Assembly: GCA_904063045.1 (NCBI GenBank)
Contig: CAJFCJ010000015.1
Span: 1,123,034 to 1,187,033, forward strand
Source of the DNA: Dimorphilus gyrociliatus
Taxonomy: Eukaryota > Animalia > Annelida
Length of the DNA stretch: 64,000 nt
Direction: 5' to 3'
Shown: positions 1 through 64,000 of the stretch, in pieces
How the letters are laid out: every line of letters starts with the position of its first letter
How positions within the stretch are numbered: position 1 is the first letter of the stretch
Notes under the pieces: model-generated
What the model was told of the DNA's origin: nothing
The model's input: the letters and a program-made list of their open reading frames with translations, nothing else
Databases searched by the model: none
Translations under genes and position numbers: made by a program

Positions 1-476
1 CAAAGCATTACATGTATTGTTAAATTTAGTCTATTAAAATATAAAACTATATATTAGTATATATAAATTTATACTAAGTATATATTATATATAATGTATA
101 TATAAACATGTATATTCAACATATTTATTTTATTTTATATGAGATATTTATATAGAAAGCGTGCTGATTAATGGAATATACGTTTCTAGTGTTCATAACC
201 TATTTTATAAATTTATATATGCTCTATATCTCCTAAAAGAATGACAAGTGAGACAAATCTATTAGTGCATTTTCATTCTATAGATATTGGCTTATCCTTT
301 ATCTGAAGTATTTCATTAAAAAAGCATTTTCAATAAGTCTCTTTCCCGTGAAGATGGGATTATTAAGTTAAAAGCTAAAATCATTACTTATTTGTTTTTC
401 AACTATTCGTATTAATATTAAATATTTCAACAAGTTGAAGTACACATATAGAAATAAATGGAGGGTAAACACTTAC

Positions 477-2307
477 TTTCTATATTATTCTCGGAATTAT
501 TCATATTTTCGTTAGTACTCATTAACCTCCTCTCTCCATTTAGGCTTACTGAACGTAATCTTCTAAAATTTTTTGCCAACTGGTAAGATCTGAATGCGTG
601 TTGGATGACTTTTGCGGCATCTCCTGCTGCTTTTCTTCCTCCATATTTCTTCTCTAGCATTTCTACTCTAGCGTTCTCGAGATCTTGCGATAATTCATAA
701 CCTGTAGGCCATACTCTGTTGTTCTCTTCGACTTTATCTTCAGTAATTTTGTACGACCAGTATCTCGTCAGAGTTTTTGGCGTTGGTATGCAAGACGTCG
801 ACCGACACTGATTAGGTAAAGGAACTGATAGAGGGGGTTTTATTCTGCAAATGGAAAATTGAATAATTAATAAGAGAAATTCTGCTTCCCATTATAAATA
901 CATATAAGCTAATAATAATTTAGATAACTTGCAATAGTCAAATCAGCAATTCAAAGAGCACAATAGTATCCACAAAACATTACTTTAACATATATATTTT
1001 TCTTATTTATTTTTCTTTAACTTGATAAAGTCTTTAAAAACAAGCTATTAGTGTATTCAATATTACCAATTTTATTCTTTTAAGTTTGCTAAAAGTATAT
1101 AAAGCCTATTGGACTGAAGCTTTTGTGCAAATAGGACAATCCCAAATAGTTTATTAAAATGGTAATATAGCAAAATAAAAAAAAATAGCGAGAAAAAAAA
1201 ACTACCTCATTTTCTTAAACTACAATATACACTAAGAAGATTAAAAATTTTCACGTAGCTAGTTTTAAGTCAAGCGTGAAATTTGTCTTACCAAAATTAA
1301 CTATTGAAAATCCTTCTGTTATAAATAACATTTTTTTTATATACTAATATACTTTTATGTATATATTAGTATATATATCTTTTCATCTTACAAATCTAAT
1401 AAGAAAAATTCTTCAATATACATTCCAAAACTGGAATGCAGATATAGAATAAACTAATCTCTAATAACTTGTTTACCTTGAACACGCTCTATAAATATAA
1501 TTAAGTAAAAAATAATCAAGGATCATATGTTGAGCTTCATTATTGTGTTATTTTTAACACATACGATATAAAAATATATTGCACTTAGTATATAAAACTA
1601 TTACATAATACTTGTATAAAGCTATTAGAGAAAATAAAATTCTCATCTAATTAAAAGTAGCTTTATCAAATAAACACTTGACTATTCTTAAAGACAAGAG
1701 ATTGCGTTGAGAAGAACCACATGTTTAAACAAATGTTGCTACACATTTGTTTACGGAAAACTGCAAATATTTAGCGCTGGCATCTGTCCAGATATAATAA
1801 AATCACGGATGTCTCTTTGTTTTGATAATAGTCTTAAACTTATTAAATTTTGACGAAAACCTGAGATATTGTTTTAAATAAATTCGTCTATCCCCCGGTC
1901 CTATTTATTAAATAGGTTTATTCATTAGATAAAAGTAAGAATTATTGTTATCAATTATGAAATAAGATAAACTCCTAAAGTCATTAAACTAGGAAATAAG
2001 TAGGTAATAAAAAAGAACAAAATTATCGCAAAAAACTTTGACCAGCTACAGGAAAGAAACGAGTACAAATCCCTTAAGTATACAAAAGTAACCATTAAAG
2101 CTATCGAATTTCTTTCAAAGGCTAAATTTATAGTCTATAAAAATTTGTATATCTTCAAGAATTGTTGACAAATTTGATAAATACTTGTTTTTTATTTTTA
2201 TATATGTAGTAAAAAAAAAAGACAAGGAGAGATAGTGTTAAAAGACAGATCGCGAAAATAGAGAAGGTGTAAGCAATATCAAAACTATCTATAAGAAAGA
2301 TAGAATG

Positions 2308-2344
<37 letters not shown>

Positions 2345-5300
2345 TTTAACAAAATAAATAGAAAGAAAAAAGTTGATTAAGTTTCAAAACTTTTCTTTGA
2401 TATATAAATTCAACATTGTAATGTTAGCGAACAGCTTAGATATAGTTTCTTTAATCAAGAGTTATCCCAATAAAAAAAATTACACGGTAAATATTAATCT
2501 TTAGACTTCTTTCATTTTTTTTTCAATTTTGACTACAAGAGAAGAGAAAAAAAAATATCTTAGCTTATCAAGTTTTTCAAGTATTGAAAAAAGTTAATCA
2601 ATAGCACTTTTGTTGTCAAGTTGCTATCGTTTTTCAAATATTCCCCAACCCATTTCTCATATAAACAGTTGGCAATTTGTGTTCCGGGTAATAAGATATA
2701 TGCTGATACAAAAGAATAAACCGTCGATAAATTAATAATTGCTTTATATGTATTCTGGTCACATTTTTTATAACACTTTATTGGACAAAAAAATTGAAAA
2801 ATTCTGAATCTTTTATCAAGAGACGCTCTAGGCATATACATACGGTATATCATTCACCATGCCACAAAGCCTAGCACATGGCCCTTATTATAAATCATGC
2901 AACATTTTCCAGCTCTTTATTACCTTAATCTAGATCAAGTGCCGAGTGCCTAATATGACAATGGAACAGCTGCGGTATGGTTTAAAGATAAATTATATCA
3001 TTTATAACCTTTGTTATGCTCTAATGTTTTGTTATAAAGTATTTTTATCTTATTTCTTTTTATATTTAAAGAATATTCGATTAAATCGGATGATAAATTA
3101 GAGCAATAGAAAGTAACCTTATTATAGGTACAACTTCGAAATTTTCTATTACATTGTAATGGGTAATAAACTAATTAGTGATCGGGAGGCGTACACTCTT
3201 CTTTTGATGGAAATATGCTTAAACATAAGAGGTGGTAAACCCAAGTACACTGAAAGTACAACAAGAATCAATCTGTACTATATATGTAATCTTATTCTTT
3301 TTTCTCTTTATCGATTAAAGACAATAAGATTAAAATATTACATTTGATATTATATAATTCTAATACCGTTACCAGAGCCTTGTTTACGTAAATACTTCTT
3401 TTTTATATTATTAATTTTCCCTTCAGAAATAATCGTAGTTTAATCTACATTAAAAATAAATTACAAACATATCAAATGTAAAATTGAAAAGGTTAAAGTT
3501 TTTCCTATTCTTCTAATGTTATATAAAACAATTTGAAGGGAAAAAGCTGTTTTATTTCACTCAACAAACTCGTAGCGTTATCACATCATAAATAATTAGT
3601 CGAAATTATTAATAGATTTAGATAAGAAAGGATATTTGTTAATACTGTTTATTTCATCAATTATATACAAGAATAATTTATAGATAATAGAAAAAAAAAC
3701 TTCATGACTCGGTCAAGCGTATCATAATATGTAATTTAATATCAATAGAATAAAGAAAATATGCTATATTAATTACAAAGATAACGGTATATAGACAACT
3801 TTTTATCTATATAGAAAAGGGGAACTAAAATATAAATCTTATATACAAATTAATTCATTTAGTTTAAGATTACTTATTTTAAATAGAAGAAGCAAAAAGG
3901 TTTTTGCTAACATCTACAAATTAGACGGAATAGAAAAAGATTAAAAACGAAACGTAGTGGAAACAAGTAAAAAAAAGATATCCTCTTGTTTTTTTCCTTT
4001 TAGAACAATTGAAAACATCTTATCTAATTAAAATAATGTGTGCACAAACAAACAATTGTTATATGTTTGGTAGACAAATTCGTCTTTTTTGTGTATATTA
4101 TACTTATATTTGTTTTATACTATTTCAAAAGAAGCTGTTGTTTAATAATATTCTATGCGAGTTTATAAAAATCCATCAAAAAAGAAAGTTATATATGTGT
4201 ATATTACTTTAGATATATAGATTTTGTCTCCCTATACTAGATTGTTTATCACGTGACTGAGAAGTGAGCCGGTGCAAATGCGTTGGGGTGGGTACATTGC
4301 ACGCACTGCAACAGACGAAATCTGACCTTTATAGATAACATGAATGAATGTTTGCATAAGTTTTTCGCCCCATAAGAAATGTATAAATTTATACATGGAA
4401 GAATAAAAGAGGATGAATTTTGTTTAATAACGGATTAACGATAATTAAGTTATCATGTCGGAAAACGAATTGGCTAAATAAAATTAAAAAACAAAAAAGG
4501 ATCGTGTTACAACTATTAATCTTTTCCAAGGATTAGACTAAATTAAGTGTAAATAACTATGTGGTGGTTTATTGCTATATATTCATTAGGATATGTGAAG
4601 TATATCTACAACTTATACGGCTATTTTCCGTTATTCCCGTCTCCCCCAATATATCATTAAACACTGCAATGCTAATAGAAAAATCCTTATAATATAATAT
4701 GCATAAAATAATAAAATTCTTTATCAATTATTCTCTACTTGTTAGAAAATTAACTAATAAAACGTGATTTATATAATATATAAATAGAAAATTAGTTGAA
4801 GTAACCCAATTAATACTCTATAGATATTATTGTATAATAAACAAAAGGGTATATTTTGTTGAGATTAAGCTAGAAATTACGATAATAAACCTTAGCTTCG
4901 AAATTGGAATAGTTGTTCCTTTTCCTACTCTAACGGTTTCAATTTCATTTATTCCAGTATTGCCCACTGACTCAAGTTTGAAGTAAATGTCAAGAACATG
5001 TAATAGATACCCTGTTTATCAATTAGAAGGAATCTTCTTTATAAGCTCAAGGTGTTTTTCTTTCACTTAGATTTATAATAAAACACAATCAGTGTTGGAA
5101 AGTTCTAGCTGTGTTAGTTTAATCGTTTAGCACTTAAAGGCAAACAAAATAAATTGCTTCCAATAAAATATGCTCTTTTTAACGGCGAATGTATGCAGCA
5201 ACATTACTCTAAACTGTTTACATATTCGGTAATAAAATAATTCTTTAAGCGAGAAACTGGAAATAACTTTCCAACTTAAACGCTATTGTTTATATATCAT

Positions 5301-5650
5301 AGGCCTATTTGGTTTTCATTTTAGCGGAGAACTTGTTTTACGACCGGATTAAAACTAAGTTTACTAACAATCAGAGTTACTAAATTTTTGCAAAAGAAAT
5401 TGTAAGGTACTTACTTCTCATCCTCATCATTCGTTGAATTTTCATTCACCTGATAAGCGTGTAATTTAAAAGATAATAACGTCGTCTTTCTGTTCAGTTC
5501 ATCTTTTTCTTTTCTCAATTTTTCTACTTCACGCTCGAGTTCAATAATTTTTCTACTTTGTTTCCTTATTATTTGGTCTTTTTCATATAAAGTTTTCGAT
5601 AAGATTAAAGTCCGTTGAATCTTCTCATCATACGCGCTAAAATTGTTCAT
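477..5650 (-). CDS. IQSEC: IQ-motif and Sec7 domain ArfGEF (IQSEC/BRAG family), 5' part only; exons 5650-5415 and 844-477; gene continues off the left edge
   Basis: Exon 2 encodes GYELSQDLENARVEMLEKKYGGRKAAGDAAKVIQHAFRSYQLAKNFRRLRS, matching the IQSEC IQ region (YELSxDLxxKQVEMLERKYGG...IQTAFRQY). Exon 1 encodes a coiled coil like the IQSEC2 N-terminus. The donor GAGAA|GTAAGT at 5414 (phase 2) joins the acceptor TTGCAG|A at 845 in frame. Confidence 0.85.
2311..2340. repeat. (TA)15 microsatellite in IQSEC intron 1
   Basis: Read directly from the sequence. Confidence 0.95.
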
Positions 5651-5754
5651 TTTTCGCTTAAAAAACAAATGATCGATTCCTATACACTGGAAGTAGGTGG
5701 CGCGCTAAAATGCAAGTCGAAAACTATTCTGTGTTCTGGATAGTAGAATTTTTT

Positions 5755-5766
5755 TGCGCATGCGCA
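5755..5766. promoter_or_regulatory. Perfect NRF1-type palindrome TGCGCATGCGCA in the IQSEC/RUVBL1 bidirectional promoter
   Basis: Exact 12-bp palindrome lying midway between divergent ATGs at 5650 and 5850, in a very AT-rich background. Confidence 0.7.
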
Positions 5767-5840
5767 TTACAATAAATGCCATTTTTCTAAACCGGCACTT
5801 TTTCTTAAAACACCATTAATTGGTATTTACAAATAATTGA

Positions 5841-7559
<1,719 letters not shown>

Positions 7560-7805
7560 ACGATTAAATAGTTTCAAGCAAAATGTTGTTTTCCGATTTT
7601 TGATAAATTAAAAAGATATAAACCTGCTCTTTTTCTACATGTATTTCATTTGTCTTCAAAAATATCATAATCGTCTAAAACATATAAACTTGTAAGATCT
7701 GACTTAATTTTTAAAACCATTTTATTGATCAACTAGATTAAACAACTAGAAAAGGTAGTCTATAAACAAAATAATTTAACAAAAGGTATGAAATAATAGT
7801 ATATT

Positions 7806-8957
7806 TCAATTAAGCAATTTAAAACTTTCAAATCCGACTTCTATTGCAATTAACCAAATTATAAACCATTCTAATCGGGAAGAGTGTTTGTCATTTAAAT
7901 AATTTATAAGTAACTCTGCTAAATCCGAACAATGACTTAATTTTTCATTAATAACTCTTGTTCTTTTGGGAACATTTAAATAATTGCCAGTTCTTACATA
8001 AAGTTTTTCCAAGGTTTCTCTATCCCAATAAAAATCGGGTGTATCTAGTAAATCGGATGTTAAATTAATGTAATGTTTCAGTGTATATAATTCTCCAGTC
8101 TTTCGTAATTGCTCTTCTCTTGTTATTCTTAACCGTTTACCCGCTTTCATATCTTTGAGAATAAACTCTATTGAGTCAATGTATTTTTCTAAAGATGCTT
8201 CCCATATAGCCAATTTTACGGATGCTGACAAGGCATTAGAAAAAGTATACTTTTCCAACTGATCTTCTTTTGATTCCTTTTCTAAATATAGGCAATTGCC
8301 ACTTAGTTTTGTTGGCTGATTTGTGAATGAATATTCAAATTGTTCACTTTCTTGATGCATTAGAATGTAATCGTACGAATGGTCTTGATATTGTGCCAGA
8401 AATTTCAAAACAGCATTTCTAAACGATTAGTTAAATTAATAAATACTAAAAAGACAATTTATTGCAAACCTCTCTACTTCAGCCATGTTCCAAAAGACAA
8501 CACTCCCTTCTCTAAACAAGTACATCTCTCTAACTTCATTTCCAACAAGATATTTAGCGGTGACGTGCAAAGCATCTTCAACATCCGAAGGAAGTGGCTT
8601 TACTTCGTACAAACCTTGTTCTTCTAAACCATCTTTAAGGTATTCCAAGCGATATTCTTGAGCAGTTGCAAAAGCGTAGACATCGTAAAACTCCTCCTTT
8701 TTTTCTTGCCCTTCTTTTGAGGCTCTCCTCCTCACTCTTTTGGTCGTTAAAGGTGAAATTTCCTTATGAATATTTCGAACTGTTTTCGATCCCGACAACT
8801 CGGGTGGTAGCATAATTTTAAGCTTAGAATTAGCATTTTGTGAATTTCTAAAACAAGACCCTGTTCCAAAGTATGCTATGTTATTTATCGTTCTGGGGTG
8901 TTTAAAGAAAGCACGTGACGAAATAGTACAGAACCGACGTAGCATGTGCGCGGCCAT
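7806..8957 (-). CDS. RMND1: RMND1 (DUF155 family, mitochondrial); intron 8419-8469
   Basis: Presequence-like N-terminus; motifs AFATAQEY, LFREGSVVFWN, LLDTPDFYW, RLEWFIIWLIAIEV. Confidence 0.92.
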
Positions 8958-9400
8958 GTTGTTGCGAAATATTCAGACCCACTTTACCAAGTTACGGAAG
9001 TTAGGTTAAAAATAAACTTTTGATTGGGAGTTGTATTACATAACTCCATAGTACATATTTTAATATAAAAAATTGTGATATATATCAAATAAAAACAAAT
9101 TTAATCTTGTTTAATTGGCAATCTTTTATATCACTATAACTTCTTTCAACTTTGAATCGGCTAGCAGACGATAAATTTGGCACGCTCTGGAGCTTCAGAC
9201 TAACTGACTGCTACTTCTCGCTATATCGAATTTTGACGTAAATATACGATTTTTATTAATTTTTTGCAACTTTTACATTATTTAAGGAAAGTAGTTATGG
9301 TATAAAACATTAAGAAAAGTTTCTTTTAAGTTGGATATGATATATGATAAAATAAAAATTGTATATATTGCAACAGCTGCAGTAATTCAACGGAGGAAAA

Positions 9401-10585
9401 ATGTCCGAACCCGGTGTTCGCTTTGCTTGGAAAATTTCAACCTTTTTCCCAACAAAGGACCAATGGATTAGGGCTCTTCGATGTATTCAATCAGAAGAAA
9501 GAGAAAGAATTGCGAAGTTTCACTATCAAGTTGATGCAATATCGTCAATGGTTTAGTATCTTTTCACTCATGATATCTATTGTTGTTTATTACGGTTTCT
9601 TTTATCAATTCTAAATATATACTTAATAGGCTGGTAGACTATTGATGAGGAAAATAATAAGAGATCATTTTGGCGTGTCCAATAGCGAGATAAAGCTAAG
9701 TAGGACGGAAAAGGGCAAACCAGTTCTGGATATGCCAAAAAATAATCGATTTTCCTTCAATGTATCTCACCACGGAGATTACGTCATTGCTGCAGCTCAA
9801 GTTGGATCGCCAATAGGAGTTGATATCATGACAATAGATAGTCCAAGTAACGAAAGAAAGTTGCATTAAAAGGATAATATTGTATCAAAATGTGTTATCT
9901 TACAGGCGCCGAAAGAACAGTCAAAGGGTACATCAATCTTATGAGTAAGCAATTCTCAAAAGACGAATTAGACGCTTTGAATTCTTACGAAGGAGATTCG
10001 CAAAAAATGGAACATTTCTATCGTCTCTGGGTAAAAAAAGCGAATCTATTCTTTCTATAATATATTCTATAATAATTTCACTTTCACTATTACTTTAGTG
10101 CTTGAAAGAGAGTTATGTTAAAGCAGTTGGTGTTGGTATAACCATTCCTTTACACGAAATAGAATTCTCTACTCCAGTTAAACGACTTTCTACGAAAAGG
10201 GTTGTTGGTGACACAAAATTTTTTATAAAGGGATCTTTAAAAGATCAATGGACATTTGAAGAAAGTAAATTAGACATTAATCATGTTGCCTGTGTAGCTA
10301 CTGTTGGGAATGAGAGGGTAAGAATACTTAAGTTAACTAAATTATATCATAAAATCGAATTACATGGATAATATAATTCTTTATCAATTTTTCTAATCAA
10401 TTAAGGTTAGCAATAAATCATTACATCAAGCCAAATTTAGTGAAGTTAATTTTGATGATGTTGTTGAAGAGTTAGAAAATTGTAACGACGAATTGAATGA
10501 TGAAGAAATCTATTGGGAAAAGTTCTCAGGAAATCCACGTCTGAACGTCAACAAAGCCGATAGATTTTGTGGTTGTTTCGAATAA
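9401..10585 (+). CDS. AASDHPPT: Sfp-type 4'-phosphopantetheinyl transferase; exons 9401-9550, 9630-9846, 9906-10030, 10099-10317, 10406-10585
   Basis: Motifs AGRLLMRK, RTEKGKP, FNVSHHGDY, IGVDIM and FYRLWCLKESYVKAVG. The exons splice in frame. Confidence 0.93.
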
Positions 10586-10865
10586 TATATATGCTGTAAA
10601 TATAATATATGTATTTAAAAATAAACAAATTCACATAGTAATTATAGGCTTATACTTACGTATTATAAAAATTTGGTGTTGAAATAATTCTGAGCCTATT
10701 TGCTAAAGTTTAAATAGTTAAATAGAAACGGCACTCCTCAATCCAATACCACGTGTTGACTTTTCAAACAAATAATATTATATTTATTTATATTAATTTG
10801 GAATACCACCAAACTACATTCAACTTCTTCATAATTATATAAACTCTTGTTTTTTTATAAAAAAA

Positions 10866-11808
10866 ATGCCTCTGAAGCTACTAGTTTTTAGTGTAATTAT
10901 TATTACATTTTCACTATTCTATACAATCTCTTGCGATGAGAAAGGTGTAAAGTTTGAATTTTATGGCTTAAAAGAATCTGAGGTGATGTTCTCTCTCTAT
11001 ATATTTTTTTCAATTCTCTATACATTAAATCTATATAAGAAATAATGATTTTCTTTTGATTTTTAGTGGTTGAAACGTAATAAAAAGTTTCTCAAAACTT
11101 TAAATAAATTCCTTATTGATTATTGTAATAAAAAATCAAAGGCTTGTTTCGTACTTGATAAGTATGAAATTGTGGAAAAGAAATCAGGATCTTTATTTAT
11201 AACCTTCTTTTCACGATCAAGGATTGACGAAAAGTCTTTGTTCAAAGTTGTTAAAGATAAACGTGAAGAAATTGAAGATACTATTTATGGTAACCGTATC
11301 TTACAAGTTGGTTCTGAAACCTTGCCTTTACCGCCTAGAAAGGAGCTTAATATCATAATTGGTACTATATTTGTATTTTTAACTCTCATTTTAACTGGAA
11401 TTGGTGTCGGCAGCTTTATTTATGATCAGAGAAAGTATCGTATAATTAGTCAAAAAAGAAGACTTTCTATTAAAGAGTCGGAATTTAGACAAAGGTAATT
11501 TCAATGCCATTTAACTATTGACTTTTACTTTAATTTTAGGGTTTTTTTTTTCAAGTACGTCGAGTCAAGGTGTAGGAATACCAGGAAATTATATGAAATC
11601 CGTGGCTTTGGAACACTCAGCGCTGCCTCCAATCCCTAATAAACGTAGTTTAATTAGCCACCCTACGCATACGGTCTCCTTTAGCGTTTCTGAACCGTCC
11701 ACAAATGGAAGAAAAAGAGAAGAGGATCGTAAAAATCAAATTGCTGTTATAAGGATAAGTGATGAAGGAGTTTATCACGTTCATCCACCAACGACAATAT
11801 CTAATTAG
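10866..11808 (+). CDS. Unidentified single-pass type-I membrane protein of about 265 aa; exons 10866-10982, 11067-11494, 11556-11808
   Basis: Hydrophobic signal peptide (MPLKLLVFSVIIITFSLFYTISC), one TM segment (LNIIIGTIFVFLTLILTGIGVGSFIY) followed by a basic stop-transfer stretch, and GT-AG junctions in frame. Confidence 0.7.
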
Positions 11809-11917
11809 ATATATCTTTCATGGCTTTCTTAATGCTTTTAACAAGTAATGATTGTTTTCTTGTATTAGTTTTTTTTTTATAACATTACAATTGTATTTAC
11901 AAAAAAAATAACATTAA

Positions 11918-12473
11918 TCATTCTGATGCTGTTTGATTGTCTTTTTCCATTTGTTTTAATTCCATATCAATTCGTTCTTTCGCTCTTACAACTTTTGATT
12001 GTAAGTATAATGACCCACCCTTTGATTTATCATTTACTTTAAATAAATGATCGTAATTTTTATTCAATGTTTCTAAATCATGAATATCCTTTATATTTAA
12101 TACTTGCAGCGCTTCTTGTACTGTTATACCGCTAACCGAATTGGCGGCGGCCTGTTGGGACGTCGACTTTGTTGATCTGGCCTGTGCAGCTCTTTGAGAG
12201 TTTTGTATTTCTTGTCTAAGAGCCCTAGTAAACGCCCTGCCCACAACTTGGGCTCCGGCAACGATAACTTGAGCTAGATATTTTGCCTACACATAGAAAA
12301 CATGTCATAAATGAACTTGAAACATGTGCAGCAGGACCAATGTATAAAATAAATCATCAAATCAAATTGAATAATCCTTCTAGTTAGAAGTAATTACTCC
12401 TATTTAAAATATACTTTATCTATATGGCTAATTCATAATTAATCTCTGTATACTTGATCAAAAAACTTACCAT
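11918..12473 (-). CDS. PAM16: Presequence translocase-associated motor subunit PAM16/Magmas; exon 1 supplies only the ATG (12473-12471), exon 2 is 12286-11918
   Basis: [29 protein letters not shown]-terminus and J-like domain ([12 protein letters not shown]...[19 protein letters not shown]). Confidence 0.95.
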
Positions 12474-12740
12474 TTTTACTTTATACTAAATTTCTGCTAA
12501 AACGATCACGTGTTCAACGTTATTACTAAATACCGGGCATATACAACTAACAGGAGTTATATTTCTTAATACATTAAAAGTTTTTGTATTTAAGTGAAAA
12601 AAATACGAAAAACATTAAATAAATAAAAATATTATAAATATTCATTTTCTAAACTATTAGAGAGAAAAAAAACATAAAAAAGTCTAATAAAATACTAAAA
12701 ATATTTGAAGAAATCAAAAATCATATCTTGACGTAATTGT

Positions 12741-15700
12741 TTACGTCTTAGTACCGCTGCTTATTTCATTATCAAACTTTAAAACTAGATTTTCAGGATT
12801 TTCCGTAATATTTATATAATAACATCCATCTCCAAAGCTACGATTTGAGTTCTCAGAATTGTTTAGACCGTCTTTTCCCGTAGTAATAATACTTTCTGAA
12901 TTTGCCAAAGGTCTAGCTTCATCTTCAGATTTAAGGGTGGTATTTCTCGTCTATTTAGGCGGTCAGAGAAAGAGAGAGAAGAGAAAGCAAATAAAGAAAT
13001 TATATGAATAAGCCTAATAGTAAGAAAGAAATACTAACCCCTCCTATTGATGTAAGCCTTTGAGTTAGATAATCTGTAAAGATCTGTTGATATTTCTCCG
13101 GTAGCCAATGTTGTTGTTTTAACCATCTTAAAGATGCTCTTTGAATGATTAAACTTCTTAGGCAAAGAAACACAAAAACACTTAATCCTTGCAGTGTATT
13201 CAAAATAGTAAATATATACGCCGACCATATATATTTCGTTGATATGTAGAGAAAGCCAAATACCCAAATAAATCCAAAGGTAAATAGCATTTTCAACATA
13301 AATTGGATCATTGAACTGTTTTTTTCATAGTGAAAAGAAAATAAGTGTAAAAATTACAATACGAAATTTATTTATATTTCACTCAACTAGAATTTTTTTC
13401 TTTCCAACTTTTCCGATCCGCTCGAATGTTTATCTCCTTCTACAAGTCTTTGATATTTTATGCAAATTAGTATGGATGATATCATGTTAAGCTGGGTAAA
13501 TGAATGTTCATAAGTTATAATATATATTTCTTTACGTTTTATAATTAACAATACCAATATTACAGCTGAAACTGGAATTATAAAGTAGTAGATAAATTGA
13601 TTGTTTCCAAGCCAACAACTGGAAAAAGTTAACATCATTTAATTTAATGATTAAAATTCATAAAAAAGGTGATGATTTACTAATTTTCAGTTCTTAATTG
13701 AGCAAAATTTCCTCTAACAGCGTCCAAACATATTGCAAATGGAACACCTGAATAAGAGGTTTAAAAAATAAACAATGTATTATAAATAACAGGATACTTA
13801 CCATATCCTGTCAATAAGAATTTCCACTTTATTCCCGACTTGGGATCATATACTAAAACAACCATAATTATTGATAATACACCATATAATCCCATCCACA
13901 CAAAACCACTCAGAAGAAAGAATAGTAAAAATAAACCAATTACTTGACATAAAATCTGATAAAATTCATAAAAATAAATGATTAATTAAAAAACTTTCAA
14001 CGGAAGTAAATGATAAAAACAAACTTTATCTGAAGTCTCAGTTATTCCAGTAAGAAAAATAAACTGTGAAGTCAAAAGGCATATACTCAAATTCACATTT
14101 ATCATAAAACATATTTCATTTGTCACTTTATCACGGAAACTTTCCCTTAAAACAACAAAATCAGTTATAAATTATTTCTGTTGCGTGTTTTAATACTTAC
14201 CGAAATTTTAAAAATATAATTAAAGACATAAAAAGGAAAAACATGGATATTGAACATCCTATACGGGTAATAATCATCAGACTGAGCTTATCAGCATCTG
14301 ATATCTTTCAGCATAAAATTTATGGTAATTGAGTGAAAACAAAGGAAATATGAATAAAACATACCAATTTATCAACTCCATGTATATCCATTAAAATCGC
14401 AAAGTTTGTCAAATGATTACATCTACACTTTACGTGCGTCTTGTTACTTTCCTCTTTCATCATAAAACATCCGTGATTCGACCAAACTCCTTCCTTATTC
14501 TTATCCCTTCAAATTTGAAACAAGTCAAATATCAATAACTTTTCCTTTCATTTTCATCTTCAAATCTCTCCTTCTATTAAAAGATTACAACTAATTTCTC
14601 GAAATCGTTCTACTTACGTTGAAGTTGTATTCCAAAATGAACATTCAGTATTTCCCACTAAGCTTTTCTGTGAATAACGAATGACATCTTTACATTTATT
14701 TATCTATTTATCTATCTATCTATCTGTCTGTCTATCTTCATCTTTTCTCCTAATAACCTTTTACTTACATCTTTCCTTTCGACTATCAAAAATACGTCAC
14801 TCTCCAACGCCGATTGTTTTACTGAGTTTGTCGACAAAATGGCGGCAATTACTTTACTGTTAAACACTCTTTTTCCTTTTCTGCTTTCACTTTCTACCGT
14901 CTTCTTTCCACGAATCGTCAATGTTTCATTCATTTCCCCTCGCCATGTTTCTTCTTCGACGATGCGTTTGTTATTGAGAAGAACATCTTCCATATTCGAA
15001 TATTCGATAAAGATCAGAACGCTTTCATCATTCACAAGACCTAAATTGAAGACATTAAATTGATGGTTTCTTATTGCAACACTTATTTTCAATATGCGTA
15101 GATGTTGTATATATAAAAATGAGTGCGAGTGTGTGTGTCTGTCTGCCTGTCTGTCTGTCAACCTATACTTTTGTCTCTCTCCCTCCGTCTATTGATCCCC
15201 AATCCCCAATCCCCACTTTTATCTCACTAACAAATCTTTTTCACTCTTCACACACTACGTATTCACCTCCAATAGCCTTTCGAGGGATAATAAATTCATT
15301 CCTAGAATTAGTCGAATCCTCTTCACCATCTTCGCTCCGGCCGAAGGCTGATTGTCTTCCAATCGACGATGTAAAGATGAATTCCGTGTTTGACTGTCGA
15401 GTTGAATTATTCAATTTCTGAATACTAACAACTGCGTGGGAAAATAGAAACGATAGTCAATTTTGCGCCACTTATTTTAAATGTTTTCTACAAGAAACCC
15501 AGTTGATTAGAAGTGATAACCGACCTACGTTTTCCTCTTCTATTAATAGAGAATCAGTATTGTTTCTCTGCAAAAAGATACTATCTGATATCTTCATAGT
15601 AGTCTCTTCAATGCTAGTGATCATTCTAAGAGCAGTTTGATGTCGAGTTGTTTGCGAAAGTTCCTCCCAAACGAGAAGTTTATCGGGTTTAAGAAGATTA

Positions 15701-18455
15701 CTAACAGATTGGGTAATAGCCTAAAAGAAACAATTATAAATTATAGACCATAAGTAATGAAAGTAAAGTAGGTGGAAATGATAAACCTTGGTTAAATTAA
15801 GTGCTTGATTATAGGGCATGTTGTGTACGTCATTCGATAGTTGTAGCATTATTTCACCTATCACAGTTATATCTCCGGCATACAGATGTTGAGTTTTTGT
15901 CATTTTCAGAATATTCTGCGAAATATTCTGAAATATTTCAAATTGTCTTTCCGACTTGTTTGTATTTTGTAATTCTTCGTTATTAGAGACTTTTTGAATT
16001 AGGTCGTTAGTGGTGTTTATCTAATTCGTAAAATAGAATGGAACTAATTAATGATTTACGGTAAAGTTATGATATACCCAATTGATGGAAGAGTTAGTGT
16101 AATTCGAAATGCAATTTGAAGAATTATGTCTTAACCATCCACCAATTTTAAAAGAACAGATTCTAGTAGCATCTTAAAAGAAATTTGTTAGTTATTCTCC
16201 TTGAAAGTACTCTTCATTTATTCTTACTCTGATTGTTATATGGGCATGAAGCTGTCACGAGCTTTATCTCTTCTTTAGAGGAAACAGAAGTATTTTTCCA
16301 ATAGATGTGCTCTAATGAATTTTCAAGGCATTGTATGAAAGTTATTGTAGAATCGTTTTTATGTGATTTCGATGGTAGAATTTGTGTTGTACTTTGATCT
16401 TAAAATAAAGAAAGAAGAGTTAAAAGTGAAGTCTTATAAAGAGAAAAATGATATTTAAAAAAAAAAGAAAAACAATTACAAATTTCATCCGCTTCCAATG
16501 ATTTATGGTTGTTATTAATTGCTGTAGATTTGAAGATTCGATTAATTAACTGTGAATCAGTTGTAGCAATTGGATCGTAATTTTCTGTTGTTGTTGCTGC
16601 TGTTAATTGATTATCCAGTAAATGATTCTTTAGAAAACTAGTTGTACGAATAGTGGTGATAGTTGAGTCTGTAAAAATTGTAATTCTTTTTTAACAATTC
16701 TTTATTGAAGTATTGAAAATTTTCTCTAAAAAGTAGTTCGTTGACCTACAGTAAAATTTAATTAAGACTATTTATAATGGTAATTTTTTATATAGCAGCT
16801 TAAAGTGTAAAATCTTTAAATAGTTCTTACTTGTTTCGTTAAATATCTTTGATGAATGTGCTATTGTCGTCTCTCTATTTGATTGATAAGAAGAGGATAT
16901 TTTCTCTGTTGACTGATTAACTAATGAATACGATGTTGTTACTGTTGTTGCTGTTTCTGTCGATGATAATGATGGATAATTAGAGGATGAACGGTAAATA
17001 TCTAATTTCTTTTGTTGAGTTTCAAAGGTTATTTTCTTCGAAGAAGTTGTTAACGATGAATTTGTTTCTTTTACCGGTTTCGACAACAACTTTTCAGGGG
17101 TAGACGTATATTCAAAATCAGTTTTACTCGAAATACTATTTTTACTGTTGGTAGAATTAATTATTGATGTGGTGTGTTCAATCCATTCGGTTAATTTTAA
17201 AGTAGATATACATTTAAATTCAATCAGCATCTTAAATGGCTCATTATACAAATTTAAACCATTAATTGGTACTTGACAATCGTGCTTATTGCGACAACTG
17301 AAATAAATATATAAACATAGTTTATAGCCTATAAACTAATTAAAATAATAATAAAAAGTATCAACCAACCGCTCAATTATTTTTAATTTAGAACGACTAT
17401 AAGTTCCCCAAAGTAAATATGAGGCCATTTGGATATCAGTCCAGATATTATTCACCATTAAAGTAGACCTTTCCGTGTCACAATTTAAATGAATGAATGA
17501 AGAATCGTTGTTATAGTATGGTTGAATATTCAAATGTTCTTTTGTTATACAATCGTATTCGAAGGTAAAATTAGCTACTAATTCGCAAAAAGATTGTTTT
17601 TTGAAAAGGAAATCCAAATTGCAAGTTTCTCTGAAGTTACATCTATAATAAAGTGATTCATCATATCATTAGATAGATATTAAATAGTATAGTATCATTT
17701 TTTTTTACTTAAACATTATACTCTCTTCCAAAACATATCTACAGGAACAATAGTCGTCAATGCAAGTAAGATTTATAGGTAGATGATTGCTATGAATAAG
17801 ACTTCCCAATGGACATTTTATATTAGTTTTATTAATGTTGTCTATAAAAATTTGATAAGATGTCTTTATCAAGTTTGTCTTCTTTGAATCGTTGCCAATA
17901 ATCATTTCCTTATCTGTATAATTATATAAAAATTACTTAAAATAGCTTGATAATAAATCTATTAATATTAATAAATTCAATTAAAATTGACCTACTCAAG
18001 TCGTAGTTGTAATGATTACAAATATAGTTAACTTGAACCGATTCTTGACATTCTAAACGATCAAGATGATAAATAGTACAATTCTTTAAATAATTACACC
18101 TGAAAAAAGTTGATTCATTCATTCATTATTTTACATAGTTTAACTTATAAAACAAAAATTTTACCTCTGTTTGAAAATGAAATTAATTGATTCAAAACAA
18201 GTGAAAGAATCCGAATTGTTAGTTGCATTAAAATCAATTAAAATAAAACTATCGTCTGAACATTCAATATCTATCTTTGACATTCCATTTTCATATTCTA
18301 CGAATAAGGTTTCTGCGTAACAATTGAACCTGTTTAGTTAAATGATGAATCGTTTCTTTTAATAAAATTTTTATTTGTATAAATATGAAATAGTACCATA
18401 ATAGACATAAAATATTGATTATTAAATCTTTATTTGTTCTATTATTACGCATCAT
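12741..18455 (-). CDS. Adhesion GPCR A (latrophilin-like): signal peptide, 3 degenerate SUEL/RBL lectin-like domains, S/T stalk, HRM, GAIN/GPS, 7TM
   Basis: Hand-spliced with no frameshift or stop. GPS is [27 protein letters not shown] is [24 protein letters not shown], and TM7 has [16 protein letters not shown]. Confidence 0.88.
14368..15773 (-). repeat. Left copy of a 1,406-bp inverted repeat (partner 21127-22532)
   Basis: Line-by-line comparison gives position + partner position = 36900 throughout, so there are no indels. One mismatch found (15575 vs 21325). Confidence 0.95.
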
Positions 18456-19240
18456 AATAGCCTTTAAAAAGGAAGTATAATATAATTTATACAAAATGAG
18501 TATAAAGAAACTTCTCAATGTTCTAATTTTTTGATTTCTTCAAATGTACGTTAAAGTTCGAATGACATAGTTTTAACTTTCCAACTCTTGCTTCCACAAC
18601 CCTGGACGGTTACTTTCTATATTATTTCTCCAAAAACACTTTTTTATGTACAATATATTGAATAATTGCCTTGATTTTTACAGGTCTATACAGTTTGAAA
18701 TAAACAAATATATACAGTAAACACTTTCTAACATACTAATATATACAAAATACGACAAACTATAATTATTATATTTTGGACATTATGCAAAAATTATAGG
18801 CAATTACATGTATTTATGATTACCTATATTCTATATCTAATAATACTCAATATATTAATAATTATGGATGTTTTACGTCACATATAATTTTTGCTCTCTT
18901 TTGTTAACTATTAATTAAGTTAATATAAGTTTCGTTGAGTACAATGCTACCAGTATCGTTTGAAAGAAAACAAAAAACATCAACCGGAAAGTAAAAAATA
19001 ACGAAAGTCTAAACAAAATAAAAAAAAAACAAAAGAAGGTATAATATCAAAATGCTACATTGAATATGTTTTTCTTTTATATAGTATTGAAATTGCTCAA
19101 AATACATCTATAAACTAATATATTTATTTATATATTTCTCTTATTTTTTGACCTCGCTGACTAAGAATCTAATATATAAACTATTATCAACAGAACATTC
19201 TTTCGATCCATTCGTTTGATAATTTTTCATAAATAAAACT

Positions 19241-22200
19241 ATGAGGATTAATGTTCAATTTTTCATTATTTTCTATATTCAATTAAAGAGGTAAATATAA
19301 AAACTAAGTAAAAATTTTAATATCTTTTTGTTTTGTTTTTGTTGTTTTTTTTAAAAAAAATAGTTTGATAGGAAAAAATGAAAGAAAAATTGACAATAGA
19401 GGAAATTCGTTTGAATTGAATTGCTATTCGAATTTTATGATTCAAATTGAAGAAGGTCCAGTTTATCCGATTGAAAGTCAATGCGACCTTCATTATAATT
19501 ACGTAAAAGAGTATTTTGCCTTAAGGTATAATGTCTTTATAAATATACTCTTTTGTTGTTAAAGATATACTAATATTTATGTATAAAACTGTAATTTTCA
19601 GATGTAATTTTAAAGAAAAGTGCTCCATAAAAAGGAAATCCGTTCATTTTATTAAGAATTGCACGCGATTCAATGGAAATATTGTGTATACGTGCATTAA
19701 AAAGGTTATGGTGGCTATATATCCAATAATGAATACTGCATATTTATTAGGATGTCCAAACCATACAACTTTAAAGATTAATTACCTTTGGATAAGCTTT
19801 TATAAATATTTCGTGAAAACTTTACTTAATCAAATTTCTAAAGAACTCCTTGAAAATGTTAAAAATTCCATCAAAAATATTGAAAAGCTGTTAATTGAAC
19901 AGTAAAAACAATTCTTAATATTAAAATAATCAAATAATTTCTACTTATATATTCATATATATTCATTTTTAGATGTAATGGAAAGACAATATGCAAATTT
20001 AAAGATTTAAAACTTATAAGAAGATGTCCTATTATTAAAATTCTTCACGAATGCATTCCTTCTACATCTGGTAATGATTCGATATGAATATAATTTAATT
20101 TTATCATACGCTTCTCTATTTATATAAACATATATGGAAGAAACTACAATTGTGAATAATCAAGCAACATTATCAACGATAAATGGCGAGCAGACGTCTT
20201 ACAGTACGTCCCATGGAATTTATACATCCACTACCGAACGAACGGTTAATAGTGAATTTTCAACAACCGATAACGAAGAAGGGACCACAGCTTCGGTAAC
20301 CTATTCAACGAAACATCAGCAATCCTCTCCAATTGGCAAAATTTCAACTACCTATTCTCAAAAAAGCCAACTTTTAAACAAAGAAGAAGAAGAGAAGAGA
20401 ATCACTAATATGCCAAGTAAGGCAATAGGAACTTTCCAAACAACTACTGAAGATTCGAATAAAACTATGCATAATAGTAAGGAAAAGTTTCGAATTTATT
20501 CAATATCTATAATTTAGCTACATTACTAATTAGTTCCCTCACTTAATTAGGCTCTCGTTTCACTGCTAAAGAAAGCACAATGGCATGGATTAACACAGAT
20601 AAGCCAATTCTAGAAATTAAATGCTTGGAAGAATATTCTGGTATATTTCATTGGAAGCAGACAAATGTAACAAATTTCGAGGAAGAAGTTCTTGTTAGCA
20701 GTTTATGTCCTGATGGAGAAAATAGTAAAGCTCAAACACTATTTTACATATTCCGTTAAGCCTATCGTATTATTATAACAATTACAGATGCTACCAGAAT
20801 ATGTTCGTACAACAATCAAGGTTGGTTAAGAATGAACACTTCTAATTGCCAATCGAGCGAAATGTTGGAAATAGATCAAGAGGTGGTACTACTGATATTT
20901 TGAAGAAAACGTTCAATTTAATAATTATTATATTAATGTTTTCGTAGCCGAAATCTCAGGAAAATTTAACAAATACAGCAAATAAAATATCCAAACTGAC
21001 ACAAACAGGTCGTCTATATGCTGGGGATATTAGTCTAACTGGAAAAATCCTTCAAGTATTATCTAAGAATATAGAAAATGTTACGTTTACGCAGGCAGAG
21101 AATATAACCAAGGTAATATCATTTCTACCTACTTTACTTTCATTACTTATGGTCTATAATTTATAATTGTTTCTTTTAGGCTATTACCCAATCTGTTAGT
21201 AATCTTCTTAAACCCGATAAACTTCTCGTTTGGGAGGAACTTTCGCAAACAACTCGACATCAAACTGCTCTTAGAATGATCACTAGCATTGAAGAGACTA
21301 CTATGAAGATATCAGATAGTATCTCTTTGCAGAGAAACAATACTGATTCTCTATTAATAGAAGAGGAAAACGTAGGTCGGTTATCACTTCTAATCAACTG
21401 GGTTTCTTGTAGAAAACATTTAAAATAAGTGGCGCAAAATTGACTATCGTTTCTATTTTCCCACGCAGTTGTTAGTATTCAGAAATTGAATAATTCAACT
21501 CGACAGTCAAACACGGAATTCATCTTTACATCGTCGATTGGAAGACAATCAGCCTTCGGCCGGAGCGAAGATGGTGAAGAGGATTCGACTAATTCTAGGA
21601 ATGAATTTATTATCCCTCGAAAGGCTATTGGAGGTGAATACGTAGTGTGTGAAGAGTGAAAAAGATTTGTTAGTGAGATAAAAGTGGGGATTGGGGATTG
21701 GGGATCAATAGACGGAGGGAGAGAGACAAAAGTATAGGTTGACAGACAGACAGGCAGACAGACACACACACTCGCACTCATTTTTATATATACAACATCT
21801 ACGCATATTGAAAATAAGTGTTGCAATAAGAAACCATCAATTTAATGTCTTCAATTTAGGTCTTGTGAATGATGAAAGCGTTCTGATCTTTATCGAATAT
21901 TCGAATATGGAAGATGTTCTTCTCAATAACAAACGCATCGTCGAAGAAGAAACATGGCGAGGGGAAATGAATGAAACATTGACGATTCGTGGAAAGAAGA
22001 CGGTAGAAAGTGAAAGCAGAAAAGGAAAAAGAGTGTTTAACAGTAAAGTAATTGCCGCCATTTTGTCGACAAACTCAGTAAAACAATCGGCGTTGGAGAG
22101 TGACGTATTTTTGATAGTCGAAAGGAAAGATGTAAGTAAAAGGTTATTAGGAGAAAAGATGAAGATAGACAGACAGATAGATAGATAGATAAATAGATAA

Positions 22201-24241
22201 ATAAATGTAAAGATGTCATTCGTTATTCACAGAAAAGCTTAGTGGGAAATACTGAATGTTCATTTTGGAATACAACTTCAACGTAAGTAGAACGATTTCG
22301 AGAAATTAGTTGTAATCTTTTAATAGAAGGAGAGATTTGAAGATGAAAATGAAAGGAAAAGTTATTGATATTTGACTTGTTTCAAATTTGAAGGGATAAG
22401 AATAAGGAAGGAGTTTGGTCGAATCACGGATGTTTTATGATGAAAGAGGAAAGTAACAAGACGCACGTAAAGTGTAGATGTAATCATTTGACAAACTTTG
22501 CGATTTTAATGGATATACATGGAGTTGATAAAAGTGTCAGTATAATTGTATCAACTTACAATTATAGATTAACTTGACAAATAATTATTTTTGTTTGTTT
22601 TTCTTATGTCTGCAGTTATCGGAAATTGATCGATTTGCTTTAATGATAATTACTAGATGCGGATGTTGTGTATCAATTTTTTTTTTAATGATAACAATTA
22701 TTATTTTCGCAAAGTTCCGGTAAGTTTCTCCTTGGTGCCTATTTTGAATGGTTAATTGTTATATATAAATATAACAGGAGAAAATTTTATGGTAAGGTGA
22801 CGAAGGAAGCGACTTTTTTGATTAACATAAATTTGAGTATATCATTATTATTGGCGCAAGTGATCTTTTCTATAGGAATACCGCAAACATCAAATAAGGT
22901 ATATCTTTAATTTAAATTAATTAAACTTAGTGTTTCTTACTATGTCTATTTATAGAGTTTTAGCAAATTTGTATGATGTACAGTAGATGTAGTAGCTATT
23001 TACGATTTCTTTTGCTTGTTTGTCTTCTTTTAGATCATCTGCCATGTCGTCACAACAGTTTTATTGTACTTTCTATTAGCTTGTTTCATGTGGATGGGTT
23101 TATACGGTATTTTATCACTAATTATGGTTATATTCGTATACGAACCAAAATCATCTTTAAGATGGAAATTTCTATCAGTTGGATATGGTAATGAATTAAT
23201 ATTTATAGAAAATTGTTTTATTAAATTGATAAATCAGTTAATTAATTAGATATTGTTTTTATTATTTTGTAAGGTATACCAATACTAATTTCAATTGATG
23301 TCGTAAAGGATTTCTTTCTAGAATTAAAGGAGAAGACTTAGTAAGTTAGATAAAATTGGAATATTTGCTATTTTTAGTTGTTTAATACTTTTGTCATTTT
23401 TTAATTAAACTAATAAAGTTGTTGGATTGACAAGAAACATTTTATCTATTGTTTCATTTTACCCCTATGTTTGGTAATATTCGTAAGTATTGAAATAAAT
23501 ACTTTTAAAGTGTTTTTTTTAACACAAATCTACGTATTTTCTAGATTAATTTAATAGCATCAATTGTAATTTGCATCAAATATCGACGTTCAACGGCCAA
23601 TCGTAATAATTTAAAGAAGATATCACATGTTAAAAAATCGGAAAAGGCTAAATTTTTGTACGAAATAGTTGTCTTTTTTTTTTATAAATGAAAGAGTATG
23701 GAAAATTTTGTAACTGTTTACTTTTGTTCTTCCAACTTAGATCTATGGTGCAGTTTATGCTAAAAATGCTATTTACCTTTGGATTCGTATGGGTTTTTGG
23801 CTTTTTATATATTTCGACACAATTTGTATGGGCAGCATATATATTTTGTATATTAAATTCCTTACAAGGGCTAAGCGTATTTATATTCATCTGTGCACGG
23901 AGTGAAATAATAAGGGACGCATCGAGAAGATGGCTCAGAAAACAGGGCTGGGTACCTCAAACATTACAAGATAAAATATTAACGAGTTATTCAACATCGA
24001 AAGTATCACAGGTAATAGTATTATATCGATTAATTAGTATTATTACTTGAAAAAAAAATGTTCTAATTAGACGCCAACAATTGAGAAATATCCACCGGAA
24101 GATGAAAATTTATCAACCTGCCAAAAAAATTCAAGTAAATCCATTTTATGGCCGCATTTAGCAAGTTCAGAAGAATTGAATACATTTGTGAAATCCAAGA
24201 AAATGAATTCAAAACAGGAATATATAAAAAATATTTATTGA
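19241..24241 (+). CDS. Adhesion GPCR B: signal peptide, 2 degenerate SUEL-like domains, S/T stalk, HRM, GAIN/GPS, 7TM
   Basis: Starts [16 protein letters not shown]. Lectin-like RCNFKEKC and [52 protein letters not shown]. All TM exons splice in frame to TGA at 24239-24241. Confidence 0.88.
21127..22532 (+). repeat. Right copy of the 1,406-bp inverted repeat (partner 14368-15773)
   Basis: Reverse-complement identity includes introns and microsatellite lengths. ORFs 21479-21826 and 21739-22188 translate identically to 15074-15421 and 14712-15161. Confidence 0.95.
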
Positions 24242-24776
24242 AAAATTTGAATTTTCTTTTTTATTCATTTTACCTTTCTCAAAGAATTTCATAAAGAAAT
24301 GATTAAGTTTATATATATATATACTGTATACTGTATATATCTTAGAGTAATCATAGCCATATCAACCTACCTATTTTTTTATTTTTTAAATCTTCTATTT
24401 TAACTGAGTGATATGTGATTAATTAGATAATAACTTACTACATATTTTATCCGTAGAGTTTTATCTTCTCTCTGTCTCTCTTTTTTCTCATTCTTTTATA
24501 TTCTGTAGTTTCAGGAACATATTCGTATATCTTATTAGTGGTTTTAAGAGGAGAAAACAAGTAATATTTTTTTAGTAGATACTGTATATATCTATCTATA
24601 TATATATATATTTTAAAACTAGAATAAAAGAAGTAATTTACATATTCTATATACGTATATATAAAGTTTTTAATGCATAAAACATATAAATATATCAAAG
24701 TATATATGAAAAACTCAAAATTGAAGTTTTTTTTCTTTGTTTGTTTAAAAAAAATATAAAGAAAATAGTACATTCA

Positions 24777-27700
24777 TCATTTTCTTCGTACCTCTCCAGT
24801 TCTTTCATCTTTTTGCAATATTATCGGCATTTGAGATGTGTTAATAATTTCGTATGCATTTGTAAATCTCTCTAAATATATATCATTTGGATTTAAATAG
24901 ATTGAAGTTTCATTTTCTCTTTCTCTTCTAATTGGTTCGTTATTTTCAATTGTTTCCGATCTATTCAGTTTGTCATTTTTCGATTTATCACCCGCATTGA
25001 AAAGTTCCTTTATTTTTATAGTAGAATAATAAAAAGACTATGTTAATTTGTAGTAAATAGATGAAAGAGCTATTTACCCCTGATGATGACGAATCTATTA
25101 AGTAATTAGTTAGTTTGTCTTTAAAAGTTAAGGATAACCAAGTTCTTTTTCGTAGCCACGTTAAAACTGAACGTTGAATAATAACGCTCTTAATACATAA
25201 GAAATAAAAGATGCTTAGGCCTTGTAAACTATTTAAAATGGTGAAAATATAAGCGGCCCATACGAATTTTTTCGAAATGTATAAAAATCCAAAAGTCCAA
25301 CTAAGACCAAATACGAAAAGCGTTTTCAAAGTAAATCTTAAAACAGAACTGTAAACAAATATCAATTAATTAGTTAATTAGCTAATATCCAATCAGCTTA
25401 CTAGTATTTTTTAAGCTCTAATTTTTGGTTTTTAAGACAATGTTTCCGATTATGAGAAAGACGCCATTGTTTAATAGAAACAATACATGTTACTATTAAA
25501 TTTATCTAAAAGGAGATGGGAAATAGAAAATTAACTTAAGTTAATTAAAATTATTAGAAATAATAGTTTATTTACTAAAATCACAACGGCAAGTGGACAA
25601 ATAAAATTCCAAATAAATAGTTCTTTCCTCAACCAACAGCTAAGAAATTAATAGAATATTTATCGTACGTCTATGTTTCGACTGTATACTTACAAATTTC
25701 TGGAGCTTAACCCCTGGAAATTTAGCCCTACCGTAATACCAACGATAATCCCTGGTAAGGCTTTAAAAATACAAAATATAATGTTATTTATTAAATAAAC
25801 TCTTAGAACGTATGTGAATAGAATATATAGATATTTTATCTTTAGTATATTCCCTTACCGTATGCAATTATAAGGAATTTCCTACGTAAAGATGTCCTAA
25901 CCTCAAAGATTACAACTACTAGGAAAAAAGTTAAGACTCCTTGCAATCCCATCCACATAAAACTTGAGAGAAGACAATACAATAGCAAGCCCCCAATCAA
26001 TCGACAAATCAACTTTCATTATAAAATTAATTATGTCAATAATAACAAACTTATGAATATTAATAACTTACTTGATTTGAAGTTTGTGTTATACCAAATA
26101 GAAATATTAATTGAGATACTAGTAATGTTAAACTCAAATGAATATTTATGAGATTTGACATTGCAGAGCTTCTTTTGGCGTTAAAATTTTTTCTATATGA
26201 ATGGAAATAATTAATATTATGCATTAATTAACATAAACTGACCTAAATTTTATAAACGGAAATAAAGATAATACAAGGAAGAAAACTGAGACAGAACATC
26301 CAACACGACTTATAATAGAAAGGCTAAATCGATGTTCTAGAGAAAGCTAGTTAAGGAAGAAAGAGATTAATCATTCTTTTTATATGGAGAATATATTTCA
26401 TTCTTTTCTTTACAGTATCTTCAACTCCGTGCATATCAAATAGAACAGCAAAATTAGTTAAATGGTTGCATTTGCATTTCGTATGAGTAATGTTACTCTC
26501 CTCTCTGACGAAAGAACATCCTGACTGTGACCAAGACCCGACATTTTCCCTTTAAACGAGAATTATTTAATTAAAAATGGAATTTATTGATAATTTTATT
26601 AATTAACCTTGACCCTAAATTCCAGTACGAGCATAATGTCTTACCATTCAAGTTTTTCTATTCAAAGCAATATACATTATTAACATATAATAATAATAAA
26701 AATTTATACAAAACCTTCCTATTTTCAGTTATAAAGAAAATATCACCCGAAACTTTCAACTGCTTGAAATTTGAACCGTCAATAGCCGTAGCACTAATGA
26801 CTCTGCTATTTAAAACTGTATTATTATTTTTTAAAGTCGTCTCTAACATCTCTTCAATATTTGAATATTCAACGAAAATTAAAACAACTCTTTTACTTTT
26901 AGTTTCTAAAGTAATAAAAATTTGAATATTCATTAAAAAATTATTTTATGAATATTTATGAATATTAATTAATACTTATTGAATTTTTTGGAATAATAAA
27001 TTCATTTGTATATCCTTTTCTTCTATGTTTACGGATGTAATTTGGTGAAAATTTATACTTTTCAACAGTAGAATCATTTTTTTGATTAATCTCTTCGGCG
27101 CTTATAACTATAATTATAAACGAACTCTATATATATATTGTTTGTAAATTTAAGCCTATATAAACAAACCTAAATTATCAGCAATAACTAAAAGATTCGT
27201 TTGATTCAACGATTTACTCTTAATCATATTTAATGCAGTACTTTCGGCAATTTGCACTAAACTTTCAACGATTCTCATTCTTCGAGAGTTATACACTTCT
27301 CTCCACTTTTTAACCTTTTCCCCACTTAACAGATTATTAATCGACTTTATTATATCCTTTGTTTTTTTAGAAAAACAAAAATCTATTTAACCAATTCTCT
27401 AGCATTTTTAACAACTTACTCTAGAAATATTATAAACTGAATTCTGAATGGGAATAGTAGTATCAATCTTTTTCGATATTAGATATAAAATCTCTTCAAA
27501 TGCTTCGATATTTCCAGAATATTCTAAATTATTCATTGTTTCTTCAGCTAACCTTCTAGCAATATTGTAATTTGTTACTTTGTTCTGTTTCAGCTGTAGA
27601 AAAATATTTCTAAAATTTAGTAAAAAATTTAAATAATAGCTTATGAATATTCAAAAGAGAAAAGATGCCTTACATCTATTAATATTTTCCCAATAAAATC

Positions 27701-30700
27701 TGACTTACAACTGGTAGTATTAGGTCGCTTCCAGCCTTTATCAAAAGTACACAATCTTGTAGCCTCTGAACGAATAAAAAGATATTAACCTTACAGTTAA
27801 ATTTAAATTAATTACTACTTTCGTTATCTGGACATTGTATTGTTACTTCTTTTTGTGTCTCTTTAGGTGATACATAGACAGTTTTCCAAACCAGACCATC
27901 TATAACTTCCCTTGGACATTTTGTTATTGATATTTTAGTAGTCGATACAATAGTTGACTCCTCAAGTATAAAAGTTTTATCCATTCGTTGATTTATTCCA
28001 TTCGTTGATGTAGGGAATATCTGTGTAAATGATTTCGATTGTTCTAATTGTATCTTTTTAGAGGACTCCTCTTTTATATTCTCCTTTGCTGTTGGCCAAT
28101 TTGTTTCAGCTGACCTTGTCGAGGGTTTATCTGTTATGAAATTTAAGGAGTGATCTTGATTTTTCTCCATTGTCGATAAAACTATTGGCGAAATTAAGTT
28201 ATTGCTAGTTAATTTCGGCAAAGGAGTTGATCCAGCTGAAGAATAGTCATCAGGCAACTTCGTTGAAATAACTTCCCTTCCTATTCTAGAAACTGGTTGT
28301 GATATTTTTTCGACACTATACGCTGTCGTTGTAGTAACCTTTATATTTTTTGTTGCTTTCTTAACTTGCGTAGCTAGAGATTCAAATGAATTATTCTGAT
28401 CTTCATAAGTAGCTTTCGAGATGCCAGCTTGAGTAAAATCTCTTAATTTGGGCTTAATATTAGTCCTATCACGCCAAGCTACATCTGTTACTGCTATCTT
28501 AGCTTTATCACTGGTTGTTGAAACGATATTTATTTTAGGATAGCTTGTCTGTACGGATCTGGGGATAGATACTTTTCCAACAACATCTTTTAATATCGTC
28601 ATCAGTCTTCTTTCAGTTGTTGAAATGCTAATCATTTGAGAGTGGTTACTCTCCTGAGAACGAGGTGTAGCTTTCTTTACAGTTTTATCTATTACCAGAG
28701 TTTTGGATTTAATTCCATTCGTTGTAAATATCTCTGCGTAGTTAGGTGTAGATATTTTCCTAACAACATCAGCTGACAAAGTGTGTGGTATCCTTTGCGT
28801 TAATGAAAAAGCACTTGTTCTAGGAATGCTATTTTCAACAGAGGAAGGATTGATAAACTTTCCACTGTCTTCAACTGAAGCACTCGTTGGTCTTTCCTCA
28901 ACTGATGTAAAGACATTGGTTACTGGATTGTTGGCTCTGACAGAAGAAGGTTCATATAACCTTCCATTGTCTTCCACTGAAGCACTCGTTGGTCTTTCCT
29001 CAACTGATGTAAAGACGTTGGTTACTGGATTGTTGGCTCCGACAGAAGAAGGTTCATATAACCTTCCATTGTCTTCCACTGAAGCACTCGTTGGTCTTTC
29101 CTCAACTGATGTAAAGACGTTGGTTACTGGATTGTTGGCTCCGACAGAAGAAGGTTCATATAACCTTCCATTGTCTTCCACTGAAGCACTAGTTGGTCTT
29201 TCCTCAACTGATGTAAAGACGTTGGTTACTGGATTGTTGGCTCCGACAGAAGAAGGTTCATATAACCTTCCATTGTCTTCCACTGAAGCACTAGTTGGTC
29301 TTTCCTCAACTGATGTAAAGACGTTGGTTACTGGATTGTTGGCTCCGACAGAAGAAGGTTCATATAACCTTCCATTGTCTTCCACTGAAGCACTAGTTGG
29401 TCTTTCCTCAACTGATGTAAAGACATTGGTTACTGGATTGTTGGCTCCGACAGAAGAAGGTTCATATAACCTTCCATTGTCTTCCACTGAAGCACTCGTT
29501 GGTCTTTCCCCTACTGATGTAAAGACATTGGTTACTGGATTGTTGGCTCCGACAGAAGAAGGTTCATATAACCTTCCACTGTCTTCCACTGAAGCACTCG
29601 TTGGTCTTTCCTCAACTGATGTAAAGACGTTGGTTACTGGATTGTTGGCTCCGACAGAAGAAGGTTCATATAACCTTCCATTGTCTTCCACTGAAGCACT
29701 AGTTGGTCTTTCCTCAACTGATGTAAAGACGTTGGTTACTGGATTGTTGGCTCCGACAGAAGAAGGTTCATGTAACTTTCCACTATCTTCAATTGAGGCA
29801 GTCGTTGGTCTTTCCTCAACTGATGTAAAGATGTTAGTTACTGGATTGTTGGCTCCGACAGAAGAAGGTTCATATAACCTTCCATTGTCTTCCACTGAAG
29901 CACTCGTTGGTCTTTCCTCAACTGATGTAAAGACGTTGGTTACTGGATTGTTGGCTCCGACAGAAGAAGGTTCATATAACCTTCCATTGTCTTCCACTGA
30001 AGCACTCGTTGGTCTTTCCTCAACTGATGTAAAGACGTTGGTTACTGGATTGTTGGCTCCGACAGAAGAAGGTTCATATAACCTTCCATTGTCTTCCACT
30101 GAAGCACTCGTTGGTCTTTCCTCAACTGATGTAAAGACGTTGGTTACTGGATTGTTGGCTCCGACAGAAGAAGGTTCATATAACCTTCCATTGTCTTCCA
30201 CTGAAGCACTAGTTGGTCTTTCCTCAACTGATGTAAAGACATTGGTTACTGGATTGTTGGCTCCGACAGAAGAAGGTTCATATAACCTTCCATTGTCTTC
30301 CACTGAAGCACTCGTTGGTCTTTCCCCTACTGATGTAAAGACATTGGTTACTGGATTGTTGGCTCCGACAGAAGAAGGTTCATATAACCTTCCACTGTCT
30401 TCCACTGAAGCACTCGTTGGTCTTTCCCCTACTGGTGTAAAGACGTTGGTTACATGATTGTTGGCTCTGACAGAAGAAGGTTTGATTAACCTTCCACTAT
30501 CTTCAACTGAGGTAGTCGATCTTTCTTGAACTAATGTAAAAGCTTTTATTATTACATTATTGATTTTAACAGAAGAGAGACATTTAGATTACTTACCTCT
30601 GTCTTTATCTAATATAACTTTTGGCCTTTTTCGCACAGAAGAATACGTGTCTGTTGCAGGGTCTTTTCTTTCTGCAGAATTTGGTGTTTGCAGTTTTTCT

Positions 30701-32576
30701 TCTTCTATTATGACAACTTTTGATCTAGAATCAGTTGTTGAAAAGGCACTTGTTGTTGAACTGTGTTCACTTGTAGATACAGCTGTATCTTTTTTTCTAG
30801 TTTTATGTACGTCAATAGGTTTGGCCGTAGTCTCAGTTGTTGTAATAATGTTGTTTGCTAATGTGTTTTGTTGAGATACATCTGTAATTGATGAAGGTTC
30901 GGTTGAAAATCCTGCTTTTATATGTGTTTTTCCTGCTTTTGACAAATATACTTCCATTTCTGGAGGAGTGAGGATAGTCAACGCATTAGCAACTTCATTT
31001 GGTATAAAAGAACTCCTACTTGATTCAGAGTTGTGAATAGGCTGAGTTCTCCTATTGAGATGATCAGTTTCCTTTTTCTTGTATATAGTGTTAGTGTTCA
31101 GAGATAATATTTTATCAAGGGTTGGTTGGATAGTTGCAATATTCTCTTCGCTTATCGCTTGTATCGAACTCAGCTTCTCTTTTGTCGATCCCCGAACATT
31201 GTTTAAAATTTCCGTTATGATATTTTTAGAAGACACTTCGGTATTTAATTCATTCTTATATGTTGTAAATTTTGGACTGTGGAATTTTGTCTGCAAAGAA
31301 TTAGTCGTAATTGTAACCGGTTGTATACTAGTTTTTTTTAATTCCTGTCTTATTGATGATTGTCGTACATTATCGGTACTAGTTGTTTTAATAACATGTT
31401 TAGTAGATAATTTAATTAAACTTTGAGACTTTGAACTGGTCTGCTTAAGTGCATTTTTAGGTGTGATAAACGAAGTTTTCATCTCTCCATCATTTTTATT
31501 CAAATCTTGTGTTATTTCTTTAGAAGGCTTAGTTGATAAGTCTGGTTTATCTGTCAAAAGTGAATTTGATTGCATACTCTCATTATTTTCGTCAATTGCC
31601 TTCAATTGAGGGTTTGTCGTAGTAAATTTAATAAAATTTTGTGCTGTAGTGGTTTTAAGAGTAGTAGTACCCGATAATTTAGCAGTCGTTTCTGTAGTAT
31701 AAGCAATGATATTATAGGATAATTAATAAAGGAGAATAGAGAACCATTCGATATACATTCATGGGAGACCTTTGATATATAACAACCGCTCATATAAACT
31801 GGATATCTATTCGTAAAAAGTATTCGTAGATCAACAGTACATTTCGTCTTCTTGTCACACCTATAATAAACTGTTCTGTAGACATTTTAATAAACAAACT
31901 GTTAAAGTAAACATACTCTTTAAGTACTTTAATTTTAATAAAAAATCTGCAATCAATATCGCATCTCTCTATATGTCCAACCCTAGATTCGTCCCAAACG
32001 TACTCATCGGAACATATTTGAAAGTCAGTCCAAACGTCATTAATTCGTATCAATTTATTATTTTCACAGTTCAAGTTAAAAGAATAATCAGTAGGGAGAA
32101 TTAAACTTTTTGAAGGGTGTTTTGTTGAGCATTCAAAATCAACTTCAAACGAATGAAGGCTATAAAGAAAGCAAGGATATTTTCGATAAAAGGTATCGCT
32201 TGTATCACATTCTCTTTCAAAGTTACATCTATATATAAATGAATTAAATAATTAATATATAACTTTTACACGTTCATTTTAAATCGATAAACCTGAATAA
32301 AATACTTTGAAATGTTACATTATCAGCTAATAGCATTTCATGATAACAGTCACTCCTCCTTGGTTCTTCCGTAAAAGGCGTACTTACAATATTAATAACG
32401 GAACCCTTAGGGCATTCTAATATAGGATCATCGATTGATAGCGTTTTAGTTATTATTTTCCCATAAGATCTATAAAAAAAAAGTTAAATAATAATTAAAC
32501 ATCAATTAAAAAATTGTAATAATTACTCAACAAATTCTGTATTATAAAATAAAAAGAGAAGACAAACTATCCTCAT
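24777..32576 (-). CDS. Adhesion GPCR C, roughly 2,200 aa: signal peptide, 2 degenerate SUEL-like domains, very long mucin-like stalk with 34-aa repeats, HRM, GAIN/GPS, 7TM
   Basis: Starts [12 protein letters not shown]. Lectin-like [78 protein letters not shown]. The exons splice in frame to TGA at 24777. Confidence 0.88.
28876..30507 (-). repeat. Coding tandem repeat, 16 full units of 102 bp (34 aa: [34 protein letters not shown]), plus degenerate flanks
   Basis: The 102-bp period was read directly (e.g. TACTGGAT at 28921 and 29023). Units were counted in ORF 27808-30405 plus one upstream unit. Confidence 0.97.
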
Positions 32577-32979
32577 AACGGTGTGAAAATCTATTTCTTC
32601 TTCCTTTTTATTAAAGAAAATGTAGGGATTTATTAAAATTTTAATGGTTGAGTCATCAATATGAAAACTTTAAAAAGTAATTGAATAATAAGGACTCAAT
32701 ACGTTTTGTTTTGTAGAGTATAAGAGCTATTGCATTATTTTTTATACTTCTCTATAAGTACATAAGTTACTTACCCTAGTCATATTTTATTGTAGTGTAT
32801 TAATAGATCATTTAAAGAGAAATAAATGAAAAATATATCCTTTTCAAAGTTCTTTTGGAAAATATAGATTGAAACTTAATAAAGATCTTTAAAAATGTTC
32901 GTTATTTAAGAACTTCCTCTTGTCTGGCTATCTCTGAAATATAGGAAACTAATTAAAAAAAAAGTAAGAATTGTAGTTT

Positions 32980-33004
32980 AGAGAGAGAGAGAGAGAGAGA
33001 GAGA
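32980..33004. repeat. (GA)12 microsatellite
   Basis: Read directly from the sequence. Confidence 0.95.
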
Positions 33005-33699
33005 CAATTATCATAGCAGTATACTTGAATTTTCTTTCCTTGCCAACAATACATCAATAGTAATTCTAATAAAATAAGATTGTAAAGAACAAAGAGAAAA
33101 AAAACCTACCATTTACAGTATGAGACAGCATTATAGGATAGACCAGCTAACGTAGAATTATAAATAAACTTTTGAAGCCAGAAAGCATATATATATATAC
33201 TGTATATATAGTTTTATCAACATTATAAAAAGGATATATTTATATATTGGTGATAATATATTCCTTTCTATATAGTTTTATCCCAAATTCTTGTTAAAGA
33301 AAGAAAAGAGCTTACAAAGCCATGATTCATTGGACTAAAAGTACTGGATCCTAAATATCGAAAGTTAGTTTATATTTGTTATGAGGACACTATAAGTTTC
33401 TAAACATGTGCACCTAACAATCAACTATCATCTTACGTTTAAGCTACTATTGATGTATTGTAATACTGTGTATGGCACATCTTCTTGGCAAGGAAAAAAA
33501 TTCAAGTTAACATCGACCGGTTGGGGGCAGCACTTGTAATGTTAGTATGCTTACTGATTGGGAGAGTGGAGAATAGTTTAGAATAATTTCTGACCACGTG
33601 TTGTGAAATTTGTGTTTGAGATTGAATCCGGTAAAATAGAATACATAGTTCTAACTGCTCGATTAACCTCTGTATTCTTAACCGTGGCACGTCTCAAAA

Positions 33700-34333
33700 A
33701 TGAGGTTGGAGAAGTGCTACTTTTGTTCGTCTACGATCTATCCTGGACATGGGGTACAGTTCGTCAGAAATGACTGCAAGGTAAAGAGACTAAGAACATA
33801 ATTTTCATTCCATTGATAAGTATGTAATGGTTCTTTTTGCTTTAATCGCAGATTTTCAGATTTTGTCGATCAAAATGCCATAAAGCTTTTAAAAAGAAGA
33901 GAAATCCCCGTAAGGTTCGTTGGACTAAAGCTTTCAGAAAGTCGTCTGGTAAAGAATTGGCTGTCGATCCAACATTTGAGTTTGAAAAGAGAAGAAATGC
34001 TCCAGTTAAATACGACAGACAATTATGGAAAAACAGTATAAAAGCTATGAAGCGCATTGAAGAGATTCGAGTCAAGAGACAGAATCAACATATTATTAAT
34101 AGGTAATTTACTAATTACTAAAAGATACATAAACAACTGAGAGTGTCTAACAATTGTTTTTATTTCATTACAGATTGAAAAAAGGCAAAGAATTAAGAAA
34201 AGCAGATGATATAAAGGAGGTAGAAAAGAACATGCATTTGATTCGAGCTCCGGGTGCCAAAAAGAAGAAGAAATTGGAAGCAAAGGTTGTTCAAGTTGTT
34301 GAAGAATCGGATGAGGAAATGGAAGAAATCTAA
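33700..34333 (+). CDS. RSL24D1: Ribosome biogenesis protein RLP24; 3 exons
   Basis: [27 protein letters not shown]|[30 protein letters not shown]. Confidence 0.96.
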
Positions 34334-34536
34334 TTTAACAAACTTGTTATATTTTTTGTATTATAATTATGTTTTACTTTTCTGCAATAAATATATTGTA
34401 TTGTTAAATATACAAGAATTACAAAAGATGTCACTACATGTCTTGCCTATAAAAACTGGTGATCGCTCTATGAAATAGTCCAGTTAGAAAGAATCATTCG
34501 AACAGTTACATTCGTTGCAGACAGTTTTATGAGACT

Positions 34537-35499
34537 ATGGATAATGGCATAACTTTGCCTGCTGACGTTCAAATCCTAAGTCATCAAATAGCCGGTCACC
34601 GTTTTCAGAAAGATGAAAATGGGGGCATAAAAAGCGGTATACTTTATTATAATAACAGTTACGTACTTTTAACTAACTATTTATCTCTTATCTAGGTTTA
34701 CTACAAAAAGACAAATATGTATTAAAACCTTTGCAAAGTCCACCAAGAGGCGAAGTGGAAGTGAAATTTTACAGAACAATATTTGATCTCTCTATAATTA
34801 ATCCAGTACATGAAGAGCTTCGAAATTTGGTTCCCCCTTTTTATGGTACTGAGGAATACATTATCAATGGAACTAATATTACATACCTAAAATTGCTAGA
34901 CATAGCAAAACCTTTTAGAAAGCCATGTATAATGGATATTAAAATAGGAAAAAAGACTTATGATCCAAAAGCAACAGAGAAAAAAATTAATTCTGAGACT
35001 CAGAAATATCCGCGAATGGGGGAAATTGGTTTCCGAATCTTAGGCATGCAGGTAGAAAGCTCAACTTTGATTAATTCTGATTTTATATTATACATTTGTA
35101 ATTACAAATTACTTTTGATGTCAGATTTACAAGCCAGAGGAAAATAGTTTCCAGTTTAAGGATAGGTTCTTTGGATTATCTTTGGAGCCTGAGGATGTAA
35201 CTGAAAATGGCTTAAAGCTGTTTTTTACTCAAAAATCCAGCTTACGAAGAGATGTTTTACAGCTAGTTTTATCCAAATTAGGGCGTATCAATGAGTTTTT
35301 CCATATTCAAAGGGAATTTGCATTCTATTCCAGTAGTTTGCTTATTATATACGAAGGTGACGAAAGCCAATCACCTGTTGAATCTCTAGCTGATGTACGA
35401 ATGATTGATTTTACTCATGTTTTCGAAACCAACGAGGCTGATGATAACTACATTTATGGTATAGGAATGCTTATAAAATCGTTGTCTTCCTTACTATAG
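34537..35499 (+). CDS. IPMK: Inositol polyphosphate multikinase (IPK family); 3 exons
   Basis: Motifs HQIAGH, LKPLQSPPRGEVEVKFY, PCIMDIKIG (PxxxDxKxG), SSSLLIIYEG and VRMIDFTH. Confidence 0.88.
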
Positions 35500-36065
35500 A
35501 CAATTAATTTTTTTAATTCTTCGAAAACCTTTTCTTCTTCTTCCCTGCTGTTGTTCTTCGTCTATTGATAACTGATAAAAAATGATTAAATATTGACATA
35601 ACATCTTCAATAAAAAGAAAAAAAAAGTCTTTGTTGTTCCTCTTCCAAATAGGATAAAAAAAACTAACAAAAAGTGTTCCCACATCCAAAATATAGCACT
35701 ATACAAATAATGTTTCAGCAAATCAATAGCAATTGTTTGTTTAATTATCACAGTTGTAAATAATTCAGTATTTATCACTATTTCACTATTTCTAAATTTA
35801 GATAAAAGACTTATTTTTATTTTCCTTTTTGTGTCCTTTTTAAGAGGTAACTAGTTTAAAAGTTAAAAAAGCAATAAGATATCTATATATATATAATGTG
35901 TATACTATCTGAAAGGAGATAACAGGTCTCTGAGCTGCAAAATCTGGAGTAAATATTTTAAAAAAGACAATATGATTAATATTCCAGTTTCTTATATAAA
36001 AGGACGTAAGTGATTGAAATATATACAAAGTGTTTGTAAAAACACAAAAAAAGATACCAAATCGT

Positions 36066-37793
36066 CTACGCGCAAGGAGGCTCTTCTTTAAAATTCATCA
36101 TTATTTGTTCCATTTCCTGAGTTTGATTCCATATTTCTAATTCATCTTTTTTAATTAGAGAAAGAGAAATGTTTAATTAAAATCGAAAATCTTTAGAAAT
36201 AAAGAGAAAAAGAAATATCATACCAAAATCATCTTCATTAATTATTTCATCAGAGGGGCTATTATCTGATTTTATCTTATTAGACATTCCTTCCGTTATT
36301 TTCCCATTAGCATCTATGCATATTTACATAAATATATAATATATTGTGAATAAAAGGATAATAGACCTAGTAATTATAATTTTAAATATGTAGCATTACA
36401 TTCGAATAAATGAATGTTTATTAATAATTCGTTGGCAATGAAAATGGAAACAATCGCTAGATAATATACATATAATATAATTATTTATAGGCAGAAATTG
36501 ATTTATCTATAGTAGAGATATTAAAAATTTAGACTAATATTAACTTACTTTGATTATTTAATGGTACTTGATTATTCTTCTTACATACAACAGGCGTTAC
36601 ATCGGAAATCGAGCGTTTCTGGGGTTTTCTATTTTGTTTTACAAGAAGTATGTTAATAGTATATATAAAGTATATTATACAATATAACAAACTGAATTGG
36701 TTGCTTCTGAGTGCTAGTTAATTTAGGGTTACTCTTCGATAGATCAGTTCTATCGTGGGCAATCGACGTGCAGCTCATGGCGTAATTAGTTGAATTACCT
36801 CCAACGGTTCCACTTATTGTATAGTTTTGTTCTACATTCTGTAACCTTTTCAATCTTGCCTGAGTAACACCGGCGTCTCCTTCCCGTCGAAGAAAACTAT
36901 TTGTATCGGTCTTCTCTGTCATTTTCTATTTAACAATCCCAGTTTTAAATATCTAATTGAAAATTAATTAATCTAATAATAAAATAAACATACAGCAGGC
37001 GTTCTTTGAACAATTTTTAAGTAGTTTTTATCACCTAGGCAATTACCTAAACTATTACCAAAACATCTGAAAATATACTGATACATCTTTTATATGAAAA
37101 TTATAATGATTTAATTAATATACTTTAAAGCTCTCTTTAAACCGTCAGTTACGGCTTCTTTTCTGGCTTTTTCCAATGCAAGTCCCTTTGAACTCAAGCC
37201 ACTACTAATACCATAGCCGATATCTTCGTGAAAAGATCCATTCTGTTATTAAAAGTTTTTGAAAACTTCTTGATGCTTTAATTTAATGATTTAAAAGTAG
37301 AAACTATTGAACAAACTCTCAGCGTTACTTTGATGAAGGCACTCACTCCTGCATGGTATTTTCCGTCTATATGATCAATATAATCTAAAGATATATTATT
37401 TATGATTTAGATGATAAACTTTTAAACTCAAAATTTCTCTGCTTTACCAACTGATTGATGAGTGATAGAGTGTGACCATCCGCTAAAACCAAACGTCTCA
37501 TTCGCCAAGTTAATAAGTTTCCATCCTTCAATATATGCCAACTAAAATAATAAAAATATGTTTATAATAATTCGTAATATAATTTAATTGATATATAAAT
37601 ACTTTTTGCCCACTAGGTCCAGGTCTTTGACTAATAAATTCTGGCCCCAGTTTCAATCTTAATAGATTTTGAATGGAACCGTGTTCTTCGCAAGTATATT
37701 CCGTCTAAAATGAAATTATAAATAAATTACTGATAAAATTATAATTCAGCGGTCTTATACATTGCCAAATAACGATGTATTTGCATCACTCAT
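36066..37793 (-). CDS. RAD52: DNA repair protein RAD52; multi-exon
   Basis: Motifs [39 protein letters not shown] and [25 protein letters not shown]. Confidence 0.93.
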
Positions 37794-38012
37794 TTCGGTG
37801 AAATTTCAAGTTTCGCTGCAAAATAATTCATGGAGTAACATAAGCGACTAGGATATTATGAAGATAATCAAAATGGCGTCAAAACTTTAACTATTTACGA
37901 AAACGGCCATCTTACATTTCAATATTATATTGTGCTCATGTGCTGATTTTATTTACTACATCCGGTTTTTATCATGTGACGACTGATATTTGTTTTTTGT
38001 CATGTGATAACA

Positions 38013-39119
38013 ATGAAGTTGATACTTGCCGTTTCCATTTCTATTTTACTTTTCTTAGTCTTGTTTATAATTTATGTAACAAATGTTAACTTGGCAAGCC
38101 ATGAGAGAAAATTTAATGCATTTATTCTAAAATATAAAAAGGATTATCTATACAATTCTCCAGAATACAACAAAAGACTTTCAATCTTTAAGGTTTTATT
38201 TAACTATAAAGTTTTTCATTCAATAAATGCAATAAAATTGTGATTTTCGCAAAGTTAATTGGCTTTAAAAGAGACTTTTATAATAAATTATTTTTTTGTT
38301 TACTTCTATCAGAATAACTTAAAAGAACAAGAGAGACTAAATAGTGAGAACGGTGAAGATGTGTATGGTATCACTAAATTTTCCGATCTAACTCAAGATG
38401 AATTTGTAAAAAAGTTATTAACTAAAATGAGTTATTTCAAAATGGACAATACAGTAACTTCGGTTCCAAGTAATGTAAAATTGTTGAAAAAAGTTGATTG
38501 GAGAAAGTACGTTGGCCGACCAAGAGATCAAAAAGCATGTGGAGGGTGTTGGGCATTTGCTACAATTAAAGGAGTTGAAGCTATAAATTCTAAGAAAGTT
38601 GGCAAATTTACTCAACTTTCCATTCAAGAGGTTATAGATTGTTCTCGAGGCTTTAAAGAAAGTTTATGGGGATGCGAAGGAGGCAATATATGCTCAGCAA
38701 TGGATTGGCTACAAAACAAACATATCAGTATAACAACCGAGAGTAGCTATCCGTTAAAGGATGCGGATGAGGAATGCAAGCGAACTTCCTCAACGTCAGG
38801 TATAAAGTTAACTAAGTATATTTGCGGTGCTGGAGAGGATTTTTTGAAAACTAGTCTTCAAAAGGGCCCGGTTGCAGTTGCTGTGGATGCAGCTTCATGG
38901 ATACATTATGCTAACGGCATAATCAAATTTCATTGTGATAAGCAACTAAATCATGCTGTATTAGTTGTTGGATATGATATGGAAGGGGAAGTTCCGCACT
39001 ATTTAGTGCAAAATTCATGGGGAAATGATTGGGGGGAGGATGGTTACTTAAAAATTCGAATGGATAAAGGTCTCTGTGGCATAGATCAGCAAATAGGTCT
39101 AGTTGAAGATGTTAAATGA
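38013..39119 (+). CDS. CTSO: Papain-family (C1A) cysteine protease, cathepsin O-like, with I29 prodomain; 2 exons
   Basis: N-terminal hydrophobic segment, YGITKFSDL, catalytic QKACGGCWAF, NHAVLVVGY and QNSWG. Confidence 0.85.
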
Positions 39120-39545
39120 AAAATATAGTCAGAGTTATTGCTAGTTGTCTTATACGGTTTAGAGACGGATAAAACGTTCACTCTAGCTCAAAAATTGTTT
39201 TTTTTTTCTTGAAGAAAACTCTTAGCACTGTTTTTACAATAGATTCCAATATAGTGGAAATCTTCAAAGGTTTTATAGTGCATATTTTCAAACGTTTGCA
39301 AAAAATATTGAATAAATCAATTGAATATTTTTCAATTTAATTGTTTTTATGAAGTTCTTAATGATGAAGGCATTCCTATATATGTTTTAAATTTTAAAGT
39401 AAATATACGATTTTCCTATGAATTATTGAACAATTATTTGTCTTTATTCCTTTTTTAAAAAAACAGATTTACAAAAAAAAAGGATCGAATATGTATAATT
39501 AAAAAAAAAATAAGTAAAGGAATAAATAATATCAATTATTATATG

Positions 39546-41936
39546 TTACAGACTCTTTTTCTTTGGCTTTCGACCAGCTTTTTTCTTGCCTGGTTTATTT
39601 CCCTTTAGTTTGCAATTGGGACAAAACCATTTCATATTTTCAGGTGGTTCATCTTTTATACCTACACATATCCAGTGACACCTAGAAAACATATGGATAT
39701 GTTTTAACATTTACTATAGTTAAAGATTTTATTCTAAAACTAACCAATCGTCGCAATTGTCACAGCCTATCATAGGGCTACCATCGTCCGGATGAGTACA
39801 TACAGGACAAATCCATACCCTCTCACCTTCCGTTGTCTGATCGAATAAATCAGATCATCAAAATGAAATTGGTTCTGGTAAAAACTTTTTTTTAAAGCCG
39901 TTACTTACCACAGTGGAACTCATAGTTTCGGCTAAAACACGCATAGAAGATGCTTCCTTCTTCTGCGCCAAAGTTTTTACTTTAGATTTAGGAGGTGATG
40001 GAACAGATAGTACAGGTACTGTCCCTTTGGGGCTGTCTAGTTTAAGAGATGGAGGAGCAGGAGCAGGAGAAATATCTTTCTCAGGAGAAGAATTTTTAAT
40101 TACCCTAAAAAATTAAAGAAAGATCCTATGTAATTGACACAATAGATAATAGCGTAAATACTCACAATTTTGGTAAAGAATGTCCACTGTCTTCAACAGG
40201 TGGTGTGGATATCTGAGCACCACCAAATTTAAATTTCAATTTTGGCCTTGCAGGACTACTTTCTTCCAATGTCTCTTTCTCTAAACGCTCTTTTTCCTTC
40301 TTTTCTTTCTTCTTTTCCTTTTTTTCTTTGTCTTTCTTCTTATCTTTATCCTTTTTCTTTTTCTTCTTTTTCTTCTCTTCTGTGACTAGAGGAGTAGTGA
40401 TTGGAGGGGAGGTGTCCAGTAAAGAGGGAGCTGCAGCAAAAGCTGGTGTATAACTAGGCGAAGGATCGGCAGCAAATGGCGGCAAAGGAATTTCTGGTGG
40501 TAGGCTGGGACTTCGCCTCTCCTGAACAACGTCTTCTTGTTGCTGCAGTTGTAATTCTTGTTGCAATTGCTGTTCCTTCAGCTGCTGCTCTTTTTGTTGT
40601 TGTTGCAGTTGCTGTTCTTGCTGTAAAGCTTCTTTCGCAGCCTTTTTTGCAGCTTTTCTTTTTGCCTTTAATTCTTTATCTACAATTTCGAACGCCTCCT
40701 CTAATTCTCTTTCCATTCTCTCTTTCTTGTCTGCTTCGTATTCTGTAAGAAGCCGATGAATTACTTTATCAATAAATTCTCCGTAATTCTCTAAGCGACG
40801 TTTTTTGGCTTCTTTTTCTTTTTTCTTATCTGACGAGTCATCAACTGCTTTTATAGACTTTTTAGTAACCTGTAATATTTTAAAAATCCATCAGTTTTTT
40901 GAAACAAACTACTGAATCATATAAAATTTTTTATTATTGAAAGTAAAACAATATACCTTCTTAGTAGATGGAGCTGCAACTGGTGGTGCCGGACGAAAGT
41001 CAGGATCACCGCCTACTTTAGTATTCCCTGTTGGTTTTGGATCTACAACGTCGACATCGACATCCTCATTTTCATGTCGTACGACAACACTTGCAGGAGG
41101 AGGTACGGCTTGAGGTTTCGATAGGAAAAATTTCGAAGGAACGCTATGATTAATAGGAGGTGGAGTTTTTGCTTCAGGTCGAGTGCCAGCTGTTGTTGGA
41201 GCGCAGACAACACCATTTCGAAGAATGACAGAGCGTGGCACGTACTGTGAGTGACCAGCCTCGTCAGGTAATGCTTTATTCCCAGCTGATCCTCTTTTAG
41301 ATGGGGAGTCTTGTTGTTGATTTTGAGGTGTACCTTCTGATGATGCCCTATCTACATCTGAAAGAGATTTTTATGAAAACCTTTCAAACACTACTTTAAA
41401 ATAATTAAGAAAAAAGCCAAAAATTTATAAAATTATATCTTAAACCAATTTACCCATCGCTTCCTGGTTGAATAGAGGAAAATATTCGTCCACATACTCA
41501 GGTCTTTCTTGGAGATTTTTTCTCCCAATTTTAGGTATCCTTAGATCATCAGCTCTGGGATAAGGAAATTGACAAACATCGGTGCTATTATCCTGTGATC
41601 CTTTTACAAGGGCTTCAGCAAATTGTCTAAGTTCACTCTCTGTAATACACATATCTTGAAAGGCTAATTCGAGATCGCCAAAGAAAACTTCTCTTCTGCC
41701 AACTGCAAAAAGGTATATCAATTAATTATGAAATTCATAATTTCAGAAATAAGGTGTAACTTACAATGCTCTGCATATTTATGCATTAAAACACATGTTT
41801 CCTGGAGTCTTTTTTCCAAAATATCGGCAAGCAACTCCAAACATGAGTCGTGAGAGCTCACCCAGCCGATTTGTATAGCGATTTTTGCAACACAGCATCG
41901 TAACGAATTACGAGCATAGTTTAAACTATTAGACAT
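39546..41936 (-). CDS. TAF3: TFIID subunit 3 (N-terminal BTP histone fold, C-terminal PHD finger)
   Basis: N-terminus YARNSLRCCVAKIAIQIGW, Lys-rich and polyQ middle, PHD with CPVCTHPDDGSPMIGCDNCDDW..WFCPNC. Confidence 0.9.
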
Positions 41937-42321
41937 TATGAAGAATAATTAATCCGCCAAAGTGCGTAGAAAAAAACTATATTGTAATGGGCATTAATAT
42001 CCATAGCAGGCGAGAAACGTTGCGGAAATCAATGAAACGGGACGCCGTTCGCCATCTTAAACACCTATTTTCGTATGAAAACAACTGGTAGTACTACTTA
42101 CTCAATTTTTTACGCATTTGTAACTCAGACCGCAACTTGTTAGGTCGATTAATAGATTTTTTTACAAAGAATTTATTTAATTTGCTTATTTTATGTATTT
42201 CACAAATAAAACAATTGACTGTTATTTAGTATCTTTCTTTTTCTGGCCATTCAAAAAAATTTACGATTTCAAATATTCCGCCTCGGCACTTTTACTTTTA
42301 AACCGGAAACCGGATTAAGAT

Positions 42322-42335
42322 ATTTCTATGGAAAC
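42322..42335 (+). promoter_or_regulatory. RFX X-box-like site ATTTCTATGGAAAC about 58 bp upstream of the CFAP100 ATG
   Basis: Matches the relaxed 14-bp X-box consensus, and its position next to a ciliary gene fits. Confidence 0.55.
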
Positions 42336-42392
42336 ATTAAAACAATAATAGTTGGTTTTAAAACCTTATTGTAGAAGTTTTAGATTTCTAAA

Positions 42393-45153
<2,761 letters not shown>

Positions 45154-45944
45154 TAACGCTATTGAAGTGGGAGACAAGCATTATTAATATCATTGACAAA
45201 TATGACCCAATAAATAACTGTTTTTTTTTTTAATATGATGAAATATTTCCATCTGGTTCAATATAAAAAGACTGTATAGAAAATTGGTGTTGTGCAGTAC
45301 TACAATTTATCACAATTTCGCTTATAGTATAATTTAATGTTATACAACTATTTAGCTAATTTCTAGCATCCTATAGCTTGTTTTTTTGCACTAAGAATCT
45401 CCATCTCTTTCTATTCGATTAAGTTTGCTCTGTAGAGGGAGAGATATTATGCAATATATCCCAGTTCTTCTAAAAACGACACGAGTTAGTGATTGTAGGC
45501 TTAGGTTATGTATGCTCTCAATTCAGTTCAAGTTCATTTTCTATGCTACCCTCCTAGTTTTTAGTCCTACCTAACTTTAAAATATTACTTTCTTGATAAA
45601 GGCTCTCTGCTCTCTTTTTTTTTTACCTCTGTGTAATTTATATCATATTTGTATTTAAGCCTAGATCTACCAAAATACCATTGACACCATCGAGGGGTTT
45701 CTATGGAAGTAACCTCGCTTTTTAAATCTCTTGACTTGGTTATCTAAAGATGATACTAGTACATTTTTAATTTTGCTATTACAATAGTAAACATGTTTAC
45801 GATTGGTCGAAATTTGGTAAATGTCCTCAAAACCATTCTTATATTTAGCTACAAATGTAACAAAACATATAACATTTTGGACAAATAAGATATAAAGAGA
45901 AGGAATAGGCATAGCAGAGAAAATAACAAAGCAAGAGAGAGGGC

Positions 45945-45950
<6 letters not shown>

Positions 45951-45987
<37 letters not shown>
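45951..45987. repeat. (AG)18 microsatellite
   Basis: Read directly from the sequence. Confidence 0.95.
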
Positions 45988-45992
<5 letters not shown>

Positions 45993-46504
45993 GTGTATCT
46001 ATTATAGGTGTATTTGTCTGTACATGTACAGGTTAGACTGAGACGATAGAGAGATTTATAATTTAATATTTTAAATCAATTTTACATTATTTATGATAAA
46101 GTAAAAATTTAAAAAGTAGGCCTCTAGTAATTCCATTGATGTTTAGATATTTTACCAACAGATATAATTGATTGGCACCTCATATTTTCTCTCTGTTGAT
46201 TAAAATCTTTTGACTAGGATGGGTTAAAAACAGCTTAAAATATAAATATTAAATTCAAAAACTACTGACAATTCTTTTATAAGTAAAATTAGAATTTAAA
46301 TTTAACATTTGTTTAGTTAAATTAGGTATATTTTTAACAAATTTCATGAAACGTATTTGTGTATAGTCGATCCAGTTCGTTCCAGATCTCACATTTGCAT
46401 AACGCGCATGCGTAAGGCTTGAAATCAGCTGAGAGCAGTTCGGACTGGTTTACATTAGCAATTTCTTCGTCAGAGCGAATTTAAAGAAACGTTCTTTCAC
46501 CGCT

Positions 46505-48273
46505 ATGGATTGGTCGCAATTGGAGGCTGCAAGATCCATGTGGAGTCTTTACACTCCTCCATCTCCTAATCCACCCGCAAAATTCAATCGAAAATGCTCG
46601 TCGGTAAGCAATCTGGCAGTTACAGATCATACTTCCATGGTAAATATTCCTGAATCCCGGATTGTTCTGCACGAAGAAGCAATACAGCCCGAACCGAAAA
46701 ATTCAAAAGTTCTATTACCAGACTCAAATAATTTCTCTAATCCGAAACTGGGAAAGAATCAAATAAAAAACTTGATTGCTTTAAGTTCGTCCTTCGCTCT
46801 TCTCTACTTGGCCTTTTTTTCGTTGCGCAATTTGCAGAGTTCGCTTCACAGTACAGGTATCCATTCTTTGGCTGCCATGTACATATCGTATATAGTAGGT
46901 TGTTTCTTCGCTGCACCTGCTTTATCTCTCATAGGTCCAAAATGGGCGATACTATCAGGGATGCTATCAGTACTAGTTTATATTGGGTCTATGTTCTTCC
47001 CGGATTTGCTGATTCCGGCAAACGTTCTGCTAGGTATTCTACTGGCCTTCATGTGGATCGCCCAAGGATCGTACCTTACAACAATAGCCATGGAATTCGC
47101 ACAGAAGACCATCCGTCCCGTTCGAGCGGTTTTGGGACTATTTAATGGGACCTTCCTTTTTTTGCTTCATCTTTCCCAAATAGCTGGTAACCTAATTTCA
47201 TCCGCTGTACTATCACCTACCATCGAATTGACCAACAGCAGCGAAGCGATCCCAAATCATACGGCGGAAACCTGCGGCGTCGAATTCTGCCACAATCAAG
47301 ATTCTACCACCTCTCAACAAAAGTTGCAGATTGATTCCTTTACAATATTAATTATTCTTTTCGCTGCTGTATCAATAACGGGTGTTATTGTACTAATTGC
47401 TTTTCTAGACCAGAAGAAAGAGAAGAGGCAGATGCTAGGAAAACGAGCGGCATGTATGCAAATAATGACTATATTAGAAATCCATAAAGATTTTAAGCTT
47501 CTCCTACTCATACCACTCATGATTTACGTCGGAATGCAAGAGGCTTTGATATTTGGGGAATTTACACGAGCTTACGTAAGTTGTCTGCTAGGTTTACATC
47601 GAATCGGCTATATAATGGCCGTTTTCGGTACAGCCGACGCTGTTGGGTAAGTTACTAAACTATAAATATAATTTGCCTGTTAACAAATTTGCCTTACATT
47701 CCTTTCAATTCTCCAACAATGTACCCTCACAGATCAATTGTGTTTGGTAAGCTACAAAAGTATGTGCCCATAAATGGTTTCGTTGCGATAGCTGTTTGCG
47801 CGAATTCAGCTACTTTATGTGCTATGTTTTTATGGGATCCAAAACCAGATTTCTTAGTCTGTTCACTATTTGCTTGCGCGTTAGGCATCGGTGATGCAAT
47901 ATGGCAAACTCAGTTCTTTAGTATGTAAAATGATATTTCTATATTTATCACAGCTTTATTATTCATTGATTAAAAAACAATTTCTTTTGCAATAGGTCTA
48001 TGTGGAATTCTATTTGAAGGAAAGACGGACCAGGCTTTTTCCTCATTACGTCTTTATGAAGCTTCTGGCTTTGCCATATCCTGTTTATACTCTACTACTC
48101 TGTGTATGAAATTCAAATTTTATATTATGTTTGTTATGCTAGTCCTAGGTGTTGCATGTTATGTTGCAATGAATGTTATAAAAAATTTGAACAAGCCGAA
48201 AAAGACCAATGTCAACGTCATTCAGGTTCTATTTGTCGGTGATAACGGAGTAAAAGATCGTCTTACTGGTTAA
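46505..48273 (+). CDS. UNC93A: UNC-93-like MFS membrane protein; 3 exons
   Basis: KNLIALSSSFALLYLAFFSLRNLQSSL, WIAQGSYLT, GEFTRAYVSC..IGYIM and LGIGDAIWQTQ. The exact orthologue is uncertain. Confidence 0.78.
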
Positions 48274-48433
48274 AATGAACAGTTTTTGCATTGAAAATTA
48301 TATCTGAATTTATCATACTTAAAAAAGATTCAATAAATAAACGGTACGCAAAACGAAAAGAGATTCAAAGGGTAATTTTTACCAATTAAAAGTATTTAAC
48401 AGAACAATATTACATAGCTTAACATATTACTGT

Positions 48434-51400
48434 TCAAGTTGTAGAATGTTTAGTAGTTTCAAAGAGACCTTTACGGAAGAATTCGTGAAAGTTAGTAAGA
48501 GTATATTTGGAGTAATACTTGACGTTTTTTGGATGCAGAGGACTAGCAGGATTCTTTTGAATCATTCTTAATACGCTTCTAAGATAGTCCTCTAACTGGT
48601 TCTGTCTTTCATTGACTATTTTCCCTGATAGATTAACAAACCATTTCTTAGGGGGAAGTTGAAGTACCATGATTTCTGGATATTTGCAGCTTAACTCTGC
48701 ATGAAATTCTCTAAATCTCGTATAACGACGATAAACCGACCATTGTTCTTCTCCAACTTGTAATTCGATAATGAAATCATAATAAAGATCCCAACGAGAA
48801 CTTCTCTTTATATATGAGGGTATTCGCACTTGGAACGCTTCCGTAGGATTTTCCTGACTCGAATACAAATCCAATCTTTCAATTTCCTCCTAGACGTAGA
48901 CGGTCGGAAAAAAAATACAATTTTATTTTAAAGCTGTACAAGTAACCTTACATCATATTCTAAACTTTTTTCTATCCAGTTTTCGTCTCCGTTCTGCATC
49001 TGTCAAAAACAACTTAGCGTTTAACATTTAATTTGGTTTTCAATTAGACGTCACTAACCATTGACGTTGCGAAGGGATTAGCTTGTGTACAAGTAGACTT
49101 TTCCCCGTTTCTACAAAAAAAATTTTCAAATAGAAACAACAGATAAAAATCAGGAAATCAGAAGAGTGTAGTGGTTGAAAATGTTTTTGTAATATAAAAT
49201 TGATATTTAAAGAAATATCAATGTGCTCAGTGCTAACAATAAAAAATATACCATTAGTAAAATTTAATATTAATCCTGATGGGAAAAAGCGGTGGATAGG
49301 AGAGGTGGGAATATTTGTAATTGAATTAATATAAACAAGTTATTAGAAAGCAAAGCTAACGTACTTTAACCTTTTTATTTCTCTACGATGAGTTTCTTTT
49401 AGACGTATCATCTCTTGACGCCGTTCTAGTCTATCTTTTTCTCTGTCTTTTTGGCGCAATTTTTCCATTTGAACCTTCTCTTCGAAAAGTCGTCTTCTAA
49501 CTTCTCTCTCAATGATATGCCTCAATCTGAGATTGTATGAAAAACAATGTTAAATTTACTTGCTAGAGAATTTCCTCTTAATATTTAATCCTTCAACCTA
49601 TTGCTATCGTTATCTCCAGGTATGGACGACAGAACTGTTAGTTCAGAATCAGATGTATTATCAGAAGTATAATAACTCGTTTGCATTGGCTCTTCGCTTC
49701 TGCGATTTGCAACTTCATCAAAATTCTCAACACTGCTGGAGGTAGTTGATACTACGTCATTCTGACTTCGATCAATCTTAACGATTGCTGATTGGGGAAC
49801 AGTAAAATAATTAATCTTTATGTTTACTACTATCTTAATCTATGTTTTTAGTACTTTCAATTGGAGAATTGTCAGCCAACTGATCCATCTTACTCTCATA
49901 AACATTCATCGAGCTCAAAAGATCTGCTTCAATGGTCAATAGTTTATCCTCCAAATTTTTTTTCTCTTTATCAATCTCAATATTGCGACCTTTCGTAATC
50001 CTACAAAACTTCTTGTTAGTTATATAATAATTGCACATGCAGTAAATCAAACCTTTTTGCAGTTTCTAATCGTCTTTCAAGTTCTTTAAGTTCCTCAACA
50101 TCGTCCTCTTGACGAAGACGTACTTTGTTTTCTTCATCATCAAGTCGATGTAACAAATCTTTAACAAAATCTTGACGTTCGGTGTCAATAGCCTTGACAT
50201 CATCTCTCACAGAATTCAATTTTTCAATTTGACTATCTCTATGCATTTGTAATTGATCAAGACGATCTTTGTAAAGTTTTTCCGCACTATGTTCATCATC
50301 TTGAAGTTGTTTTGCCTCCATAGCGATACGCAAGCGTTCTGTTTCAATTGCTGAAATTTCTTTTTCCAGCTCTTGATCTTCAGTCTCTTGCCATTGTTCA
50401 AGGTTATCTTCACATTCTTTTAAGATTACTCTGTCAGCTTCAAGTATGGACTTTCTCTTTTGAAGTTCTTCTTGCTGGCGTTCGTAATCCGAAATAACGC
50501 TTGCTTCACTTTCTTTAAACTGTTGTAAATAAGATCTCTCCTGCTCTTTCAATTCTTCCTGAGCCTGTTTTATCATTTGCAACTCTGAGAGTAACTTGGA
50601 CTTAGTTTCCACATCCATTTCCTTAGCGAGCTCATCGTCGATTAAAGCACCATTAAGAATTTTTTTTAAGTGTTCTCTATCACGATTAATAATTTCTCTT
50701 TCCTTTTCTCGTTCATTTCGCAATTGTTTCTCTTTCTCCATAACTTCGTATTCGCATTTTTTAAGTTTCTCAACATTTTCAACTAACTCTTCGTCTAATT
50801 TTTCCACGATAACTTTAGTTTTTTCTCTTTCACAAACTAATTTTGAATATAGTTTTTCTCTCTCCTAATATTTAGAAAGCAGTAAAACATGAGTCAAATA
50901 GAAACTCTAACCTAATATAATATTTACCTTTTGTAAAGCGTCCATGTGCTTCTCTATCGAAACAAAATTTTCATTTAGGAGATCCTCCGACTTCTACGAA
51001 AAGTTATAATGAAAAATTCTTATCGTATATTAACAGTATAAAGATTTTAAAAAGTACTCACAAGGTCGCTTGTACTTATATTCAAACTTTTATCTATGTT
51101 CGTTTTATTCATTTCCATACCGACTGACAGTCGTTTTAATTTCTCGTCTAAAGCAGGACTATCTTGACTATAGACGAAATAGAAACATTTTAACTATTGT
51201 TAAAGATATATAAAATATACACGTACTTAAACGCCATTAGATTTTCACAAGATCTAGCTAAATCCGTCATAGACTGTCCAAGTGTAGACAACCTTCTCTG
51301 ATGCGCTGGACTGTTCTATTAAATCAACAAAATCTTATATATATTTGGATTAGGACAACCAAAGCAAATAGATTCAGATTAGAAAATTTATTCATAAATT

Positions 51401-53986
51401 AACCTTTATTTCGTCTCTTAATTTCGCTGCTTGAGACGGATGATTAAATCTAAAGACATTAACTTGTCCAAAACAGAGAACATCGCCTAAGTGCATTAAA
51501 GTGGTCATGTTTGTATAAAATAATCAATGAAGAATTAATACAAATGTGTAAATTGTGTAAATACCTTGTTTAAGTTGTACGCGGTTTATGATAGTTTCAC
51601 CATTTAAGGTGCAAATTGCACCTTCACTTGGAAGCATGAAAACAGATCCTTTTTTTGTATTTTCGATGGTACAGTGTTCAAACAAAACATCATCTCCATT
51701 TAACTCTAAATGTATATAAAAAATTTCAATATTATTAATATTGTTATAAAATATTATTAATTTTTACCAATATCTGGCGGCACTTTCTCATTTTGTACAC
51801 CTATTCTGTTTATTCCTTCCCTCAGCTCAAATAAGGCAATACCGGTTGAAAGTAAATCATCATCTATCCCTATCAAATGGGGTAAGTTGGAATGGAGGAC
51901 AACGCCAGTACCCTGTCTACTTAAATCAAGAGCTCCGCCACCAGATTTTAATATTTGGGCTGCTTTCTGCCATCTGGCTTGCCATTCTTCAGTGAGTTCT
52001 TTAATCTATAATATGGTTAATTGAGATTAAGATTGCTGAGAATAAAAGTGTAATTTAAATTACATACCTTGGCTTCATTTTCGTGTAATTTTTCTTGTAC
52101 ACGAGGACTTGATGTGCTATCCTACAGATAATTTTATGAATTAATGAAATTACCCTGGTCAAAAATTATTCGAAAAATAGTTACAATATGAGAGCCAATC
52201 ATAGACTTCAACCGCTCAATCTCAGCTCTCAAATCTCTTATTAATTTAACATTCGGGTCTTCATTTATGGTCGGTTTATTGATAATGTTCTTGGCTCTAT
52301 TTGCAAATCTCAAAGTACTTAACGTTTCGCCGTAATTTACATCCGCAGGAGAAATTGCTATTCAAATAAAAAAAAATGTAATGAGAGATAATCAGGCAGA
52401 GGCTGACTTTCATATATTACTTACTGGCAATCATTATTGTTTTTGAATTTCCTCCGAGGCTATCTTTCAATAACCACGATAAAACAGAATCTCGATATGG
52501 GATAAAAGCATTTCTTTTACTCTTCTCACTCAGATCAGCTGTTATAAAAAATAGTATATCGAAAATATTCATCAAATAAGTTAGACAAACCGAGAGCAGA
52601 AATTACATTTCCAAGTGTCGTTAGAGAACGATTAATACTACCACCCTCTTTCAATCTTTGTCCAGTAGCACCTGTTGCATCAGCTCGCTCACTGCAAATA
52701 AATTTGAACTTTTTAACTTGAAAAATATAACGAAAAGAAGATATTTAATACCTTCCGGCTAAGTCGACTAAGTGAATTTTACTGCTGGTTTCACTAGGAA
52801 TGTTACCAGTAAATTTCGCCTAATATAAAAGTATTAATGAATTTAACATTCTTTTCTGTTAGTTAGTAAGAAACCTGTGTAAAATTGACAGTAAATATTG
52901 CATGACTTCGACTGCTGGTGTCATTCATATTCGTTGAAGCAGTAGTTCTGATAAAAAACGAAGTTTATAAGCCATAGTTAATTTGAGTACTGTTATCAAC
53001 CTATGAGTATTTCCGCAATCCATTAACTCTAAAATGTCATCATATTTCTGAACAATGTGCTTTGATAAATCTTGTACATAAGGCCCTTGTTTCGGATGTT
53101 CTCGAACTTTTAAAGAATGTTGCGACTTAGGTTTTAGCAGATCTCTGACTTTTTCATTGTAAATTTCTAGATAACTACGGATAGTATGAAGAAATGGTTA
53201 AAAAATCTAAGTATTAATTACTAATTATAAATTAATTAACTCACCTTACAACTGTTTGATATGTTGTGTCCAAATCTTTCATTCTAGAAAATAGAGCTTT
53301 ACAAATTCTGGGGGTGAGACCGGCGTCATCCTATTTTAAAGCATAATTTGCACATTGTACATTTAAATATGTTTTTTGCATGTAAAACACATTCTATTTT
53401 ATCACCTGAGCTCCAGTCATGGTATATGTCTTACCAGATCCAGTTTGTCCATACGCAAAAATACATGCATTGTAGCCTTCGTAAGCGGAATTTATGACAT
53501 CTTCACCTAAGTCACTGAAAACCTATTGCGTAATAAAAAATAGAATCGTGTTAGAGAAAAATTAGTATTTTCAAAAATTAAAACCTTTTCTTGAGAGTCG
53601 AATCGCACCTCACTTCTACTGACGCTCCAATACGAATAATCGTAAGTGAATTCTTTACATTTATCACTGGGGAACGTATTAAAATTTGAGGCCTCCAAGA
53701 GCTAAAAATAGACAGAGGAGGGGCAAATTCAATGCAAAATCAAGCGTATTTTTTCTCAAACCTTTGGATTTAATATAGATGTTTTGCAATCATCCATTTG
53801 AATAATAAATCTGCTCCCCATGTCCAATTCTCTACAAGTCAAAGAGTAAATAACAGGACAAAAAACATTAACAACATTCTTAAAAAAGTGTAAACATTAC
53901 AAAAATTGGCTTTAAAGTAATTACCGTTGATTTAGAGGTCTGACTCGAACTGCCACCTTTACAGACGACATTTTGCTCTTTTTCAT
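48434..53986 (-). CDS. KIF16B: Kinesin-3 motor with C-terminal PX domain; multi-exon
   Basis: [12 protein letters not shown]-loop GQTGSGKT, switch motifs NDTSSRSH and DLAGSER, a coiled-coil stalk, and PX domain [16 protein letters not shown]. Confidence 0.93.
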
Positions 53987-54612
53987 CAGCTTAGAGTATA
54001 AATCGAAGTTATATTTCACATATGTTTGTCACACTTTTGTACTTCCGGTGCGGATACTGTCATGTGACTAAAAAAAAGTTGTATGGTCAAAGCGACATCT
54101 GCTGTTTTCTACAGTAAAATCAATCTTCCGATTATTTTGTTTGTTTGTTTGTTTTTACCAGTCTAAGCGAACTTTTATAATGTGTTACAACTTTAAAATA
54201 AAAAATGAAACAGTTTTTTCAAAAAACTATGGCCTAAAATTCAATTCACACCAAGTTCGTAATTTCGAACATTTGCTATTTTATTATGTAATTCAGTACT
54301 TTTGAAGTATTCATTAAACCCAAATGATTCAAAATATTATATAACGATTTATGCTATTAACAATAAAGCTAAAGAAAATCATATAATTTGGTAAATTTTG
54401 TTGGTTTCAAATTTCAGTATAAATAATTGTTTACTAATAATAAGTGCTAAGTATTTTTCATATAAAATAAGTAATATAAATGCTTTATATTTTAGTACGT
54501 ATTTTAATCTTTTCATTTTGATGGCCTTACCTATTAAAAAGAAAATAAATGAGAGTTTGAATAAGCCCTCGTTCAAAATTCGTGTGTACCACGTGACACT
54601 CACGTTGTAAAC

Positions 54613-56469
54613 ATGGCGGCCATTAGCAGAAGTCTTGGACAATCCGTTAAAAAATTGTTAAATACACACGTTAGTATTTTCCCATAACCTAGCTGCTAAA
54701 TTACTGTTAAAAGTCAATGTCTAATTATTATGGTAACTCCATAATACATATTTGTTAGAACTTACCTTGCTCATATTTTCAATATATCCTCTATGACCTC
54801 TATCGGTAAAAATTTTACATTGTTGAATTCTTTACAGAATGGGATCATTACATCTTGTCAACAAAGATTTCTTAATTTGCAAGAATATCAGAGCAAAAAA
54901 TTGATGCAAGATCATAAAATTACTGTTCAAAGATTTTGCGTAGTGGATAACTTGAAAGAAGCTAATGATATAGCAAAAAACTTCAGTAAGTTTCATTGTT
55001 TCGCTTTTTAGAAGACCTTTAAATAGCCATAGACGATCAAATTATTTAAAAAATGCTATATAAAAATTTATAGCAAAAGAGGCCATTCTTTGAAAATGAA
55101 GAAAATCAAACCTTGAAGTGTAACGTAACATTCCCAACTAGACAAAAAATATTCAAACTAATTGTATTAATTTGTAAAGCAAATTGTTTATAACTTCTAC
55201 TTTTCATATGAAACTTTTTCCAATAGAGGCTGATGAATATGTAATCAAAGCTCAGATTTTGGCTGGCGGCCGTGGAAAAGGCGTTTTTGACACAGGATTT
55301 AAAGGTGGTGTGAAATTAACAAAAAATCCAGATGAAGTTGCCAATTACATTGAAAAAATGCTTGGAAATAAATTGACGACAAAGCAAACTCCTCCGGGTG
55401 GTGTCAAAGTTAAAAAAGTTATGGTTGCACAAGCTTTAGATATATCTAGAGAAACCTACTTTGCTATATTGCTCGATAGAGCTACTGCAGGGCCTATTCT
55501 AGTTGGTAGTCCAGAAGGAGGCATGGATATTGAACAGGTAGCTGAGGACTCTCCTGAAAAAATTTTCAGAGGTAAACCAAATGCTTTTATCAGCGTATTA
55601 ACTTTCATATAAAAAATCTTTTGCAGAACCTATCGATATTGAAGTTGGATGCACACGGGAAATTGCTGAAAGAATGGCAAAAAATTTAAACTTTGAAGGA
55701 CAAAAATTAGTCGATTGTGCTGACCAGATAGAAAAATTGTACAATTTCTTTATCAAAGTGAGTTTCATATTTAATATAATTGTTATTTCTATTAGACTTA
55801 CATTACAACATAGGTTGATGCTACACAAGTAGAAATAAACCCTCTGGGAGAAACACCTCAAGGCCAAGTTGTCTGCTTTGATGCAAAAATAAACTTTGAT
55901 GACAACGCCGCATTCCGACAAAAAGAAATTTTTGCTTTGGATGACAACTCTGAAACAGATCCCAGAGAAGTTGAAGCCCAAAAGTACGAATTAAACTATG
56001 TTGGTATGGATGGTAATATTGGATGTCTAGTTAATGGTGCAGGCTTAGCTATGGCAACCATGGATATCATTAAGCATCATGGAGGTGAACCAGCCAACTT
56101 TTTAGACTGTGGTGGTGGCGTTACTGAAGGTCAAGTTCTCCAAGCTTTTAAGCTGTTGACTGCCGATCCAAGAGTTGAAGCTATCCTCGTTAATGTTTTT
56201 GGCGGTATTGTTGATTGTGCAGTCATTGCCAATGGCATAGTAAAAGCATGTAAGAATATTGACTTGAAAATTCCCGTTGTTGTCAGATTAGAAGGTAACT
56301 GCTGCTAGTAATTTGTGGTAACAGACATAAAATGTTAACTCTAACAATTTTCCTAACAGGCACCAATGTTGATAACGCAAAGGCTTTGTTGGAGCAGTCA
56401 GGATTATCTTTAATAACTGCCTCAGACTTTGGAGATGCAGCTGTGAAGGCTGTTGCTGCTCTCAACTAA
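54613..56469 (+). CDS. SUCLG2: Succinate-CoA ligase beta subunit, GDP-forming type; multi-exon
   Basis: [12 protein letters not shown] (GTP-type N-terminus), [12 protein letters not shown] and [21 protein letters not shown]. Confidence 0.9.
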
Positions 56470-56772
56470 AACGAGAAAAAAAAATAAAAATATAGTTACC
56501 TTTGTTTAGTAACTTCGGTTACTTCTCGATTTCTCTTTGTTTGCTAAATACAACTGATAATAGTCTAGTAACGAAACTGTCCGTGCAAATTATGATAATT
56601 AAATGAAAAATCCAAAAATAATTCAGAGTTATGGCTTCAACTTATATTACAATTATTTATTTAATTACATAGTAATTCGAGAGAACAATCAAGGCAGCAT
56701 TTGATAGAGATAAGATAAATATTATCACTTATTTATTTTTTATAAATATAAACATATATATGCAGTTTGCTC

Positions 56773-59700
56773 TCAGTAAATGTCTGATGTGTAACTAGCA
56801 CTTGACGGTATTGGAGGAATGGGTGGAGTTTGTGGTAAAGGTTTAACAACAGGACTCTGATGATCTAAAATCTCTTTTACAGTTGTAATTGGAACTCTAG
56901 CAACAGTTTCTATCGGACGTAATTCAGCTTCTAGAGATACACCCTGATTTGTTCTACGCACGTTCTGTAGGAAAAAATAATCATAAAAGAAAGTTACCTT
57001 TTATATTTATCTAAAAAAAATATATTACCTGTTTTGGTCCTTTTTTAATTCGCTCACCTTCTTTTACGAGAACACCAGGAGCAACGTCAATAGTCTCTAA
57101 CTAAAATACAAAAATATAATATGTATAAATAAAAGCATAATCGAAGAATTGGATGATAAGCAAAGTTTTAGATACAAACAAGTGTATTTCCTATTGGCTT
57201 TTTTGAGGATGCTGTTGTTGCATTCGGTACTTTCTCTAAAAGATGAGGATAAAGAAAATCATTAATTGAGTTTAATAAATTCCGGTTGATCTTTAAAGTG
57301 TACCATCAAGAGATGTGTTGACTAACGAGGATTCTGTTTTACGGGTGAATTTTCTTTGTTTTGCCAGAGATGGATCGGTGACCTTTACTTTAACATTTAC
57401 TCTGTTTTGATTAAAAACCATAATAAAAAATAATGATTTAATTATAGTTAGAGATTATCGCTTACTTATGAGATGGCAATTGCTCCGGTTTGATTTTCGT
57501 TACGCCTATAACATTACCATAATCATCATAAAAGACATCTCGAGTTGCTGGCGGTCTTCCTCCTTGCAACTGTAGAGTATCAAACAATAATTATCCGACA
57601 AAAAATTGTAGATTGCATTCAATTTGTTAGTAAATTCCTTTGAATCATGCTTAAATCATGCTTCTTAAACTGTGTGCAACTATTATTATTTTATATTTTG
57701 AACGGTCGGAAAAGTCATATGAAACTTCAACCAAAATAATAAATGAAGGAGATAAAATTGGATGAACTAGGAGTGAAAACATGTTTTGATTTGAAGAAGA
57801 TTTAAAAAGATATAATCTTCCTTCAGTTGTTGAAGTTCATAACAATTTTGAATCGAATTCTTTTAAAAATACCGTAATTCAAAATCTAATGTGCAAAGAA
57901 ATGAAAACAAAAAATCATATAAGTCAGATACTTTTTCGTTCTTCATAATATCCACCATCTTAATAACCTTTTTAGGCATAGTTGCGTACTGTCAAATGAC
58001 TCTTAAGCTATTTTATGATTGTACACAAAGTTAAAAAGATCAACCCTTTAGGCACAAACCTTGATCAGCGATTGGGCGGATAAAGGTAATAGTAGAGCTT
58101 TCGGATCTAAATCATTAATACTTCTTTCCCTTTCGATTCCCGATACGTATTTCATAACTTCTTCAAAACACAGACGATTTTCGGTTTGATCTAAACTTTC
58201 CATCGGTCCTAGATTTGCCTGAAGTAATGTAACATAGTTAGTATTCTTTTTATTATTATTTAACAAGATTCTACTTTCGGTAAACTGCCAACATGTGGTT
58301 TATAAGTTTTTTTCCGTTTCTTCAAATCTTGCTTCTTTCTCTCATCTTTTCTTCGCTCTTGAACATCTGATTTGGGTTCTAATACTGCAATTTCCTCTTT
58401 CTCTGAAGTCTGTTTTTCATATGGCTGAGTATCTTCTTCGTTCTGATCGTTCTCAGTATTTTCCTCAATTCGTTCAGCATCTTCCCTTTCAACTTCTTCC
58501 CTTGTTTCTTCTTGAATGGAAGGTATATGGGCTTTAGCATTTTCAGCATCTTCAACAGTCTCCTCTGGTATTGGCTCCTCCTTCTGGCTCCTGGCAGACG
58601 AAACTCTTCGAACTTCAACCGGTACTACTCCTTGGGCCCAACAATCAGGTACAGGGGTTGGAGGCTCTACAAAACAAAAGGGAAATTATATCAAAATTAT
58701 GACAAATACGGAGTGGGTTTTTTATTTTTATTTAATCATAAAACCTTCATCCTCCGCCCACCAACAGATAATTAGTATCTTCAGAAAATTTACAAGCTGA
58801 CAAAAGTGCGAATAAAACGATTATTTTACTTTGGAAAGGCCTAACTATAATCTTTAAATAGGCAAATATTTTTTTGCATCTAATAGAATACATGTTAAAC
58901 ATTTGCATACTATTCCAATATACTAAGAATTTTAACTTAAGGATGATAAAAATAGGTTTTAACAAAAATTAGTGCATCTGATAAATAAAAGTACTTGGAG
59001 AAATTGTAATGATTTCAACAGTTTTTAATGGGCGTACCAAAGTCTTTACAGTCATACGTATAGAGTGAAAAAGGTTTGTTTTCACTTGATCTTTGAACTT
59101 TATTGGAGCTTTTATTTAACATCTTGAAAATATAACTTACTCTTTGTCCTAGTTTAAAAGCTTCAGCTAGTATTAAGAAAATAATTAATCCTTTTTAAAG
59201 ATCTTTTTCAAACCTTTTTAACTAATTATACCCATTTTAAATGGTATTAAATCTCTCACAGAAGACCCTAGAATGTTGAAAGCTCTTAATGAATGAGTTT
59301 CTCTCTTATTCCTATCAATATCTTACAGGATACAGATAGTTCAGAGTCTTTAGAACGGAGGATATATGACCAGAATATTTGTAAATCATTCATAGGTTAT
59401 ATTTCTAACCTTCATCTTCTGTCCACAATGACCATGCCTGTTTTGGACTACACGGTCTCTCTTCTATCTGTTCTTCCTCTTCTAGCCATTCAACTGCAAT
59501 CTCTCCTTCGTCTCTTTGCAAAAATCGCCACTAATCAAATTAAAAACATGTTTTAAAATACATCAGTGATGTGAAATGAGATTACCTCAATAAGATCTAA
59601 TAGGGCTTCCTTAGCTTGAGCGACAGTAAATGGAATAAGTTGATTACCAATATATCCTTTAAATATTAAATCTAATGCATTTTCTACAATTTCTTCGGTG

Positions 59701-59925
59701 ATTTCATAGACAAATTCTTCATTGTCATCGGTCTCCAGCATAAAATTCCTGATTTTTATTGATGTAACATATGAATTATAGATGCTAAAAAGTAATTTTT
59801 GAGTTATAAACATACCAGTCTCTGTCATTAAATTTTCCAGGTATTATATCCTGTGTTATTGCAGGAGCTGGAGTTGTATATGATTTAGATGTCTTGTCTG
59901 CTCGAGATTTTGGAGGAGGTGCCAT
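56773..59925 (-). CDS. C2orf81: C2orf81-like protein (DUF4639); multi-exon
   Basis: DIIPGKF..W, LIPFTVAQAKEALL..EWRFLQRDEGE and DCWAQGVVPV match recalled C2orf81 (CIPFTISQAREAML..EWRFLARDEGE..DSWAQGSVPV). Confidence 0.8.
57658..57948 (+). mobile_element. Possible decayed non-LTR retrotransposon ORF2 fragment, antisense within an intron of the C2orf81-like gene
   Basis: A 96-codon frame broken by two TGA codons; F*FEEDLKRYNLPSVVEVHNN..SFKNTV resembles the recalled WFxxxxxxLxKYxLPS..WKxxV region of LINE ORF2 proteins. Confidence 0.3.
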
Positions 59926-60015
59926 TTTAAAGACCTCAGAGCTTTAATATTGTAATAAAAAAGTTTGTAATCACGCACGATTAACTCAAAGTAGAAAAAT
60001 TGAAATCATGTTACT

Positions 60016-60029
60016 GTTGTTATGGAAAC
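60016..60029. promoter_or_regulatory. RFX X-box GTTGTTATGGAAAC in the C2orf81-like/ENKD1 divergent promoter
   Basis: Exact match to the GTHNYY-AT-RRNAAC X-box consensus, 91 bp from the C2orf81-like ATG. Confidence 0.7.
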
Positions 60030-60431
60030 TAACTCTCGTAATAGGGAACCATGTCTTTTATTTGTGAAATAAAAGTAAGAATTAATAATAAAATCCATAC
60101 TTTAAAACGTACCTCAGTGTTCATTTATAACATTTTTGTTATTTTTTTCTATTAATTTTCCTAAAAGAGAACTTTTTAATAAAAAGTTTTGATTTACTGC
60201 TATGGGAAACCAGTCTAACGTTTGTATGGTCTCGCGAGAATTTTAAATTCCGGCGTACGAACTATTCGTATCATAGCAATGTAACTATTCATTTTTGTCT
60301 TTAAACCTAGTTCTCTATTTTTGATATAATATCATATAAGTCATTGATTTGAATATTATTTCAACTATAAATATCAAATGAAGAATGTATTTCCACTTTT
60401 CAGCTTTAGAAAATATTGCTAAATTTGTTGA

Positions 60432-61792
60432 ATGGTATCTCTATTGAACGGTCCAATTCCGTTTGATCCGTGCTTTGACAAGTCTTACTATAACCTACCT
60501 GCAACAAAAATTCGCCCAGAAGCTACAGACTAAACTCTAAAAACAGAAGGCACAGTTGATATGCTCTTAAACGTTGAAGGACTTAGTTTACATAGAGGTG
60601 GCTCTAAGCCTAGTAAGTAATTATAGATTATCTTTAATCTTGTATTCATCGTATAGTTAATCGAATCGAAAGTGATGATCTTATGATTGATTTAAATTTT
60701 ATTTGTCAAATTACAGAGGTTGAGCCCAAAGACCATGTTAAGGAAAATGTTAAGAGAATGAGACAAATTCAAAGGCAGGTGCAGAAGAAAGAAGAAACAA
60801 GCCGGCAACCGGTAAGAGCTTTATGGAAAAGTGAAAAATACGAAGGTGTACAGTCTAAAGTTCAAGAGCAAATAAAGGTAATTAAGTAAAGCAGATTTTA
60901 GTTGTAAAATTATCATAGTCAAACTTCCAAAGTTATGTTTAAACCTGTGTTAATATTTAAACAAAAGGGTTAAATACTGTTTGCTTTTTTTTATTACTAG
61001 CAAGAACCTGACGCTCCCAGACCACACACAGCTCACTATTTGAGAGCTCATTCGAGAACTGGCTACTCTGATTCCAAGGGTCCAAGACCCGCCAGCGTCG
61101 AGCCTCCAGAAGAAAAATTAAGTGTACCAAAGGCCGAAACAGCAAGAGACGTCAAATTAATAAGAAGAAATATTGATTTTATTAAAGCAAATGGTAGAAG
61201 TGTAAAATATTGCTCAGTTAAAAGAAGTCCAAGCTTAACTGCTCTGGACGAACTAAAGAAAAAGAAAGAAGAGGAAGTTTCAACCTATAAGAAGGGTGTT
61301 GTTCCTAAATAGTAAATATTTTTCTCGTTACATTTCACTACCAAAAATTCTCCTGCCCTAAAGATAAAGGGTATGGAAATTAAGAAATTTTCTAATAGTT
61401 CTATCACATTTACAGTTTAGAAAAAAGAAAAGACGAATGGAAGAGAGAGGAAGAAGAGCGAATTGCTAGCATACCAGACCCTGATCTCCCGCCAGGCCAT
61501 AGACTTTTACCTGAAGCGGATAGACGATCAACGCTCGAGAAATTAAAAGAAAGTATGATAAAACAATTTTTAATGATACTAATTATCACCAAAAAACTTA
61601 ATTTACCTTTTCTTCTTTTACATCATCTTAGCTGGAATTGATTTGAATAATCAATTAGCTTGTATGCCAGTTCGAAATGATACTCTTACAATTCGACGCA
61701 AGAGAGATGAACTTGAAAGAAAAATCTCTGAAGTAGAAGAAGCTATTAAGATTTTCTCTCGCTCAAAAGTGTTCGTCAAATTGGACTCTTAA
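60432..61792 (+). CDS. ENKD1: Enkurin domain-containing protein 1; 5 exons; in-frame TAA at codon 34 (60531-60533)
   Basis: NGPIPFDP, VDMLLNVEGLSL, EPKDHVKENVKRMRQIQ, YLRAHSRTG, KKGVVPKY, PDPDLPPGH and IFSRSKVFVK. Confidence 0.85.
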
Positions 61793-62321
61793 CAAATTAT
61801 TTTCTGATAGTATTGATAAAAAAAACACCGCATATATATTTTTTAAAGATGACCTTCAATTAATAAGTCGGTTTGTTTGTTTCCTTCGATGTAGAAAATA
61901 ACTTTTCATACCATTAATTCACTTATAATTTGTGTTTATTAGTTTCAAATAAACGAAAGAAATATTCTTTTAAACTGTTCTTCCTCTGCCTATTATACTT
62001 GTCAACCGCAAAAGCGTCCAATCTTAAATTGGAAATTTGTTCGCAAAATTATTTGATGATGCAAAACAAAGAAGCAAAAGAACACAATTAAATCACAAGT
62101 GCAGTTTTTTGTAAGCCTTTTCTTAATGAAGGCTTACTTATATTTGCAAAAAATGTTTCATCTTCCATATTTTCGTCTCTTAACGTTATATGATAAAAAA
62201 AATTGTTGCATGCGTTCGCATTCACTCTGAATATTTGTTATTTTTTAAAAAAAAGAAAAAAATAGCATTTAACAAAAAAGAAATAGTAAAAAAAAGACCA
62301 TTTTTTCAGTTTAAAAACAAT

Positions 62322-63984
62322 TTAAGCGCGTAGTCGTATTTCATAAAAAGAATCATAAAACTCCCCTTCGTTATCGCCACCCCCAAATATCAATAACTTA
62401 ATATAAGGATCGGACTCGTAACAGCAACAGCTATGGCCAGTTAAAGCACATAAAGTCTTAGGAACATTTAGCTTTGTCCATTGCCATGAAGATAAATTTG
62501 TATCGAGAATAAATGAGTCACTAAGTGCGATATCACCATTGTAACCACCATGAATGAAAACTTTGTTTGAGAATGAGCATGATGCATGCCAAGTTCTGGG
62601 CTCTGGAGGGGGGCCTAAAATATCACGTTTAACCCATTCACCCACTCCCAAATCCAATATATGGACATCGTTAAAGCACTTCGGAGAATCCCAGCCACCA
62701 AAGATTATTAGCCGATCATAGTTAATTAAATCAGCCGAATGACCCGACCTTGCAGCAGGAGGAGATCCCATAGTTACTGGCTTGTACCATAACTCTTCAA
62801 GGGTATTAAAGACGAAGAGGCTATTACTACATTCATCCGGGTTTTCCTTGCTTTTCGGAGTAATACCGGCAAAAACCCATATTTCATATCTAAACATTGT
62901 TGCGGAATGATAGCTAACTAATGGTGCGTCGCCGCTATACTTTACTTCCCGCCATTTCCATTGTATGGTATCGAGCACGTGGACGTCAGAAAACCATCTA
63001 GTATTCTTACTACCACCAATTAGATATAAGCATTTAGTTAACTCGTCGAATACAACAGCATGACCTGTTCTAGCCGGTGGGATCGTGTTGTCTTCATCTT
63101 CGATCGTTTGCCATTTATCAGTTTCTGTAGGTATTTTACAACAAAATAAACATTTATTTTTTATATCGCGAATACTTACGATGATTGTATGACCAAAACG
63201 AATCTTTTGAGAGTTTACTACCAAAACCCTGCCCCCCAAACATGACACATTCCTGATTATTTAAAGAAGTCATTCTTTGACCCCATCTATTCGAGGGCCA
63301 ATTTTGTTCATTTTTTACAAATTTTTTTACTATAATTTCTTCTGGCTCTACATTGTTTACTTCTTCCATTATATAGTCATGATTCTCTTTGATAATGTCA
63401 GAAATCTCTTTCTTTTGATTTTTGAGAGGCTTCGCTTTTTTTTCTATTGGAGTTAACCGTTTCGAAAGACTATTCTGTTTTGATCGATCGTTTGTTTTCT
63501 TAGCCTTGGGCTGTAATTTGCCGTATTAAATTAATCATAAAAAATAAAACCCCATTATTCAGTTAACTGACCGTTATATGAGAAGTATCATTAGGCGTTG
63601 TTTTCTTACGACCGCGTTTCGTTGGCGTACAATTTTCATTCTCATCCAAAAGCTTTTGACGCTTGTTGGGCGATTTTTCAATGGCGCGCCTTTTCTGAAC
63701 ATTCTTCTTAGGAGTTCCCGTTGGTTTTGTACGTTTCACCTCCGAAGCGTCTTCTATTTTTTTCTTTACAATTTTTCTCTTTGTTCTGCGAAGAGTAACC
63801 TTTGCTGGAGTTGGTTTCTTCTCAATCTTTTTAGCAGATCGTTTTTTGGCTGCCTGTCATGGTCCGCGACATAAACGTTAAATGACCCTGAAAAGTTGCT
63901 GCTATACACTCAAAAACTTACATCTGAAGGCTTTGCCTTCAGTTTAACTGCAGTGGCGGTTTTCTTACGCGTCGTTGGTGCCAT
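62322..63984 (-). CDS. Kelch-repeat beta-propeller protein with a long Lys/Arg-rich N-terminus; 4 exons
   Basis: Repeated kelch motifs (PSNRWGQ..MFGG, PPARTGH..LIGG, PAARSGH..IFGG, PEPRTWH..IHGG). Phase-matched introns. Confidence 0.85.
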
Positions 63985-64000
63985 AGCACTAATCCACTAA

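Follow-up and report, generated by a model that had tools for sequence, protein, structure and literature searches.

A nearly identical GAIN/GPS segment in two otherwise diverged, inverted adhesion GPCR genes of Dimorphilus gyrociliatus, probably maintained by gene conversion

Two neighboring genes of Dimorphilus gyrociliatus, g1 and g2, lie head-to-head, are divergently transcribed, and encode latrophilin-like adhesion GPCRs that are highly diverged outside a shared inverted segment of 1,406 nt, which is identical at 1,405 positions. We are moderately confident that intrachromosomal gene conversion between the two inverted arms explains this island of identity, and that its latest round was very recent and probably one of several since the duplication. 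The window is the whole 64-kb stretch of DNA analyzed, and all positions are counted within it.

The genes and the shared segment

The features on which the argument rests are as follows.

12744-18540, minus strand: gene g1, latrophilin-like adhesion GPCR; the annotated part, DgyrCDS10453, is 12744-15903, and homologous upstream exons to ~18500 are absent from the annotation
19241-24238, plus strand: gene g2, paralogue of g1; DgyrCDS10454, annotated as partial, start codon at 19241; RNA contigs continue via 23545-23657, 23741-24011, and 24071-24238
24991-31605, minus strand: gene g3, third paralogue and unconverted control; GAIN exons ~25 to 62% identical to the tract, homologous introns short
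14368-15773, minus strand: left arm, with the GAIN (from Pfam profile position ~52), GPS, and tethered-agonist exons and four and a half introns of g1 (from sequence identity, the protein mapped to the window, and words of DNA run X1)
21127-22532, plus strand: right arm, the same module in g2 (from a 1,406-nt DNA contig with exactly these ends, RNA splice joints, and Pfam GAIN and GPS)
21180-21375, 21469-21633, 21860-22131, 22233-22282, and 22394-22535, plus strand: right-arm exons of g2
15774-21126, no strand: diverged spacer of 5,353 nt, with the 5' halves of g1 and g2 and their shared intergenic/promoter region (~18540-19240) (from a 5,413-nt DNA contig and exon homology)
21101-21126, plus strand: fuzzy 5' edge, made up of the preceding exon's last 12 nt and the intron's first 14 nt; 22 of 26 positions match g1 15774-15798, with a 1-nt indel
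21325, C on the plus strand, pairing with 15575, A on the plus strand: sole difference between the arms, TCT (Ser) in g2 and TTT (Phe) in g1 (from the assembly sequence)
22485-22532, plus strand: GPS cleavage site and tethered agonist, His-Leu/Thr, predicted cut between 22490 and 22491; identical in both genes, with the g1 mirror at 14415-14368

Secretin-type 7TM domains (Pfam 7tm_2, PF00002; E = 8e-25 in g2 and 8e-33 in g1), directly preceded by GAIN (PF16489; E = 2e-22) and GPS (PF01825; E = 2e-14), identify these proteins as adhesion GPCRs (class B2). The GPS sequence CRCNHL/TNFAILMD fits the HL/T consensus, and cleavage at this site is predicted. N-terminal lectin domains were considered and rejected: Pfam detected neither Gal_Lectin nor HRM, the marks of a latrophilin (ADGRL), in DgyrCDS10454 or in single N-terminal exons (E of 0.01 to 0.1). 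Because of this, and because the best outside protein matches are ADGRL-like over the GAIN/GPS part only (~44% identity, ~45% of the region), "latrophilin-like" denotes resemblance only. The spacer holds the N-terminal exons, a mucin-like exon, Cys-rich exons, and the first GAIN exon of both genes, which are homologous but diverged.

The first-pass annotation had described a 1,406-bp inverted repeat with one mismatch (15575/21325, Phe versus Ser) and no indels, even across repeat-bearing introns, and realignment agrees: 14368-15773 is the reverse complement of 21127-22532 with 1 mismatch and 0 indels. The arms differ at none of 170 synonymous sites and none of 584 intron positions. A (TATC)n microsatellite occupies the same place in both, microsatellite lengths are identical, and GACA, CA, and GGGGATT runs sit in intron 21634-21859. 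The arms form a homologous, in-frame segment of both genes, 275 codons between two phase-0 introns, and encode residues 461 to 734 of DgyrCDS10454: most of GAIN, the GPS, the HL/T cleavage site, and the tethered agonist. The earlier description of the tract as confined to the GAIN/GPS/tethered-agonist exons is right about location but not about extent, since Pfam GAIN spans residues 413 to 650 and its first ~48 residues therefore lie outside the tract and are diverged. At position 21325, all read-derived contigs, DNA and RNA, have T, the g1 allele; minority variants are lost in contigs, and expression of g1 exceeds that of g2, so these contigs are compatible with either base in g2.

The edges also lie where they had been placed, just inside an intron and at the last shared codon of the GPS exon, with the fuzzy 5' zone as a refinement. 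Counted from the end of the last diverged exon, the 5' edge falls 14 nt (g2) or 13 nt (g1) into the next intron; the 26-nt zone upstream of the perfect tract is 85% identical, against 62% for the remainder of that exon. At its other end, the tract stops at ..GVDK, 3 nt short of an exon end that the RNA splice joint 22535^22616 confirms. Beyond the tract, ungapped identity falls immediately to 16 to 38% per 50-nt bin and reaches background within ~30 nt at both ends; the first 100 nt past the 3' edge score as random. In flanking exons, g1 and g2 are 59 to 68% identical in nucleotides (longest exact run, 7 to 23 nt) and 42 to 71% identical in protein, with a pS of 0.74 to 0.76, which is synonymous saturation; the flanking introns tested just beyond the tract gave no alignment between the two genes. 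High divergence outside the tract, another early claim, is thus upheld, and since the flanks are saturated and the sequence past the 3' edge scores as random, the paralogues are far older than the tract identity. Both edges lie at most 15 nt from a donor splice site (chance ~1.5%, a post hoc estimate), a closeness that plain gene conversion does not predict.

The two public gene models disagree inside the identical segment and are both truncated; the probable cause is that short RNA reads align to either arm. Gene models over identical arms that disagree and stop short are a warning for annotation.

Read evidence and the search for further copies

Read evidence came from contigs assembled from reads independently of the genome assembly: a DNA run, X1, which may be the source sample of that assembly, and three RNA runs from two studies. 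A 5,413-nt X1 contig runs across the spacer and for 30 nt on into each arm, and the right-flank contig begins 30 nt inside the arm. Three of the four arm/flank junctions are seen directly in X1 contigs, and the fourth is implied by the 99% of sampled words of 13300-16900, the left copy, that X1 holds. The tract itself is one unbroken 1,406-nt contig with a depth of 705, compared with 153 to 179 in the flanks (3.9- to 4.6-fold). As this is more than twice the flank depth, most of its 31-mers must be common to more than one copy. The depth of 3.9- to 4.6-fold rather than 2-fold is attributed to Illumina GC bias: GC content is 35% in the tract and 27% in the flanks, and the genome's authors reported strong GC bias in their Illumina data (PMC7854359). 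Extra copies elsewhere in the genome may be a source of the excess, against which the annotated proteome shows two only. Depth was rejected as a measure of copy number, being unreliable with contig mean depths and the documented bias.

RNA contigs from the three runs, one of them from 2017, break at the same tract edges as the DNA contigs. Their common 830-nt spliced piece has a depth of 288.6, 120, and 119 in the three runs, compared with 43 to 79, 13 to 29, and 16 to 25 for g2-specific pieces; that is, the shared piece has summed depth. The contigs are correctly spliced, with right-arm joints at 21373^21467, 21631^21858, 22131^22233, 22282^22394, and 22535^22616, and both genes are expressed.

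An assembly, gap-filling, or short-read polishing artefact, with one gene's true GAIN sequence being different, is extremely improbable. The assembly was polished by Pilon with 101-nt reads (PMC7854359), a procedure that can homogenize near-identical repeats; the single mismatch is absent from every read-derived contig, and X1 may not be an independent sample. Polishing, however, could at most erase a few true differences. A different GAIN sequence in one copy, named in the first-pass annotation as the finding that would overturn its reading, is contradicted by the junction contigs, by the depth of the tract contig, over twice that of its flanks, and by the RNA breakpoints in two studies. Moreover, the genome assembly is long-read based, and because its PacBio library was size-selected for at least 5 kb (PMC7854359), single reads span a 1.4-kb arm. 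Junction contigs, DNA depth, and RNA breakpoints, all of them contig evidence, establish that both copies are physically present and are no assembly artefact.

A search of the whole 64-kb window (blastn and tblastx) revealed no third copy of the tract, only the two arms and weak protein-level matches in g3. Beyond the two known proteins, none from D. gyrociliatus carried the same GAIN segment in a region-restricted protein search; DgyrCDS1062 came next, at 36%. Among 1.84 billion representative proteins queried with the largest tract exon, there was one relative, a fragment with 54% identity on a 1.3-kb metagenome contig; this contig has exons D to G of one gene only, and its exon D is 36% identical to that of g1 and 39% to that of g2, values that do not date the duplication. 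The tract was also considered as a mobile element and rejected: it has no terminal repeats, and its in-frame exons continue the flanking exons and are spliced accordingly.

Gene conversion and its alternatives

The pair shows the pattern that defines interlocus gene conversion, near-identity that includes silent and noncoding positions and is flanked, at homologous positions, by far older divergence. Recombination is favored over random insertion because the tract replaces an exactly homologous, in-frame segment. We infer both this mechanism and its recurrence. An old inverted duplication would have given rise to the two head-to-head receptor genes, and most of each gene would then have diverged to synonymous saturation, while the 1.4-kb segment that begins at the donor site behind the first GAIN exon and ends with the GPS exon would have been kept identical by intrachromosomal non-crossover recombination. 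In each round, a broken arm would be repaired from its partner, ~5.4 kb distant in cis, by strand invasion and then synthesis-dependent annealing. Repeated rounds since the duplication probably left an island that never diverged, whose edges would fall where flanking homology has been lost. The last round was very recent, given 1 difference in 1,406 nt and equal microsatellite lengths. Three features make recurrence probable: flank homology too low to permit an isolated event, a fuzzy 5' edge, and the GC enrichment of the tract introns.

The first-pass annotation had proposed a very recent ectopic gene conversion. Identity at silent and intron positions against saturated flanks supports this proposal, but as a single event it is mechanistically hard. 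Homologous repair requires near-identical stretches. One very recent conversion between GAIN segments already as diverged as the flanks would account for the near-perfect match, the equal microsatellites, and the sharp edges, and no comparative evidence speaks against it; we nevertheless consider it unlikely, as the flanking exons offer exact matches of at most 7 to 23 nt at 59 to 68% identity, the tested flanking introns are unalignable, and in g3 the GAIN part is no better conserved than the 7TM part. A single conversion also leaves unexplained the 85%-identical 5' zone and the GC-rich, lengthened introns. The third paralogue, g3, is too diverged from the tract to show which arm was the donor.

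The base composition is suggestive of the same process. GC content is 31.8% in tract introns (29.9% with simple repeats masked) and 18 to 21% in flanking introns (Fisher P of 3e-8 and 1e-5), and the corresponding introns of g3, the unconverted control, have ~14%. GC3 is 34% in the tract versus 26 to 30% (P = 0.03). GC-biased conversion has been described for palindrome arms (PMC3723533, PMC8981503), and enrichment of this kind would be expected from it, although the GC content and the greater length of the tract introns could also have arisen in other ways.

Copying of the segment by a replication-based template switch, through fork stalling or microhomology-mediated break-induced replication, would need no long homology, which suits the low homology of the flanks. 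The genes are inverted and 5.35 kb apart, and a 9-nt exact match, TATCATTTC, lies just outside the 5' edge. Yet there is no microhomology past the tract at the 3' edge, and two switches would have been needed at exactly homologous positions, without indel or frame change and with splice sites intact. The GC enrichment would also go unexplained, and we regard this mechanism as very unlikely.

The arms might instead act as a recombination switch, in which a crossover flips the 5.35-kb spacer and swaps promoter and ectodomain between the two 7TM halves. The geometry permits it: with identical arms between phase-0 introns, the reading frame would be preserved in either isomer. The recombination proposed for conversion can also end in a crossover, and palindromes are known to invert on rare occasions (PMC3723533). 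Each of the three RNA runs has 1.5- to 1.8-fold more depth on the 3' contig of g2 than on its 5' contig, in line with a flipped fraction of 11 to 18%; ordinary 3' bias explains this excess equally well, and the isomers, having the same k-mers, are indistinguishable in short-read contigs. In the RNA, a low 5' depth goes with a low 3' depth, as it would if the assembled orientation were the main form. Furthermore, no recombinase-like ORF is evident in the window, and the arms are long homologous sequence rather than short specific sites. Arms of 1.4 kb point to general homologous recombination, from which at most a rare germline polymorphism would be expected; a programmed switch is highly improbable.

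Known relatives of the arrangement and meaning for receptor biology

Gene conversion between inverted paralogues is a well-established mechanism, and the surprise is moderate; the g1/g2 island is a new case beside EMR2/CD97, the inverted pairs of Caenorhabditis elegans, and sex-chromosome palindromes. In EMR2 and CD97, the homogenized module is reportedly the ligand-binding EGF region, whereas in g1 and g2 it is the GAIN/GPS/tethered-agonist part and the ligand-binding end has diverged; the phylum and the gene orientation differ too. The likeness lies in the mosaic evolution of clustered adhesion GPCR paralogues, EMR2 (ADGRE2), CD97 (ADGRE5), and EMR3, with one module homogenized by conversion and the rest different, as far as the work of Kwakkenbos et al. 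(2006, FASEB J 20:2582) is cited in PMC2720389.

Old inverted gene pairs that have stayed identical in part are on record (PMC1803023, PMC2720389). Divergent and convergent paralogous pairs of Caenorhabditis form nearly perfect inverted repeats, 95 to 100% identical within species while orthologues diverge (Zhao et al. 2007, PMC1803023). Like g1 and g2, they go back to an old inverted duplication, and some are only partly identical in the coding region, the rest being ~50 to 60% identical (PMC1803023). Their identical part adjoins the palindrome center (intergenic arms and 5' coding ends), and its maintenance has been shown across species (PMC1803023); in g1/g2, the center-proximal 5' halves are diverged, the identity is confined to an internal block on each side of a 5.35-kb spacer, and the island is known from one species. 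Sex-chromosome palindromes likewise have inverted arms at least 99.9% identical, GC-biased conversion, and rare inversions as a crossover outcome, but their arms measure tens of kb to Mb, contain whole genes, and lie on nonrecombining chromosomes (PMC3723533, PMC8981503, PMC8600007), in contrast to a 1.4-kb subgenic arm in a compact 74-Mb genome. A palindrome, moreover, has identical arms that start at a short central spacer, whereas the g1/g2 arms sit inside the genes, separated by 5.35 kb of diverged sequence with homologous exon order. The mammalian pairs BMP8A/B, DDX19A/B, and TUBG1/2 also have regions of >97% identity with conserved boundaries inside diverging paralogues, and BMP8A/B is also inverted; there, persistence for >100 million years follows from species comparison (PMC2720389), while recurrence in g1/g2 is deduced from the sequence of one species.

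For genome evolution, the island is a very clean subgenic conversion tract with exact edges in a compact animal genome and a useful worked example. As a consequence, both receptors have the same GAIN/GPS module and tethered agonist, while their ectodomains differ and their 7TM bundles are only 62% identical. The early view that the autoproteolysis and agonist module was homogenized while the ligand-binding and signaling ends stayed distinct is therefore correct for the ends; the homogenized module comprises most of GAIN rather than all of it.

For adhesion GPCR biology, the pair is a natural domain swap, with one GAIN, one cleavage site, and one tethered agonist serving two ectodomains and two 7TM bundles. 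In C. elegans, exchange of the GPS between LAT-1 and LAT-2 (50% identical) abolishes 7TM-dependent signaling (PMC3776922), which raises the question of how two diverged 7TMs tolerate one agonist. The "split personality" model, as Silva et al. (2009) are cited for it in PMC3776922, envisages cross-assembly of fragments from different receptors. N- and C-terminal fragments could reassociate across g1 and g2 because the whole fragment interface is identical, and their cross-assembly would face no sequence barrier. It is quite unlikely, though conceivable, that the identity of the module is itself selected, not just a by-product of recombination, and that cross-gene reassociation of fragments or a flip of the spacer yields four receptor combinations from two genes. 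If so, two ectodomains would be combined with two 7TM units, and one tethered agonist would have to activate both bundles.

An inverted block shared by two diverged receptor genes

The largest exon of the tract, a near-identical inverted block present as a left and a right arm, returned a 923-aa match at 100% identity among representative proteins, DgyrCDS10454 (partial, Dimorphilus gyrociliatus, CAD5122001.1), and a region-restricted search found its neighbor, DgyrCDS10453. These genes, g2 and g1, respectively, are arranged head to head, with the 5' halves of both inside the 5353-nt spacer between the arms.

12744-15903, - strand: annotated part of g1 (DgyrCDS10453 protein mapped to the window)
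19241 (start), + strand: g2 (DgyrCDS10454 protein mapped to the window)
24991-31605, - strand: g3, third paralog
g2 residues 413-650: GAIN (Pfam)
g2 residues 679-726: GPS (Pfam)
g2 residues 743-917: 7tm_2 (Pfam)

The domain order in g1 is the same (Pfam). On sequence grounds, we call g1 and g2 latrophilin-like adhesion GPCRs; we use this label without claiming subfamily membership because Pfam detected no lectin or hormone-receptor domain and the best outside matches, to latrophilin-like proteins, are limited to the GAIN/GPS part. The tract codes for residues 461-734, that is, GAIN from profile position ∼52, GPS, the cleavage site (consensus CRCNHL|TNFAILMD), and the tethered agonist to ..HGVDK. 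Thus, the first-pass view that the autoproteolysis and agonist module was converted stands for most of GAIN, GPS, and the agonist, but the first ∼48 GAIN residues belong to the preceding exon, beyond the tract, and over these residues g1 and g2 are 48% identical.

A repeat search placed inverted arms at 14353-15783 and 21117-22547. The first-pass annotation had equated 14368-15773 with the reverse complement of 21127-22532, with one mismatch and no indels, and base-by-base comparison agrees: the sole difference is 15575 A versus 21325 C (+ strand; Phe/Ser). Beyond the tract, ungapped identity is at once 16 to 38% per 50-nt bin, and a blastn search of the entire window (AT-rich animal DNA, 31% GC) with the tract as query found no copies besides the two arms. 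Identity was also said to persist across repeat-bearing introns, as it does below; a (TATC)10 microsatellite sits at mirror positions of both arms, and the intron at 21634-21859 contains GACA, CA, and GGGGATT runs. The reported high divergence outside the tract is likewise evident.

Comparison of g1 with g2: flanking exons (nine segments, 333 codons) and tract
Protein identity: flanking exons, 42-71%; tract, one Phe/Ser change
Nucleotide identity: flanking exons, 50-73%; tract, 1405/1406
Synonymous differences: flanks, pS 0.74 upstream and 0.76 downstream, saturated; tract, 0/170 sites
Longest exact nucleotide run: flanking exons, 7-23 nt; tract, all of it
Intron differences: flanks, no alignment where tested; tract, 0/584 positions

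The third paralog is more distant, its 7TM being 51 to 53% identical to those of g1 and g2, versus 62% between the latter, and its GAIN exons are weakly similar to the tract. At 28838-30510, within an 865-aa open exon, g3 has a tandem array of a 102-nt unit (16.4 copies, 96% matches), coding for a Ser/Thr/Pro-rich, mucin-like stalk.

The public models of DgyrCDS10453 (12744-15903) and DgyrCDS10454 (19241-23598) conflict inside identical DNA. The former begins at an internal Met of the pretract exon and omits 14 residues present in the latter, which ends after TM5; RNA contigs run on through three more exons to 24238. Homologous g1 exons farther upstream (∼16050-18340) are absent from every model. 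Multimapping RNA reads in the arms are the likely cause of these inconsistencies.

DNA and RNA read evidence

All read evidence consists of contigs built from reads. In DNA run X1, possibly the source sample, the contigs are independent of the assembly. A 5413-nt contig comprises the exact spacer, extends 30 nt into each arm, and covers both inner junctions; another (22503-24339) covers the right outer junction; and 99% of words sampled from the left arm and both its flanks are present. A lone contig of 1406 nt starts and stops exactly where the tract does, at a mean word depth of 705, versus 179 and 153 in the flanks. Because this contig has no break and exceeds its flanks in depth, most 31-mers must be common to the copies, and near-identity therefore exists in the reads. 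The concern that one copy really has a different GAIN sequence, hidden by collapse or polishing, is not borne out by these contigs. The PacBio library behind the assembly had been size-selected at 5 kb, so that single reads span an arm, and polishing was done with Quiver and then Pilon (PMC7854359); polishing could at most erase a few true differences, and RNA contigs share the tract too, making an assembly or polishing artifact very improbable.

Read depth, named at first pass as a check, bears out the tract's excess over the flanks, but the ratio is 3.9 to 4.6, not 2 (other single-copy X1 contigs, 164 to 283). GC content is 35% in the tract and 27% in the flanks. We provisionally attribute the excess to the strong GC bias that the genome paper describes for these Illumina data (PMC7854359); extra tract copies elsewhere in the genome are a possible alternative source. 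Every contig, DNA and RNA, has T at 21325, the g1 allele. This does not refute the Phe/Ser variant, because contigs retain the majority branch only and most of the RNA comes from g1; the two arms could be 100% identical.

Runs X2 to X4 behave as RNA; X2 comes from a separate study (2017), probably filed under an older species name, and shows 0 differences over g2-specific exons. Contigs from these runs contain GT..AG joints at 21373^21467, 21631^21858, 22131^22233, 22282^22394, 22535^22616, 23482^23545, 23657^23741, and 24009^24069. The spliced tract forms its own 830-nt contig in all three runs (depth 288.6/120/119), with g2-specific contigs at 42.8/13-19/15.8 (5') and 78.6/15-29/25.4 (3'). 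From these joints and depths, we conclude that g1 and g2 are both transcribed and correctly spliced, that the tract is common to both at the RNA level as well, and that g1 RNA is ∼3 to 6 times more abundant than g2 RNA. Separately, 18897-19093 has RNA contig depths of 65/85/18, above g2 exons; contigs of the three runs begin at 19011, with identical unmatched sequence before it, and A-rich low-complexity sequence at 19011-19044 draws unrelated contigs. This signal may be a repeat-derived artifact, or the shared promoter region may give rise to a small transcript of its own.

The arms could also act as a flip-flop, in which crossover would invert the spacer and swap the ectodomains. The geometry is sound, both isomers would be in frame, and the steady 1.5- to 1.8-fold excess of g2 3' over 5' contigs would match 11 to 18% flipped; however, ordinary 3' bias explains this excess equally well. 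Short-read contigs are blind to the isomer because both give identical k-mers. RNA depths are consistent with a predominance of the assembled orientation, weak g2 5' pairing with weak g2 3'; in the flipped form, the parts joined would differ 3- to 5-fold. A flip-flop has low probability, and nothing suggests a programmed switch.

Conversion history and tract edges

The edges were placed at first pass just inside an intron and near the GPS exon end, and both placements hold. Exon D, the last diverged exon before the tract, ends at 21112 (g2) and 15787 (g1), and the perfect tract begins within the next intron, after 14 nt in g2 and 13 nt in g1, preceded by a fuzzy zone (21101-21126 versus 15774-15798) with 22/26 matches and a 1-nt indel; outside this zone, identity in exon D is 62%. 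The 3' edge, 22532, is 3 nt short of the exon end at 22535 (RNA joint); blast and shuffle comparisons of adjoining sequence found no similarity past it, the first 100 nt scoring as shuffled sequence. Both edges are at most 15 nt from the donor site of a phase-0 intron (21113 and 22536; g1, 15786 and 14364), and the block comprises 275 codons. The chance of such donor-to-donor edges is ∼1.5%, calculated post hoc; the sole candidate explanation we offer is selection against conversions that disturb neighboring, functionally diverged exons.

Silent-site and intron identity against saturated flanks supports the very recent ectopic gene conversion proposed at first pass, but a single event is less favored than recurrence. 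Homologous repair requires stretches of near-identity, and, judging by the flanks, a GAIN segment left to diverge freely would have offered few of them. Recurrent conversion between the arms is the reading we lean toward. The GAIN exons of g3 are no better conserved than its 7TM. Tract introns are richer in GC (31.8%; 29.9% with simple repeats masked) than flank introns of both genes (18 to 21%; Fisher P = 3e-8 and 1e-5) and longer (67 to 226 nt versus mostly 60 to 85 nt); homologous introns of the unconverted g3 have ∼14% GC, and GC3 is 34% in the tract versus 26 to 30% (P = 0.03). GC-biased conversion enriches GC in palindrome arms (PMC3723533, PMC8981503). The 85%-identical 5' zone looks like what is left of an older tract that extended slightly farther. 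The zone and the GC-rich, longer introns favor repetition, short of proof; one recent conversion is unlikely, and replacement by template switching is more doubtful still. For sister-species comparison, the collections searched yielded one 1.3-kb metagenome contig only, presumably from a related meiofaunal annelid in the sample.

L001:1-1283: scaffold ENA ERZ23500112 (marine metagenome); orthologue-like gene represented by exons D-G, exon order as in g1/g2, ∼35-54% protein identity

Overall, the evidence supports gene conversion between g1 and g2, probably recurrent, over most but not all of GAIN.

Known systems and receptor function

The g1/g2 case belongs to an established class, conversion between paralogs. 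In EMR2/CD97/EMR3, the ligand-binding module was reportedly homogenized, unlike here, where it is the autoproteolysis and agonist module. Conversion there is likewise domain restricted within adhesion GPCRs, in the account of Kwakkenbos 2006 given in PMC2720389. Mosaic conversion with stable boundaries occurs in BMP8A/B and other pairs (PMC2720389), sex-chromosome palindromes undergo arm-to-arm conversion resembling that proposed here, and Caenorhabditis has old, partly identical inverted gene pairs of the same kind (PMC1803023). Unlike in the Caenorhabditis pairs, the g1/g2 identical block is internal and does not adjoin the palindrome center.

We infer that the g1 and g2 receptors do not differ anywhere along the interface between their cleavage fragments; their 7TM bundles are 62% identical. 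C. elegans LAT-1 carrying the LAT-2 GPS (50% identical) loses 7TM-dependent activity (PMC3776922); the g1/g2 pair, in which two diverged 7TMs share one agonist, therefore offers a useful natural test. Under the "split personality" model (PMC3776922), fragments of g1 and g2 could, as far as their sequences indicate, cross-assemble without a sequence barrier.

Follow-up and report, generated by a model that had tools for sequence, protein, structure and literature searches.

Organization of the locus

The window analysed here, a stretch of 64,000 nucleotides from contig CAJFCJ010000015.1 of Dimorphilus gyrociliatus, contains two paralogous genes, A and B, that are arranged head-to-head, are both represented among RNA contigs, and share an inverted segment of near identity in their interiors. 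A third and more distant paralogue, gene C, lies tail-to-tail with B outside the repeat and was used as an outgroup. D. gyrociliatus is a tiny marine annelid with a compact genome of 74 Mb. The features of the locus are as follows.

12744..18703, minus strand: gene A (DgyrCDS10453, extended); 23 exons, ATG at 18455, 1,295-aa ORF; from RNA joints, contigs and the mapping of P0003
14368..15773, minus strand: left arm core, in gene A; most of the intron 8-equivalent and five GAIN/GPS exons with their introns; its end lies 3 nt short of the GPS/Stachel exon's donor site
15774..21126, no strand: interval between the arm cores, 5,353 nt; contains the N-terminal exons of both genes (A on the minus strand, B on the plus strand) and the gap that separates the transcript starts
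18704..19240, no strand: candidate divergent promoter gap, from the 5′ end of the A RNA contig to the first coding exon of B
19241..24047, plus strand: gene B (DgyrCDS10454); public model partial; from the mapping of P0001, Pfam, Atlas and ORF segments
21127..22532, plus strand: right arm core, in gene B; reverse complement of the left arm, from alignment and the DgyrCDS10454 exon map
24991..32483, minus strand: gene C, tail-to-tail with B, outside the repeat

The RNA-guided model of gene A has an intact ORF with GT-AG boundaries at all introns. Its transcript contig extends to 18703 and its ectodomain exons are spliced onto the arm exons in RNA contigs; the public model begins only at Met 15903. 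In gene B, exon 1 spans 19241-19288, and an exon encoding TM6-7 (~23733-24008) is absent from the public model. Our analysis therefore corrects two incomplete public gene models, DgyrCDS10453 and DgyrCDS10454.

The predicted product of gene A consists, in order, of three SUEL-lectin-like Cys repeats, a Ser/Thr-rich stalk, an HRM-like domain, GAIN/GPS, a 7TM region and a tail; that of gene B has two SUEL-lectin-like repeats followed by a Ser/Thr stalk, an HRM-like domain, GAIN/GPS and 7TM. As judged from these predicted domains, A and B are latrophilin-like adhesion GPCRs (family B2). Pfam recognizes GAIN (3.1e-23) and GPS (9.4e-15) in P0001:400-740 and GPS again on its exon (2.9e-14), and the HL|T cleavage motif can be read directly within the GPS. 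The 7tm_2 domain is found on a single exon at 7.9e-9, and PF00002 is precomputed for both P0001 and P0003. The HRM match has an E-value of 0.0081 and scores 17 bits against a cut-off of 26.2. The earlier note had counted three lectin domains in A and two in B; the count holds as Cys-pattern repeats, but their identity as SUEL domains is weak, with a SUEL_Lectin match below the Pfam cut-off (E = 0.32), exon pieces that match nothing, and an Atlas feature score of 0.89 with a TM of 0.51 to a two-domain rhamnose-binding lectin. An olfactomedin domain is absent from all Pfam scans and precomputed domains. The structure predicted for the B N-terminus from its single sequence (AlphaFold) had a pLDDT of 38 and was unusable. 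The stalk of gene C contains a 102-nt tandem repeat at 28838-30605. Apart from the two reference proteins, the closest database proteins are at most 35% identical, and the only relative found was a distant 1.3-kb metagenome fragment.

Exons 1-10 of A and 1-8 of B lie between the arms, and exon maps and RNA thus bear out the earlier note's description of this interval as holding both N-terminal coding regions. The shared promoter that it also placed there is a plausible candidate: the depth table of the RNA contigs has no RNA at 18800-18999, and this gap between A and B plausibly contains a short divergent promoter.

A near-identical, sharp-edged inverted segment within both genes

A repeat search of the window detected inverted arms of 1,431 nt (14353-15783 and 21117-22547) that are 99% complementary, and blastn pairs 14368-15798 with 22532-21101 at 99.65%. 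Base-by-base alignment resolves these into a core of 1,406 nt, 14368-15773 against 22532-21127, with a single mismatch (15575 A / 21325 G) that creates a Phe/Ser codon difference, and an adjoining frayed zone of 25 nt with four differences. Beyond the arms, on both sides, mismatch jumps abruptly to ~50% within a few bases of the edges. The same alignment places the 5,353-bp interval between the cores exactly at 15774-21126, and the exon maps agree that the repeats occupy the same position in each outward-reading gene, both as the earlier note had it. The locus has the geometry of a miniature palindrome, its arms measuring 1.4 kb and its spacer 5.3 kb.

In both genes the arm extends from a point 13 nt inside intron 8 (as numbered in gene B) and stops 3 nt short of the end of the GPS/Stachel exon. 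The conserved segment comprises ~278 codons of the GAIN domain and five introns, and its near identity spans introns and microsatellites as well as exons. Both edges of the tract lie 3-13 nt from a 5′ splice site, a proximity that a rough estimate expects in only ~2% of cases from random conversion end points. This placement is a hint that the edges are under selection or that copying took a different form, for example a template switch at short motifs that are conserved. A transposable-element origin of the arms is ruled out, as they are spliced GAIN/GPS exons homologous to gene C.

Both arms are physically present

Contigs assembled from short-read DNA (run X1) match the locus base for base. 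They include a single contig of 1,406 nt that corresponds to 14368-15773 at a depth of 705, two distinct flank contigs at the outer arm edge with depths of 230 and 153, and one contig of 5,413 nt (depth 179, 15744-21156) both ends of which touch arm L. Once the GC-depth trend of the flank contigs is applied, the arm depth of 705 equals two copies. An alternative, diverged GAIN contig is absent from the X1 contigs at ≥90% likeness. X1 derives from the same Illumina library that polished the assembly, so it is not fully independent of it; RNA run X2 belongs to a different study. The RNA contigs, which stem from two studies, have their branch points at the arm edges where the DNA contigs also branch, and in an independent 2017 study one arm contig is joined both to A-specific and to B-specific 7TM exons. 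The two arms are real copies with sharp edges in two intact, expressed genes.

A third arm copy was considered, as DNA reads cover the arm 3-4.6 times as deeply as the flanks. This excess is accounted for by the GC-depth trend; in addition, each of the two loose ends of X1 (14546 and 15739) is a single contig, and all depth bins from 14600 to 15599 stand at exactly 705, the value of the arm contig alone.

Old divergence outside the arms and GC enrichment within them

Beyond the arms, A and B share only 41-67% protein identity, and at the DNA level just two exon stretches can be aligned, with 72-76% identity. Because the flanks are this diverged, the duplication that produced A and B must be old. 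The arms have a GC content of 0.35; the 7TM regions next to them have 0.27, and the homologous GAIN region of gene C has 0.26. The difference extends to introns, with a GC content of 0.32 in the arms versus 0.22 in the other A/B introns (chi-square p = 4e-8, and p = 4e-7 with microsatellites masked, both values taking bases as independent). GC-biased gene conversion in palindrome arms leaves GC enrichment (PMC8981503), and the composition of the arms is suggestive of the same process, although the excess could in part be a local compositional feature.

Orientation of the spacer

The earlier note proposed an invertible cassette that swaps ectodomains between the two receptors. As a matter of geometry, a crossover at any point along the arms would turn the spacer (15774-21126) around and so join the promoter and ectodomain of each gene to the 7TM half of the other; reading frame and splice sites would survive because the exchange falls in identical sequence at the same exon positions. 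Contig graphs from short reads, DNA and RNA alike, merge the two arms into one and carry no information on orientation, and none of their contigs bridges an arm.

In three RNA runs from two studies, depths for A were 136/30/45 on the N-terminal side and 195/104/66 on the 7TM side, against ~56-90/10-17/10-17 and 79/25/15 for B, with the qualification that the B-side values are derived indirectly by bin decomposition and that contig depth is a poor measure of expression. A thus exceeds B on both sides in all three runs, which weakly favors the reference pairing as the main form and is compatible with a minor inverted fraction. The sum of the A N-terminal and A 7TM depths approximates the arm depth, as inverted pairing predicts. 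We do not count this as evidence of a flip; the same sum is expected from 3′ coverage bias together with expression of B, and the bin-derived B depths contradict inverted pairing. Segment-wise identities and trees of A, B and C for the N-terminal and 7TM regions were also set aside as a test. A and B are closest to each other everywhere, and this congruence is silent on past flips because a swap between A and B cannot alter their mutual closeness. Among the listed ORFs around the locus, none stood out as resembling a recombinase.

Discussion

We consider it probable that the identity of the arms results from recurrent interlocus, arm-to-arm gene conversion between old head-to-head paralogues. 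An old duplication would have produced A and B from a latrophilin-like adhesion GPCR, and conversion between the arms would since have kept the two copies nearly identical between intron 8 and the end of the exon for the GPS and tethered agonist, while ectodomain exons, 7TM exons and all other introns were free to diverge. Conversion was likely repeated rather than a single event: continuous homogenization since the duplication fits better because conversion could hardly start afresh between sequences so diverged. Its direction and the number of events need the orthologous locus of another species or strain to be reconstructed. Some recombination events may occasionally resolve as crossovers and invert the spacer, which would then be a by-product and not a programmed switch.

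A single recent copying event, in the form of one long conversion or of a template switch during replication, would yield the same arms without long-term concerted evolution. One mismatch in a core of 1,406 nt does imply that the last homogenization was recent, and the edges adjoin conserved 5′ splice-site sequences, which may have supplied the microhomology needed to switch templates. However, the flanks are too diverged for ordinary homologous invasion to begin, and arm introns and exons richer in GC than the flanks and gene C would be unexpected unless the donor was already GC-rich, which leaves this account improbable. It is more improbable still that assembly or polishing created the pattern, by homogenizing GAIN regions that are not truly identical or by wrongly pasting one arm. 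The genome was built from PBcR self-corrected PacBio reads with Quiver and Pilon (PMC7854359), and such steps can homogenize close repeats; but raw reads yield one arm contig whose GC-corrected depth is that of two copies, flanked by two distinct contigs at its outer edge, met by the spacer contig at both ends and unaccompanied by a diverged GAIN contig at ≥90% likeness, and the independent 2017 RNA study joins one arm contig to the 7TM exons of both genes.

A different reading is that the spacer inverts appreciably often, either as a germ-line polymorphism or somatically, so that promoter-plus-ectodomain modules change their 7TM partner and the pair encodes four receptors. All of its structural prerequisites are present, namely inverted arms of 1.4 kb with 99.9% identity, a distance of only 5.3 kb between them, and matching exon positions in two intact, expressed genes, and the conversion tract shows that arm-to-arm recombination evidently occurs. 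Comparable inversions are also documented: primate X palindromes often have spacer inversions (PMC8327919), and in humans the CTRB1-CTRB2 inversion trades promoter and exon 1 between opposite paralogues (PMC6145291). Against this, databases hold only the two reference-type proteins and no chimera, the depths of A exceed those of B on both sides of the arm in every RNA run, and no recombinase or regulatory feature is indicated. We therefore regard frequent inversion as unlikely, and the cassette of the earlier note as sound in its geometry but not as a dedicated switch, the arms, GC-enriched and sharp-edged, resembling a long-maintained gene-conversion tract. A further conjecture, that the spacer toggles in populations or tissues, coupling each promoter-plus-lectin ectodomain to either 7TM/signalling half, and that mini-palindromes maintained by gene conversion are a recurrent route by which receptors re-pair sensing with signalling modules in this genome, is in our judgment decidedly unlikely.

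Comparison with known systems

The receptors resemble latrophilins (ADGRL) in their GAIN with a GPS and an HL|T cleavage motif and their secretin-type 7TM, and putatively also in their N-terminal SUEL/rhamnose-binding-lectin-like domain(s) and HRM-like domain. Vertebrate latrophilins carry an olfactomedin domain. The A/B receptors differ in that none was detected, in the insertion of a Ser/Thr-rich stalk, and in the number of their lectin-like units, of which there are three in A, two in B and at least two in C, all too degenerate for Pfam.

That inverted repeats recombine and invert the sequence between them is familiar from the F8 intron-22 inversion and from the flip-flop of plastid inverted repeats. 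The F8 event destroys a gene and plastid flip-flop isomerizes a genome with its genes unchanged; neither re-pairs the halves of two paralogues. Bacterial shufflon-type and hsdS systems come closer, as inverted repeats within oppositely oriented paralogues there allow domains to be swapped by inversion. In contrast to the A/B locus, where none of these is indicated, they usually have a dedicated site-specific recombinase, short repeats and frequent switching.

The arms of sex-chromosome palindromes and of the FLNA-EMD inverted repeats are likewise held at >99% identity by GC-biased arm-to-arm conversion, and spacer inversion is the common crossover by-product in them (PMC8327919, PMC8981503). 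Those arms range from 10 kb to >1 Mb and contain whole genes, whereas the arms described here measure 1.4 kb and are internal to two old, diverged genes. A flip of the spacer would here make chimeric genes, because the arms are an internal segment of two diverged genes. If only a conversion tract is involved, the locus offers a clean, small case of domain-restricted concerted evolution, in which the GAIN/GPS/tethered-agonist module remains identical between genes whose ligand-binding and signalling halves drift apart.

The closest parallel to a flip is human CTRB1-CTRB2, with its polymorphic 16.6-kb inversion (Pang et al., via PMC6145291). The earlier note knew of no description of such a swap for adhesion GPCRs, and a full-text literature search found none; the mechanism itself, however, has this human precedent. 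As described in PMC6145291, CTRB1 and CTRB2 are opposite-direction paralogues with a block of complete identity, the breakpoints fall in that block, and the promoter and 5′ coding part are exchanged with the frame kept and the expression ratio of the isoforms reversed. The same source reports both orientations in people and a swap of only the signal peptide; at the A/B locus the reference orientation alone has been seen, and the swapped part would be a 650-aa putative ligand-binding ectodomain together with the start of the GAIN domain. Should the spacer flip, the locus would provide an animal case in which a single recombination gives entire ectodomains, together with their promoters, a different 7TM half; the precedent of CTRB1-CTRB2, where a signal peptide is exchanged, would thereby be extended to a functional module of a receptor.

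Results

Three adjacent adhesion-GPCR paralogues, A and B head to head, lie in the window, a stretch of the genome of the annelid Dimorphilus gyrociliatus:

12744-18703, minus strand: gene A, adhesion GPCR
19241-24047, plus strand: gene B, adhesion GPCR
about 24991-32483, minus strand: gene C, adhesion GPCR

The sequences of genes A and B agree exactly or almost exactly with the public models DgyrCDS10453 (P0003) and DgyrCDS10454 (P0001). GAIN (E = 3.1e-23), GPS (9.4e-15) and 7tm_2 (7.9e-9) domains were identified with Pfam, along with HRM at a sub-threshold score. N-terminal cysteine-pattern repeats number three in A and two in B, in agreement with the earlier note's count, but their identity as lectins is weakly recognisable (SUEL lectin, Pfam E = 0.32); comparison with a two-domain rhamnose-binding lectin gave an Atlas feature score of 0.89 and a TM of 0.51. 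Gene C contains a 102-nt tandem repeat (28838-30605, minus strand; ~17 units, 90-96% alike), each unit encoding 34 Ser/Thr/Pro-rich residues within a single 926-codon open stretch, a predicted long mucin-like stalk.

Base-by-base alignment defined an inverted repeat core of 1,406 nt, 14368-15773 in A against 22532-21127 in B, with one mismatch (15575/21325), and gave the intervening spacer the same 5,353-nt extent (15774-21126) as had been claimed. Next to the core is a 25-nt zone with 4 differences, corresponding to a conserved exon end and donor site, past which mismatch rises at once to ~50% on both sides. Beginning 13 nt into intron 8 (as numbered in B) and stopping 3 nt short of the end of the GPS/tethered-agonist exon, the tract is almost exactly "intron 8 through exon 13" and includes five introns with their microsatellites. 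Both edges (14368 and 15773-15798, with their mirror positions) fall 3-13 nt from a 5′ splice site, for which we roughly estimate a chance of ~2% under random placement; this could reflect selection on conversion end points or microhomology-guided template switching. The arm introns (14506-15785) are GC-richer and measure 66-226 nt, versus 54-88 nt for most others, and their tetranucleotide microsatellites (14690-14742 and 15118-15165) are identical in both arms.

Short-read contigs were placed over 13400-19399. In the DNA run, X1, the arm at 14368-15773 is represented by exactly one 1,406-nt contig (depth 705) and the spacer by exactly one 5,413-nt contig (15744-21156, depth 179), both ends of which fall on the left arm, one per strand. 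One flank contig (depth 230) ends 30 nt inside the arm and a second (depth 153) overlaps the same 30 nt. This graph is as expected for two true arm copies. Runs X2-X4 were recognised as RNA by splice joints bearing minus-strand GT..AG ends; each yields one 830-nt contig over the arm exons, with A-specific and B-specific contigs diverging at both arm edges.

In the RNA contigs, exons of A upstream of the arm (18703 down to 15787, minus strand) are also spliced to the first of the arm exons. With its start at Met 15903, DgyrCDS10453 is therefore truncated at the N-terminus and lacks ~630 residues comprising the lectin-like repeats, a Ser/Thr stalk and the HRM-like domain. Rebuilt from RNA joints and canonical splice sites, A has 23 exons and a 1,295-aa open reading frame, with an 81-nt intron (16399-16479) placed from depth bins and the need to drop an in-frame stop; residues ~651-928 are encoded by the arm. 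The public B model is 3′-partial, stopping at "...IKYRRSTA" (region 23545-24047, plus strand). Downstream of it, at about 23733-24008, is a TM6-7 reading frame homologous to that of A (66% identical), and B is therefore probably complete in the genome. Both genes are intact and expressed.

RNA depth of the two gene halves (A, contig depth; B, derived from bins, which equal exon length × contig depth exactly, as checked on ten bins)
A 7TM: X2 195; X3 104; X4 66
B 7TM: X2 79; X3 25; X4 15
A N-terminal: X2 136; X3 30; X4 45
B N-terminal: X2 about 56-90; X3 about 10-17; X4 about 10-17

Across X2-X4, the depth of the A N-terminal contig is lower than that of the A 7TM contig by a factor of 1.4-3.5 (30 vs 104 in X3; 13400-18703), which could be due to 3′ coverage bias or to N-truncated transcripts from an internal start.

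Discussion

We propose that the locus is most likely an inverted tract shared by two adhesion-GPCR paralogues and maintained by gene conversion. Arm depth in X1 exceeds that of the flanks 3-4.6-fold, an excess we attribute to library GC bias: depth of the three single-copy contigs rises from 153 to 230 as GC rises from 0.265 to 0.304, a trend that predicts ~323 per copy at the arm GC of 0.351, and the genome paper itself reports strong GC bias (PMC7854359). The two-copy DNA graph, together with RNA branching that recurs in X2, from a different, earlier study, makes an assembly artefact unlikely as the source of the arms, and the near-identical repeats described in the earlier note are upheld.

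Outside the arms, A and B share 41-67% protein identity, and their DNA is alignable only in two 7TM exon stretches (13145-13317 vs 23739-23911; 13770-13930 vs 23059-23218) at 72-76%, the background divergence of the pair; C is more distant from either. The A/B duplication is old and the arm identity recent. GC content is 0.35 in the arm, 0.27 in the adjoining 7TM regions and 0.26 in the homologous GAIN region of C, and intron GC is 0.32 in the arm versus 0.22 in all other A/B introns (p = 4e-8; 4e-7 with microsatellites masked). Conversion running between the arms since the duplication would keep them identical, and is favoured over a single recent event because ordinary homologous invasion could hardly start between sequences as diverged as these flanks. 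A 1.3-kb scaffold from a relative (L001:1-1283, ENA metagenome ERZ23500112) carries, in unchanged order, homologues of part of exon 8 and of arm exons 9-11 at ~75-77% nucleotide and 50% protein identity, and is too short to reach neighbouring sequence.

Arm-to-arm recombination evidently occurs, and resolution by crossover would invert the spacer, re-pairing ectodomains with 7TM halves as the earlier note suggested. The resulting chimeras would indeed be in frame, by construction. Inversion is allowed by the geometry and sound as a possibility, although unsupported as fact. Short-read contig graphs, DNA or RNA, are by nature blind to spacer orientation, and the only A/B proteins present in protein databases are the two of reference type. 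RNA depth is greater for A than for B on both the N-terminal and 7TM sides in X2, X3 and X4, which fits the reference pairing; were the pairing mostly inverted, B should be the deeper on one of the two sides. Since contig mean depth is a poor measure of expression and the B N-terminal overlap length is uncertain, these depths weakly favour the reference pairing over a predominantly inverted one and are compatible with a minor inverted fraction.

Under continuous conversion the locus would be a miniature palindrome. In primate X palindromes, identical arms kept by conversion are GC-enriched (PMC8981503), and spacer orientation varies from species to species in about half of cases (PMC8327919). 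At the D. gyrociliatus locus inversion is only a possibility; a human analogue of the proposed rearrangement is known, CTRB1-CTRB2 (PMC6145291).
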